DNA of 51,925 nt, taken from assembly GCA_028703035.1 (NCBI GenBank), contig JAQVNR010000001.1:1-51925 (forward strand). Reading direction: 5' to 3'. The DNA comes from Bacilli bacterium (GTDB lineage: Bacteria > Bacillota_I > Bacilli_A > RF39 > UBA660). A program made the translations under genes and the position numbers. This document shows positions 1 to 51,925 of this stretch, piece after piece (position 1 is the stretch's first letter; each line of letters begins with the position of its first letter). Under the pieces are notes generated by a model that was given only the letters and a program-made list of their open reading frames with translations, did not search any database and had not been told where the DNA came from.

Positions 1-160
1 ATACGGGTTTAGAATCTATGCTCTAACACCACTCACCTCCGCATGCTCTGTAGTATGCCCAATAACAATTTGTTATTATATCAAAGAAAACTAAAAATTG
101 GGATATTTTTTCATCTCAATTTGTGCCGTTCGAGGTACGAGAAAGGAATGTTAGTTATTT

Positions 161-721
161 ATGAAAGAAATTACTTATGTTACTGGAAATTGGGCAAAAA
201 TATTAAGTGCGAAAGAAATTCTGGAACCACTAGGATTTGAAGTTAAAAATGAAAAAATACCGACAACTGAAATACAAGCAGATACAGTTGAGGAAGTTGC
301 TAAATTTTCTGCAAAGGAAGCTAGCGAAAAATTAAAAAAAAGTGTATTAAAAAATGATACTGGTCTTTTTGTAGAAGCACTAGGGGGATTTCCTGGACCA
401 TATACTCATTATGTAGATGAAAAACTTGGTGAAGATGGAATTCTTAAATTGTTAGAAAATGAGGATAATAGAAATGCTTGTTTTATTGAAGCTTTTGCAT
501 ATTGTGAGTATGGAAAAGATCCAATTGTATTTACTTCAATAACTAAAGGTGTAATCGCAAGAGAAAAATCAGGAAAGTATGGTTGGAGTTGGGATTATAT
601 TTTCATCCCTGAAGGCAAGGATAAGACATTAGGATGTTATCCAGATGAAGAACGTTGTTTAATGTGGAATACAGATGCTTATCATAAATTGGCTGAATAT
701 TTAAAAGAAAAAGAGAAATAG
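161..721 (+). CDS. Non-canonical purine NTP pyrophosphatase (HAM1/RdgB/ITPase family)
   Basis: 186-aa ORF; VTGNxxK N-terminus and DTGLFVEALGGFPGPY motif typical of HAM1-type ITPases; purine-rich RBS upstream. Confidence 0.8.
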   Translation: MKEITYVTGNWAKILSAKEILEPLGFEVKNEKIPTTEIQADTVEEVAKFSAKEASEKLKKSVLKNDTGLFVEALGGFPGPYTHYVDEKLGEDGILKLLENEDNRNACFIEAFAYCEYGKDPIVFTSITKGVIAREKSGKYGWSWDYIFIPEGKDKTLGCYPDEERCLMWNTDAYHKLAEYLKEKEK

Positions 722-725
722 GATA

Positions 726-1229
726 ATGAAAGAAATAGGGGGCCATTTCATTTTTGAAAGATTTAGTTATAATCAGTATCATGAAACTAATTTGCTTTTA
801 AGTTCTGGACGAAATTGTTTAAGATACATAATCAAGGAAAGAAACATACGTACAATATATTTACCGTATTTTCTCTGTGAAACATTACTTGATGTATGTT
901 TAAAAGAAGATATAGAAGTAAAATTCTACCATGTAGACGAAAAACTACATCCAATAATTAATGCAAATGAGCTATCAGAAAATGAGTTTGTTTATATAGT
1001 TAATTATTATGGTTTGTTTTCAACCGAAACATTGGAGCAAATTAAAAAAAAGTATAAAAATATTATAATAGACAATACGCATGATTTTTTTGATAAAAAT
1101 AACATTGGTGTTGATACTATTTATAATTATCGTAAAAATTTTGGTGTACCTGAAGGAGCATGTATAACTGGTGATCTACAATTATCTGATAAACTAGCCA
1201 AACGAAATAGTTTTTTTTATATAATATAA
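726..1229 (+). pseudogene. Truncated PLP-dependent (DegT/EryC1-like) aminotransferase-like fragment
   Basis: 167-aa ORF resembles only the N-terminal half of sugar aminotransferase-like proteins (SGRNCL...YLPYFLCE...IIIDNTHDFF); ends in a divergent tail, so roughly half the expected length. Confidence 0.35.
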
Positions 1230-1310
1230 AATATAGTAAAAAAAAGGAGTTAATAAAAAAATGTTTAAGCTAAAATAAGGGACAAACGAAAAAATTCGAA
1301 TATTTAAAAA

Positions 1311-1339
1311 TTGACAGTTACTTATTATAATGTTAAAAT
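1311..1339 (+). promoter_or_regulatory. Sigma-A type promoter (TTGACA - 17 nt - TGtTAAAAT)
   Basis: Consensus -35 at 1311-1316, 17-nt spacer, extended -10 at 1331-1339, about 40 nt upstream of the 1378 start. Confidence 0.6.
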
Positions 1340-1377
1340 TTTTAATAAGAGAAAGCTTACTTAATTAAGGGGGATTT

Positions 1378-2961
1378 ATGAAATTCAATCTTTTTATAAA
1401 TAAAGTACCTACGGAAACTAAAAATATATTATTAAAAGCTATAGAGATTTTTCATTTACTTGATAATAAAAATATAATATGTAATAGTTATGATTATGAA
1501 AATAATGCTAAGCAAATATTTTTAAATAGAGGCGATAAAAGATGTGTATCTTTATTTTTAGCTAGCTTATTAATAGAAACAAACGTTAAAATAATAATGG
1601 ATAATACTAAAGTCTCTGCTGATTTTGTTTTTAAATATTTAAATCTTAATCAAGAAAATATTGAATGTTTAAAACTTTCGCAATATGCAAATGTCTATAA
1701 TGATGTTTTTTCGTTTCTTATTGAAGAGCTAAAAAGATATCCTAATTATAATGGAATAATAATTTCTAATGATCAGTTATTTCCAGAAGTATTAGTTAAT
1801 TACTTAGCTTATATAGATATATTAGAATCAGATGTAATAAACTGGATTTATAAAGAAGCAAATTTGTTAAAATATCCATATCAATGTGCATATGAACATA
1901 ATTCATTTATAATAGTTAATCGATTGATGAGAAAAAAATTAATTAAAGCAGCTTCTGAGAAAAAAAATGCTCCTTTGGCTAAAGGAATAGACAGCAAAGA
2001 AAAAGTATCTAAATCAATGTTAGAGACTTATGGTGATTTCTTAACTGATAAAAAGCATTTAACAAATCCAGCTATTGGTAGAAAAAATGAAATTAAAGAA
2101 TTAATGATAAAACTTTTAACTCTTGATAAGTCACCTATTATTGTAGGTGAGGCAAGGGTTGGTAAGACAGCACTAGTTGAAGGGCTTAGTTATTTGATTT
2201 ATTACAACCAAGTTCCAAATGCTTTGCAAGATATGCAAATAGTTAAAATAAACACATCTAGTATTTTAAGTGGGTGTGTTTGTCAAGGTATGTTTGAAGA
2301 AAGAGTAGAACAGATTATTGAAGAGTTAATTGATAATCCATCAATCATTCTTTTTATTGATGAAATTCATAATGTTATAGGGGCTGGTGGAAGTTCTGAG
2401 AAACCACTTGATTTCGCAAATATGCTTAAGCCATATTTAGATCGCGGACAAATAAAAGTTATTGGGGCAACAACTAATGATGAATATGAAGAATATATTA
2501 TGAGAGATGAAGCATTTAAAAATAGATTTGAAAAAATAGTTGTATTAGAACCTAATGATAAAATTACTTATCAAATTCTGCTTGAAACAATTTCCAAAAT
2601 TGAAAATGCTACTTTAATTAAATTTGATTTTAATAATCAAGAGAAAGAATTATTATTAGAATATATTGTTAAATGTACAAATAAAAAATATAGAACTTAT
2701 AATGATAATTTAAATAATCCAGATTTAGCATTATCAATATTGAAAAACTCCTTTGCCATAGCGGCTTTTGAGGATTCAGAAGTTGTAAAATTAGAGTACA
2801 TAGCTGATGCTATTAAATTTTGTACTAAACTTAATGAATCTTTCCGATATAGAAATGCGGAAATCTTTATCACTAATTTTAAAAATGAACCGAAAAAACC
2901 TAATTCAAATATAATTCATTTTCCTAATAAAAATAACAATATAATTAAGAAGAGGAGTTGA
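1378..2961 (+). CDS. Clp-like AAA+ ATPase with a single D1-type module
   Basis: Walker A GEARVGKTA, Walker B ILFIDEIH, GATTNDEYEEY and AFKNRF match the ClpA/B/C first AAA+ module; no second module; GGGGG RBS. Confidence 0.7.
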   Translation: MKFNLFINKVPTETKNILLKAIEIFHLLDNKNIICNSYDYENNAKQIFLNRGDKRCVSLFLASLLIETNVKIIMDNTKVSADFVFKYLNLNQENIECLKLSQYANVYNDVFSFLIEELKRYPNYNGIIISNDQLFPEVLVNYLAYIDILESDVINWIYKEANLLKYPYQCAYEHNSFIIVNRLMRKKLIKAASEKKNAPLAKGIDSKEKVSKSMLETYGDFLTDKKHLTNPAIGRKNEIKELMIKLLTLDKSPIIVGEARVGKTALVEGLSYLIYYNQVPNALQDMQIVKINTSSILSGCVCQGMFEERVEQIIEELIDNPSIILFIDEIHNVIGAGGSSEKPLDFANMLKPYLDRGQIKVIGATTNDEYEEYIMRDEAFKNRFEKIVVLEPNDKITYQILLETISKIENATLIKFDFNNQEKELLLEYIVKCTNKKYRTYNDNLNNPDLALSILKNSFAIAAFEDSEVVKLEYIADAIKFCTKLNESFRYRNAEIFITNFKNEPKKPNSNIIHFPNKNNNIIKKRS

Positions 2962-2966
2962 TTTAA

Positions 2967-3548
2967 ATGTATTTTGATTATTTTAATTTATTTAGTCTTT
3001 TTAAAGGAGCCATTATAATAAGTAAAATTATATTTTTAGGAGTAATTATATTTTTACTTATATCACTATGTTTTGTTTATAAAAAAGCAGGTAAAAAAGG
3101 TTGGGAAGCATTAATTCCATTTTATTCTGTGTGGGTATTAGTAGAAATAGCTAGTTTAAAATGGTGGTTTTTCTTTATTGTTTTAGGAGCTATATTTTTA
3201 CCTATTGTTAGTTTGGGGTTATTATCTGGACTTGGAAGTATTGTTAGCTTAGTAGGTCTATTCTTTTGTCATTACAATCTAGCTCTTAAATTTAAAAAAG
3301 ATCCAGTATTATATGGACTAGGCTTAACTCTATTACCAGTTATTTTTTATCCGATTTTAGCATTTTCTAAAAATGTAACCTTTAGTGATATCTCTGTTAG
3401 TTCATATGGTCCTGTAGCAGAAAGTTATGTTGAAAACTATCAAAAAGGGACAAAAAAAACAGGAAAAACCGATAAATTTTGCAAAAAATGTGGTAAAAAA
3501 ATTACATCAGGTAAATTTTGTTCTAATTGTGGTGCGGAAATAAAATAA
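2967..3548 (+). CDS. Polytopic membrane protein with C-terminal zinc ribbon (DUF5684-like)
   Basis: Several hydrophobic helices, KAGKKGWEALIPFYS motif, C-terminal CKKC...CSNC; AGGAG RBS 8 nt upstream. Confidence 0.6.
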   Translation: MYFDYFNLFSLFKGAIIISKIIFLGVIIFLLISLCFVYKKAGKKGWEALIPFYSVWVLVEIASLKWWFFFIVLGAIFLPIVSLGLLSGLGSIVSLVGLFFCHYNLALKFKKDPVLYGLGLTLLPVIFYPILAFSKNVTFSDISVSSYGPVAESYVENYQKGTKKTGKTDKFCKKCGKKITSGKFCSNCGAEIK

Positions 3549-3623
3549 TTAAAGAATACAACTAAATGTTATTCTTTTTTTCTTCTCCTTATGTTATACT
3601 TGGTATGTGAGGATAGATGTGAG

Positions 3624-3980
3624 ATGAAAAAAAATAAAATTGTTTTAAAACACTGCCCTAATTTTTATAAAATTATTAATTTTGATTTTATAGAAGATGA
3701 TTATATATCAGCAAGATTAATTCATATATATAAAGATTTTATATTTAATATAAATATTGATAAAAAGTCGGATTTAGAGATGATTAATCAATTAGATTTT
3801 GTTATAAATAAATATATAGAAGATTATTATTTTCGAAAAGAAATGAAAAGAAGTATGCTTAATATTAAAGTTAAAAGAACAACTGATGTTGTAAGAGATA
3901 TAGTTGAAGGAATTATTAACTGTTTTGATTCATATGAAACAGGCTATACAAGAAATATTTATTTTGCGAGGTGGATCTAG
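3624..3980 (+). CDS. Hypothetical protein
   Basis: ORF 3591..3980; internal ATG at 3624 (MKKNK) preferred; no recognisable motifs. Confidence 0.4.
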   Translation: MKKNKIVLKHCPNFYKIINFDFIEDDYISARLIHIYKDFIFNINIDKKSDLEMINQLDFVINKYIEDYYFRKEMKRSMLNIKVKRTTDVVRDIVEGIINCFDSYETGYTRNIYFARWI

Positions 3981-3981
3981 G

Positions 3982-4866
3982 ATGGCCGATGATGATTTTT
4001 ACTTTGAAGAAAGTAATCCTAAAAAAGTTTTTTTAACTATTTTACTTATATTATTTATTATCGGGGTTTTATTTGGTATATATAAATATATTGCTAAAAG
4101 AGACTTTATTAAATTAAATAATGTTGAAGTCGAATTAGGTAGTGCTGTATCTACAGATATCAAAGATTATATAAAAAGCGGTAAGTATGAAGGCTATACT
4201 TTAGATGTATCAAATGTCCATTTAGATAATGAAGGATTGGCTGACAGTATTGGTGAATATAGTTTTACAGTTAAGAAAAACAACAATATATTAAAAGGTA
4301 AAATATATGTTAAAGATACAACAGCTCCAAGAGTAGAAGTAACAGAATTAACAGTTGGTCTTAATGAAGAATTTGATATTAATGATTTTTTAATATCATG
4401 TGAGGATTTATCTGAAGAATGTTTCGTAACTTATGCTAGTGATAAAGAAAAAAAATATAATCAAGCCGAAGGCACTTATGATATTACTTTAAAAATTAAA
4501 GATAAATATAATAATGAAACAACTAAAACTACTAAATTAATAGTTAAAGAAGGTTTTTCATTAGCTGATTTAAAAGCAACTAATAATGATGCTACTAATA
4601 TATATCCAGTTGATGATGATTGGGATGAGACTTATACTTTAAAATTTTCAAGAGGAATTTCAGAAGAAGATGAAGAATTCGAAGCAAAGATTTTAGAACT
4701 TGCTAAACATGATTTTTCTGAATATTATGAAGAAACAATTAAAAATCAAACTATGATAACTATTTATAATAAATATAACTTTGTTTTGGGATTTAGTATT
4801 AAATTAGAGTTTGAAGATGGGAATATTATCTATGTCCCAGAAGATGTAAAGAAAAACGAGGATTAA
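3982..4866 (+). CDS. Membrane-anchored protein with Ig-like extracellular domain
   Basis: ATG at 3982 preceded by GAGGTGG; N-terminal TM helix; DTTAP...GTYDITLKIKDKYNNE resembles bacterial Ig-like domains. Confidence 0.55.
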   Translation: MADDDFYFEESNPKKVFLTILLILFIIGVLFGIYKYIAKRDFIKLNNVEVELGSAVSTDIKDYIKSGKYEGYTLDVSNVHLDNEGLADSIGEYSFTVKKNNNILKGKIYVKDTTAPRVEVTELTVGLNEEFDINDFLISCEDLSEECFVTYASDKEKKYNQAEGTYDITLKIKDKYNNETTKTTKLIVKEGFSLADLKATNNDATNIYPVDDDWDETYTLKFSRGISEEDEEFEAKILELAKHDFSEYYEETIKNQTMITIYNKYNFVLGFSIKLEFEDGNIIYVPEDVKKNED

Positions 4867-4867
4867 T

Positions 4868-5422
4868 GTGGACTTTAGAGAGATAAAAGAATTTTTTAGA
4901 GATTTCCTTGGATATATTATAATTTTAGTAGTGATAATAATTATATTTGTCTTTATTATCTCATTACAACCAGTGGCTGGGAATTCTATGCATCCGACTT
5001 TAAAAGAAGGAAATCTTGTAGTTGTTTCTAAACTGTTTTATAATTTAGGTAGTCCTAAAAGAAATGATATAGTAAATGTTAAAGATGACTTAGGTAAATC
5101 ATATGTTAAAAGAATAATTGGTCTGCCTGGAGAGAGAATAGAATACTTAGAAAATGTTTTATATATTAATGAAAAACCTTATAGTGAGGATTTTATTACC
5201 CCAGAAATTGATACTAAAAACTTTCTTTTTGAAGATATTTGTTCATTAGAAAAGTGTCCTGGAGGAGTCATTCCCAAAAACAAATATTTGGTTTTAGGTG
5301 ATAATAGATCAGAATCAGTAGATAGTAGGACACCTGAATTTGGATTAAGAGATAAAAGTGATATTCAAGGAAAGGTTGCTTTAAAAATTTGGCCCTTTAG
5401 TGAGTTTGGAAGAATAAAGTAA
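4868..5422 (+). CDS. lepB: Signal peptidase I
   Basis: GNSMHPTL (catalytic Ser), VKRIIGLPGE (Lys box), GDNRSESVDSR; GTG start after GAGGA. Confidence 0.88.
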   Translation: MDFREIKEFFRDFLGYIIILVVIIIIFVFIISLQPVAGNSMHPTLKEGNLVVVSKLFYNLGSPKRNDIVNVKDDLGKSYVKRIIGLPGERIEYLENVLYINEKPYSEDFITPEIDTKNFLFEDICSLEKCPGGVIPKNKYLVLGDNRSESVDSRTPEFGLRDKSDIQGKVALKIWPFSEFGRIK

Positions 5423-5505
5423 AATTTATTCTTTTTTTAGCCCATTTTTTAAGTAAATGCATATTAATATTAAGGGCAAAAAAAGTCGATAAATGCTTAA
5501 ATAGA

Positions 5506-5534
5506 TTGAATTTTCAAAATTTGTATATTATAAT
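5506..5534 (+). promoter_or_regulatory. Sigma-A type promoter (TTGAAT - 17 nt - TATAAT)
   Basis: Hexamers at 5506-5511 and 5529-5534 with a 17-nt spacer, upstream of the surface-protein gene. Confidence 0.55.
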
Positions 5535-5588
5535 TAAATAAATTAAACAAGTTAAACAGTTTAATTAAATTTAAGGGAGGGAATTAAC

Positions 5589-7517
5589 ATGTTTAACAAA
5601 AAAAGGTTGTTTGTAGCCGGAGCATTTATAATTGCACTTTTATTTATGACAATGTATGCTGGAAACATTGGTGAACAAGGAACAACCCCAATGCGTATTG
5701 TGAAGTTTATTGATGGCTTTAATAGTGCTGAAATAAACACGCAAAATATTGAAGTAGGAGGAAAGGCAGAAGTACCAAAAGACCCTGAACATGAAGACTT
5801 ACTATTTATTGGTTGGTATAATGGTGATACAAAAGTTACAGAATTTGAAAATATCATGAAAGACTTAATAGTAACATCTCAGTATGTAGATGATATTAAT
5901 AATAATGGAATAGCCGACTCAGCAGAAAATACTTATACCATAACATTTTTTGATACTCTTGCTGGTGCTAATATTAGTGATGTTCAAGTTTTAACTGGAA
6001 TGAACGCAACTGCACCAACAGCACCAGTACATGAAAATCATACATTTACTGGCTGGTCAAGAGGTTTTACTAATGTAACATCTAGTTTTACAGTCAATGC
6101 ACGTTATAGAACAACAGAAGCAATTGCAAGTCCATCGAACACATTAAGTAAAAATACTTATACAGTTGCAAAAAATGATAGATATGAATTTAACAGTTGG
6201 GATGCAGAATTAACTAATGAAACTAAAGTTGAAGGAGATACTACATATACAGCTAATTTTAAAGATATTAAAAAACCAACAGTAGAAATCCAAAATGTAA
6301 GTAAGTATAATCCAAAATCATTTGATATTTATGCAACAGATTTAGAATCTGGATTAAAAAGAATAGATTATTCATTATTTATTAATGATAATACTGACTA
6401 TTTAGGTGGCGATGGTCAATGGATAGAAGGTAGTGTTTATGAATTTGAACAAAGAAATATTACAGAATATTATAGTTTAGAAAAAGTAAAATATTTATTT
6501 GAAGACTTATCAGTTGGCGAATATACTTTGAGAGTAACAGTAAGTGATAACGAAGGAAACACTACACATGCTACTAATTTTAATTTTGAAGTTGATAAAA
6601 TAACACCGGAATTTAATTTAACGACTGGATATCACAATGATGATGATATTCAAATTATAATAACTGAGAAGAATTTCTCACAAGTTAAAATATACAACCA
6701 AGATACTAACAAGACTATTATTGAAAAAAATTTGGCATTTACATTAACTGAAGAAGCAACTTATAGATTAACAGCAAAAGATAAAGCAGATAATGAAACA
6801 ACTATTTGGGTAGCAATAGATAAAACTAATCCCGAAATTTATAATAATGATGAACCTATAATTAATGATTCATACTATAAAGAAGATGTAGTTCTTAATA
6901 TTCAAGACAAGTTTTTACAAACTGTAAAAATCAATGGACCTATTGAAAAATCCTTAACTAGAAGTGATTTTGAAGTTGGAAAAAATAAAGAAAACTTCTC
7001 TTACAGTGAAATCTTAACTGAAAGTGGAAATTATGAAGTTATTGCTAAAGATAAATTTGGTAATACAACAACTATAAACTTTGTTATTGATAAAGAACTG
7101 CCAAGTGGTGAAGTAATAGATATTTGGTCAAATAACGATATAAATCAAAGATATGCAACAAAAGGAAACAATGTATCAGTTAGATTTAGAACTACTGAAG
7201 AAATTCAAGAAGGCGAAACTAATATGATGATAGCTGGGATTGAAGTTGAAAATGTATTAAAAAAAGATTCAAGCAATCCAGGAGAAAATGTTTATCAAGG
7301 TACAATAGTTGTAACAAAAAATACACCAGAAGGTTTAGTAGTTTTTAATATAGAAGTCACAGATTTAGCAGGGAATGTAGGAACAATACCTACAACAGTT
7401 AATTCTGGACACACTGTAACAATTGATAGAACAAATCCGATATTAGAAGAATCAGATATTATCATAGATTATTTTAACCCAAAAACATTTAGTTTTACCG
7501 CTAGTGATGAATATTGA
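5589..7517 (+). CDS. Surface protein, N-terminal part (Listeria-Bacteroides repeats + Ig-like repeats); ends at in-frame TGA
   Basis: Signal/anchor helix; FxGWY/FTGW repeat motifs; repeated DxxGN Ig-like modules; GGGAGGG RBS. Confidence 0.75.
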   Translation: MFNKKRLFVAGAFIIALLFMTMYAGNIGEQGTTPMRIVKFIDGFNSAEINTQNIEVGGKAEVPKDPEHEDLLFIGWYNGDTKVTEFENIMKDLIVTSQYVDDINNNGIADSAENTYTITFFDTLAGANISDVQVLTGMNATAPTAPVHENHTFTGWSRGFTNVTSSFTVNARYRTTEAIASPSNTLSKNTYTVAKNDRYEFNSWDAELTNETKVEGDTTYTANFKDIKKPTVEIQNVSKYNPKSFDIYATDLESGLKRIDYSLFINDNTDYLGGDGQWIEGSVYEFEQRNITEYYSLEKVKYLFEDLSVGEYTLRVTVSDNEGNTTHATNFNFEVDKITPEFNLTTGYHNDDDIQIIITEKNFSQVKIYNQDTNKTIIEKNLAFTLTEEATYRLTAKDKADNETTIWVAIDKTNPEIYNNDEPIINDSYYKEDVVLNIQDKFLQTVKINGPIEKSLTRSDFEVGKNKENFSYSEILTESGNYEVIAKDKFGNTTTINFVIDKELPSGEVIDIWSNNDINQRYATKGNNVSVRFRTTEEIQEGETNMMIAGIEVENVLKKDSSNPGENVYQGTIVVTKNTPEGLVVFNIEVTDLAGNVGTIPTTVNSGHTVTIDRTNPILEESDIIIDYFNPKTFSFTASDEY

Positions 7518-8681
7518 TTGAAAACAATGTCTTATACTATTTGGACAAAAGGGCGAATAAAACTTGAACAATCTGATGGACATATATACAATGGTGTAAC
7601 TAGTAAAAAATTAACATATCAAATTAATAATTTATCAGATGGAGAATACGAGTTAAGAATTTCTGTATTTGATCTTGCTGGAAATTATATTGATGCTTCA
7701 CCAGTATATTTTGAAGTAGATAATACCGCACCTATAGCAAGAATCTCATCACCATCAGAAGATGGAAAATCATTTGGTAAAAATGTTATTATAACTGGTG
7801 AAGTTGATGAATCTGAAACTAATCTTATAAGTCACGAATTTGAAATAACAAATCCAGATGGAACACAAAGTTTTGTTGCTGATATGACTACTAATAAATT
7901 TAATCATTCATTTGATTTAGATACTTCAAAAGGGATAGGAATGTATACAATAAAATATACTGCTACTGACAAAGCTAGTAATACAAGTTCTGTAATTAGA
8001 ACATTAAATGTAGTCGATATTAATAATCCGAAAACAACAATAGAAGTAACACCAATTTCAAATGGAAATAATTTTACAGTAAGAGGAATAGCTGAAGATG
8101 AAGAAAAACTAAATCGAGTTTATGTTCAATTAAAAAATAGAACAACAGGAGTTAATTGTGGTGGAACAACAATTCACTTACTAGATCCTGTTCAACAGCA
8201 TGCTAAATGGTCAAGAACATATTACTTACCAGAAATGAAATTGGATTCAAATTGTTATTCTACTGGTAATTATGCAGCTCATGTCGAAGTTGTCGATAAT
8301 CTTGGGAATAGAGGTTCAGCTGGTTGGACAGATAATTTTTATTTAGACTTTACTAATCCAGAAACTACTATTAATGTAAGTACTCCAGTCAATGGAAAAT
8401 TCACAGTAAGTGGAGTGGCAACAGACAACAATAAATTAAATAGAGTATATATACAATTAATAAATAGAACAACAGGAGTTCGTTGCGGTGGAACAACAAT
8501 TAATCTATTAACATCTATAAATCCAAAAGAAGCAGAATGGTCAAGAGAATACTCATCAAATGAGTTAAAAAATATTGAAGGATGTTCTGCATTAGGAAAT
8601 TTTGCTGCCCATGTATCAGTAACAGATAATTTTGGAAATAACTCTTCACAAGGATGGACAGACGACTTTTTAGTAGAATAA
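7518..8681 (+). CDS. Surface protein, C-terminal continuation (Ig-like repeats); probably the same gene as 5589..7517
   Basis: Same frame, directly abutting the TGA; no RBS; repeat structure continues across the junction. Confidence 0.6.
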   Translation: MKTMSYTIWTKGRIKLEQSDGHIYNGVTSKKLTYQINNLSDGEYELRISVFDLAGNYIDASPVYFEVDNTAPIARISSPSEDGKSFGKNVIITGEVDESETNLISHEFEITNPDGTQSFVADMTTNKFNHSFDLDTSKGIGMYTIKYTATDKASNTSSVIRTLNVVDINNPKTTIEVTPISNGNNFTVRGIAEDEEKLNRVYVQLKNRTTGVNCGGTTIHLLDPVQQHAKWSRTYYLPEMKLDSNCYSTGNYAAHVEVVDNLGNRGSAGWTDNFYLDFTNPETTINVSTPVNGKFTVSGVATDNNKLNRVYIQLINRTTGVRCGGTTINLLTSINPKEAEWSREYSSNELKNIEGCSALGNFAAHVSVTDNFGNNSSQGWTDDFLVE

Positions 8682-8805
8682 GCAAACTCTGAAACAATTG
8701 GCGAAGAATTATTTATATATGATGAAATAATTGAAGAAGCTTATATAAAGTCAGATGAACCAGAAGTTATTGAAACAACAGAAGATGACATTTAATAAAT
8801 ATATT

Positions 8806-8832
8806 AAAGAAGAAACGAAATTCTTCTTTTTT
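8806..8832 (+). terminator. Rho-independent terminator
   Basis: AAAGAAGAA / TTCTTCTTT 9-bp stem, 6-nt loop, T-run. Confidence 0.7.
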
Positions 8833-8884
8833 GATGTACATTTTAAATATTTATGGTAGAATTAAATTGTAGGAAGTGAAGTAT

Positions 8885-9337
8885 ATGGCATATTTAAAAT
8901 ATAAAGAGGTAACTAAGTATTTTAATTTTTCTAAAGCTTTGTTAAAAGAAGAATTACCTAGTTATGTAACTGATTATATTTTTGAAGAAGAAGATATATT
9001 ATGTGGATATAAAACAGCTAGAGATTATGGGGTATTTACGACAAAAAAAATAGTTTTATTCGATAACACAAGTACTCTAGGGATATCTAAACAAATATAT
9101 ACAATACCTTATAATACAATATCTACTATATCAATTATTTTTACAAGAAGTGGCGCAGAGTTATCATTATTTTTAAATAGTGGATATCCACTGCGTATTA
9201 AGTTTATCAATATGACTAATATTGATAAAAAAAGAGTCAGACTTATATATTCAATAATTTCTAAAATAATTAATAATCAAAAAGTATCAGTTTCTGAAAT
9301 AAAAAAAATTCAAGAAAATGATATTAGTTTTAATTAA
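8885..9337 (+). CDS. Bacterial PH-domain protein (YokE-like)
   Basis: GVFTTKKIVLFD...IPYNTISTISI...LSLFL pattern of bacterial PH (bPH) domains; ATG 8885 preferred over GTG 8876. Confidence 0.5.
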   Translation: MAYLKYKEVTKYFNFSKALLKEELPSYVTDYIFEEEDILCGYKTARDYGVFTTKKIVLFDNTSTLGISKQIYTIPYNTISTISIIFTRSGAELSLFLNSGYPLRIKFINMTNIDKKRVRLIYSIISKIINNQKVSVSEIKKIQENDISFN

Positions 9338-9357
9338 TATAAAAGAAAGAGGTATTT

Positions 9358-9690
9358 ATGGTAAAAGGTAAAGAAAAGGTTGAAACAGAAGAAGAATTTC
9401 TTGATTTAAAGGATGAAACAAGTAAAGCAGAAAGTCGAAAAAGAATTATTAATATTACTTTATGGACAATATTAATTACTTGGATAGTAATTTGTTTTAC
9501 AGACTTTATTTTAGTTAAGACAGAAAATAATCCATTATTTTGTACATTTTCTAAAACAGCAGAGTATGATAATGGATCTGTTAAATCATGCTATGGTCTA
9601 GGTTATAAAGTTTATAATTATGACCGTGAAGATTTTACTGGTTTAGAATTTGCACCTTTATGGGGAAAAGACAAGTCAGTCCAAGATTAG
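9358..9690 (+). CDS. Small single-pass membrane protein
   Basis: 110 aa, charged N-terminus then one TM helix; AGAGG RBS. Confidence 0.55.
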   Translation: MVKGKEKVETEEEFLDLKDETSKAESRKRIINITLWTILITWIVICFTDFILVKTENNPLFCTFSKTAEYDNGSVKSCYGLGYKVYNYDREDFTGLEFAPLWGKDKSVQD

Positions 9691-9747
9691 CTTAAAAGTT
9701 ATTGATTAATGCAAGAAGTGTGTTATAATTTCATTACTTGCTTTTAT

Positions 9748-9824
9748 GGCGGTGTAGCTCAGTTGGCTAGAGCATCCGGTTCATACCCGGGGGGTCGGGA
9801 GTTCAAATCTCTCCGCCGCTACCA
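9748..9824 (+). tRNA. tRNA-Met (anticodon CAT), elongator-like
   Basis: Cloverleaf GGCGGTG/TA/GCTC-AGTTGGCTA-GAGC/A/TCCGG-TTCATAC-CCGGG/GGGTC/GGGAG-TTCAAAT-CTCTC/CGCCGCT/ACCA; resembles the Bacillus elongator tRNA-Met as I recall it (Ile2-lysidine not excluded). Confidence 0.9.
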
Positions 9825-10182
9825 ATTTATAAATTACTTGTATAAAGCAATTTTTTTTATGTTAAGGGGCAACTTCTTACTAAAAATTGAGTTTTAGGTT
9901 CTTTTTTATATTATCATTATCAATTGATGATGAAATAACAAGAAAAGTAGCTGATTAATTTGTTATGGACAAAGATGATATTTTAAATCTTCCAATTATC
10001 AATGTTGTAAATAATTAACAATTCGCACCAGTTGAATTAAATTCGTTTTTAATCTATAATATAAGTAGAATATTTGAGTATTATACTCATTATTTAAAAG
10101 TAAGGAATTTTAGAAGCTTATCGTAAAAAGTGATGTTAGTATAGATATATGAACACGAAATTATTCATAAATATGGTAGAAT

Positions 10183-10200
10183 AATCTCTCCGCCATTACA
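10183..10200 (+). repeat. Direct repeat of the tRNA-Met 3' end (att-like scar)
   Basis: AATCTCTCCGCCATTACA versus tRNA 9806-9824 AATCTCTCCGCCGCTACCA; 12 nt identical, then a partial match. Confidence 0.55.
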
Positions 10201-10317
10201 AATTTTATAGTGACATGATTGGTGATAAATTAAGTAGTTTACAAAAATAAGTTAGATAATTGCTAAGAATGATTTAATATATAATGTATTTAGGAGAATT
10301 GGTTAGGAGAAAAAAAG

Positions 10318-11601
10318 ATGTATAGCGAAGTAGAAAAAAAATTTAAAGTAAACTATCCCAAAAAAACAAGAGCGACATACACTAGTTTATTAAATTATAC
10401 CTCTAATCTTAAAGCTCCAATACATAGATGGTATAAATATAAAGAAGGTTATTCAGAAGAATTAGTAACAATTCTTATTAATAAATATAATAAGAACTCA
10501 AAAGGTACAATACTTGATCCATTCTTAGGAAGTGGAACGACAATTTGTGCTGCAAATAAATTAGGATTAAATGCAATAGGATTTGAGGTGAATCCTTTCT
10601 CCTTTTTTCTGTCTTCAGTTAAAATGGCTAACTATTCCAAAAAAGATATTGATGAATTAAAAAAGTTATATCCGGCAATATTAAAAAAATCATTAGAAAC
10701 AAATGTAAAGTATAAGTTACCAGCTTTATCAATAAGCAACAAAGTCTTTGAAAATAAAATCGAAAAATACTTAATGAATATTAAAGAAAATATAAATTTA
10801 TTATCAATAAATGAAAATATTAAGAATTTATTAATGTTAGGCTGGTTATCAGTAATTGAAAAGTTTTCAAATTATAAAAAATCAGGTAATGGATTGAAAA
10901 AAAAGGTAAAAATAATTGATTATACAATTGATGATGTTTATCAATTCTTATGTGATGAATATGCCAATATAGTAGATGACTTATTAAATAATAAAATTAA
11001 ATTTAAAAACAAAATATATAGTACTTCATCAATATATGTAGATGGAATAATTAAGCCGAGTTCTATAAGTGGAATTATTTATTCACCTCCATATGCAAAT
11101 TGTTTTGACTATACAGAAATATATAAATTAGAGTTATGGTTTGGTGGATTTGTTAATGAATACAGTGATTTAAAGAATTTGAGGAAATTGTCTGTTCGCT
11201 CACATTTGAGTGCTGAGCTTGATAATGAAGATGAAGAACCATTAAAAAAATCTCCAATGTTATCGCAATTACTTGATAAGTTGGATTCAAAAAAACTTTG
11301 GGATAAACGAATTCCTGTTATGCTAAAAAATTATTATGAAGATATGTTTAAAACAATTGCTAATAGTTTTAAAATGTTAGAATCAGGTGGATTCTGTTGT
11401 ATTGTAGTTGGAAATTCTGCTTATGGTGGTGTAGTTTTTCCTACGGATTTATTGCTGGCAGATTATGCAAAATCAATTGGATTTAAAGTAGATTGTATTG
11501 ATGTATATAGATATATTATACCTAGTTCACAGCAATATGAATTGACTATTAAATATAAAAAATATTTAAGGGAGAGTGTGATATGTTTGATAAAGATATA
11601 A
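10318..11601 (+). CDS. DNA methyltransferase M1 (N4-C/N6-A amino-MTase, SPPY type)
   Basis: AdoMet motif LDPFLGSGTT near the N-terminus, catalytic SPPYANCFDY about 190 aa later; AGGAG RBS. Confidence 0.8.
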   Translation: MYSEVEKKFKVNYPKKTRATYTSLLNYTSNLKAPIHRWYKYKEGYSEELVTILINKYNKNSKGTILDPFLGSGTTICAANKLGLNAIGFEVNPFSFFLSSVKMANYSKKDIDELKKLYPAILKKSLETNVKYKLPALSISNKVFENKIEKYLMNIKENINLLSINENIKNLLMLGWLSVIEKFSNYKKSGNGLKKKVKIIDYTIDDVYQFLCDEYANIVDDLLNNKIKFKNKIYSTSSIYVDGIIKPSSISGIIYSPPYANCFDYTEIYKLELWFGGFVNEYSDLKNLRKLSVRSHLSAELDNEDEEPLKKSPMLSQLLDKLDSKKLWDKRIPVMLKNYYEDMFKTIANSFKMLESGGFCCIVVGNSAYGGVVFPTDLLLADYAKSIGFKVDCIDVYRYIIPSSQQYELTIKYKKYLRESVICLIKI

Positions 11602-12863
11602 TAAAAGTTAAAAATCTTCCAAAAGATATAATTTATGATGGTACATATTACATTGAACAGAGTTCAGTTAATTCATATACACATAATTATTTTAAATATC
11701 CGTGTAAATTTATTCCGGAGGTTCCTAGATGGGCAATCAATAAATATACAATTGATAAAGACACAAAAATTATTGACCCATTTGCTGGCAGTGGTACTAC
11801 ATTGTTAGAAGCAATGGTAATGGGATTTGACTCTTATGGAACTGAAATTGATGATATTGCTAGATTAATAATCAAAGCAAAGACAACTCGATTTAGCAAA
11901 TGTGATTTAAAGCAAGTTAGAGTTGAATATAAGAGAATTATTACTAATGTAAATTCAGACATAAATTATATAATACCAGCTATTGATAATATCAATCATT
12001 GGTTTTCTGAAGAAAATACAGTTACTCTTGCTAAATTATTATATCTAATAAGAGAAATATTGAATGATAGTATTCGTGATTTCTTTTTAGTGGTATTTGT
12101 ATCAATAATTAAAAATTGCTCAAATGCTGATAATAGTTCTCCTAAACCGTATGTTTCAAGAAAAATTATTAAAATACCAGTAGAACCTTTGCTTGAATTT
12201 AGTAAAGTATATGAGAAATATTATAAATCAACTGAAGAATTATCAACTGTAAAAAAAACAGGAACAGTTGAACTGCTAGAGGGGGATGCATTATCATTCA
12301 AATCTCAACATAATTTTGATTTAGCGATTACATCGCCACCATATATAAATGCTTTTGATTATGGTAGAACGATGAGATTGGAAAATCTTTGGTTAGGCAC
12401 ACTTACAGAAGACTCTCTTCGTAAAAAAAAGGCATTTTATGTTGGGACTGAGAAATTAAATTCAAATATTGAATCTAATGATATGTCGATTCTCAAAGAG
12501 AGCAAACATTTAAATGAAGTTTACCACTTAATTACAGAGATGGACAAAAAGAGAGGTCTTATTGTTAAAAGGTTTTTCAGTGATATGAAAAAAAATATAG
12601 TTCAAGTAAACAAAAAGTTAAATCTATCAGGAAAATATGTTATAGTAATTGGAAATAGTACTATAAGAAATATTGAGGTTAATAGTGCTAAAATTATTGA
12701 AGACATTGCACTAGCAAATGGATTTAAGTTACTAACTAAATTTAAGTATATAATTAAAAATTCTTATATAAATATTCCTAGAAATGGTAAGGGCGGTAAA
12801 ATTCAATTTGATAATGTTATTGTCTTAGAAAAGGGGAGTAATAATGGCGCAACAAAATCGTAG
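11583..12863 (+). CDS. DNA methyltransferase M2 (paralogous SPPY type)
   Basis: IDPFAGSGTT and TSPPYINAFDY; start overlaps the M1 stop by 19 nt; GGGAGAG RBS. Confidence 0.8.
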   Translation: MFDKDIIKVKNLPKDIIYDGTYYIEQSSVNSYTHNYFKYPCKFIPEVPRWAINKYTIDKDTKIIDPFAGSGTTLLEAMVMGFDSYGTEIDDIARLIIKAKTTRFSKCDLKQVRVEYKRIITNVNSDINYIIPAIDNINHWFSEENTVTLAKLLYLIREILNDSIRDFFLVVFVSIIKNCSNADNSSPKPYVSRKIIKIPVEPLLEFSKVYEKYYKSTEELSTVKKTGTVELLEGDALSFKSQHNFDLAITSPPYINAFDYGRTMRLENLWLGTLTEDSLRKKKAFYVGTEKLNSNIESNDMSILKESKHLNEVYHLITEMDKKRGLIVKRFFSDMKKNIVQVNKKLNLSGKYVIVIGNSTIRNIEVNSAKIIEDIALANGFKLLTKFKYIIKNSYINIPRNGKGGKIQFDNVIVLEKGSNNGATKS

Positions 12864-14592
12864 TAAAGAGGTCTGGTTGATTCCCAAAAGAGTAAGTTTA
12901 CATCAAACTATATGTTTGATAGACGGTATTATTGAAAGAAATTTCGATGGTTCTTCTTGGAATCCCGGAAAACAGAATAATTTGGGAGTGAATTTGAAAA
13001 ATTGGGGTGCTACTCGAGATGGGAAAAATATTTCGTCTCAAGCAATTAGAACGTTAACCGCTTCAATTCCTCAGTATCTTGGTTTTTTATACATTAATAC
13101 ACAAACAACTCCAAATACCATTAAAATAACTGAAGCTGGATATAAATTGTGGGAAAAGCACAAAGGACAGTTAGAAAAGATAACTAATTTAGTAGATGGT
13201 AAAGAAAAATTAATAAATGAGTCCGATATGGTACTTAGTCAAATGGAAAAATTGCAAATTACAAATCCAATCATATTAAAGGACTGTGAAAATATTTTAG
13301 TATTTCCGTTTAGAGCAACTTTAGCATTATTGTTAGAGTTAGATTATCTTGATATTGAAGAACTTGCTTTATTCGTATTTAGAATAAAAGATAATTCGGA
13401 AATTCCACTTGCAGTAAATGAAATTAAAAATTTTAGAAAGTTAGATAATATATCTCGTAAGGAACTAATTGAAAACTTTAAGAAAACTCATATTGGTAAT
13501 ATTACATTGGTTCAAGCTGGTTCTACAAAGTATTATCAATCTCTTTGTGTATTGACTGGAATTATTGAAAAAACAAATGTTAGTCCAACAAACCGTGACA
13601 TATCAATTAGTTCTATAAAACTGAAAAATGACTATAAAGCTCTAGCGGAGAATATCGTTATAAATAAATATAAAAATGCTGAGGCTTTTGATTTTGAGAA
13701 TAATCTTAATTTATGGATAGAATATATTGGTAATGTGGCTAGAACATCGCCTCCGGTAAATGTTACAATAATTAATAAGAATCCTAAATCTATTTTTATA
13801 AACTTATTTAAAAATGAAATTTTATATGATGGTGACATTATGGAAAAGGATGAGCAAAAAGTATATCCAATGTTTATTGATGAGGAGTATAAAGTTCAAA
13901 TCATTACAATTGAAGAAGGAAACGTAATGAGCGAACAAATTATAATCCCTAAATTTGATAAAAGAAAATTTGATATAATTGAAATTGATGTAAATATGTA
14001 TGAATCTGAAGAATCTTTTGAAGATATGAAAAATCAAATACTTTCTCATTCTTCGGCAACCCATTTTGCCCCTGAGATAAAAAACTACTTAACTGTGATT
14101 AACAAATTGACAGGAGTTAATAAGTTAGAGGATAAATCGTTAAGAGGAGCATACTATGAATATTTTTTCTTCAAACTTTTATGTATACTGATGAATGAAG
14201 GAAAAATTGATAATGTGGTATGGAATGGAAAAATTGGTAAATATGGATTACCAGTACCAGCACCGGGTGGTAAAATTGGAATTACTGATATTATATTTAC
14301 TATTGGTAATATCGACTTTGTATTGGAATTAACTACAATCAGAGCAAAATCAACGCAGTTTAGTGCTGAAGGGTCTTCAGTGCCTGACCACATAAAATTA
14401 CATAAAAAAAACACTACAAGAAATGTAATAGGCATCTTTGTAGCGCCAATTATTCATGATAGAAACACTTCCGCAATAAAAGCAGTATTAAGAGGAGCCG
14501 ATTTATCTGTAATTTGTGTTTCTGATACTGATTTTTTAGAAATACTATCATCAGATAATATTTCAGAATCTTTAATTAGTAGTATTAGTTAA
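12844..14592 (+). CDS. AlwI/BstNBI-family type IIS restriction (or nicking) endonuclease
   Basis: N-terminal IPQYLGFLYIN...IKITEAGYKLW and C-terminal DIIF...DFVLELTTIRAKSTQFSAEGSSVPDH parallel my recollection of N.BstNBI (YGFVFVD...LRITEAGKML; DMEIIYEDFIVLGEVTTSKGATQFKMESEPVTRH); overlaps M2 by 20 nt. Confidence 0.7.
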   Translation: MAQQNRSKEVWLIPKRVSLHQTICLIDGIIERNFDGSSWNPGKQNNLGVNLKNWGATRDGKNISSQAIRTLTASIPQYLGFLYINTQTTPNTIKITEAGYKLWEKHKGQLEKITNLVDGKEKLINESDMVLSQMEKLQITNPIILKDCENILVFPFRATLALLLELDYLDIEELALFVFRIKDNSEIPLAVNEIKNFRKLDNISRKELIENFKKTHIGNITLVQAGSTKYYQSLCVLTGIIEKTNVSPTNRDISISSIKLKNDYKALAENIVINKYKNAEAFDFENNLNLWIEYIGNVARTSPPVNVTIINKNPKSIFINLFKNEILYDGDIMEKDEQKVYPMFIDEEYKVQIITIEEGNVMSEQIIIPKFDKRKFDIIEIDVNMYESEESFEDMKNQILSHSSATHFAPEIKNYLTVINKLTGVNKLEDKSLRGAYYEYFFFKLLCILMNEGKIDNVVWNGKIGKYGLPVPAPGGKIGITDIIFTIGNIDFVLELTTIRAKSTQFSAEGSSVPDHIKLHKKNTTRNVIGIFVAPIIHDRNTSAIKAVLRGADLSVICVSDTDFLEILSSDNISESLISSIS

Positions 14593-14984
14593 GAAAATAT
14601 ATATAATGGTCAATTTTGGGTCAAACACTAAATAAAAAATTATAAAATATCATCATAAATTAGAAAACATTGAAAAGTTACAAATGTTGGATAAATTAAA
14701 AATGAACTATAAGAAAATAAATAAAAAAAACTTGACCTTGGAGCAAAGGAATTCTAAATATACAAATGTATATCTACTCTCATTTGAGAACCCAGCTTTT
14801 ATCCTCACAGGCAAGTCATCTACAATAATTAAGCAAAAAGCCACATTATTGACAACCTTGTTTATGTGAAAAATCGACAAATAATTAAAAGCCAAATTTT
14901 CAAAAATAAACAAATTGTTCGTTTTAATATTTGTAAATGAAATAAAGTGTTATTAAGGAAGCGAATTAAAATAAAAGAAAATAA

Positions 14985-15251
14985 ATTAGAAGTATATGGG
15001 ATGCAGATAAGGAGGAGTATTTTTTTTCGATCGTAGATGTTATTGAGGCTTTGACAGATAGCCCAAGACCAAGAACATATTGGAGTGTTTTAAAAAACAG
15101 ATTAAAAGAAGAAGGTAGTCAGTTGTCCTCAAATGTCGGACAATTAAAATCAATAGATGGCAATATTATAACCAAAAAGGTCTTAGATACAAAGGAGAAA
15201 TTTAGACTAATAGATTCTAGTCAGAAAGCTGAGCTTTTAAAAATGTGCTAA
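14985..15251 (+). pseudogene. 5'-truncated BRO-N/antirepressor-like gene fragment
   Basis: Open frame without a start: IRSIWDADKEEYFFSIVDVIEALTDSPRPRTYWSVLKNRLKEEGSQL..., resembling the N-terminal region of phage-associated BRO-N-like proteins. Confidence 0.45.
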
Positions 15252-15303
15252 AAGCCTCTTTTTCTTTTTAGCAATAAATAGTATAATGTTGTTGGTGATA
15301 TAA

Positions 15304-16017
15304 ATGAAAGTTCAAGTAATAGGTAATGGTAATATTACAAGTAATAATTTTAATGCTTCATTTTTGATTAATGATAAAATTTTAATTGATACTCCACCTG
15401 GGATGCTTAAAGAATTAAAAAAGCTAAATAAAAACTTAGATGAGATTAAAGTTATTGTTATAACTCATCTACATGGTGATCATTATTTTGATTTACCTTT
15501 TATAATTCTTAATGAATATGCTAGAAAACGAGAGGAAAAATTAATAATAATTGGTCCAAAAGATTTAAAGAAAAGTTTAGAAAAATTAACTAAACTAGCT
15601 TTTTATAATCGACTTAATAAATATATAGCAAATCTTGATATAACATTTCTTGATGCCCAAACAGTTCAAAATAATATGGTAGAGGATGATTTATATTTAA
15701 GTTCAATAAAGCTAGTTCATGGAGAAGTTAAATTTAATTATGGTTATATTTTTAAAACAAAAGATAAAGCTTTAGGTATCACGGGGGATACTGAAATGTG
15801 CCCAGGGCTTACATATATGTTAAAAAAAGTAAATTATATATTAATTAATGTTAATGATAAAAAAGGGGAACATTTAGATTTAAGTAGATTTAAAGAACTA
15901 GCTAAAACTTATCAAATAAATTATATCCCAGTTCATTTTCCTGATGAAATAGAAGCAGAACTTATTAAATTAAAAAATGTTAAAGTTATTAATCCTGGTG
16001 AACAATTCTTTATTTAG
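15304..16017 (+). CDS. MBL-fold metallo-hydrolase
   Basis: THLHGDHY (HxHxDH) motif and later GDT/H residues; 237 aa. Confidence 0.7.
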   Translation: MKVQVIGNGNITSNNFNASFLINDKILIDTPPGMLKELKKLNKNLDEIKVIVITHLHGDHYFDLPFIILNEYARKREEKLIIIGPKDLKKSLEKLTKLAFYNRLNKYIANLDITFLDAQTVQNNMVEDDLYLSSIKLVHGEVKFNYGYIFKTKDKALGITGDTEMCPGLTYMLKKVNYILINVNDKKGEHLDLSRFKELAKTYQINYIPVHFPDEIEAELIKLKNVKVINPGEQFFI

Positions 16018-16072
16018 AATTGTTTTTTTCTATTCTCTATGTTAGAATTAATATAGAATAGAGAGGTACTAG

Positions 16073-17323
16073 ATGAAATATTTAAAATATTTATTGTTAA
16101 TATCCATTTTATTTTTTCCAATTAAAGTTAAAGCTTTAATAAGCTTTGATTGTAGTGAATTAGTTAAACCAGGAAATGATATTATTTGTAATATTAAGTC
16201 AGATGATAATATTACATATTTTGAGGGGACGCTTAATGTTGATTCTAGAGGAGTATATTTTGGTTCTAATCCAGGAACTGGTTTTACGAGTGATTCAATT
16301 AAAACTGATTTAAAATTTAAATCCACAGGTGGCAAAGATGTAGCAACTTCTTTTATTCATGTTCCAAATACGATAAAAACCAATACTATTTTTAAACTGA
16401 ATTTATCAAACATTAAATATATATTAAAAGGTGCGGAAAAAACACAAAATACATTAAATGTAGAGGTAAGTATTGGTGATGCCACTACTAAACCAATAAC
16501 TACTACTAAACCAAATACGAATGATGGAACTAAGACTAGTGGAGAAAGTCTTCATCTTAAAACATTAAATATTGAAGGTCAAGATATAAGTTTTAGTAAA
16601 TTTAAATTTACTTATGATTTAACGGTTCTTTATGAAGTTGAAAATTTACTAATTACAGCCGAGGCTGCTTCAGAAGATATTTCTGTTGCTATTCCTGAAG
16701 AAACTACACTTGAAGTTGGAGAAAATGAAATAATTATTACATTAACAAACAATGAAGGAGAATCATCAGTTTATACAATTAAAGTTAAAAGGTTAAATGA
16801 AGGTGAAGTAATTCGTGAGTTATCAACAGATGCAACTTTAAAAAGTGTTTCTTTTGCGCCATATAAAGTTGATTTTTCACCAAATACTTTTAATTATAAA
16901 ATAGAAATTGATTCTAAGACTACAGAAATATCTGTTACTGCAGTTCCAAAAAGTGAATATGCTAGTTATGAGGTTATTGGTAATACTGACTTAAGTGATG
17001 GTAGTATTATTAAAATTGAAGTTACTGCCGAAGATGGCACGATTATAAATTATGATTTTCATATTTCGGTAAAACAAAATATATTTGAAGAATATAGATT
17101 ATATATTATAATTGCTGGAGCTTTAATTTTAGTTTTACTTATTATTGTTATTATAATTAAGTCAAACAATAAAAAGAAAAAGAACAAAGCTAAATCAAGC
17201 AAAACTCCAGCTAAAAAAGAACCTACTAAAACTCCAGGTGCAACTCCTAAAAAAATAGCACCATCAAAACCAGCTATGCCTAAAACCCCTCCTACTCCTG
17301 AGGTTGAAGTTTTAGATTTATAA
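16073..17323 (+). CDS. Surface protein with cadherin-like beta-sandwich repeats, C-terminal TM anchor and Lys/Pro-rich tail
   Basis: Signal peptide; two L..L.i.g..f.f.....Y...v repeats ending YTIKVKR; TM helix then KKKKNKAKSSKTPAKK tail. Confidence 0.65.
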   Translation: MKYLKYLLLISILFFPIKVKALISFDCSELVKPGNDIICNIKSDDNITYFEGTLNVDSRGVYFGSNPGTGFTSDSIKTDLKFKSTGGKDVATSFIHVPNTIKTNTIFKLNLSNIKYILKGAEKTQNTLNVEVSIGDATTKPITTTKPNTNDGTKTSGESLHLKTLNIEGQDISFSKFKFTYDLTVLYEVENLLITAEAASEDISVAIPEETTLEVGENEIIITLTNNEGESSVYTIKVKRLNEGEVIRELSTDATLKSVSFAPYKVDFSPNTFNYKIEIDSKTTEISVTAVPKSEYASYEVIGNTDLSDGSIIKIEVTAEDGTIINYDFHISVKQNIFEEYRLYIIIAGALILVLLIIVIIIKSNNKKKKNKAKSSKTPAKKEPTKTPGATPKKIAPSKPAMPKTPPTPEVEVLDL

Positions 17324-17334
17324 TCTTACCTTAA

Positions 17335-17362
17335 AAAGAGCATTTACCGATGTTCTTTTTTT
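17335..17362 (+). terminator. Rho-independent terminator
   Basis: AAAGAGCAT / ATGTTCTTT stem (one G-U pair), 6-nt loop, T-run. Confidence 0.65.
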
Positions 17363-17363
17363 G

Positions 17364-17381
17364 TGATATACTTAAAGTATG
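17364..17381 (+). promoter_or_regulatory. Extended -10 (TGaTATACT) 6 nt before the ATG; candidate leaderless promoter containing palindrome ATACTTAAAGTAT
   Basis: No SD upstream of 17379; -10 at 17367-17372; the same 19-mer recurs at 51007-51025. Confidence 0.4.
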
Positions 17382-18269
17382 AAAGATATTATATATGAAT
17401 TCTTAGATTATATTTCTTTAGAAAAAAAATATTCAAATCATACAGAAACCAACTATGAAATAGATTTAAATAAGTATGAAAAGTTTTTAAATGATATAAA
17501 AAAGGATTATAAAAAAGTTAAATATGAAGATATAAGTCAGTATATAATTATGCTTAAAAAAAGTGGATATAAACCAGCTAGTATTAATCGAAATTTAAGT
17601 ACTTTAAGAAGTTTTTATAACTATTTAGTATTAACTAAAATAATTTCTTATAATACTTTTGATTTAATAAAAGGCATGAAAGAAGAAAAAAGGTTACCTA
17701 ATTATTTTAAATATGATGAGTTTATTTTAATGCTTGATAGTTTAAAAGAAGATACACCGCTTAATATGCGCAATAGATTAATTTTAGAGCTTCTACTTGC
17801 AACGGGTATTAGAGTAAGTGAATTAGTAAATATTAAACTCTCAGATATTTCATTAAAAACAAAAGAGATTAAAATTTATGGTAAAGGTAAAAAAGAAAGA
17901 ATTGTTTTTTTTGGTAATTATTCTGCCGAAGTTTTAGATAAATATTTAAGTTTTGCTAGAGGTAAACTTTTAAAAAATAAAATATCCGATTATTTATTTA
18001 TTAATAATTTAGGTGGAAAGTTAACTGATCGGGGAGTAAGAGGAATAATTGATAAAATAATAAAGACTTCTGGAGTAAAATCTAAAGTTTCACCCCATAC
18101 TTTTAGACATACTTTTGCAACGATAATGTTAAAAGAAGGATGCAATATTAAAAGTGTTGGTGATCTTTTAGGTCACTCGAGTTTAAATACGACGAGCATC
18201 TATACTCACTTAACTAATGAAGAAGTTAGAAGAGTTTATTTAAATGCTCATCCGAGAGCTAAAAAATAG
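17379..18269 (+). CDS. Tyrosine recombinase, XerC/XerD family
   Basis: ATGIRVSEL (Arg), HTFRHTFAT (HxxR), LGHSSLNTTSIYTH (His...Tyr); SAM-like N-domain. Confidence 0.85.
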   Translation: MKDIIYEFLDYISLEKKYSNHTETNYEIDLNKYEKFLNDIKKDYKKVKYEDISQYIIMLKKSGYKPASINRNLSTLRSFYNYLVLTKIISYNTFDLIKGMKEEKRLPNYFKYDEFILMLDSLKEDTPLNMRNRLILELLLATGIRVSELVNIKLSDISLKTKEIKIYGKGKKERIVFFGNYSAEVLDKYLSFARGKLLKNKISDYLFINNLGGKLTDRGVRGIIDKIIKTSGVKSKVSPHTFRHTFATIMLKEGCNIKSVGDLLGHSSLNTTSIYTHLTNEEVRRVYLNAHPRAKK

Positions 18270-18336
18270 TTGTCAAGTTTATCTATATTTGACTAAATTA
18301 TAAAAGACTTGTGATATGATAGAGTAGTGAGGATAT

Positions 18337-18978
18337 ATGGATGATAATAAAAAATTAGGCTTAATTTTGGCGGGAATTGTTTTAATTATTTTAATAATTT
18401 TTGGTATTTATTTTACGACATATGTTTTTAAAATAAATCAAAGTGAGGAAATAACAACTACAACTAAAAAGCAAGAAGAAAGTAATAATGTTATGCCAAT
18501 TGAAGAGCCAAGTATTATTAATGAAAGTTTAAGTGATAATTTAATAATTGCATTTAATAATTCTTTTAATAATAATTATAATATTAAAAATCTAGATTTA
18601 TTTGAGTCTGAAGAAAGTAAATTTAAATATATTTATACTTATTTTAAATTAATAGATCCGGAATTAATTTTAACTTATGAAGATGTTAATAATTATAGTC
18701 AGCAAATATTTGAAACTAGTTTATATGCAGATAATTTCAGTAAATATTTAAAAGATAATTATTATGAATATGAAATTCAGTATCAAGATATTAAATATTG
18801 TTTATATGCAGTATTTATTAAAGATGATCGATTAATTCTTGATATGATAGAAACTGATTCTAGCTGCGCTGATAAAAGCATTGATTATAACTCTAATGAT
18901 GTTAAACATCAAATATCAGTTAAATATAAAATTATAGATAATAATTATATTTATAATTCATTTATAATAATAAAATAG
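18337..18978 (+). CDS. Membrane-anchored hypothetical protein
   Basis: N-terminal TM helix; GTGAGGA RBS; no motifs. Confidence 0.5.
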   Translation: MDDNKKLGLILAGIVLIILIIFGIYFTTYVFKINQSEEITTTTKKQEESNNVMPIEEPSIINESLSDNLIIAFNNSFNNNYNIKNLDLFESEESKFKYIYTYFKLIDPELILTYEDVNNYSQQIFETSLYADNFSKYLKDNYYEYEIQYQDIKYCLYAVFIKDDRLILDMIETDSSCADKSIDYNSNDVKHQISVKYKIIDNNYIYNSFIIIK

Positions 18979-18992
18979 GAGGAGAAAGATTC

Positions 18993-21629
18993 ATGAAGAA
19001 ACATGTTTACCTTTTTAGTGAAGGTAATAAAGAAATGAGAAATATATTAGGAGGAAAGGGTGCTAATTTAGCTGAGATGACAAGCATTGGGCTTCCAGTG
19101 CCCCAAGGATTTACTGTTACAACCGAGTGTTGTACTGATTATTACGAGTCGGGTGAGAAAATTAGTGAGGAAATCCAATCGGAAATTTTAGAATATATTA
19201 AAAAGTTAGAGAAAATAACAGGTAAAGAATTTGGTAATCCTGATAATCCTCTTTTAGTATCAGTTAGAAGTGGGTCAAGAGCAAGTATGCCAGGAATGAT
19301 GGATACAGTTTTAAACTTAGGTATTAATGATGAAGTTACAATAGGACTGGCTAATCTTACTAATAATCCCTGGTTTGCTTATGATTCATACCGAAGATTT
19401 ATTCAAATGTTTGCTGATGTTGTAATGGGATATTCAAAGGCTTCTTTTGAAAAAGTATTTGAGGATATTAAATGCGAAAAGAAAGCATTAACTGATCAAG
19501 ATTTAATCACTCAAGATATGAAAAAAGTAGTAAATAAATACAAAGAGAACTATTTAAAAGTAGCTGGGACTAGCTTTCCAACTGATCCAAGTGTTCAATT
19601 AATGGAAGCAATTAAAGCGGTCTTTAGAAGCTGGAATAATGAGCGAGCAAATGTTTATCGCCGTTTAAATAATATTCCTTACCTTTGGGGAACGGCAGTA
19701 AATATTCAAGAAATGGTATATGGAAATATGGGCGATACTTCAGGATCGGGTGTTGCCTTTACAAGAAATCCAGCTACTGGAGAAAATAAGCTTTATGGAG
19801 AATATTTAATGAATTCTCAAGGCGAAGATGTAGTAGCTGGTATTAGAACCCCAGAACCAATTAGCTCACTTGCAAGTCTTATGCCAGAAGTTTATAAAGA
19901 ATTTTCGCAACATGCAAAAAAATTAGAAGATCACTATAGAGATATGCAAGATATGGAGTTTACAATTGAAAATGGCAAACTATATATGCTTCAAACACGG
20001 AGTGGTAAAAGAACCGCTATGGCTGCAATAAAAATTGCAATTGATTTATATAATGAAGGAAAAATTACTAAAGAAGAAGCAATTATGAAAGTTGATCCAA
20101 ATCAACTTGATGCCCTATTACATCCTAGCTTTTCACCAGATGCATTAAAAATTGGAAAAATCATTGGTACCGGTCTTGCGGCTTCTCCTGGTGCAGCAAC
20201 TGGTAAAATATATTTTACCGCCGGCGATGCAGTTAAAGCCATTGAAAAAGGAGAAAAAGAGATTATATTAGCAAGACTAGAAACTAGTCCTGAGGATATT
20301 GAAGGAATGAATATTGCGGAAGGTATTTTAACTATTAGAGGCGGAATGACAAGTCATGCAGCAGTAGTTGCTAGGGGTATGGGAACATGCGCTGTATGTG
20401 GCTGTGATGATTTAGCTATTGATGAGCCATCAAAAACATTAAAAACAAAAACAGGCGAAGTTTTTAATGAAGGTGATTTTATAAGTTTAGATGGAACCAC
20501 TGGACATGTTTATAAGGGACGTTTAGAAACAGTAGAAACTACAATAAGTGGTGATTTTAAAACGTTTATGTCGTGGGTAGATGAGGTAAGAGACTTAGAG
20601 ATTAGAACTAATGCAGACTCGCCAAATGAAGCAAAAATTGCTAAAGAATTTGGGGCAACCGGTATTGGTTTATGTCGCACAGAGCATATGTTCTTTGAAG
20701 AAACAAGGATTGAAACATTTAGAAAAATGATTTTATCTCAAACAGAAGAAGATCGAGAAAAAGCTTTAGCACAAATACTTCCTTACCAACAAGATGATTT
20801 TGAAGGTATATTTAGAGAAATGGCACCATACCCAGTTATCATTCGTTATCTTGATCCGCCTCTTCATGAATTTTTACCAAAAGAATTAAAAGAAATAGAA
20901 AAAATAGCGAGTGATTTAAATGTATCAATAGATGTTATAAAAAGTAAAATAGAAGATTTAAAAGAATTTAATCCAATGATGGGTCATCGAGGCTGTCGTC
21001 TAGCTATTACATATCCAGAAATCGCTAAAATGCAAACTAAAGCGGTAATAAAAGCTGCAATTAATGTTGCTAAAGAGGGCAAAATAGTTAAACCAGAAAT
21101 TATGATTCCTCTAATTGGAGATAAGAACGAACTTAAATATATAACCGAAGTAGTTAGAGAAGTTGCAAATAATTTAATCAAAGATTCGGGAATTAAACTT
21201 GATTATCTAGTTGGAACGATGATCGAGCTTCCAAGAGCTTGCATCTTAGCTGGTGAAATAGCTAAGCATGCTGACTTCTTCTCATTTGGAACTAATGATT
21301 TAACTCAAATGACATACGGCTTTTCAAGAGATGATGCAAGTAAATTCTTAAGTGACTACTATAAAAAACAAATATTTGAATTTGACCCATTTGCTAGATT
21401 AGATGTTAGCGGAGTGGGAGCATTAGTTGAAATAGCTATAGCTAAAGGAAAAGAAGCTAATCCAAACTTAGAAATCGGTATTTGTGGCGAGCATGCAGGC
21501 GAGGCATCAAGCATAGAGTTTTGCTATAACCAAGGAATGAATTACGTATCTTGTTCTCCTTATAGAGTGCCGATTGCAAAACTTGCAGCAGCCCAATCGG
21601 CCATAAAAGCGTCCAAGAAAAATAATTAA
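18993..21629 (+). CDS. ppdK: Pyruvate, phosphate dikinase
   Basis: 878 aa; GGKGANLAEM, phospho-His loop GGMTSHAAVVARGMG, GLCRTEHMF, GICGEH. Confidence 0.95.
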   Translation: MKKHVYLFSEGNKEMRNILGGKGANLAEMTSIGLPVPQGFTVTTECCTDYYESGEKISEEIQSEILEYIKKLEKITGKEFGNPDNPLLVSVRSGSRASMPGMMDTVLNLGINDEVTIGLANLTNNPWFAYDSYRRFIQMFADVVMGYSKASFEKVFEDIKCEKKALTDQDLITQDMKKVVNKYKENYLKVAGTSFPTDPSVQLMEAIKAVFRSWNNERANVYRRLNNIPYLWGTAVNIQEMVYGNMGDTSGSGVAFTRNPATGENKLYGEYLMNSQGEDVVAGIRTPEPISSLASLMPEVYKEFSQHAKKLEDHYRDMQDMEFTIENGKLYMLQTRSGKRTAMAAIKIAIDLYNEGKITKEEAIMKVDPNQLDALLHPSFSPDALKIGKIIGTGLAASPGAATGKIYFTAGDAVKAIEKGEKEIILARLETSPEDIEGMNIAEGILTIRGGMTSHAAVVARGMGTCAVCGCDDLAIDEPSKTLKTKTGEVFNEGDFISLDGTTGHVYKGRLETVETTISGDFKTFMSWVDEVRDLEIRTNADSPNEAKIAKEFGATGIGLCRTEHMFFEETRIETFRKMILSQTEEDREKALAQILPYQQDDFEGIFREMAPYPVIIRYLDPPLHEFLPKELKEIEKIASDLNVSIDVIKSKIEDLKEFNPMMGHRGCRLAITYPEIAKMQTKAVIKAAINVAKEGKIVKPEIMIPLIGDKNELKYITEVVREVANNLIKDSGIKLDYLVGTMIELPRACILAGEIAKHADFFSFGTNDLTQMTYGFSRDDASKFLSDYYKKQIFEFDPFARLDVSGVGALVEIAIAKGKEANPNLEIGICGEHAGEASSIEFCYNQGMNYVSCSPYRVPIAKLAAAQSAIKASKKNN

Positions 21630-21652
21630 TGATACAAAAATATTATAAATTG

Positions 21653-21695
21653 AAGACTAAGATGACTAAAAAGTCGTAAACCTTAGTCTTTTTTG
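21653..21695 (+). terminator. Rho-independent terminator of ppdK
   Basis: AAGACTAAG / CTTAGTCTT stem followed by TTTT. Confidence 0.65.
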
Positions 21696-22029
21696 TGCGA
21701 TATACGATAAAGAGAATAATTCGACAATCCTTGTGAATAAAAACTACTTTTGTCGATTGGATAATCCCACCTAGAACTTCGTAGGATATTGTAAATATAA
21801 AAGAAAACAAAAAATGAAAAAATGAAAAGATTTATAACGGGTATTAAATTTAATGGATTACTAAGGTTTTGTTTCTTCAAGTATTCAATAAACAGTATTT
21901 TTTGTGTATATGTGGGAGGTATCTATGAAAACTCAAAAATTTGGTGGTTTTGAAATCGGGGAAATGAAGATAAAGACCTAAATATCTATTAATCATTAAA
22001 AAACACTAACTGAATATAACGAAAATGAA

Positions 22030-22296
22030 ATATTCCCACAGGGTGTGGGAGAATTATCGTGGCATTCAAATAGAATGCTTTTAGATAAATTAAAAACCAA
22101 AGAAGAAAGACTCTGGTATACTAAAAAAGCAATTGAAAATAACTGATCAAGTATTGTTTTAGATCATCAAATTGCAACTAAACTTATTGAAAGACTAACT
22201 GGCAATACTAAAAAAGTTAGTAATTATTTAGAAACTGTTGAATCGCCACATAACGAAAGAGTTTTAGATATGCTAAAAGCCCCCATATTTGATTGA
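22030..22296 (+). pseudogene. YhcG/DUF1016-like PDDEXK nuclease gene fragment
   Basis: PQGVGELSWHSNRMLLDKLKTKEERLWYTKKAIENN*SSIVLDHQI; conserved Trp codon is TGA at 22144; no start and no C-terminal nuclease core. Confidence 0.55.
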
Positions 22297-22309
22297 ACAT
22301 GTTGATTCT

Positions 22310-22420
22310 ATAAAAGATCACAATCCAAAATATTTATTAACTATGGATATTGTTCCAAAAGTTTCCCATAACGGAATAAAACAAATAAATGTATTAGATT
22401 GGTTATTAGGTAAAGAATAA
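22310..22420 (+). pseudogene. 3' remnant of a DUF4143-type ATPase gene
   Basis: IKDHNPKYLLTMD...GIKQINVLDWLLGKE; high nucleotide similarity to 50402-50512. Confidence 0.6.
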
Positions 22421-22753
22421 TTTGAAAATCGATTTGTAAATCAAATATAATACGTATGTTGTTAATCCGTGATAAATTCCTATTATAACTAAATTATGAA
22501 TAGAAAACTGATATTCTTAATCTATGGATGCAATGATAATTTAATTAAAATGAAATTTTCTAAGATTTAATAAACAAAGTGTCTTAGAGTAAAAAAAGAA
22601 CGATGTGACTAAATATTTAAATTTGCCAATCAAACAAAGGGAATTTTAAACGCAAAGATGTATGACTAGAATTGTAGCAATATATGGTAAAAGGAAACGT
22701 AAATGACTGTTACTCAAACTAAAATAAAAAAGACTTATAAATAATGATTTGTA

Positions 22754-22798
22754 TTACACTCGAAAAAAAAATGAATTATCGTTTTTTTTCGAGTGTAA
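22754..22798. terminator. Perfect 17-bp hairpin (TTACACTCGAAAAAAAA / TTTTTTTTCGAGTGTAA), bidirectional-terminator-like
   Basis: Perfect inverted repeat with an 11-nt loop, A8/T8 arms. Confidence 0.55.
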
Positions 22799-22857
22799 AC
22801 TGATAAACTTTACAAAGTTAATAATGATTGCTATAATAATATTGGAGTGTGATAAAT

Positions 22858-24078
22858 ATGATAAAAAGAGAATTATATTTAAAAAAGTTAAGAGAGTCTT
22901 ATGAAAGCGACTTAATAAAAGTCATTATCGGAGTAAGACGTTGCGGGAAATCAGTATTACTTATCCAAATAATAGAGGAGCTGACAAAAAAAGGAATTAA
23001 AGATAATCATATAATTTACATGAATTTTGAAAATTATGATTATATTGATTATACTGATCCTAAAAAATTTAATGAATATGTTAAAAGTAAAATAATTGAC
23101 CAAGAGAAACATTATTTGTTTTTTGACGAGATTCAAAATGTAAATGATTTTGAAAGAGTAATAAATTCTTTTCGAGCAACACTAAATGTTAGCATATTTA
23201 TTACTGGTTCTAATAGTAAACTTCTTTCTAGTGAACTTGCTACTCATTTAGCTGGTAGATATATTAGTATAAAAATGACGCCTTTTACATTTTCTGAATT
23301 TATAGAATTACATAATAAAAATGCAGATGATAAAAATAAAAAAAGCATTAAAGAATTATTTGAAGTATATCTCATTTGGGGAGGAATGCCACAAATTTAC
23401 AATACTGATAGCGTTTTAGAAAGAAAATTATATCTAAAAGATTTATATAATACAATTGTTTTAAAAGATATTGTAGAACGTAATAATATTAAAGATATGA
23501 ATTTATTAGATAGAATAACCCAATCTATGATGGAAAACATAGGCAGTATTGTATCATCAAATTCAATTGCTAATTATTTAAAAGGAGAAAAAATAAATAC
23601 TACTGTAGATACAGTTCTAAATTATGTTGATTATATATCGGGATCATTAATTTTTAATAAAGTTAATCGTTATGACATTAGAGGTAAAAAAGTAATGTCG
23701 ACATTAGAAAAATATTATATGATTGACCTAGGATTTTTACAATTAAAAAAATCACAAATTGAAAAAAGAGAAGGTGGTAGATTAGAAAATATAATTTATA
23801 ATGAACTTATTTCAAGAGGTTATGATGTTTACATAGGGAAAACAGAAAAAGGAGAGATAGATTTTATTGTCAATAATTTTGGGGAGATATCATATTTTCA
23901 AGTATCAGATTATTTATCTAGTGATGCAGTAATTGAAAGAGAATTTGGGGCATTTAAAACAGTTCCAGATAATTATCCCAAATATGTTATTACTATGGAT
24001 GAAATAGATTATAGTCAAAATGGTATAATCCATATTAATATAATAAAATTCCTTCTAGATAAAGATTATTTAAAATAA
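22858..24078 (+). CDS. AAA_14/DUF4143-type ATPase (intact copy)
   Basis: Walker A GVRRCGKS, Walker B LFFDEIQ, GSNSKLLSSELATHLAGRY; ATG 22858 preferred over GTG 22849. Confidence 0.8.
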   Translation: MIKRELYLKKLRESYESDLIKVIIGVRRCGKSVLLIQIIEELTKKGIKDNHIIYMNFENYDYIDYTDPKKFNEYVKSKIIDQEKHYLFFDEIQNVNDFERVINSFRATLNVSIFITGSNSKLLSSELATHLAGRYISIKMTPFTFSEFIELHNKNADDKNKKSIKELFEVYLIWGGMPQIYNTDSVLERKLYLKDLYNTIVLKDIVERNNIKDMNLLDRITQSMMENIGSIVSSNSIANYLKGEKINTTVDTVLNYVDYISGSLIFNKVNRYDIRGKKVMSTLEKYYMIDLGFLQLKKSQIEKREGGRLENIIYNELISRGYDVYIGKTEKGEIDFIVNNFGEISYFQVSDYLSSDAVIEREFGAFKTVPDNYPKYVITMDEIDYSQNGIIHINIIKFLLDKDYLK

Positions 24079-24099
24079 ATATTACTTACTCGAAAAACT

Positions 24100-25026
24100 T
24101 TAAATGAAATAATTTTTAATTATTATCTCATCAATCATATACATAACACTTTTAATATTATAATTTTCTTTTATAGAGTAGTTAATTGAATAAATAACCG
24201 ATTCAATTAAATTACTTTCATTTAAATCATGATAAAGCTCGCTATTTAATTTTATTAGTACATATTCATCAGTTATTTCATAACTGATTTTTTTTGCATC
24301 ATTTAAATAACTTATTAAATTAGTTTGATATATTGCTTTACTAGTTAATTCTTCAATTATTATTTCAATTTTGTCTTTATTTGAGTTATTTACCATGGTA
24401 ACAGGAACATAATAATAGTAATCTTTATATCTACTTAAATAATAAACAGTTGTTTTTGTTGTACCTTTTACTTCAGTTAAATCATATACTTTATTGATGC
24501 CATAGCTCCTATCTAAAGTAGGCGAAAGACTAATTTTTGAATGAGGCATTGCAATTAATAGACTATCTTCTATATAAATACTTACCTTATTAATATTATC
24601 TAAACTAGTTAGTGAATAAATTATTGAACTAATCATTTTATCTTCTAGTTCAGCACTTATATTTAAAAATTCTTTACTAAAATTAACTTTTACTAAATTT
24701 TCGTCTATTTGGACAGATAAAAGTTTAGTATTTTTAGGAATAATAGGATTAAATCCTTCTTTTATATAACTTGAACTTGGACTGTCAATTGTTAAATAAT
24801 TTATTATTTCTTTTATCTTTGTTTCTTGGTCTTTATTATTAATTGCAACACTTACTCTAGATACATAATTATGATTATCTATTAAATAAATAGAAGTTTC
24901 GGGAATTATATTTTCATTTTCATTAATCTGGGTATTTTCTTTAGTAGGAAATAAATAAAGTATAAAAAGAATAAAAAGGGAAGAAAAAATCAGAAATCCT
25001 TTTTTAAGTAAACCTCTTGTTAGCAT
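24100..25026 (-). CDS. GerMN-domain protein (GerM-like)
   Basis: N-terminal TM/signal, two GerMN-like modules (IPKNTKLLSVQIDENLVKVNFSKEF...). Confidence 0.6.
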   Translation of the reverse strand: MLTRGLLKKGFLIFSSLFILFILYLFPTKENTQINENENIIPETSIYLIDNHNYVSRVSVAINNKDQETKIKEIINYLTIDSPSSSYIKEGFNPIIPKNTKLLSVQIDENLVKVNFSKEFLNISAELEDKMISSIIYSLTSLDNINKVSIYIEDSLLIAMPHSKISLSPTLDRSYGINKVYDLTEVKGTTKTTVYYLSRYKDYYYYVPVTMVNNSNKDKIEIIIEELTSKAIYQTNLISYLNDAKKISYEITDEYVLIKLNSELYHDLNESNLIESVIYSINYSIKENYNIKSVMYMIDEIIIKNYFI

Positions 25027-25085
25027 ATAAGCACCTCAATTAAATATATGATTTTAAAATAAAAAAAAGTCGCATTTAGCAACTT

Positions 25086-25310
25086 TTATAATGTTAATTC
25101 ACCTAATTTTAATAATTCGACTATTGCTCCAGCTCTTCCTTTGACGTTTAATTTTTGCATGACATTGGAAATATGGTTTCTGACTGTTTTTTCACTGATG
25201 CCTAAAAACTCACTGATTTCTTTAGTTGTTTTATTTAAAACTAAAAGTTCAAAAACTTCTTTTTCTCTAAGAGTTAGTATACTTTTCACAAATGTTTCCC
25301 TCACTTTCAT
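25086..25310 (-). CDS. gerE: LuxR-type HTH regulator GerE
   Basis: 74 aa; LTLREKEVFELLVLNKTTKEISEFLGISEKTVRNHISNVMQKLNVKGRAGAIVELLKLGEL looks nearly colinear with B. subtilis GerE as I recall it. Confidence 0.85.
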   Translation of the reverse strand: MKVRETFVKSILTLREKEVFELLVLNKTTKEISEFLGISEKTVRNHISNVMQKLNVKGRAGAIVELLKLGELTL

Positions 25311-25366
25311 AGTCCCTTCATAAATAGTTTATGAAAAAACCTAGATTAAGTGAGTTTTAAAGCCTA

Positions 25367-25861
25367 TTATTGATATTTAACAGTTATGTACATCTTCTCA
25401 TCAAACTCAGCTTGAATAGTCCTAATAATCTCATTAGCGCTCTCATATGAACTATCTTTTGATGAAATAATGACATTTATTTTATCATCCTTGATTTTAA
25501 TAAAACTTTTTAAATTATGATTTTTTAAAACTAAAGATTCTAAAGTACTTTCTTTACCTTTATTTAAATTAATACTTAAAAGTTTTTCATAGGCATTATT
25601 TTTTACTTCAGCTGATGCGGCAGCATCAAGCAGTGTTTGCTGGAGATCAGTCATTTCTTTTAAAACTGCCTCGTCATTTTCAACTCTTAAACTAACTAAA
25701 ATATCACTATCGGTAATATCAGTGTTAACAGTATCACTGATAGTTTCGCCTTCATTAATTAGATTAGAAAGTTTATCGCCTGGTAGGGCTATATAATATA
25801 CTGATAGTACTAAAATAATACTAAACAAGGTTAAAAACCATAAATTTTGCTTATTAATCAT
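25367..25861 (-). CDS. SpoIIIAH-like protein
   Basis: KQNLWFLTLFSIILVLSVYYIALP N-terminus matches the SpoIIIAH signature; 164 aa. Confidence 0.6.
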   Translation of the reverse strand: MINKQNLWFLTLFSIILVLSVYYIALPGDKLSNLINEGETISDTVNTDITDSDILVSLRVENDEAVLKEMTDLQQTLLDAAASAEVKNNAYEKLLSINLNKGKESTLESLVLKNHNLKSFIKIKDDKINVIISSKDSSYESANEIIRTIQAEFDEKMYITVKYQ

Positions 25862-25915
25862 CTTAAATCCTCTTTCTTTGTATATTATATTGATGTTTTA
25901 TTTAATTATTACAAA

Positions 25916-25969
25916 TTATAGAAATAAACTTATCGCATAAATAACAATTTTCATGAATATTGCAAACAT
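25916..25969 (-). CDS. 17-aa hydrophobic micropeptide ORF (MFAIFMKIVIYAISLFL)
   Basis: Consensus AGGAGGT 4 nt upstream of ATG; below the ORF-track cutoff; function unknown. Confidence 0.35.
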   Translation of the reverse strand: MFAIFMKIVIYAISLFL

Positions 25970-26017
25970 AGTAACCTCCTTTATGTCTCATCTTGAGAGT
26001 TTTATCTCTCATAAGTA

Positions 26018-26341
26018 TTTGTTGTAAGAAGAAAGTATATTTCCTTTTTAATTAATTTAATATATAATTAATGAGGTGAAATAATTGATATAGATTTAAT
26101 ATTAAAGTTTATGTATATTACAAGTCATATAATGGAACTTTTATTTAAAAGGTGTTGGTGGGATTATTCTGAACTGAAAAAATAATATTAATGGAAGAGT
26201 TGTTTTAAAAAACAGTATTTTATTTGAAGTTCGGATTCTTAATAATTATCTATATTTTATCACCTAGTATAAATATAATGTTAGCACATACAAATAATAA
26301 GTTAAAATAAAAAAGGAAATATACTTTCTTCTTACAACGAA
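26018..26341. repeat. 324-bp element bounded by near-perfect 32-nt inverted repeats (candidate invertible promoter, or MITE)
   Basis: IR-L 26018-26049 TTTGTTGTAAGAAGAAAGTATATTTCCTTTTT versus reverse complement of IR-R 26310-26341 (1 mismatch); internal TATAAT at 26274-26279 faces the ABC gene. Confidence 0.55.
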
Positions 26342-26361
26342 TAGTAGTGAAGGGAGTATTA

Positions 26362-28317
26362 ATGAAAAGAATTATTATTAAACAAGAAGATCCATCCGAT
26401 TGCGGACCTTGCGCGCTTTTATCGGTCCTTAAATATTATGATGGATATGTCCCACTTGAAGTAATTAAAACCGACTCTTTAACAACTGATGCTGGAACTA
26501 ATCTTTATTATTTGAAGTTAGCTAGCGAAAAATACGGTTTTACTGCTAGAGGTATTAAAACATTTGAATTAAATGATTTAAGATTACCATGCATTGCTAG
26601 GGTTAAGATAAATGATCGCTATCATTTTGTAACTATATATAAAATATTAGAAATAGTTACTTTAATGGATCCAGCAAGTGGACTTGTTAAAATGAGAAAA
26701 GATGACTTTAAAAAAATATTCACTGGTCATGTTTTAGAGCTAATTCCAGCTGGGAAGCTAATGAAGTATGAAAAGAACAATTTATTTAAAGAACATATAA
26801 TTAAAACATACCAAGATAATTTAAAAGCTATCATGTTTTTATTTATCTTAGGTTTAATAGTTGTAATATTATCACTTGCAACAGGTTTTAATCCAGTTTT
26901 ATTAAAAACGCAGAAACTCATTTATTTAGTAATAATTTTAGCTTTAAGTAAAATAATAATAACTTATATTAAAAATAATATGATGTCTCATCTTAATAAA
27001 AAAATTAATATAAGTTTATTAAATAATTATTTAAAACAGATTTTTAATCTTCCTTTAAAATATTTGCAACTTAAAAAAACAGGTGACTTTATAAATCGTA
27101 TTAATGATTTAGATGCAGTAAAAAATTTATTTTCTAAAACAATTTTAGATGTTTTTATTAATACTTTAATCTTTATTATAGGAATGATAATTTTAATTAT
27201 ATTTGAATTTAAACTTACGCTAATTTTAATCACAATTACTTTTATTATTTCCTTTGTTTTAATAAAAATTAATAAAAAACTATATCAAGATATTATGTTA
27301 AATATTGAAGGTGAGAATAATAAAGTAGATACAATTATTGAATATTTAAATAATATTAAAACTGTTAAAACTAATGATATATCTTTTTTTAAAAAAGAAT
27401 TAAAATCTAAGATAAGCCTTGCAGCAGATAGTGAGCTTACTGTTAATAAAAAAATTAATTTATTTAATTTAGTTAGTAACATTTTAGAAGAGATATCAAT
27501 TATAATTATTATAATTTACTATTATCAAATAAATTTAGATATCTCATATTTATTATTATATTTAACTATATATAGTTATTATTTAGAGACACTTAAATAT
27601 TATATAAACTTAATGCCAAGTTTAATGTATTTTAAAGATGTTATTAAAAGGATTAAAAGTATTTATGATATTGAGTTAAATAAACAAAATTATTATTTAG
27701 CAAGTAATAATAATTTAACTTTAAAAGATATTAGTTATAGTTTCAATAATATTAATGTTATTCTTAAAGACTTTAATTTACAAATAAAGTCGGGGAATAA
27801 AATTTTAATTCAAGGTGATAATGGTTCCGGTAAAAGTACAATTCTAGATATTATTTATGGAAGCATAATTGATTATGAGGGCAAGGTTATAAAGCCAACA
27901 AGAATAAGTTATATTCATCAAAATAGTCAATTGTTTTCAGCCACTATTTTAAATAATATTATATTAGATGAAAAGTATAATGAAGAAAAGTTTAATAAAA
28001 TTATAAAGATTACTACTTTAGACAATTTTATTAAAAGTAAGGAAACTGGCTATAATCTAGAAATAAAGTCTTTAACCAATATTAGTGGGGGAGAAAGACA
28101 AAAGATTATTTTAGCTAGAGCTCTTTATCAAAATTTTGATTTACTTCTTCTAGATGAATCATTAAATGAAATAGATAAAAATACTAGAGCTATTATTTTA
28201 ACTAATATATTTAAGTATTATCATAATAAAACAGTAATTTGTATTAGTCATTATGATGATAAAATAAAGTATGACCAAGTAATTAATTTAAGTGCTAGAA
28301 AGGAAAAAATATGTTAA
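26362..28317 (+). CDS. Bacteriocin ABC exporter with N-terminal C39 peptidase domain
   Basis: QEDPSDCGPCAL (C39 catalytic Cys), TM domain, Walker A GDNGSGKST, signature ISGGERQK, Walker B LLLLDE; ATG 26362 after GGGAG. Confidence 0.88.
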   Translation: MKRIIIKQEDPSDCGPCALLSVLKYYDGYVPLEVIKTDSLTTDAGTNLYYLKLASEKYGFTARGIKTFELNDLRLPCIARVKINDRYHFVTIYKILEIVTLMDPASGLVKMRKDDFKKIFTGHVLELIPAGKLMKYEKNNLFKEHIIKTYQDNLKAIMFLFILGLIVVILSLATGFNPVLLKTQKLIYLVIILALSKIIITYIKNNMMSHLNKKINISLLNNYLKQIFNLPLKYLQLKKTGDFINRINDLDAVKNLFSKTILDVFINTLIFIIGMIILIIFEFKLTLILITITFIISFVLIKINKKLYQDIMLNIEGENNKVDTIIEYLNNIKTVKTNDISFFKKELKSKISLAADSELTVNKKINLFNLVSNILEEISIIIIIIYYYQINLDISYLLLYLTIYSYYLETLKYYINLMPSLMYFKDVIKRIKSIYDIELNKQNYYLASNNNLTLKDISYSFNNINVILKDFNLQIKSGNKILIQGDNGSGKSTILDIIYGSIIDYEGKVIKPTRISYIHQNSQLFSATILNNIILDEKYNEEKFNKIIKITTLDNFIKSKETGYNLEIKSLTNISGGERQKIILARALYQNFDLLLLDESLNEIDKNTRAIILTNIFKYYHNKTVICISHYDDKIKYDQVINLSARKEKIC

Positions 28318-28445
28318 CAAATGAAGAAATGCTTAGCATAGATGGCGGAGCAGTATCGTGGTCACTTATTGGCTTAATTGGCGGAGCAATTACCTTTATA
28401 GCTGGAATAATTGATGGATACTTAAGACCACTAAAGTGTAATTAA
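28311..28445 (+). CDS. Double-glycine leader bacteriocin precursor 1 (44 aa)
   Basis: MLTNEEMLSIDGG|AVSWSLIGLIGGAITFIAGIIDGYLRPLKCN; start overlaps the exporter stop; GxxxG motif. Confidence 0.75.
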   Translation: MLTNEEMLSIDGGAVSWSLIGLIGGAITFIAGIIDGYLRPLKCN

Positions 28446-28446
28446 A

Positions 28447-28605
28447 ATGATCTTAACAAATAATGAATTAACTAATCTTTATGGTGGTGCTTCAATATCA
28501 GGAACGCTTCTTAACGCTATTGCCAAGCTTATTACAACCGTTTTTAATATTGGTAAAGCTATAGGCTCAGCTATTAGTATGAGTAAAAGAGGTACTAGAT
28601 GTTAG
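28447..28605 (+). CDS. Double-glycine leader bacteriocin precursor 2 (52 aa)
   Basis: MILTNNELTNLYGG|ASISGTLLNAIAKLITTVFNIGKAIGSAISMSKRGTRC; 1 nt after precursor 1. Confidence 0.75.
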   Translation: MILTNNELTNLYGGASISGTLLNAIAKLITTVFNIGKAIGSAISMSKRGTRC

Positions 28606-28648
28606 TTCACAAACTAATTATTTAGCTATAATATCTAGAAATTTATGG

Positions 28649-28674
28649 CACATTTTAAGCAGGCTTAAAATGTG
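28649..28674 (+). terminator. 12-bp palindrome CACATTTTAAGC-AG-GCTTAAAATGTG (terminator or operator)
   Basis: Perfect inverted repeat downstream of the bacteriocin genes, T/A-rich tail. Confidence 0.45.
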
Positions 28675-28766
28675 TTATAAATTTATTGTACCTTGTATAA
28701 TTCTACTTATATTTCAAGGAAGTAATTAAATCTGATATATGGTAGAATGTTTATGGAGGTGGAATC

Positions 28767-29093
28767 ATGGAAAAGATATTTCCAAAAAGAAATTATTCTG
28801 ATATTGTTTATGATATAAATTATTTAAGAGATTTAGGTTTTGCTGATGGGTATGCTGATTTGGCTAGTGATGTAGAAAATATAGCAATTTATAGTTACAA
28901 ATTAATGGAATCTAGAGAATTTACTTTTGAATGCATGAAAGGATATATGGAAGGATATGATGTTGGTTTGACTATGAGTCAGAATAGTCCAGATATTTAT
29001 GATGAGGATGGAATTCTTAAAGATGGAATTGATATACAACCAGATATTTTTGATTATGACGTTCAATATGTAATGCAAAAAATATTTAAGTAA
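28767..29093 (+). CDS. Acidic hypothetical protein (108 aa)
   Basis: GGAGGTGG RBS, extended -10 TGgTAGAAT at about 28741-28749; no TM segment and no motifs. Confidence 0.55.
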   Translation: MEKIFPKRNYSDIVYDINYLRDLGFADGYADLASDVENIAIYSYKLMESREFTFECMKGYMEGYDVGLTMSQNSPDIYDEDGILKDGIDIQPDIFDYDVQYVMQKIFK

Positions 29094-29106
29094 TTTTAAA
29101 TAATGA

Positions 29107-29166
29107 TTGTTCGGCAGAGCTATAGGATTGGCTATTAGTATGAGTAAAAGAGGTACTAGATGTTAG
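29107..29166 (+). pseudogene. 3' remnant of a third bacteriocin precursor gene
   Basis: ...LFGRAIGLAISMSKRGTRC*; 29119-29195 repeats 28558-28632 almost exactly. Confidence 0.6.
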
Positions 29167-29210
29167 TTCACAAACTAATTATTTAGTGCTATAATTATGA
29201 AGGGTGCTAT

Positions 29211-30290
29211 ATGAATAATAAACTACGAAAAATTTTAAAAAAAATCGAAGAAAATGGATTTGAAGCATATATTGTAGGTGGCTATGTACGCGACCACATT
29301 CTTGGTACTGAATCAACTGATATTGATATATGTACAAATGCTCTTCCTAAAGATATTGTTAAAATTTTCAAAGTGAAAGCTAAACATGAATATGGTTCAT
29401 TTTCTTTAAAAGATGGTAAATATCATTTTGATATTACCACATATCGTAGTGAATCTAAATATAAAAACCGTAAACCACAGCAAGTAGAATATGTTAATAA
29501 TTTAATTACTGATATTAATCGTCGGGATTTTACAATTAATTCTTTATGTATGAATTCCAAAGGGCAAATTATAGATATTCTTGGTGGTAGAGAAGATATT
29601 AATAATAAAACAATTAAAGTAATCGGGTCTTTAGAACAAAAGTTAACTGAAGACCCATTGCGTATTTTAAGAGCAATTAGATTTTCAGTTGTATTAGATT
29701 TTAGTATTGATCCTCCAATCCTTAATTTTATTAAAAATAATAAACCTCTTTTGGAGACTCTTAGTTTTACTAGAAGAAAAGAAGAATTAAACCGGATATT
29801 TTCTTCTAAGAAAAGTGGGGTGGGATTAAAATTATTAAAAGAATTAGATTTACTTGAATCTTTAGGAATAAATTATGATTATGTTAAAGTAGTACCAGAT
29901 ATACTTGGTATTTGGGCTCAGATTGATTTTGATGAAAGGTATCCTTTTACAAAAAGTAGCTTAGATGTTATAAATAAAGTAAGAAAGATTATTAAAAAAG
30001 ATAAGATTGATAAACGAACCTTATATGAAAATGATTTATATGTTTTAACAGTTGCTGGTGAAATAATGGGATATGAGCGAAAAAAGCTTACAATACAATA
30101 TGCTAACTTACCAATAAAAAATTTAAGAGATTTAAAAATAAGCGCTAAGGAAATTTTAAATATATTAAATATTGAGCCTTCAAAACAATTAAAAATAATT
30201 TATGAAGATTTAACAAACAAAGTAATTAATGGAGAATTAAAAAATAATAATGCAATTTTAAAAAAATATATATTAAATAAATGGAAGTGA
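29211..30290 (+). CDS. cca: CCA-adding tRNA nucleotidyltransferase
   Basis: GGYVRD...DIDI polymerase-beta head motif, RRDFTIN. Confidence 0.85.
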   Translation: MNNKLRKILKKIEENGFEAYIVGGYVRDHILGTESTDIDICTNALPKDIVKIFKVKAKHEYGSFSLKDGKYHFDITTYRSESKYKNRKPQQVEYVNNLITDINRRDFTINSLCMNSKGQIIDILGGREDINNKTIKVIGSLEQKLTEDPLRILRAIRFSVVLDFSIDPPILNFIKNNKPLLETLSFTRRKEELNRIFSSKKSGVGLKLLKELDLLESLGINYDYVKVVPDILGIWAQIDFDERYPFTKSSLDVINKVRKIIKKDKIDKRTLYENDLYVLTVAGEIMGYERKKLTIQYANLPIKNLRDLKISAKEILNILNIEPSKQLKIIYEDLTNKVINGELKNNNAILKKYILNKWK

Positions 30291-30294
30291 TAAC

Positions 30295-30933
30295 ATGAGT
30301 AATGCTGTATTAGAGAAATTAGTAAAAGAAAAAGATTATTGTTTTAAAAAACAATTATTTAAAGTTGCAGTAGATTATGATTTTTCTTTAGCAGAATTAC
30401 TTGTTTTAATTCATTTTATTAATTTAGGTAAACCTGATTTTAACATAAATCAAATTAAAGAAGTTACATATTTATCTGATGTAAAAATTATGGAAGCTTT
30501 CTCATTACTAACATCTAAAAAATTAATTTCGGTTAACGTTGTAAAAGAAGAAACTGGTAAAATTAAAGAAGTAATTGATTTAAGCAGAGTTTATAGAGCA
30601 ATGGTTAGTGAAATAAATACTAATATTCAAGCAAAAAATGTTGAAAATATTTTTACAATATTTGAAAAAGAGTTTGGCAGAACTTTAAGCCCAATTGAAT
30701 TTGAAATAATTAATGCTTGGCTTAAATCTGGCACTTCTGAAGAACTTATTATTAAAGCTTTAAAAGAAGCAACATTTAATGGCGTAAGTAATTTGCGATA
30801 TATCGACAAAATTATTTATGAGTGGGGAAAAAAAGGTTTAAAAACTGGTGATGATGTGGATAATCATTTAAAAAAATCAATCAAAAAAGATGTAGAACCT
30901 TTATTTGATTATAACTGGTTAGATGATGAATAA
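30295..30933 (+). CDS. dnaD: DnaD-domain replication initiation protein
   Basis: FEKEFGRTLSPIEFEIINAW DnaD domain; conserved dnaD-nth adjacency. Confidence 0.75.
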   Translation: MSNAVLEKLVKEKDYCFKKQLFKVAVDYDFSLAELLVLIHFINLGKPDFNINQIKEVTYLSDVKIMEAFSLLTSKKLISVNVVKEETGKIKEVIDLSRVYRAMVSEINTNIQAKNVENIFTIFEKEFGRTLSPIEFEIINAWLKSGTSEELIIKALKEATFNGVSNLRYIDKIIYEWGKKGLKTGDDVDNHLKKSIKKDVEPLFDYNWLDDE

Positions 30934-31540
30934 GATATATGAAGTATTAGATACTTTAATTCCAAATCCTAAATGTGAACTAGATTATACAAAAAATTAT
31001 GAACTTTTAATAGCAACTATGTTAAGTGCTCAGTCTACTGATAAAAGAGTAAATATGGTAACGAAAGTTTTATTTTCTAAGTATACACTACAAGAATTAG
31101 CTGATATTGATTTTGATGAACTTAAGTCAATTATTAAAAGTGTAGGAAGTTTTAATAAAAAAGCATTCTATTTAAAAAGTATAGCTAAATCTTTAGTAAA
31201 TAATTATGGTGGGATTGTTCCAAATAATCGCAAATATTTAGAAAGTTTACCTGGAGTAGGTAGAAAAACGGCTAATGTGGTTTTAAAAAATTTATATAAT
31301 GTTCCATGTATTCCAGTTGATACTCATGTTGAAAGAGTATCTAAACGGCTAGGTCTTGCTAAAATAGGCGCTACACCTATTGAAGTTGAAAGAAGTTTGA
31401 TGAATTTGATTCCCAAAGTCAAGTGGAATAAAGTAGGTGAACAAATTTTATTATTTGGTAGATATTATTGTAAGAGTATAAAACCAGAATGTGAAAACTG
31501 TCCTTTAAAGAAAGATTGTAAAAAAGATGATTTAAAATAA
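30923..31540 (+). CDS. nth: Endonuclease III
   Basis: HhH-GPD LPGVGRKTANVV, catalytic VDTHV, 4Fe-4S C-x6-C-x2-C-x5-C. Confidence 0.9.
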   Translation: MMNKIYEVLDTLIPNPKCELDYTKNYELLIATMLSAQSTDKRVNMVTKVLFSKYTLQELADIDFDELKSIIKSVGSFNKKAFYLKSIAKSLVNNYGGIVPNNRKYLESLPGVGRKTANVVLKNLYNVPCIPVDTHVERVSKRLGLAKIGATPIEVERSLMNLIPKVKWNKVGEQILLFGRYYCKSIKPECENCPLKKDCKKDDLK

Positions 31541-31569
31541 AAAGACTATTAAACTGTTAATAGTCTTTT
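31540..31569. terminator. Bidirectional terminator between nth and csp
   Basis: 13-bp perfect stem AAAAGACTATTAA / TTAATAGTCTTTT, 4-nt loop. Confidence 0.7.
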
Positions 31570-31595
31570 AAAGTTAAATTATAATTTATTTTAAC

Positions 31596-31811
31596 TTATA
31601 ATACAGAAACGTTTTTTGCTCTATCTTTATTATTTTTTGCATTACTTTCGGGATTAGTTTCGATTTCAAAAGATACTTTTTGTCCTTTTTGAAGTTCTTT
31701 TAGACCGTCATTTAAAGCAGATATATGCACAAAAACATCATTTCCTGTTTCATCATTTTCGATAAAACCAAAACCTTTTTCAGTATTGAAAAATTTTACT
31801 GTACCGTTCAT
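31596..31811 (-). CDS. Cold-shock domain protein
   Basis: [15 protein letters not shown] and [12 protein letters not shown] motifs; ATG 31811 after AAGGAGG. Confidence 0.88.
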
Positions 31812-31896
31812 TAGTTTTCCTCCTTTGCATTTATACTCCTTTAGATTTGAAGTACTGATTAAGTATAACATAGTTTAAAGTGGATAATCAATTAAA

Positions 31897-34635
31897 TTAA
31901 CAATTTTCTTTAACTTGACGAGTTAAAGTTTTAGATGAACCTACTTGCTTGTTAGTTATAATATGGGTTATATTATATTCTTCATCACCTAAAGAGCGAC
32001 AATTAATCTGCATATTTAGGCTGTCTTCACAAGAGTTTGTAATAGTAATATAATCACTATTTGTAATATCAATGCCGTTTTCTGTAACTTTAACTAAATT
32101 ACTATTATTAAGACGATCAGTAAATTCTTTAACTGTTAAGCAACTTCCTCCTTGCAAACTTGCTTGCCATCCTGTAGTTTCAGCTTCGGGGACATTAGCT
32201 GTAGCTTGAACTTCAACACCATTGCTCATATTTGCTTTAAATATTGAGTAGCTTGATTTAACAATAAACTTCGATCCCACAGGTATCGTGCCAGTATATT
32301 TAAAAGTTGTATTTGATGTCCAACCCAAGTCAGTTGTGGCAGTGCCGGTATTTAAATAGACTTGATAGCCGATTGAGCCAATGTTTGCAATGTTGTATTC
32401 GTAACGTCTATTCAAATATTTAGTAGCCCTTTTTCCATATCCTTCATTAAAATAATCAGTTAAATATAAAGAACTTATTGCATCTGGAGTAGGGATTCCT
32501 GACCAGTTTAAAGTTGTAGTGCCTCCACTGTTTTCAATTTTTAGATTTGTTGGATTTTCTAGTTTAGAAAAGCGAAATGAGACTTCAGATGGAGCAGTGC
32601 CTTTTCTAAAATATTCAACACTCTTTAACTTAGCAGGTGTATATTCACTAGCAAGCTTTAAAGGATTTGTTTCCAGTTCAATAGTTGCAGTTACAACACT
32701 TGATGGTTGTTTAAATCTTGAATTAGTCTCTAAAATACCAGCAGTTAGAAGTCTTGAAACGACTCTTCTTGCCCCAGATCCAACCGAGTTAGTCAAATAA
32801 TACTCTTTGGTGGCAATATCTTTGTAGCCAATCCAAGTTGTACAAACATAATCAGGTGAATATACTATTTGCCATGAGTCTCCAATAACATCACCTTTTA
32901 AACCAAGAGATTTAATATGGGCTCTATCAACACTAGATGTTCCAGTTTTACTAGCAACGTCTGTGCCACTTTTTGAACCAGCTCCGATATCACCATTAGT
33001 AACAGCAAATCTTAATATCATATTTATCATGTAAGCGGTTGAATCTTTCATTACCGTTCTTTTTTCAGGAGTAACCGTATAAACTTCTCCAGTATCAACA
33101 AATTCTACTTTAGTAAATGAATGAGGTTCAATATAAATTCCTCCTCTAGCAAAAGTAGCATAAGCAGCGGCTATATCAAGGGGACTTTCACCAGTATAAC
33201 CTCCGATACTATGTGACTCATTAATAAAATCATTAGAATCATATTCAGGATGTAAGTTAAGACCAGTAACAAATTCATTTATTTGTTTATTAGGAATTGC
33301 TTGGAATGTTTGCAGGGCTGTTGTATTTCTTGAGGCCGCTAAAGCAGTTTTAATCGTCATTATACCTTTATAACCACCATCCCAGTTTTTAACGTTGCCA
33401 CCGCCACTATAGCCATGAACATCATCAATTGCCATTTGCCCAGTTCCCCAGTTTAAATACTCGATTGCAGGACCATAGTCAAATAAAGGTTTGGCAGTAG
33501 AACCAGGATGTCTTTCAGTCTGGGTCGCAAAGTTCCAACTTAGTTTAGATTGTTTATTACGTCCTGCCCCAACAGCCACAATACTACCGGTTTCAACATC
33601 AATGACGGCAATTCCTGTTTGAATCATTTCATTTGGCCAATTATAGCTGGTGCCATCATTAATATTATTAATAACTTCTTGCTTTTCTTTAATAAAGGTT
33701 GAATTGATTTTCATAGCTACTAAATAAGGATCTTGCTTAGTTCTTTCTCTAACCTCAGCAATTATTGTATCAATCATTCCTTGGTTACGCATTGCTGATG
33801 ATTCAGCTTTAATTAAAAGTGATTCAACGGAAATATTTTTAGCTATTTCATATTCTTCATCAGTAATATAACCATGTTTACTCATTAAATTTAATACTTG
33901 GTTACGTCTGTTTTCGGCTTTTTCCGGATGACTAAATGGATCAAAAGCATCTGGTGCTTGAAATAGTCCAGCAATAACAGCTGCTTCCGTTAAAGAAACT
34001 TCGCCAATATTTTTCCCGAAATATGCTTGAGCAGCTTGTTCAATTCCATAAGTACCTGCTCCTAAATAGGGAATATTAACATAAAATTCAATTATTTGTT
34101 CTTTAGTATATTTTTTTTCAATTTTAAAGACTGCCATATAAATATCAGTAAATTTACGAATTATTCCTTTAATACCACTTGCGATATCATCAGTAAATGT
34201 TTGCTTCACAACTTGCATTGTTAAAGTTGATGCACCACCTGCCTCGCTGTTTCCTAAAACTTGACTAACAGATGCTTTTAAAAATCTAGCTAAGTCTATT
34301 CCACTATGTTCCATAAATCTAGAATCTTCTGTTGCTAAAAGTGCGTCAATAAAAACTTCTGGAAGTTCATCATAAGAAACTTTTTCCCGGTTTTTATCAC
34401 CAACTCTAGCCATTTCCTCGCCATCTGCATAATAAATAATTGAGGCATCCGATGCATATAAGCCTTCCTCAGTAAAATTAGGGGCGCTTATTACAATGTA
34501 CATAAAGAAAACTATGGCTAAAAACACTATCGCAATTAGACCTAGCATACATATAATTAAAACCTTTTCTCCTAAACTACTTTTCTTGAATTTAGATTTA
34601 GCTTTTTCCATTTTGCTTTTTATTTTATTTTTCAT
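31897..34635 (-). CDS. ponA: Bifunctional class A penicillin-binding protein (PBP1A)
   Basis: GT51 motifs EDSRFMEHSGID, STLTMQ; transpeptidase STAKP, SRN, KTGT; recU-ponA synteny. Confidence 0.9.
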   Translation of the reverse strand: MKNKIKSKMEKAKSKFKKSSLGEKVLIICMLGLIAIVFLAIVFFMYIVISAPNFTEEGLYASDASIIYYADGEEMARVGDKNREKVSYDELPEVFIDALLATEDSRFMEHSGIDLARFLKASVSQVLGNSEAGGASTLTMQVVKQTFTDDIASGIKGIIRKFTDIYMAVFKIEKKYTKEQIIEFYVNIPYLGAGTYGIEQAAQAYFGKNIGEVSLTEAAVIAGLFQAPDAFDPFSHPEKAENRRNQVLNLMSKHGYITDEEYEIAKNISVESLLIKAESSAMRNQGMIDTIIAEVRERTKQDPYLVAMKINSTFIKEKQEVINNINDGTSYNWPNEMIQTGIAVIDVETGSIVAVGAGRNKQSKLSWNFATQTERHPGSTAKPLFDYGPAIEYLNWGTGQMAIDDVHGYSGGGNVKNWDGGYKGIMTIKTALAASRNTTALQTFQAIPNKQINEFVTGLNLHPEYDSNDFINESHSIGGYTGESPLDIAAAYATFARGGIYIEPHSFTKVEFVDTGEVYTVTPEKRTVMKDSTAYMINMILRFAVTNGDIGAGSKSGTDVASKTGTSSVDRAHIKSLGLKGDVIGDSWQIVYSPDYVCTTWIGYKDIATKEYYLTNSVGSGARRVVSRLLTAGILETNSRFKQPSSVVTATIELETNPLKLASEYTPAKLKSVEYFRKGTAPSEVSFRFSKLENPTNLKIENSGGTTTLNWSGIPTPDAISSLYLTDYFNEGYGKRATKYLNRRYEYNIANIGSIGYQVYLNTGTATTDLGWTSNTTFKYTGTIPVGSKFIVKSSYSIFKANMSNGVEVQATANVPEAETTGWQASLQGGSCLTVKEFTDRLNNSNLVKVTENGIDITNSDYITITNSCEDSLNMQINCRSLGDEEYNITHIITNKQVGSSKTLTRQVKENC

Positions 34636-35194
34636 ATCTTTCTCCTTTAAAATATAGTTTATTTACAATCTTTAAATAGTCTAAAGTAGGGTTATACTTA
34701 AGATCTATTTTTTCTCCTTTATTTTTTAGATATTCATAGGGAATGCTTTTTCTTTCATTTGCTTCTATAAACTCCATTAAAGATTCTCCTTTAAATAAAT
34801 AAATTTCATTATTAATTTCTATTATCAAAAAAGTAAGTCCATTATGTTTTAAAATATTTTTAATATGTCTAATTTGATGATTACTAATATTACTTAGAGG
34901 AAATGCTGTTTTAGAACGAGTACTTTTAGCATCAAAATCTAAATATTTACCTTTATATACTCCAACATAATCTAAACTAGACTTACTTTGTAGTTGACCT
35001 TTAGTTAAAACTTTATTTTTTTCATATGTTACTTTAGTTATTGTTACTGGAGTAGGTTTCTTATAAATAATGGCAATTTCGTTTATTTCATAATATTTAT
35101 TTGCTTCGTTTACAAGTGCTTCTAAATTCATACCTCGATTGGCATAATTAATATTTTTATTAAATTCTTTTTTTAGATTACCTGGATAGAGCAT
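34625..35194 (-). CDS. recU: Holliday junction resolvase RecU
   Basis: NRGMNLE, DYVGVYKGKYLDFDAKST, conserved position upstream of ponA. Confidence 0.85.
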   Translation of the reverse strand: MLYPGNLKKEFNKNINYANRGMNLEALVNEANKYYEINEIAIIYKKPTPVTITKVTYEKNKVLTKGQLQSKSSLDYVGVYKGKYLDFDAKSTRSKTAFPLSNISNHQIRHIKNILKHNGLTFLIIEINNEIYLFKGESLMEFIEANERKSIPYEYLKNKGEKIDLKYNPTLDYLKIVNKLYFKGERYEK

Positions 35195-35305
35195 GCCATC
35201 ACCTTTATCAATTATATAATAAACAAACCAAAAATTCTAGTTGCTACTCAATTTATTTGCATTTTTTGACACATTTATATATAATACAGAGGTAAGGAAG
35301 ATTTT

Positions 35306-35911
35306 ATGAAAATAGATAATTCGATTTTAAGTGTAATTGCTGTAAGAATTAGCCAGTATCCTGAAGACAACAAACCTGAATTTTTATTAGTTGGTAGAAG
35401 TAATGTTGGTAAAAGTAGTTTTATTAATTCATTATTAGGTCGAAAAAACTATGCTAGAACCAGTAGTAAACCAGGTAAAACTCAAACTTTAAACTTTTAT
35501 TTATGTAATGATAATTTTTATTTAGTAGATGTACCAGGTTATGGTTATGCATCAGTTGATAAGGCGACTCAAAAAAAGTTTGGCTTAATGATTGAAGAAT
35601 ATTTAAAAAATAGAGTTAATTTAAAAAGAGTATTTATGATAATTGATGGCCGGATGAAAGCAACCGAAAACGATTTAATTATGTATAATTATTTAAAACA
35701 TTATGATATAAAAGTAACAGTAGTTGCTACTAAATATGATAAAATCAAACCAAAAGATCGTAATAAAACATTTAAAAGTGTTAAAAACAGTTTAAATTTA
35801 GTTGATGAAGATAATTTAGTATACTTTTCAAGTGTTACTAAAAAAGGCCGTGAAGAAATTTATGGAATTATTTCTAGCACTTTAAATGATGGAGATGCTA
35901 ATGGAAAATAA
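35306..35911 (+). CDS. engB: Ribosome biogenesis GTPase EngB/YsxC
   Basis: GRSNVGKSSFIN, KPGKTQ, DVPGYGYA, TKYDK. Confidence 0.9.
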   Translation: MKIDNSILSVIAVRISQYPEDNKPEFLLVGRSNVGKSSFINSLLGRKNYARTSSKPGKTQTLNFYLCNDNFYLVDVPGYGYASVDKATQKKFGLMIEEYLKNRVNLKRVFMIIDGRMKATENDLIMYNYLKHYDIKVTVVATKYDKIKPKDRNKTFKSVKNSLNLVDEDNLVYFSSVTKKGREEIYGIISSTLNDGDANGK

Positions 35912-36350
35912 AAATGGTTTTACTTTAGTAGAAATACTTGCGGTAATTATTGTTTTGGGATTAGTTATGGCGGTATCAGTTCCCTCATCAATAACAATTG
36001 GTAATAAAATTAAAGATAAATTACTAAGTGATAAACTTGCTCTTGCTGAAAAATCGGCTGTCTTATGGGGGCAAGATAACCGAAGCTGTTTTTCTGGTAG
36101 TGGGTGCTTAGAATACCCTGAGACAATGGATAGTGTTTGCTCACTTAGCGGTGATTTAAAAACTTGTTATATAACTTTAGAAATGCTTGCTGAAGATGAG
36201 TACTATGATTATGATAATGAAAGCAAGATTGAAAATCCTAAAGATTCAGAAAAATGCTTAAATAATTATATTATAAATTTAACTTATAATAAAAAAAATA
36301 AATCATTTAAAACAACTATGGATTTAGATAATCAAGATTCATCATGTTAA
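35901..36350 (+). CDS. Prepilin-type N-terminal cleavage/methylation domain protein (orphan pseudopilin)
   Basis: MENKNG|FTLVEILAVIIVLGL class III signal; ATG 35901 after GGAG. Confidence 0.7.
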   Translation: MENKNGFTLVEILAVIIVLGLVMAVSVPSSITIGNKIKDKLLSDKLALAEKSAVLWGQDNRSCFSGSGCLEYPETMDSVCSLSGDLKTCYITLEMLAEDEYYDYDNESKIENPKDSEKCLNNYIINLTYNKKNKSFKTTMDLDNQDSSC

Positions 36351-36461
36351 AAGTATAGTATTTGGATTCTAAATGTGGTATATTATTTATGCAGTTAGTT
36401 ATTGTTTTATAATTAATTGTTTAATATTACATATAATATTAATGCTACACTATGTAGTTCT

Positions 36462-36580
36462 AAAAAAGCGAGTGAAGCCAGCTCTATAAATGGCAGCTAA
36501 AAAAGTGAGTGAAGCCAGCTCTATAAATGGCAACTAAAAAAGTGAGTGAAGCCAGCTCTATAAATGGCAGCTAAAAAAGT
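36462..36580 (+). ncRNA. Type III antitoxin RNA (ToxI/antiQ-like): 3 complete 37-nt tandem repeats plus a partial fourth
   Basis: Units at 36462, 36499 and 36536 differ at 2 positions; no ORF; immediately upstream of a terminator and a ToxN-family gene. Confidence 0.8.
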
Positions 36581-36614
36581 AAGATTAGAGAGCAACCTCT
36601 AATCTTTTCTTTTT
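36581..36614 (+). terminator. Rho-independent terminator between antitoxin repeats and toxin gene
   Basis: AAGATTAGAG / CTCTAATCTT 10-bp stem, 6-nt loop, TTCTTTTT. Confidence 0.75.
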
Positions 36615-36652
36615 ATTAAAAATATTGTATAATTATAAGTGGTGATTTAATA

Positions 36653-37162
36653 ATGTATAAAACCTTTAAAATAGTAAAAATTAATTCTGATTATTGTGAT
36701 TATCTAAGAAATTTTGATAATAAAGTACCTTTTAATGCTGGTAAAAAAGAATTGCGACCATTTATTGGTGTGTTGTTCATGATTGAAAAGTTTGAATATT
36801 TTGCTCCACTTGCTAGCCCAAAGCCAAAACACAAAAAATTAAAAAACACTATAGATTTATTAAAAATAGAAGATGGTATTTATGGGGTTATCAATTTTAA
36901 TAATATGCTTCCAGTTGCTAAAGGTAATTATCAAGAGTTTGATTTAAATAAAAACACAAGCAATAAAGAAGAAATGTTTAGAATAGAATTATTAAGAAAT
37001 CAATTACGATTTTTAACTGCAAATAGAACTGATGTATTAACAAAATCAAAGATATTATATAAACTTTATAAAAACAAAAAATTACCTAAAAATGTAGAAG
37101 ACAGATGTTGTAATTTTATGTTGCTTGAAAAGAAATGTAAAGAATATAATAAATTATGTTAA
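36653..37162 (+). CDS. ToxN/AbiQ-family type III toxin endoribonuclease
   Basis: 169 aa; YLRNFDNKVP, FIGVLF..YFAPLASPKPKH, GVINFNNMLPV, RCCNFMLLEKK align by eye with ToxN/AbiQ. Confidence 0.8.
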   Translation: MYKTFKIVKINSDYCDYLRNFDNKVPFNAGKKELRPFIGVLFMIEKFEYFAPLASPKPKHKKLKNTIDLLKIEDGIYGVINFNNMLPVAKGNYQEFDLNKNTSNKEEMFRIELLRNQLRFLTANRTDVLTKSKILYKLYKNKKLPKNVEDRCCNFMLLEKKCKEYNKLC

Positions 37163-37190
37163 AATTTAAATAGAAAATGGAGGGAAATAG

Positions 37191-38501
37191 ATGAGAAAAA
37201 CTGTCTGTTTAATAGGTAGGCCTAATACTGGCAAATCCAGTTTATTTAACCGCTTAATTAAAGAAAAAAGATCAATAATTGATGATGAGGCAGGCATTAC
37301 AAGAGATCGAATATATGGAATAGTTAATTATGAAGATAAAAGTTTTCATTTAATCGATACCGGAGGGATTGATTTAGCAGACGCGGACTTTAGTCATAAT
37401 ATTAAAATGCAAGCTGAACTAGCAATTGATGAATCTGATGTAATAGTTTTTGTAATTGAAGGAAGATCATCACTTACTAGTAATGATTTAGAGATTGCTA
37501 GCCTCTTAAGAAAAAGTAATAAAAAAATTATAGTTGCTGTTAACAAACTAGATGATAAGGCTCATGATAAAGAAATATATAATTATTTTGAATTAGGTTT
37601 TGATGCATATATTCCTGTATCGGCCGAACATAATAGGGGAATAAAAGAATTACTTACAGAGATAACTAAAGATTTTAATGATTATTTAATAAAAGAAGAT
37701 GAATCTATTTTAAAATTTAGTATTATTGGTAGACCAAATGTTGGGAAAAGTTCTTTAATAAATGCTCTTCTTAATGAAGATAGAGTAATTGTTTCTGATA
37801 TACCAGGAACAACTAGAGATGCTGTTGATACTCGTTTTTCTTATGAAAAAAATGATTATATAGTAATAGATACGGCTGGGATGCGAAAAAAAGGCAGAAT
37901 ATATTACAACATCGAAAAATATAGTTTAATAAGAAGCTTAAAAGCAATTGATAGATCAGATGTCTGCGCGATCATAATTAATGCTGAAGAAGGTATAATT
38001 GAACATGATAAACATATTGCTGGCTACGCACTGGACGCAGGTAAAGCAGTTGTTCTAGTTGTTAATAAGTGGGATAAAATTGATAATAAAGATAAAGCGA
38101 TGAAACAGTGGACTAAAAATATTCGGGATAACTTTCAGTTCATGCCTTATGCAAATATTGTATTTTTATCTGCCTTAGAAAAAAAGCGAATTCATACTTT
38201 AATGCCTGAGGTTATAAAAGCATACGCATCAGCTACTAAAGAAGTTAAAACTTCAGTTTTAAATGACTGCATTAGAGAAGCGGCGCTTCTTCATCCAGCT
38301 CCGAGTTATAAATCACAAAGGCTTAAAATATATTTTGTCCATCAAGCTGGAACTAAACCACCAAAGTTTGAGTTTTCAGTCAATAATAAAAAACTAGTTC
38401 ATTTTAGTTATGCAAGATATTTAGAAAACAAAATAAGAGAATCATTTGATTTTACTGGAACCCCAATAATTATTAAATTTTCAAATCGAGGTGAGAAATA
38501 A
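37191..38501 (+). CDS. der: GTPase Der (EngA)
   Basis: Two G-domains (GRPNTGKSSLFN, GRPNVGKSSLIN) plus a KH-like C-terminus. Confidence 0.93.
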   Translation: MRKTVCLIGRPNTGKSSLFNRLIKEKRSIIDDEAGITRDRIYGIVNYEDKSFHLIDTGGIDLADADFSHNIKMQAELAIDESDVIVFVIEGRSSLTSNDLEIASLLRKSNKKIIVAVNKLDDKAHDKEIYNYFELGFDAYIPVSAEHNRGIKELLTEITKDFNDYLIKEDESILKFSIIGRPNVGKSSLINALLNEDRVIVSDIPGTTRDAVDTRFSYEKNDYIVIDTAGMRKKGRIYYNIEKYSLIRSLKAIDRSDVCAIIINAEEGIIEHDKHIAGYALDAGKAVVLVVNKWDKIDNKDKAMKQWTKNIRDNFQFMPYANIVFLSALEKKRIHTLMPEVIKAYASATKEVKTSVLNDCIREAALLHPAPSYKSQRLKIYFVHQAGTKPPKFEFSVNNKKLVHFSYARYLENKIRESFDFTGTPIIIKFSNRGEK

Positions 38502-39367
38502 TGGAGAAAAAGACTATCATTACAATAATTCTAGCACTTTTATCAGTATTTATATTAGGTTTGATTTTATGTTATGTTTATAAACTAGAATCAGAGATTA
38601 TATTTACAGCAACTGTTAAAGAAGTAAACCAATCTAACTATATTATTACTCCTGAATCAGAAGATTTACCAAACTTAATTAGTATTGAGCTAGATAAAGA
38701 ATATAATGTTGGTGATCTTATTGAAATTAAAGCATCTAATATGATGCTAGAAACTTACCCAGTTACGATGAAAGCTATATCTCATAAATTAATTAAAAAA
38801 AATGCTATAGAAACTGATGCAACTACTACTGAAATTATCAAGCCACCTGAATCTTTTGGAGAAGAGGAAAATATTATAGAAAATGATATTGTTCAAATAG
38901 AAGAAGCAATAATCAGTGATTTTTCTAATTATATAAATGCGGTTAACAATTATGAAACAAATCCTGATTCTAAAACTAGGGCTAAGAATCATTTTATTAA
39001 AGTGGTAGATTTTATTTTTTATGATACTGAGATATCCGGTTATAAATTTATGGATTTGACAAATAAAGGTAAACTTAAAGTAATAAAACTTGCTCTTGAA
39101 TTAGATAATGTTATTAATAATAAATTTCCAAATTATAAAAGTGAACTAGAGGCAAAATACATAAACATGAAAGGTAAACTTGTTTCTTTATATTTAGACA
39201 AAACATATGAATTATGTCAAAATAATGATTTAGTTTGTAGTGAAGCTAAAGCTAATTTTTTAGTTTTAAAGAAAAACTTAAACCTTACTTGGTCATTTAT
39301 TACTAGTATTGGTGAAAAAAGTGTAAAGGAACTTCAAAATTGGTATGAAATCTTTAGTGGAAAATAA
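38501..39367 (+). CDS. Membrane-anchored hypothetical protein
   Basis: N-terminal TM helix; start overlaps the der stop (TAATG). Confidence 0.5.
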   Translation: MEKKTIITIILALLSVFILGLILCYVYKLESEIIFTATVKEVNQSNYIITPESEDLPNLISIELDKEYNVGDLIEIKASNMMLETYPVTMKAISHKLIKKNAIETDATTTEIIKPPESFGEEENIIENDIVQIEEAIISDFSNYINAVNNYETNPDSKTRAKNHFIKVVDFIFYDTEISGYKFMDLTNKGKLKVIKLALELDNVINNKFPNYKSELEAKYINMKGKLVSLYLDKTYELCQNNDLVCSEAKANFLVLKKNLNLTWSFITSIGEKSVKELQNWYEIFSGK

Positions 39368-39986
39368 AATATATTTAAATAACCAAGAATATATTTATAT
39401 AATAACTAGGAAGAAAATAAAAAATATTTATTTTCGGGTTAAAGAAGATTTGAAAATTCATGTAAGTGCTAATCAATTAATAAGTACTAGTAAAATAGAA
39501 AAATTATTACAAGAAAATACTAAAACTATTGAAAAATTTTACTTAAATCAAATAAATAAAATTGATGATGATATTAAATTTTTAGGCAATTCTTTAAATT
39601 ATATATATCAAAATAGTAGCCCATATCTAGATAATAATAATATATTTGGAAGGTCCAAAGAAGAGTGTCAAGAATATATTTACACCCTAGCGCCTAATAT
39701 ATTTACTAGTAGATTAAATCAAATAAGACAGCAGTTTACTGATTTACCAGAATTTACTTTAAAAGTGCGGAAGATGAAAAGTAAATGGGGAGTATGTAAT
39801 AAAAATAGTATGAGTATTACCTTAAATACTGTGCTTATTACTAAAGATATTCATTTAATTGATTATGTTATAATTCATGAATTATGTCATTTTAAACATA
39901 TGAATCACTCAAAGGAATACTGGGATTATGTTTCAAAATTTTATCCCTATTATAAAAAAGCTAGAAAGGAACTTATTTATTTATGA
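39345..39986 (+). CDS. YgjP-like (DUF45/M48-type) metal-dependent hydrolase
   Basis: HELCHFKHMNHSKEYW HExxH motif near the C-terminus. Confidence 0.7.
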   Translation: MKSLVENKIYLNNQEYIYIITRKKIKNIYFRVKEDLKIHVSANQLISTSKIEKLLQENTKTIEKFYLNQINKIDDDIKFLGNSLNYIYQNSSPYLDNNNIFGRSKEECQEYIYTLAPNIFTSRLNQIRQQFTDLPEFTLKVRKMKSKWGVCNKNSMSITLNTVLITKDIHLIDYVIIHELCHFKHMNHSKEYWDYVSKFYPYYKKARKELIYL

Positions 39987-40705
39987 TTGAATCACTCCAA
40001 AACGATAAAATAAAAAAGTATACGAAATTAAATGATAAAAAATATCGTGATGAGACGAATATGTTTATTGCCCCAGGCAAGCATTTAGTTAATGAAGCTT
40101 TGAAAAGGGGTATAGTTGTGGAAGTATTTTTACTTTTTGGTGAGGCAAATATTTATGGAGAAGTAACTTTTACTAATAGTGAAGTTTTAAAAAAATTATC
40201 GCACCTAACAAGCGCTCCTAAAGTTTTAGCAATCTGTAAAAAAATAACCCCCGCCGAAATCAAAGGTAATATTCTTATTTTAGATAATATCAGTGACCCC
40301 GGTAATTTAGGAACAATTATTAGATCCGCTATCTGCTTTAACTATGAAACACTTATATTAAGCCCTAATACAGTTGATGTTTATAACCCTAAAGTAATAA
40401 GAGCAACTGAAGGAATGCTTTTTAATATAAATGTAATAATTAAAGACATCTTAGAAGTAATTCCTATTTTAAAAAAAGATAATTATTTAATTTACAGCAC
40501 TGATTTAAAAAAAGAAAGTAATGAAATACTTAAGACTAAACACGCTTTAATTATTGGAAGTGAAGCAAATGGAATCAAACCGGAAATATTAAAACTTTGC
40601 CACAAAAATATTAAAATAAAAATGAACCCCAAATGTGAAAGTTTAAATGCAGCAGTAGCAGCTAGTATTTTAATGCATAAATTAAATGGAGGCGAAGTTT
40701 TATAA
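39983..40705 (+). CDS. TrmH/SpoU-family RNA 2'-O-methyltransferase
   Basis: DNISDPGNLGTIIRSA, IIGSEANGI, SLNAAVAASI SPOUT motifs. Confidence 0.85.
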   Translation: MIESLQNDKIKKYTKLNDKKYRDETNMFIAPGKHLVNEALKRGIVVEVFLLFGEANIYGEVTFTNSEVLKKLSHLTSAPKVLAICKKITPAEIKGNILILDNISDPGNLGTIIRSAICFNYETLILSPNTVDVYNPKVIRATEGMLFNINVIIKDILEVIPILKKDNYLIYSTDLKKESNEILKTKHALIIGSEANGIKPEILKLCHKNIKIKMNPKCESLNAAVAASILMHKLNGGEVL

Positions 40706-41448
40706 AACTTAATGATTTAAATATTAGTTATTTAAAAATAGGACGGGGAAAAGATAACGTCTTATTTTTGCATGGATGGGGATGTACTAAAGAAATATAT
40801 CAGCAAAACATTAATTATATATCTCAGTTTATGACAGTCTATGCTTTAGACTTTCCCGGTTTTGGAAAAAGTGATGAACCAACTTATGTTTGGAGTATTG
40901 ATGATTATGTTGATTTAGTAATTCAGTTTATTAATACTTTAGACATTAAAAAAATATCCCTTATTGGTCATTCATTTGGAGGTAAAGTAATTATTAAACT
41001 AGTAAATAGAAAAGATTTAAATTTTAAAATAGACAAAATAGTTTTAATTAGTTCGGCAGGAATTAAACATGATAGAAAACCAACATTTAGACAAAAAATA
41101 TATAAAATAGTTTTTCCGATTGTAAAAAAAATATCCCTCAAATTATTAAATAAAATAAAAACTAAAGTTGGTTCAACTGATTACCGCTGCGCAACACCTA
41201 TGATGAGAGATATCTTAGTTAAACACATCCATGAAGATCTTAAAGATTTACTTCCGAGCATTAATAAACCGACCCTTATTATTTGGGGAGAAAAAGATGA
41301 AGCTGTTCCTTATAGTGATGCATTATATATGGCGCAGCATATTAAAGATTCAGGGATTGTTAATTTAGAAAATAGTGGGCATTTTCCATTTTTAGATAAT
41401 CCATATTTAATAAATAAAGTTTTAGAATCATTTCTAAAAAAAGATTGA
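40702..41448 (+). CDS. Alpha/beta hydrolase; probable non-canonical ATA start (track start TTG 40768)
   Basis: VLFLHGWG, GHSFGG nucleophile elbow, GEKDE, SGHFPF; frame open from 40681; GGAGG at 40688-40692. Confidence 0.7.
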   Translation: MKLNDLNISYLKIGRGKDNVLFLHGWGCTKEIYQQNINYISQFMTVYALDFPGFGKSDEPTYVWSIDDYVDLVIQFINTLDIKKISLIGHSFGGKVIIKLVNRKDLNFKIDKIVLISSAGIKHDRKPTFRQKIYKIVFPIVKKISLKLLNKIKTKVGSTDYRCATPMMRDILVKHIHEDLKDLLPSINKPTLIIWGEKDEAVPYSDALYMAQHIKDSGIVNLENSGHFPFLDNPYLINKVLESFLKKD

Positions 41449-41456
41449 GAGGTATT

Positions 41457-42992
41457 ATGTTATATTTAATTTTATGGCTTATCAATAACTTTCTATTATT
41501 AAAATACAACTTACATATATTTCAGCAAAATTATTATATGCCTGATACTCAGCTTAAATGGCTTATTAAAAATAGATATAAATTCTTATTAATATTCTTA
41601 ATTAATATTATGCAAATTTATTTAATTATAATAAATAATAAATTTAGCTTAATTATTATTTTAATTTTTTTAATAATTAATATTTATTTAAGTATCGAAA
41701 AGAATATTATTAAACAAATAGTATTTACTAGGAGAATTAAAAGGTTATATTTAACTAACTATTTATTATTAATTATTGTTTATTTATTAGTTAAAGATCT
41801 AAATAAATATTTAGTAATTTTATTTATTATTAATTCACTTTCAACTATTTATATGATTATTCTTAACTATTTAAATATTCCTATTAATAATTTAATTAAT
41901 TTATATTATATAAATGATGCGAAAAAGATTTTAAAAAAGATGCCAAACTTAAAGATTATAGCAATTACTGGCTCATATGGTAAAACTAGTACTAAAAATC
42001 ATTTAGATGCTATGCTATCTAGTAAATATAATACTTTAATTACTCCCAGCAATTTTAATACAAGACTTGGGATTACTAGAACAATCAGAGAGTATTTAAA
42101 ACCCACTCATGAAGTATTTATTTGTGAAATAGGAATAGATAGAGTAGGTCAAATAGAAAAGATTATTAAACTAATAAATCCAGATTACGCTGTAGTAACA
42201 GCTATAGGTCCCCAACACCTGGAAACATTTAAATCAATTGAAAATATTACTAATTCTAAAATGCAACTAGTCAATCTTTTAAAAACAGAAGGGACTTCCT
42301 TTTTAAATTTAGATAATGAATATATAAATAATTATGCATTTAATAAACAAAAAGTAATTGGTTATGGACTAAAAAACAGTCTAAATAATAAACTTAAAAT
42401 AAATAATGTTCATTATCCAGAATTTATTTTAACTAAAGATAAAATAAATTATGAAGTAAAAGCAAATTTATTAGGTGAACATAATTTAATAAATTTATAT
42501 GGGGCTATAACAATAGCTGATCACTTTGATGTTCCAATCAAAAATATTATAAATGAAATAAAGAAAATAAAAAATGCAGATCATCGTTTAAACTTAATTT
42601 CGGGAACTGACTTTAGTATAATTGATGACTCTTATAATTCTAATCCAGTAGGTGCAAAAAGCGCATTAAAAGCATTAAATGAGTTTAATGGTCTAAAGAT
42701 TTTAATTACCCCTGGAATGGTTGAACTGGGTAAAAGACAAGCCCAAGAAAACTATCAGTTTGGTTTATTTGCAGCCAGCATTTGTGATTATATTTATTTA
42801 ATTAATAAAGTGCAAACTAAAGATATTTATCAAGCTTTAAAAGATGCTAAATTTGATTTAACCAAAGTTAAAATTTATGAAAAATTTACAGAAGCCATGG
42901 AAGAGGCAAAAAAGCAGGGAGTAAAGCTTCATAAATATATATTAATAGAAAATGATTTACCTGATAATTACCAGGTTGGGAGGATAAAATGA
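41457..42992 (+). CDS. murF: UDP-MurNAc-tripeptide--D-Ala-D-Ala ligase (MurF) with hydrophobic N-terminal extension
   Basis: ITGSYGKTSTK P-loop, Mur ligase middle and C-terminal domains (DDSYNSNP); ATG 41457 after GAGAGGT. Confidence 0.8.
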   Translation: MLYLILWLINNFLLLKYNLHIFQQNYYMPDTQLKWLIKNRYKFLLIFLINIMQIYLIIINNKFSLIIILIFLIINIYLSIEKNIIKQIVFTRRIKRLYLTNYLLLIIVYLLVKDLNKYLVILFIINSLSTIYMIILNYLNIPINNLINLYYINDAKKILKKMPNLKIIAITGSYGKTSTKNHLDAMLSSKYNTLITPSNFNTRLGITRTIREYLKPTHEVFICEIGIDRVGQIEKIIKLINPDYAVVTAIGPQHLETFKSIENITNSKMQLVNLLKTEGTSFLNLDNEYINNYAFNKQKVIGYGLKNSLNNKLKINNVHYPEFILTKDKINYEVKANLLGEHNLINLYGAITIADHFDVPIKNIINEIKKIKNADHRLNLISGTDFSIIDDSYNSNPVGAKSALKALNEFNGLKILITPGMVELGKRQAQENYQFGLFAASICDYIYLINKVQTKDIYQALKDAKFDLTKVKIYEKFTEAMEEAKKQGVKLHKYILIENDLPDNYQVGRIK

Positions 42993-44164
42993 AATTAAAA
43001 ATAGGAGTTATATTTGGAGGCAAAAGTGTTGAACATGAAGTATCAATTATATCAGCTATTCAAGCCATAAACTTTTTTGATCAAGATAAATATGATATTG
43101 TCCCTATTTATTTAACTAAAAACAATGAGATGTATGTTGGAGAAAATATAGGAAGTTTATCCCATTATAAAAATATTAAAGACTTGCTAAATAAAAGCAC
43201 TAGAGTTATTATGATCAATAATAATGAAAAAATAGAACTATATTCTTTTCCTTTAAAAAAACTAAAAACTAATTATTATGACTATATTGATTTAGCTTTT
43301 CCAATAGTCCATGGTACTAATGTTGAAGATGGTAATCTGCAAGGATATTTAAAAACTTTAAATATCCCATTTGTTGGATGCAGTGTTTTATCATCGGCAA
43401 TCTGCATGAATAAATATGCAGCTAAAACAATGTTAAAAGAAGCAGGACTACCAGTCTTAGAATCACTTGTTATAAATAATTATGACTATATTGATGATAA
43501 CAAAAATATATTAAAGAAAATAAAAGATCAATACTCTTATCCAGTTATTATTAAACCGATTGACTTAGGGTCAAGTGTGGGTATTAATATTGCTAAAACA
43601 GATGAAGAAGCTCTTGATGCTTTAGATCTTGCATTTACCTTTGCAAAAGAGGTTATTATTGAAAGAGCAATTACTAATTTAAAAGAAGTTAACTGCTCTG
43701 TAGTAGGGGATTTAGAAGAGTGTGAGTCATCAGTTTGTGAAGAGCCTCTTAATACTAAAGAAAATATCTTATCATATGAAGATAAATATTTATCAAAAAA
43801 TAGTGGTAAAGGTATGGCATCACTTGGCAGAAAGATTCCCGCTGATATTTCAATAGAAACTGAAAAAAACATTAGAAAATATGCTGAAGAAACCTTTAAA
43901 ACTTTAAACTGCATCAGCATAGTTAGAATAGATTTTATGATTGATTTGGATGCTGATAATATTTATGTTAATGAAGTAAATACTATTCCTGGCTCTCTTT
44001 CATTTTATTTATGGGACGCTAGTGGAATGAGCTATAAAGAACTTCTTACTAAACTTATTAATCTTGCTCTAAAAAAAGAAAGAGAAGAAAAAAATATTAC
44101 TTATAAATTTGATACTAATATTTTAAAAAATTTTAATGATAGTAATAAAAATGGTAAATTGTAA
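42989..44164 (+). CDS. ddl: D-alanine--D-alanine ligase
   Basis: FGGKSVEHEVS, ATP-grasp motifs, EVNTIPG; ATGA overlap with murF. Confidence 0.92.
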   Translation: MKLKIGVIFGGKSVEHEVSIISAIQAINFFDQDKYDIVPIYLTKNNEMYVGENIGSLSHYKNIKDLLNKSTRVIMINNNEKIELYSFPLKKLKTNYYDYIDLAFPIVHGTNVEDGNLQGYLKTLNIPFVGCSVLSSAICMNKYAAKTMLKEAGLPVLESLVINNYDYIDDNKNILKKIKDQYSYPVIIKPIDLGSSVGINIAKTDEEALDALDLAFTFAKEVIIERAITNLKEVNCSVVGDLEECESSVCEEPLNTKENILSYEDKYLSKNSGKGMASLGRKIPADISIETEKNIRKYAEETFKTLNCISIVRIDFMIDLDADNIYVNEVNTIPGSLSFYLWDASGMSYKELLTKLINLALKKEREEKNITYKFDTNILKNFNDSNKNGKL

Positions 44165-44235
44165 AATTTGTCATTTTTAAATTAATATACAAGTATCTAC
44201 TTTTCATGATATGATATCTATAGGAAGTGCTAGCA

Positions 44236-44946
44236 GTGAAAGATACGAATTTTTTAAAAACAAATTTATTTGTTAATAAAGGTATATATGATAATCAAAT
44301 AACTTATGAAAATACTATAGAAAGCTTTAAAGAAGCTATTAAAAATAAATATTCAATTATTTTAAGTGTTAATCTTACTAAAGATAATATTATTATAGTT
44401 TATTATGATAATGATTTAACAAGACTTATGAACTTAAAAGATAAGATTAATTCGATAACTTATGAAGAACTTAATTATTTATGTTCTTATCATGTTCCAA
44501 CATTAGAAGAAACACTAAAGCTTATAAATGGTGAAACAGAAATAATTTTAGATATTAGAACAACTAGTCATAAATATTATCTAGAAAAAATCCTAGCATT
44601 TTATCTAGATAATTATCAAGGTTCATTTGGAATTTTAAGTAAATTTGCTAAATCAATAAATTGGTTTAATAAAAATAGACCAAACTTTATAGTAGGTGAA
44701 GTTTTAACTAAAAAAAGTAATTTATCACTTAATAATATAATAGCTAATTGTTGTATTCATACTGATTTTAAAAGTATAAATATTAATTATTATGATATAT
44801 ATAAAATAAAAAAAATCAAAGAAGATTCTCTAGTATTAGGTTATTTAATAGATGATCAAGAAAAATACTTAGTTTATAAAGATATTTTTGATAACTTATT
44901 TATTGATAATGTTTATGAACTTCAGATGACAGAAGAAATATTATAA
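44236..44946 (+). CDS. Glycerophosphodiester phosphodiesterase-like protein with substituted catalytic residues
   Basis: GDPD-like ENTIESFKEAI...TKDNIIIVYYDNDLTRL, but NKG replaces HRG; GTG 44236 (alternative GTG 44227). Confidence 0.5.
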   Translation: MKDTNFLKTNLFVNKGIYDNQITYENTIESFKEAIKNKYSIILSVNLTKDNIIIVYYDNDLTRLMNLKDKINSITYEELNYLCSYHVPTLEETLKLINGETEIILDIRTTSHKYYLEKILAFYLDNYQGSFGILSKFAKSINWFNKNRPNFIVGEVLTKKSNLSLNNIIANCCIHTDFKSININYYDIYKIKKIKEDSLVLGYLIDDQEKYLVYKDIFDNLFIDNVYELQMTEEIL

Positions 44947-45031
44947 ATTATTTAGCTACTCACATTTCTTGCAACAACTAAAAATCAAAGTATATTTAAT
45001 AAGAAACTTGCGAAAAACGTTTAAGCAAACA

Positions 45032-45072
45032 ATGCTCTCGTCCACCTTCTCGGGAGCATCTATTATTTTTTT
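45032..45072 (+). terminator. Rho-independent terminator
   Basis: ATGCTCTCG / CGGGAGCAT stem, 10-nt loop, T-run at 45065-45072. Confidence 0.55.
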
Positions 45073-45111
45073 AAATTTTTAATAATATAATAATTTTAGG
45101 ATGCAAGTAAG

Positions 45112-46052
45112 ATGCAAAAAACTGAAACTTTAGAGTTTAAAAGAGAAGTTACTGATAGTTTAGTAAAAGAAATAATTGCTTTTTGTAATACAAAAGGTGG
45201 AACTATTATTATTGGTTATGAAGATGATGAAACTATCTGTGGAGTTGCCTACGCGCGAAAAAGAACTTGATGAAATAAGCAATATGATTCACAATAATAT
45301 TGAACCGGATATTAGTTTTTTAATATCGCAAACAATAAAAAAAGAAAAAGAAATATCATTTGGCAGAAGAGAACAAAAAACTTTAGGATTGATTAATGAA
45401 AAAGAAATGTATACAAATTTAGGTTTATTACTTTCAGATCAGTGTCCATATACTATTAAAATGGCGGTATATCCTAATGATACAAAAGTCGAGTTTCTTA
45501 GAACAGTTAGAAGAAGCAGAAAAATATTTAAAATTAAATAATAAGATAGCCGGAAAAATTGTTAACTTTGAAAGAATTGATAAATTAGATTATCCAAATG
45601 AGGTACTAAGAGAGTGTTTATTAAACTGTATTGGACATAGAAATTATGAAATACCTGGTAGTACTTTAGTTCATATATTTAAAACCAGTATTGAGTTTTT
45701 AAGTTTGGGAGGACTAGTTAAAGGTTTAACAATAGAAGATATAAAATTAGGAAGTTCTTCTTCTAGAAATCCAAAATTAGTAAGCATCCTTCATAGACTG
45801 GGATTGGTTGAGGCTTATGGTAGTGGAATTCCAAGAATCATTGAATTTTATAAGAAACAAATTAATCAACCAGAAATAAAAGTAGCTCCAAATAGTTTCT
45901 TATTAAAAATCCCAAAATTAAATTCTAATAAAAATTATGATCTTGTTATTAATTATTTAAATAAAAATAAAACTGCAACTAGAGATGATATCGAAAAAGT
46001 TTTGAAAGTTAAAAAAACAACTGCGGGTGAGATATTAAAAGAAAAAGGCTAA
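45112..46052 (+). pseudogene. Frameshifted AlbA_2/RecG-like putative DNA-binding regulator
   Basis: MQKTETLEFKREV...AFCNTKGGTIIIG (AlbA_2) stops early; continues in other frames (45176.., 45477..) to a C-terminal HTH-like part. Confidence 0.6.
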
Positions 46053-46699
46053 CAAACAAAGCCTTTTTCTTTTAATGGACCTTTACTAGTATTAACAATG
46101 TTAAAGCCATCATCACTTATTAAAACGCTGTTTTTAAGATAATATTTACTATCTTCAGTCTTGCAAGTATCATCATAAGTAAAATAAGTTATTTCTAAAT
46201 CATTAAGTGAATATTCAAGGGTATTATTAAACTTGGTTTTATCAAGCTTATTTAAATTATTATCATATAAAGATAAAGTATTAATTTCAGTTTCAATATT
46301 TAAAATATCTTCAATAAGTAAAAACTTACTATTTATAATTCTCAAACTAACAAATTTTTTTAAATTAATAGTTTTATCAACTTTACCAGTAAATACTAAG
46401 TTATGAGTAATTAAATCATCTTGGGTATTAGATTCTAACTTTATATTAATATCATCATCTTCAAAAACCACCGTATTACAGTCATCTTTATCACAAATAT
46501 CATTAAACATAATAAGTTTATTGATTTTTTTTACCTCTACTTCTTTAGTAGTAGTTATAGTAGTTGTAGTACTACTTTTATTATCACTTTTTTCAAGTCC
46601 TTTGCTGTAAGCAATATAACTGATAAGTACCATAATAATAATTAGTAAAATTGCTACGAGTAATCCATAATTATTTTGTCTTTCTCTTATCTTAACCAT
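46049..46699 (-). CDS. Membrane-anchored hypothetical protein
   Basis: N-terminal TM helix then Thr-rich linker; no motifs. Confidence 0.5.
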   Translation of the reverse strand: MVKIRERQNNYGLLVAILLIIIMVLISYIAYSKGLEKSDNKSSTTTTITTTKEVEVKKINKLIMFNDICDKDDCNTVVFEDDDINIKLESNTQDDLITHNLVFTGKVDKTINLKKFVSLRIINSKFLLIEDILNIETEINTLSLYDNNLNKLDKTKFNNTLEYSLNDLEITYFTYDDTCKTEDSKYYLKNSVLISDDGFNIVNTSKGPLKEKGFVC

Positions 46700-46831
46700 T
46701 TCCTTTCATTTTAGTACTGCTAACTAATTTTATTAAATAATTTAAAAAATATGCTTAAAAGTTAGAGCAAAAGTGTTAAATGAAAACGAGCAATTTTGTT
46801 AAGTATGTTATTATCTTTTTAAGGAGCACGT

Positions 46832-47649
46832 ATGGAAAATTATAAAAAAAGAATAGTTGATAAAGTTTTGAAAGAAAAATTAGAGACAACTGGCGCTGTA
46901 GTAATAAAAGGTCCAAAATGGTGCGGGAAAACTACAACCGGTTTACACTCTGGTGTAGGAAGATTTTCATTTCAGAAATGAAAACTATGACTCTTTTTGA
47001 AAGTGGAGATTCAACTGGGAGTATATCTCTTAAAGATAGTTGATGGGAAAGCAAAGCCATCTTCTCTTACTAAAAGTAGAAAATTAGCATTAAACGTTGT
47101 AAAAGAATATATAACCGGTTTATGTGAATCAGATATTATGAAACTAGATGGTACTATTATGGTGATGTAAGTCGCCAAACTGTAATGAGGTATATTAAGG
47201 CTTTTAAAAGATTATATGTAATAGAAGAAATACCTTCTTGGAATCCGAACCTAAGGTCAAAAACAGGTAGATTGCTCACCCGAGGAACTAGCTCTTGATC
47301 CAAAAACATTTGGTTTTATTTTTGAAAATTTAGTTATTGAGATTTAAGTGTTTATGTTAATATAATAGGAGGTTATATTAAACACTATCGAGATCGTTAT
47401 GGTTTAGAGTGTAATCATGTACTTCACTTTTATAATGGAAAACATGCTTTAGTTCAAACAAAATTAAGTACTTATAATCTTGAAGAAGGTATTAATAATT
47501 TAAGAAATTTAATAATTAAAAACAATTTAAATAAAAATAATAAAAAAATAAAAGAACCAGATATACTAATGGTTATTACTGGTTCAGATACTGCGTTTAC
47601 AACTGAAGATGGTATTTTAATAGTACCTATCGGTTGTTTAAAAGGTTAA
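46832..47649 (+). pseudogene. Degraded DUF4143-type ATPase gene (multiple frameshifts and deletions)
   Basis: MENYKKRIVDKVLKEKLETTGAVVIKGPKWCGKTTT then stops; later pieces (MTLFESGDSTGSISL..., HYRDRYGLECNHVLHF...) lie in other frames. Confidence 0.65.
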
Positions 47650-47705
47650 AATAGACAAAGTCTCTTAAATTTAGTACAATTTACTAAAGGAAAGAGGCTT
47701 TCTTT

Positions 47706-48197
47706 ATGGAAAAAATTTTAATTGGAACAATTACCGGAGCTTTTGGACTTAAAGGAGAACTTAAAGTATTAAGTGATTTTGAAATGCCTGATAAGGCATT
47801 TAAAATAAATAATCAAATATATTTAAATGATGAAAAATATCTCATTACAAATGTTAGATTTCATAAAAATAAATATTTAATTCAAATAGACAATATAAAA
47901 GATATTAATTTACTAAAAGACTATCGAAATTATAAAGTATATATTAAATATTCAAATTTAAATTTAAAACCTGATGAATATTTATTAAAGGATTTAATAA
48001 ACTTAGATGTTTATAATAATGAAGAATTAATAGGTAAAGTAACTAAAGTATTAAATGATAAAAATAATCCTTTAATAAATATTAACAATAAATTTTATAT
48101 ACCTTTAAAAAGTAATTTTATTACTAATATAAATATAAATGATAAAAAAATAACTGGTAATAATTTGGAGGAACTTTATGAAAATAACAATACTTAG
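47706..48197 (+). CDS. rimM: 16S rRNA processing protein RimM
   Basis: ILIGTITGAFGLKGELKV; position upstream of trmD. Confidence 0.85.
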   Translation: MEKILIGTITGAFGLKGELKVLSDFEMPDKAFKINNQIYLNDEKYLITNVRFHKNKYLIQIDNIKDINLLKDYRNYKVYIKYSNLNLKPDEYLLKDLINLDVYNNEELIGKVTKVLNDKNNPLININNKFYIPLKSNFITNININDKKITGNNLEELYENNNT

Positions 48198-48885
48198 TTT
48201 ATTTCCAGAAATGTTTAGTGGCTTTATAAATGAATCAATTATTAAAAGAGTGATTGATAAAAACTTAGTTGAAATAGAAATAATTAACTTTAGAGACTAC
48301 TCACCACTTAACCATAAACAAGTAGATGATACACCATATGGTGGTGGATCAGGAATGGTTTTAAGATGTGAACCAATCTTTGAGTGTTTAGATAAAATTA
48401 AAACAAAAGAATCATATATCGTAATAATGTGTCCAACAGGAAATACTTATAATCAAGAAAAAGCCAGAAATTTATCACTTAAAAAACATTTAATTATTAT
48501 CTGTGGTCATTATGAAGGATTTGATGAAAGAATAAAATCCTTAGCTGATGAAATAATTAGTATTGGCGATTATATTTTAACAGGAGGAGAAATACCAGCT
48601 ATGGTAGTAGCTGACAGCGTAATTAGGCTTCTTGATGGAGCAATAAATTCTGGTAGTTTAGATAATGAATCATTTAATGATAATCTTTTAGATTATCCAG
48701 TCTATACTAAACCTGCTAACTATCGAGGATTAAAAGTACCAGAAGTACTAATATCAGGAGACCATAAAAAAATAGCTGAATACAGAGAATCTGAGCAACT
48801 TAGAATAACTAAGGAAAGAAGACCAGATTTAATTAATAACCTACGAACTATTCACAAAAATAACATGAAATATAGGGGGAAATAA
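48178..48885 (+). CDS. trmD: tRNA (guanine37-N1)-methyltransferase
   Basis: ILSLFPEMF, DDTPYGGGSGMVL, CGHYEGFDERI, GDYILTGGE. Confidence 0.93.
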   Translation: MKITILSLFPEMFSGFINESIIKRVIDKNLVEIEIINFRDYSPLNHKQVDDTPYGGGSGMVLRCEPIFECLDKIKTKESYIVIMCPTGNTYNQEKARNLSLKKHLIIICGHYEGFDERIKSLADEIISIGDYILTGGEIPAMVVADSVIRLLDGAINSGSLDNESFNDNLLDYPVYTKPANYRGLKVPEVLISGDHKKIAEYRESEQLRITKERRPDLINNLRTIHKNNMKYRGK

Positions 48886-48887
48886 GA

Positions 48888-49286
48888 ATGAAATATGTAT
48901 TAATAAAGGATAAAACAAATATCAAAGCTGAAGGCTTTAATATTAATAATAATTCTTACTTAATAAAATTAAAAAAACAAGAAATATCACTTAATCATCA
49001 AAAATATATAGATAGTATATTACTAAAAGAAGTATTTAAAATATTAAATCCTGTTTTAATTAAAGTTTTAACTTATCTTACTTCAGAAGAAGATGAAGAA
49101 TCTTCAACTGGTAAGTTATATGATGAACTTGCTAAACAAAGAAGTATAATTTTAAAAAAATATGAGAAATATTTATCTTTGGAAGCAAGAGATTTATATT
49201 TTAAAAATATTAGATTTCTTGCTTTAGAATTACAAAAAAGACTTAAAACATATACTTATAATACAGAAAAGAACAAAACAAGATAA
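48888..49286 (+). CDS. Hypothetical protein inserted between trmD and rplS
   Basis: 132 aa, AGGGGG RBS, 2 nt after the trmD stop; no motifs. Confidence 0.5.
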   Translation: MKYVLIKDKTNIKAEGFNINNNSYLIKLKKQEISLNHQKYIDSILLKEVFKILNPVLIKVLTYLTSEEDEESSTGKLYDELAKQRSIILKKYEKYLSLEARDLYFKNIRFLALELQKRLKTYTYNTEKNKTR

Positions 49287-49353
49287 TTTGGTTGTAATTC
49301 TAAAAAAGACTTTTTTTAGCATAAACTATAGTAAAATTAGTTTGGTGATATAT

Positions 49354-50512
49354 ATGTTAAAGGGAAATATTTAATAAGAAAAGAGTACTTAAATAGTTTA
49401 ATAGCAGCTAAAGATAAAGATATCATAAAAGTTGTTACTGGTATTAGATTGTAATAAATTTAGAAGATATAGATTTTCGATTTTTTAACTGATTATAAAA
49501 AACTTTATGAATATGTTAAAGAAAGATTAGTTCCGGATAAAAAAAATTATGTTTTTTTAGATGAAGTTCAAATAATAAATAATTTTGAAAAAGCTTGTGA
49601 TAGTCTTTATATAAAAGAAAATGTAGATTTATATATAACCGGATCAAATGCTTATCTTTTATCAGGAGAGCTTGCAACACTTCTTTCCGGTAGATATATA
49701 GAAATAAAAATGCTTCCATTTTCTTTTAAAGAATATTGTGATTGGTATGAAGAAAGAGATGAATCTTCACTTAATTTAAAAACAAAAGAAGATTTATATA
49801 ATGATTATGTTTATAAAAGTTCTCTTCCATATGTATCTGGATTAAAAACTAATCAAGAAGTAAAACAGTTTCTAGATGGAGTATGCGATTCCATATATAT
49901 AAAAGACGTTATGACTAGGAAAAAAATAACTGATATAGCAACACTGCAAAATATATCAAAGTTTATGTTTGATAACGGAGGCAATATAAGTTCATCTAAT
50001 AATATTGCAGAAACTATGACCAGTAATGGGAAAGATATATCTTATCATACAGCCCACAAATATTTGTCTGCCCTCACAGAAGCTTTCCTATTTTATAAAT
50101 GTGAAAGATATGATATTAAAGGTAAAGAGATATTAAAAACAGGTGAAAATTATTATGCTACTGATATAGGAATGTGATATAACTTGTTTGGTAGAAAAGA
50201 TATAGACTTAGGTCATGTGCTAGAAAATGTTGTTTATTTTGAATTATCAGAAGAGGATACAAAGTATATATAGGTAAAGTAGATGGTAGTGTTGTTGACT
50301 TTGTAGCAATAGGAGAATATGGAGAAGAATACTATCAAGTAGCTTATTCAGTAGTAGAAAAAAAGACCCTAGAAAGATAAATAAAGAGTCCTAATTTAAT
50401 AAAAGATCATAATCCTAAATATTTATTAACTATGGATAAAGGGCCAATAATATCATATAACGGAATCAAAAAAATATATGTCTTAGATTGGTTATTAGGC
50501 ATAACAGAATAA
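49354..50512 (+). pseudogene. Degraded DUF4143-type ATPase gene (Walker A region deleted, internal stops)
   Basis: Colinear with 22858..24078 (YVFLDEVQ, ITGSNAYLLSGELATLLSGRYIEIKMLPFSF, KDHNPKYLLTMD...LDWLL) but broken at 49450-49470, 50175 and 50270. Confidence 0.7.
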
Positions 50513-50521
50513 TTAAGGGGC

Positions 50522-50550
50522 TTGAACATGTCAAAATGATATGCTATAAT
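50522..50550 (+). promoter_or_regulatory. Sigma-A type promoter (TTGAAC - 17 nt - TATAAT) for rplS
   Basis: Hexamers at 50522-50527 and 50545-50550; leaves a leader of about 80 nt before rplS. Confidence 0.6.
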
Positions 50551-50633
50551 CATTTTGCTTGTTAAAAGCCATTGTAATCCGCTTAGATACTAATGATTAT
50601 AATAGATTATATTGCAGAAAGGATGCGTTTTTA

Positions 50634-50981
50634 ATGAATGAACTAATTAAGAAAATTGATGCAAAACAAATTAAACCAGATACACCAGAATTTAGAGTAG
50701 GTGATACTGTAAAAGTAGATGTTTGGATCAAAGAAGGAAAAAAAGAAAGAATCCAAGCCTTTGAAGGATTAGTAATATCTAAAAAAGGTGGCTCAGTATC
50801 TGAATCATTTACTGTTAGAAAAAAAAGTGGAAGTGTTGTAGTAAAAAGAACATTCAAAGTTAACAGCCCACTAGTTGATAAAATAACAGTAATAAAAAAA
50901 GGATATGTGAGAAGAGTAAAATTAAACTTCTTAGACAAAATGAGAAAAGAATACAAAGTAAAAGAAAGAAGTGGAAATTAA
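50634..50981 (+). CDS. rplS: 50S ribosomal protein L19
   Basis: PEFRVGDTVKV, KERIQAFEGLVISKKGGSVSESFTVRK, VRRVKL; ATG 50634 rather than the track start 50559. Confidence 0.93.
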   Translation: MNELIKKIDAKQIKPDTPEFRVGDTVKVDVWIKEGKKERIQAFEGLVISKKGGSVSESFTVRKKSGSVVVKRTFKVNSPLVDKITVIKKGYVRRVKLNFLDKMRKEYKVKERSGN

Positions 50982-51006
50982 GCCTTGAAAAAAGGCTTTT
51001 TTTTTT
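50979..51006 (+). terminator. Rho-independent terminator of rplS
   Basis: AAGCCTT / AAGGCTT stem, 5-nt loop, T11 run. Confidence 0.75.
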
Positions 51007-51019
51007 ATATACTTAAAGT

Positions 51020-51925
51020 ATGAAAAAGATAGATAGTAAGTCAAAAAAAATTTTGATAATTTTAACCCCCATAGTACTATTAGTATTAGTACTAAGTATT
51101 TCTTATGCCTACTGGAGAATTAGTAAAACACAAAGTGGAATCAATAAACTAGATATTCTAGATTGCTTAGAAATAACATTAACAGATTTAAGTAACGCTA
51201 TAAACTTAGAAGGAGATTACCCTATACCAGACTCAGAAGGTATGGAGAAAGAGCCATATATATTTAAAGTTACTAATAACTGCAATGTATATGCAGAACT
51301 TGATATTAACTTAGAAGTATTATCATCATCAACTTTAAGTCCATCATATGTAAAAGCAGCACTTGATACCAAAATAAATAAACTAAGCTCTTATCCAGGT
51401 GCAACACCTACAATAGCTGGAGCAACTAGTTTTAAACTAATAGAAGGAGTAAGCCTATTTCCAAATGATTCAGAAGAATTTAGTTTAAGAATGTGGGTAG
51501 ATGAGGCAACAACTACAGCTCAGGGTGCTAACAAAACTTTCCAGTCAAAAATAACAGTAGGATCATCAATTGTAACAATGCCAGTAAATTTAACAATAAA
51601 AATGCCAACCACCCCATCAAAATCATATAATACAAACTTTTCAGGTGCTACGTGGAATTATAAACTAGGGGGTATTACAATAAACTCACTAGATAGTACT
51701 GATCAGAAGATAAACTTAACTAGTAAAACTGAAACTACAGAAAACCTAGCAGCTTATATAATGAGTTTAACAGATGATGATGGTGTATATGCTGAAGCGA
51801 TGTCGTATGTTGTAGGTGATATTCAATATGATGCAACAGATTATCGTTATGAAGGAGAAAACCCAGATAACTGGTTAATGTTTAATAATGAACTCTGGCG
51901 AATAATTGGTGTGTTTGATGAAAGT
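51020..51925 (+). CDS. Membrane-anchored/secreted large protein, 5' part (runs off the window)
   Basis: Open for 302 codons to the window end; N-terminal TM helix; ends with NPDNWLMFNNELWRIIGVF motif; not in the ORF track because it has no stop. Confidence 0.65.
   Translation, partial: MKKIDSKSKKILIILTPIVLLVLVLSISYAYWRISKTQSGINKLDILDCLEITLTDLSNAINLEGDYPIPDSEGMEKEPYIFKVTNNCNVYAELDINLEVLSSSTLSPSYVKAALDTKINKLSSYPGATPTIAGATSFKLIEGVSLFPNDSEEFSLRMWVDEATTTAQGANKTFQSKITVGSSIVTMPVNLTIKMPTTPSKSYNTNFSGATWNYKLGGITINSLDSTDQKINLTSKTETTENLAAYIMSLTDDDGVYAEAMSYVVGDIQYDATDYRYEGENPDNWLMFNNELWRIIGVFDES

Follow-up and report, generated by a model that had tools for sequence, protein, structure and literature searches.

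A probable ToxIN-family type III toxin-antitoxin cassette in the engB-der interval of a Bacilli genome

What is encoded in the short interval upstream of der in the genome of an RF39 Bacilli bacterium, where tandem repeats, a hairpin and an open reading frame (ORF) follow one another, and is it a working module or a relic? The window analyzed here is the whole stretch of 51,925 nucleotides (GenBank assembly GCA_028703035.1, contig JAQVNR010000001.1, positions 1 to 51,925), and all coordinates below refer to it. Our analysis indicates that the locus is very probably a ToxIN-family type III toxin-antitoxin cassette, intact and kept by selection. Devices of this kind, with which bacteria poison themselves and counter phages, are well known, and the locus is a fairly ordinary case. 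The anatomy of the locus, the homology of its toxin, covariation in its RNA, the mobility of the cassette and purifying selection are directly supported here. Its elements are listed below; the leader hairpin, the individual units and the partial unit were read directly from the sequence.

36353 to 37179, + strand: whole mobile ToxIN cassette, ~0.83 kb, from the stop codon of a pilin-like gene to the ribosome-binding site of der
36356 to 36384, + strand: candidate promoter P1, with a weak -35 element TAGTAT (36356-36361), a 17-nt spacer that includes TGTGG, and TATATT
36432 to 36437, + strand: candidate promoter P2, with TATAAT in perfect form inside a conserved motif, (T)GCATATAAT, of both unit classes
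36444 to 36458, + strand: leader hairpin GCTACA-CTA-TGTAG(T), which abuts the first repeat
36462 to 36572, + strand: ToxI-like antitoxin array of three full 37-nt units (Tandem Repeats Finder, covariation)
36462 to 36498, 36499 to 36535 and 36536 to 36572, + strand: array units 1, 2 and 3
36573 to 36580, + strand: partial fourth unit AAAAAAGT, 8 nt
36581 to 36615, + strand: intrinsic terminator, 10-bp stem AAGATTAGAG / CTCTAATCTT (arms 36581-36590 / 36597-36606), 6-nt loop, tail TTCTTTTTA
36628 to 36633, + strand: candidate promoter P3 close to toxN, with a perfect TATAAT that lies 23 nt past the terminator stem and 19 nt ahead of the start codon
36641 to 36645, + strand: Shine-Dalgarno-like GGTGA, 7 nt before the ATG
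36653 to 37162 including the stop codon, + strand: toxN, predicted ToxN/AbiQ-family endoribonuclease toxin of 169 aa (Pfam, PADLOC, PDB, fold)

An earlier note on this DNA had assigned the 169-aa ORF, which starts 38 nt after the T-run, to the ToxN/AbiQ family from three peptide motifs; the ORF and all three motifs are present as described, and the assignment is upheld by profile searches. Pfam ToxN_toxin (PF13958) matches with 158 bits (cutoff 25; E 2.8e-46), residues 6-165 of toxN corresponding to profile positions 2-159 of 159, that is, to its full length, and is the only Pfam family to match; the PADLOC AbiQ model matches with 3e-35, and no NCBIfam model matches. The nearest solved relatives by sequence are ToxN of B. 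thuringiensis (PDB 4ATO, 9e-22), P. atrosepticum (2XD0, 1e-16) and E. coli (7D8O, 2e-15), and AbiQ (4GLK, 6e-5). The same four structures head the Foldseek results for the AF2 model of toxN (pLDDT 80.4, pTM 0.76), with TM 0.76-0.78, probability 1.00 and E values of 1e-10 to 1e-12 for ToxN and AbiQ. Homologs of toxN are already named 'type III toxin-antitoxin system ToxN/AbiQ family toxin' by NCBI, and thus the earlier description of the module as unannotated can hold for its RNA but not for its toxin.

The active-site residues of the ToxN family are Lys33, Thr52, Ser53 and Lys55 in ToxN numbering (PMC5086642, PMC8860590). Three of the four are present in toxN, Lys33 being replaced by Arg, as it also is in E. 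coli ToxN clusters 4 and 5, and the fourth, Thr52, is substituted. Arg35, Ser55, Lys57 and Gln117 of toxN align with ToxN Lys33, Ser53, Lys55 and Gln117, respectively, and none of them varies within the clade; by this alignment Arg35, Ser55 and Lys57, with Gln117, are putative active-site residues. In addition, Ser55 aligns with the essential Ser of AbiQ. ToxN residues Tyr29, Trp57, Asn79 and Phe88 have no conserved counterpart in the toxN alignment.

Residue mapping places Ala54 of toxN at the position of Thr52. One could therefore read the module as a decaying or catalytically dead remnant, in which a Thr/Ser-to-Ala replacement at position 54 has killed the toxin and the repeats have simply lingered. 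Indeed, Thr52Val in E. coli ToxN abolishes toxicity (PMC8860590), and Ala is confined to the sub-clade formed by the window, P0001, P0002 and P0007, the rest of the clade having Ser (12 of the 16 aligned sequences). However, AbiQ is an active RNase with Leu at the equivalent position and the essential Ser adjacent to it (PMC5086642), the ORF in the window is intact, and Ala54 is retained in cassettes that have moved to other contexts. Estimates of dN/dS for toxN range from 0.08 to 0.25 (21 pairs) and are 0.10-0.16 even within the Ala54 sub-clade (window versus L001 and L003), at dS values of 0.8-1.9 that put synonymous sites near saturation. The repeats, terminator and promoters are likewise all intact and highly conserved, and we regard a dead remnant as highly unlikely. 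The natural Ala/Ser/Thr/Leu variation at the Thr52 equivalent bears on the catalytic mechanism of the family.

Upstream of toxN, Tandem Repeats Finder delimits the array at 36460-36580 (period 37, 3.3 copies, 96% matches, no indels, score 228). Together with direct reading, it bears out the three head-to-tail 37-nt units at 36462-36572 described earlier, with two variable positions only, 8 (C/T) and 35 (G/A), both outside the helices. [quoted passage not shown] With two 4-bp stems and loops of 3, 0-1 and 6 nt, the unit fits both the ToxI unit that we read from pAW63 and the published ToxI Group I template, which has two interleaved stems of 3-4 bp and loops of 3-4, 1-2 and at most 7 nt (PMC3401426). 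A6 tracts stand at all unit boundaries, also 5' of unit 1 and 3' of unit 3. The proposal that these A-rich boundaries fit the cleavage sites of the ToxN/AbiQ family is in agreement with the published sites AA/AU, A/AAAA and A/AAA (PMC5086642). The partial fourth unit supplies the A-tract that would let the third unit be cut out. It can also pair with the T-tract of the terminator, the inverted repeat 36572-36590 / 36597-36615 having 19-nt arms that are 84% complementary.

Covariation was assessed on 37 unit variants and also across 70 distinct individual unit copies. The unit alignment was N-padded and anchor-based; a MAFFT version shifted the two unit classes against each other at helix 2. 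The pairs of the pseudoknot are kept in 91.6% of cells versus at most 52% in slid registers, and the covariation score is 0.269 versus 0.092, with 0 of 500 shuffles reaching 0.269, values that lean slightly towards the structure through the hand-anchoring of the alignment. Compensatory changes occur at 3 pairs among the 37 variants, the pair types being GC/AU at helix 1 and GC/UA/CG/AU at helix 2. They support a pseudoknot whose two helices interleave as in the published ToxI Group I layout, the kind of fold for which a covariance check of the 37-nt unit had been suggested. In nested minimum free energy folding neither single units nor the whole array stood out (z ~0), a single unit being no stabler than its shuffles; such a result says nothing about a pseudoknot, which is invisible to nested folding.

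The Rfam ToxI model RF02519 has no match in 36200-36800 even at E <= 10, a region with only sub-threshold chance matches to other models; the same model scores the pAW63 (B. thuringiensis) units at 59, 47 and 40 bits. By these scores the window RNA is outside RF02519 as currently built, its architecture being the same. The unit consensus is identical across loci whose toxins are only ~69-74% identical, with synonymous sites near saturation (dS 0.8-1.9), and the 5' motif A-run-G-N(1-3)-GGTG(A/T)A is common to the window clade and to ToxI/antiQ-type units of Lactococcus and Fusobacterium.

The ToxIN/AbiQ architecture proposed earlier for the locus recurs in almost all of 86 relatives. Arrays lie upstream of the toxin in 82 of them, with units of 34-37 nt (once 52 nt) and with ~3 copies in 74 of these 82, and a terminator follows in 80 of 83 arrays. 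In relatives L038 and L040, a tRNA operon feeds straight into the array. Could the repeats nevertheless act as DNA, as iterons, operators of a regulator or a recombination site, next to a solitary RNase? Although the missing Rfam match and the unremarkable folding of a single unit would be expected of such elements, compensatory changes that preserve a pair of interleaved helices are difficult to account for unless an RNA structure is at work, and the array is always on the strand of the toxin, between promoter and terminator. Moreover, the layout is identical to that of the crystallographically defined B. thuringiensis ToxI, the A-tract boundaries coincide with known cutting sites of the family (PMC5086642), and no DNA-binding protein was found among the ORFs of the cassette. 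A role at the DNA level is thus extremely improbable. Nor do the repeats encode a protein, as had been observed: no ORF of at least 40 aa extends over them. ORFs of 24-38 aa arise there mechanically, and the longest, the 38-aa ORF at 36373-36489, was rejected as a gene: it is not conserved, being open only in the nearest relatives and reduced to 7 aa in L014, and its ATG sits inside a -10 region.

The partial fourth unit runs into the 10-bp-stem terminator, just as the earlier note had it. The terminator folds with -13.6 kcal/mol versus -4.3 in shuffles (z = -4.6; 0 of 200 shuffles as stable), and the scanned region contains four terminator sites of this type versus 0.2 expected from shuffles. 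Its stem core GATTAGAG/CTCTAATC is conserved among related loci, with compensatory variants present. It had been proposed to set the RNA:toxin ratio, but its sole control of this ratio is uncertain because of a conserved -10 element that follows it.

The promoter region upstream of the array is conserved as well. The extended -10 TGGTATATT, reported at 36376-36384, is found there and forms part of the TRTG-type extended -10 of P1 (TGTGG + TATATT, 36374-36384); it coincides with a promoter of the form TTGACA/TAGACA-N17-TGnTATATT, equivalent to P1 and conserved upstream of the array in many related loci. For P2 no good -35 element was found in the window; in pAW63 the same TGCATATAAT context provides the -10 of a canonical promoter, TTGATT-N17-TATAAT, that precedes ToxI. 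With P2 as the start, the leader hairpin would form a 5'-terminal stem-loop. Hairpins of the GCTAC-N-GTAGC type occupy the leader position in many related loci, with varying loops.

Downstream of the terminator, P3 has a weak -35 element (TTTTCT, 36605-36610). An exact TATAAT is present in 49 of 74 distinct 60-mers preceding the start codon versus 13.5 +/- 3.1 in shuffles, with positional peaks at -25 and -31; in L020, L036 and group 2 it goes with a canonical -35 or an extended -10. It is absent after the terminator in pAW63, pCV56A and the Fusobacterium plasmid. GGTGA or GGAGG occurs at the Shine-Dalgarno position in related loci. Judging from these motifs, toxN may have its own promoter after the terminator. 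A stronger proposal, which we advance tentatively and consider rather doubtful, is that toxN of this clade is transcribed from its own P3, so that antitoxin and toxin would be two transcription units of a distinct regulatory design. A conserved structured leader, possible tandem upstream promoters and a nearly fixed three-unit array would be further traits of this design, and three units would provide RNA enough for one 3:3 complex per transcript. The textbook ToxIN is a single-promoter operon in which ~10% read-through of the terminator sets the ratio; a two-unit design, if true, would depart from it. In either case, the conserved -10 after the terminator bears on how the toxin:antitoxin ratio is set in type III systems.

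The extent of the module is given by comparison with related loci: 36353-37179 is the exact span of blastn alignments at 84% identity to L003-L006 and L008, beyond which the flanks are unrelated. Since the same cassette occurs at 84% identity in unrelated genomic contexts, these alignments imply that it is mobile. In L003 its context comprises HamA with a helicase, Fic and an integrase, and in L004 Fic and an integrase. Such Fic/integrase/HamA neighborhoods are typical of defence islands. In the window the neighbors are the housekeeping genes engB and der and not a defence island. The earlier note regarded the module as an insertion wedged between these two genes. The unrelated contexts, and the direct adjacency of engB and der in one distant relative, are consistent with an insertion. 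The module does not directly follow engB, however: a 154-aa ORF that carries a prepilin N-terminal methylation motif (35886-36350) comes first. A search for the empty site among close relatives found none, the metagenome scan with Der returning only relatives of ~62% identity, in which engB and der are adjacent or separated by other fillers. No target-site duplications or terminal inverted repeats were found flanking the cassette, which is not distinguishable from its flanks by base composition. The cassette DNA has no match in phage collections and only a 71-bp Fusobacterium match in plasmid collections; the best plasmid-borne proteins are only 33-46% identical, and a scan of viral contigs for the clade gave two distant relatives only (41-44%).

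This setting bears on what the module is for. The same module might serve not in phage defence but as a selfish addiction or stabilization element, or as a stress growth-arrest switch beside the essential der, a reading to which we assign an appreciable though minor chance. It would suit the movement of the cassette between contexts as a minimal 0.83-kb unit, its position among housekeeping genes and the toxN-der interval, which is without a terminator in the window and has one in L001; furthermore, in one account B. thuringiensis ToxIN is said to promote plasmid retention (PMC4615649). In contrast, the company that the cassette keeps in L003 and L004 argues for defence, and the best-studied members, P. 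atrosepticum ToxIN and AbiQ, are abortive-infection systems (PMC5086642). Addiction and phage defence are not mutually exclusive roles.

For the ToxIN cassette itself, we infer from the family that the toxin is toxic, that the RNA is processed and that the module can act in phage defence, with a putative abortive-infection role by analogy with ToxIN/AbiQ. A precursor RNA with three-and-a-bit 37-nt repeats would be transcribed from P1 (36356-36384) and/or P2 (-10 at 36432-36437). The majority of transcripts would end at the terminator (36581-36615) and the remainder read through into toxN, which a weak promoter of its own (-10 at 36628-36633) possibly also drives. [quoted passage not shown] Upon transcription shut-off or RNA loss, for example during phage infection, the labile RNA would decay, and the free toxin would cleave A-rich RNAs and cause cell arrest or death, with abortive infection or addiction as the outcome.

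The locus does not overturn what is known of type III systems. It adds a well-supported ToxIN locus and a large comparative set from poorly studied uncultured low-GC Bacilli and Clostridia; relatives in the window clade come mostly from gut metagenomes. It also defines a clade of ToxI RNAs with 35-37-nt units and clear pseudoknot covariation. The current Rfam ToxI model misses this clade, and therefore genome annotation names the toxin, and the antitoxin stays invisible. A new covariance model could make the antitoxin of the clade annotatable.

Among known systems, ToxIN of B. thuringiensis pAW63 (4ATO) is the best solved relative (E 9e-22, 33% identity, TM 0.76). It has the gene order of the window (promoter, ~3 repeats, terminator, toxin), the TGCATATAAT promoter context and the same unit layout: an A6 tract, a 3-4-bp helix 1, a 3-nt loop, a 4-bp NCCN/NGGN helix 2, a 0-1-nt junction, a 5-6-nt loop and a short tail. 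The window differs from it in the length of the unit (37 versus 34 nt), in an RNA too divergent for RF02519, in Ala instead of Thr at the Thr52 equivalent, in a -10 between terminator and toxin that pAW63 does not have, and in its chromosomal location, the pAW63 system being on a conjugative plasmid. ToxIN of P. atrosepticum pECA1039 and of E. coli (2XD0/2XDB/2XDD, 7D8O) is of the same Pfam family and has the same fold (E 1e-16 and 2e-15, TM 0.77-0.78). The equivalents of Lys33 (as Arg), Ser53, Lys55 and Gln117 are kept in the window, and the antitoxin is a pseudoknot with A-rich tails, as predicted for the window; identity is 28%, however, and Tyr29, Trp57, Asn79 and Phe88 are without counterpart. 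According to the cited reviews, these enzymes cut at AA/AU (P. atrosepticum) and GAAA/U (E. coli), whereas the window boundary CU-AAAAAA-G is nearer to the A/AAAA type of B. thuringiensis and the A/AAA type of AbiQ.

The AbiQ/antiQ system of L. lactis (4GLK) is linked to the window toxin by the PADLOC AbiQ model (3e-35), by fold (TM 0.77), by its essential Ser, which aligns with Ser55, and by a preceding position that is likewise without Thr, although in sequence the toxin resembles AbiQ itself only weakly (E 6e-5, 22% identity). In the antiQ-like pCV56A, the 35-nt unit AAAAAGCGGTGAATCTCCACC... has a 5' half common to the second unit class of the window clade; unlike the window, pCV56A has a single canonical promoter and a terminator followed directly by the ribosome-binding site. 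Finally, CptIN and TenpIN follow the same logic of repeat RNA, terminator and endoribonuclease toxin (PMC3401426, PMC5086642), the CptI and TenpI repeats being generally longer (PMC3401426). CptN is a distant structural match to toxN (TM 0.56, E 1.4e-3), and by the predicted fold, with PF13958 as the sole Pfam match, the window toxin is closer to ToxN/AbiQ than to CptN.

An earlier note had read this locus from the sequence as a ToxIN-type toxin-antitoxin module, and the follow-up analysis shows that the finding is real and the interpretation correct. The anatomy of the locus, the homology and fold of its toxin, the retention of most catalytic residues and purifying selection on toxN are established here, as are ToxI-type pseudoknot covariation, conserved terminator and promoter elements, and mobility of the cassette. 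While the finding will not surprise a specialist, it provides a useful annotation and a comparative resource, and it leaves two testable wrinkles, Ala54 of the toxin and a -10-like element behind the terminator.

Features of the locus in the window (repeat units and partial unit by direct reading of the sequence)
35886-36350, + strand: 154-aa ORF with a prepilin N-terminal methylation motif (Pfam N_methyl; weak N-terminal matches to GspG/ComGC/ComGD)
36432-36437: perfect TATAAT of the leader, within the motif GCATATAAT
36444-36458: leader hairpin abutting the first repeat
36462-36498, 36499-36535, 36536-36572: three full repeat units
36573-36580: partial fourth unit, AAAAAAGT
36581-36590 / 36597-36606: terminator hairpin, 10-bp stem, tail TTCTTTTTA
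36628-36633: perfect post-terminator TATAAT before the toxin ribosome-binding site, 23 nt from the terminator stem
36653-37162, + strand: toxN, 169-aa ORF, GGTGA 7 nt upstream

The ToxN/AbiQ-family identity of the ORF is borne out by an end-to-end match to Pfam ToxN_toxin (158 bits against a cutoff of 25, E 2.8e-46) and by the PADLOC AbiQ model (3e-35). The solved structures closest in sequence are those of ToxN from B. thuringiensis (4ATO, 9e-22) and P. atrosepticum (2XD0, 1e-16), followed by those of E. coli ToxN (7D8O, 2e-15) and AbiQ (4GLK, 6e-5). The AlphaFold2 model of the toxin (pLDDT 80, pTM 0.76) matches these four structures at TM 0.76-0.78, whereas CptN reaches just 0.56 and MazF-like toxins score far lower. 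The protein collection holds 1922 homologs; the closest, at 89% identity, already carries the NCBI name 'type III toxin-antitoxin system ToxN/AbiQ family toxin [Bacilli bacterium]'. Purifying selection on toxN follows from dN/dS values of 0.08-0.25 in pairwise comparisons of seven clade members.

The published active-site residues of ToxN, Lys33, Thr52, Ser53, Lys55 and Gln117 (PMC5086642, PMC8860590), correspond to Arg35, Ala54, Ser55, Lys57 and Gln117 in the window. In an alignment of 16 clade sequences all of these are invariant except at position 54, which is Ala in four of them (the window and the three relatives closest to it) and Ser in the remaining twelve. The substitution Thr52Val abolishes toxicity of E. 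coli ToxN (PMC8860590). AbiQ, an active RNase (PMC5086642), has Leu at the equivalent position, and Ser55 of the window is the counterpart of the Ser essential to AbiQ; for this reason Ala54 appears compatible with activity.

Three near-identical 37-nt units followed by a partial fourth are present as claimed: Tandem Repeats Finder (TRF) reports a period of 37 nt at 36460-36580, with no indels and 96% matches over 3.3 copies. Just two unit positions vary, 8 (C/T) and 35 (G/A), and both fall outside the pseudoknot helices described below. No ORF of at least 40 aa covers the repeats, and their period is not divisible by three; the ORFs of 24-38 aa found there are mechanical, the longest shrinking to 7 aa in one related locus (L014). 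Of 86 loci with toxins 55-89% identical, 82 have a TRF-reported array ahead of the toxin, with a period of 34-37 nt in 81 and of 52 nt in one, and about three copies in 74 of the 82. The consensus units fall into two classes, the 37-mer class of the window (AAAAAAGYGAGTGAAGCCAGCTCTATAAATGGCAGCT) and a 35-36-mer class (AAAAAAGCGGTGAATCCAGCCATAAATTGGAACTT). Variants of the array also occur: L048 (1-375) carries 7.2 copies of the 52-nt unit, which resembles the usual unit enlarged by an insertion behind helix 2; in L033 (Oribacterium) the exact window consensus is repeated 6.2 times, and the array stops ~49 nt before the toxin start (4001); and L020 carries 4.3 copies, which stop ~114 nt before the toxin start (2803).

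An H-type pseudoknot is proposed for the unit, in which positions 9-12 pair with 20-23 and 16-19 with 30-33. With 37 different consensus units aligned on two anchors, the invariant GTG and a TGG-type motif, this pairing is kept in 91.6% of cells, as opposed to 17-52% after shifting the 3' partners by 1-3 columns, compensatory changes occur at three pairs, and the covariation score is 0.269 versus 0.092 +/- 0.015 in shuffles (0 of 500 as high), although these statistics lean somewhat towards structure because the loci are related and the alignment is fixed by its anchors. Several pair types occur among 70 distinct individual copies, both at helix 1 pair 2 (GC 57, AU 11) and at the outer pair of helix 2 (UA 32, GC 25, CG 5, AU 2, wobble 5). 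Despite the alignment bias, it is hard to account in another way for the result with slid registers and for the variety of pair types, and the covariation supports the two interleaved helices. Moreover, the unit consensus is identical between loci whose toxins are just ~69-74% identical, while synonymous sites of the toxin gene are near saturation (dS 0.8-1.9); the RNA itself is therefore strongly constrained.

The terminator noted after the array is likewise genuine. It is one of four terminator-like sites in the scanned region (0.2 expected from shuffles) and folds at -13.6 kcal/mol versus -4.3 in shuffles (z = -4.6; 0 of 200 equally stable). By pairing with the T-tract, the A-tract in the partial unit can lengthen the stem to 19-nt arms (36572-36590 / 36597-36615) that are 84% complementary. 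A hairpin with a T-run separates array and toxin in 80 of 83 loci, and the core of its stem, GATTAGAG/CTCTAATC, is conserved or replaced by compensatory versions such as GACTAGAG/CTCTAGTC. Retention of this stem sequence among toxins only 55-89% identical goes beyond the needs of a generic terminator.

The extended -10 suggested as the promoter of the module gains comparative support, since TGTGGTATATT (36374-36384) is the window counterpart of an element, TTGACA/TAGACA-N17-TGnTATATT, that recurs upstream of the array in many related loci. A conserved leader of ~70 nt (36385-36461 in the window) lies between this promoter and the first repeat; in many loci it consists of a ACATAAGTGATTATGT hairpin, which is degenerate in the window, the motif GCATATAAT, and a GCTAC-N-GTAGC hairpin immediately before the array. 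Because the same TGCATATAAT serves in the B. thuringiensis plasmid pAW63 as the -10 of a canonical TTGATT-N17-TATAAT promoter, a second, proximal promoter yielding a hairpin-capped precursor is plausible, and the leader could represent either tandem promoters or a structured 5' leader. In two Erysipelotrichaceae MAGs (L038 3666-3837, L040 3738-3907) the array begins ~9 nt after a tRNA-Ile(GAT)-tRNA-Glu(TTC) pair; this leaves no room for a promoter, and thus the antitoxin may be co-transcribed with the tRNA operon and processed out.

Exact TATAAT occurs in 49 of 74 distinct pre-start 60-mers versus 13.5 +/- 3.1 in dinucleotide shuffles, an enrichment inflated by the relatedness of the loci and their AT-richness. 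The post-terminator element shows positional peaks, its ~23-nt spacing from the stem is fixed in several divergent loci, and in some it is accompanied by a canonical -35 (TTGACA, L020) or an extended -10 (TGTGGTATAAT, L036); in the second unit class it reads TTGTAT-N17-TATAAT. It is absent from about a dozen clade members and from pAW63, the Lactococcus pCV56A locus and a Fusobacterium plasmid, where the terminator abuts the ribosome-binding site. Type III loci have been reviewed as single-promoter operons with ~90% termination (PMC5086642, PMC4147584). That the candidate -10 gives the toxin its own promoter, independent of the array, is a tentative and rather doubtful proposal; if true, it would constitute a different regulatory design within the ToxIN family.

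The module was said to be wedged between engB and der. The interval is correct, but engB is not its direct neighbor: the 154-aa pilin-like ORF intervenes, overlapping the engB 3' end by 26 nt. The order PBP1A, recU, engB, pilin-like gene, ToxIN, der is shared with two uncultured 'Bacilli bacterium' genomes (L001, L007), where the pilin-like product is 81% identical, the module 90-91% and the flanks 82-88%; more distant relatives lack the pilin-like ORF between engB and der. In five further loci (L003-L006, L008) the toxin is 83% identical in different surroundings, and DNA similarity to the window covers exactly 36353-37179 (84%), which defines a 0.83-kb cassette filling the whole gap from the pilin-like gene to the der ribosome-binding site. 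In distant relatives engB directly adjoins der (L087) or is separated from it by 1.4 kb (L089, L091, L093), with two unrelated ORFs in L089, the one gap examined of the three. The interval thus varies, and it is fair to speak of an 'insertion'; we found no empty site in a close relative, no flanking repeats, no compositional signature of the cassette and no close match to it on known plasmids or phages. At the downstream end (37156-37191), just 28 nt without a terminator separate the toxN stop from the der start in the window, therefore transcription of the essential der may be coupled to the cassette. An extended -10-like TGTTAAAAT (37156-37164) overlaps the toxN stop codon, and in the corresponding stretch of L001 (6517-6611) ~73 extra nt, including a hairpin and T-run, follow toxN.

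Around the cassette, L003 (6661-12507) encodes an ASCH-domain protein, Fic, HamA with a DEAD/ResIII helicase (Hachiman-like) and a phage-type integrase, and L004 (6661-12507) ASCH, Fic, DUF6994, DUF4268, an integrase and a Mob_Pre relaxase; both surroundings look like mobile or defence islands. From this context and from the family, a role in phage defence is plausible, the main alternative being that the cassette serves purely for addiction. Family enzymes cleave at AA/AU, A/AAAA, A/AAA and GAAA/U (PMC5086642, PMC8860590). By analogy, ToxN would cut the A6 tracts of the precursor (PMC5086642, PMC8860590), the 37-nt pseudoknots and toxin monomers would bind head-to-tail in a closed complex with occluded active sites, and loss of the labile RNA would free the toxin to cleave A-rich RNAs. 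We speculate that the near-constant three units per array supply the RNA for one 3:3 complex per transcript.

The RNA of the window has no match to Rfam ToxI (RF02519) even at E <= 10, a model that scores the pAW63 units at 59, 47 and 40 bits, yet it has the ToxI layout and thus represents a ToxI architecture outside the curated model. Its stems of 4 + 4 bp and loops of 3, 0-1 and 6 nt follow the ToxI 'Group I' template (Blower et al. 2012, PMC3401426), and the pAW63 unit has the matching layout A6-TT-[GGT]-GTA-[ACCT]-T-[ACC]-GTAGT-[AGGT]-GCT. Just upstream of the pAW63 toxIN promoter (L098, 330-370) lies a 21-nt direct repeat, GAAATGTAAGTTGAAAATGTGT x 1.9, which may be an operator. Finally, the units of pCV56A and of the Fusobacterium plasmid have the 5' motif A-run-G-N(1-3)-GGTG(A/T)A in common with the clade.
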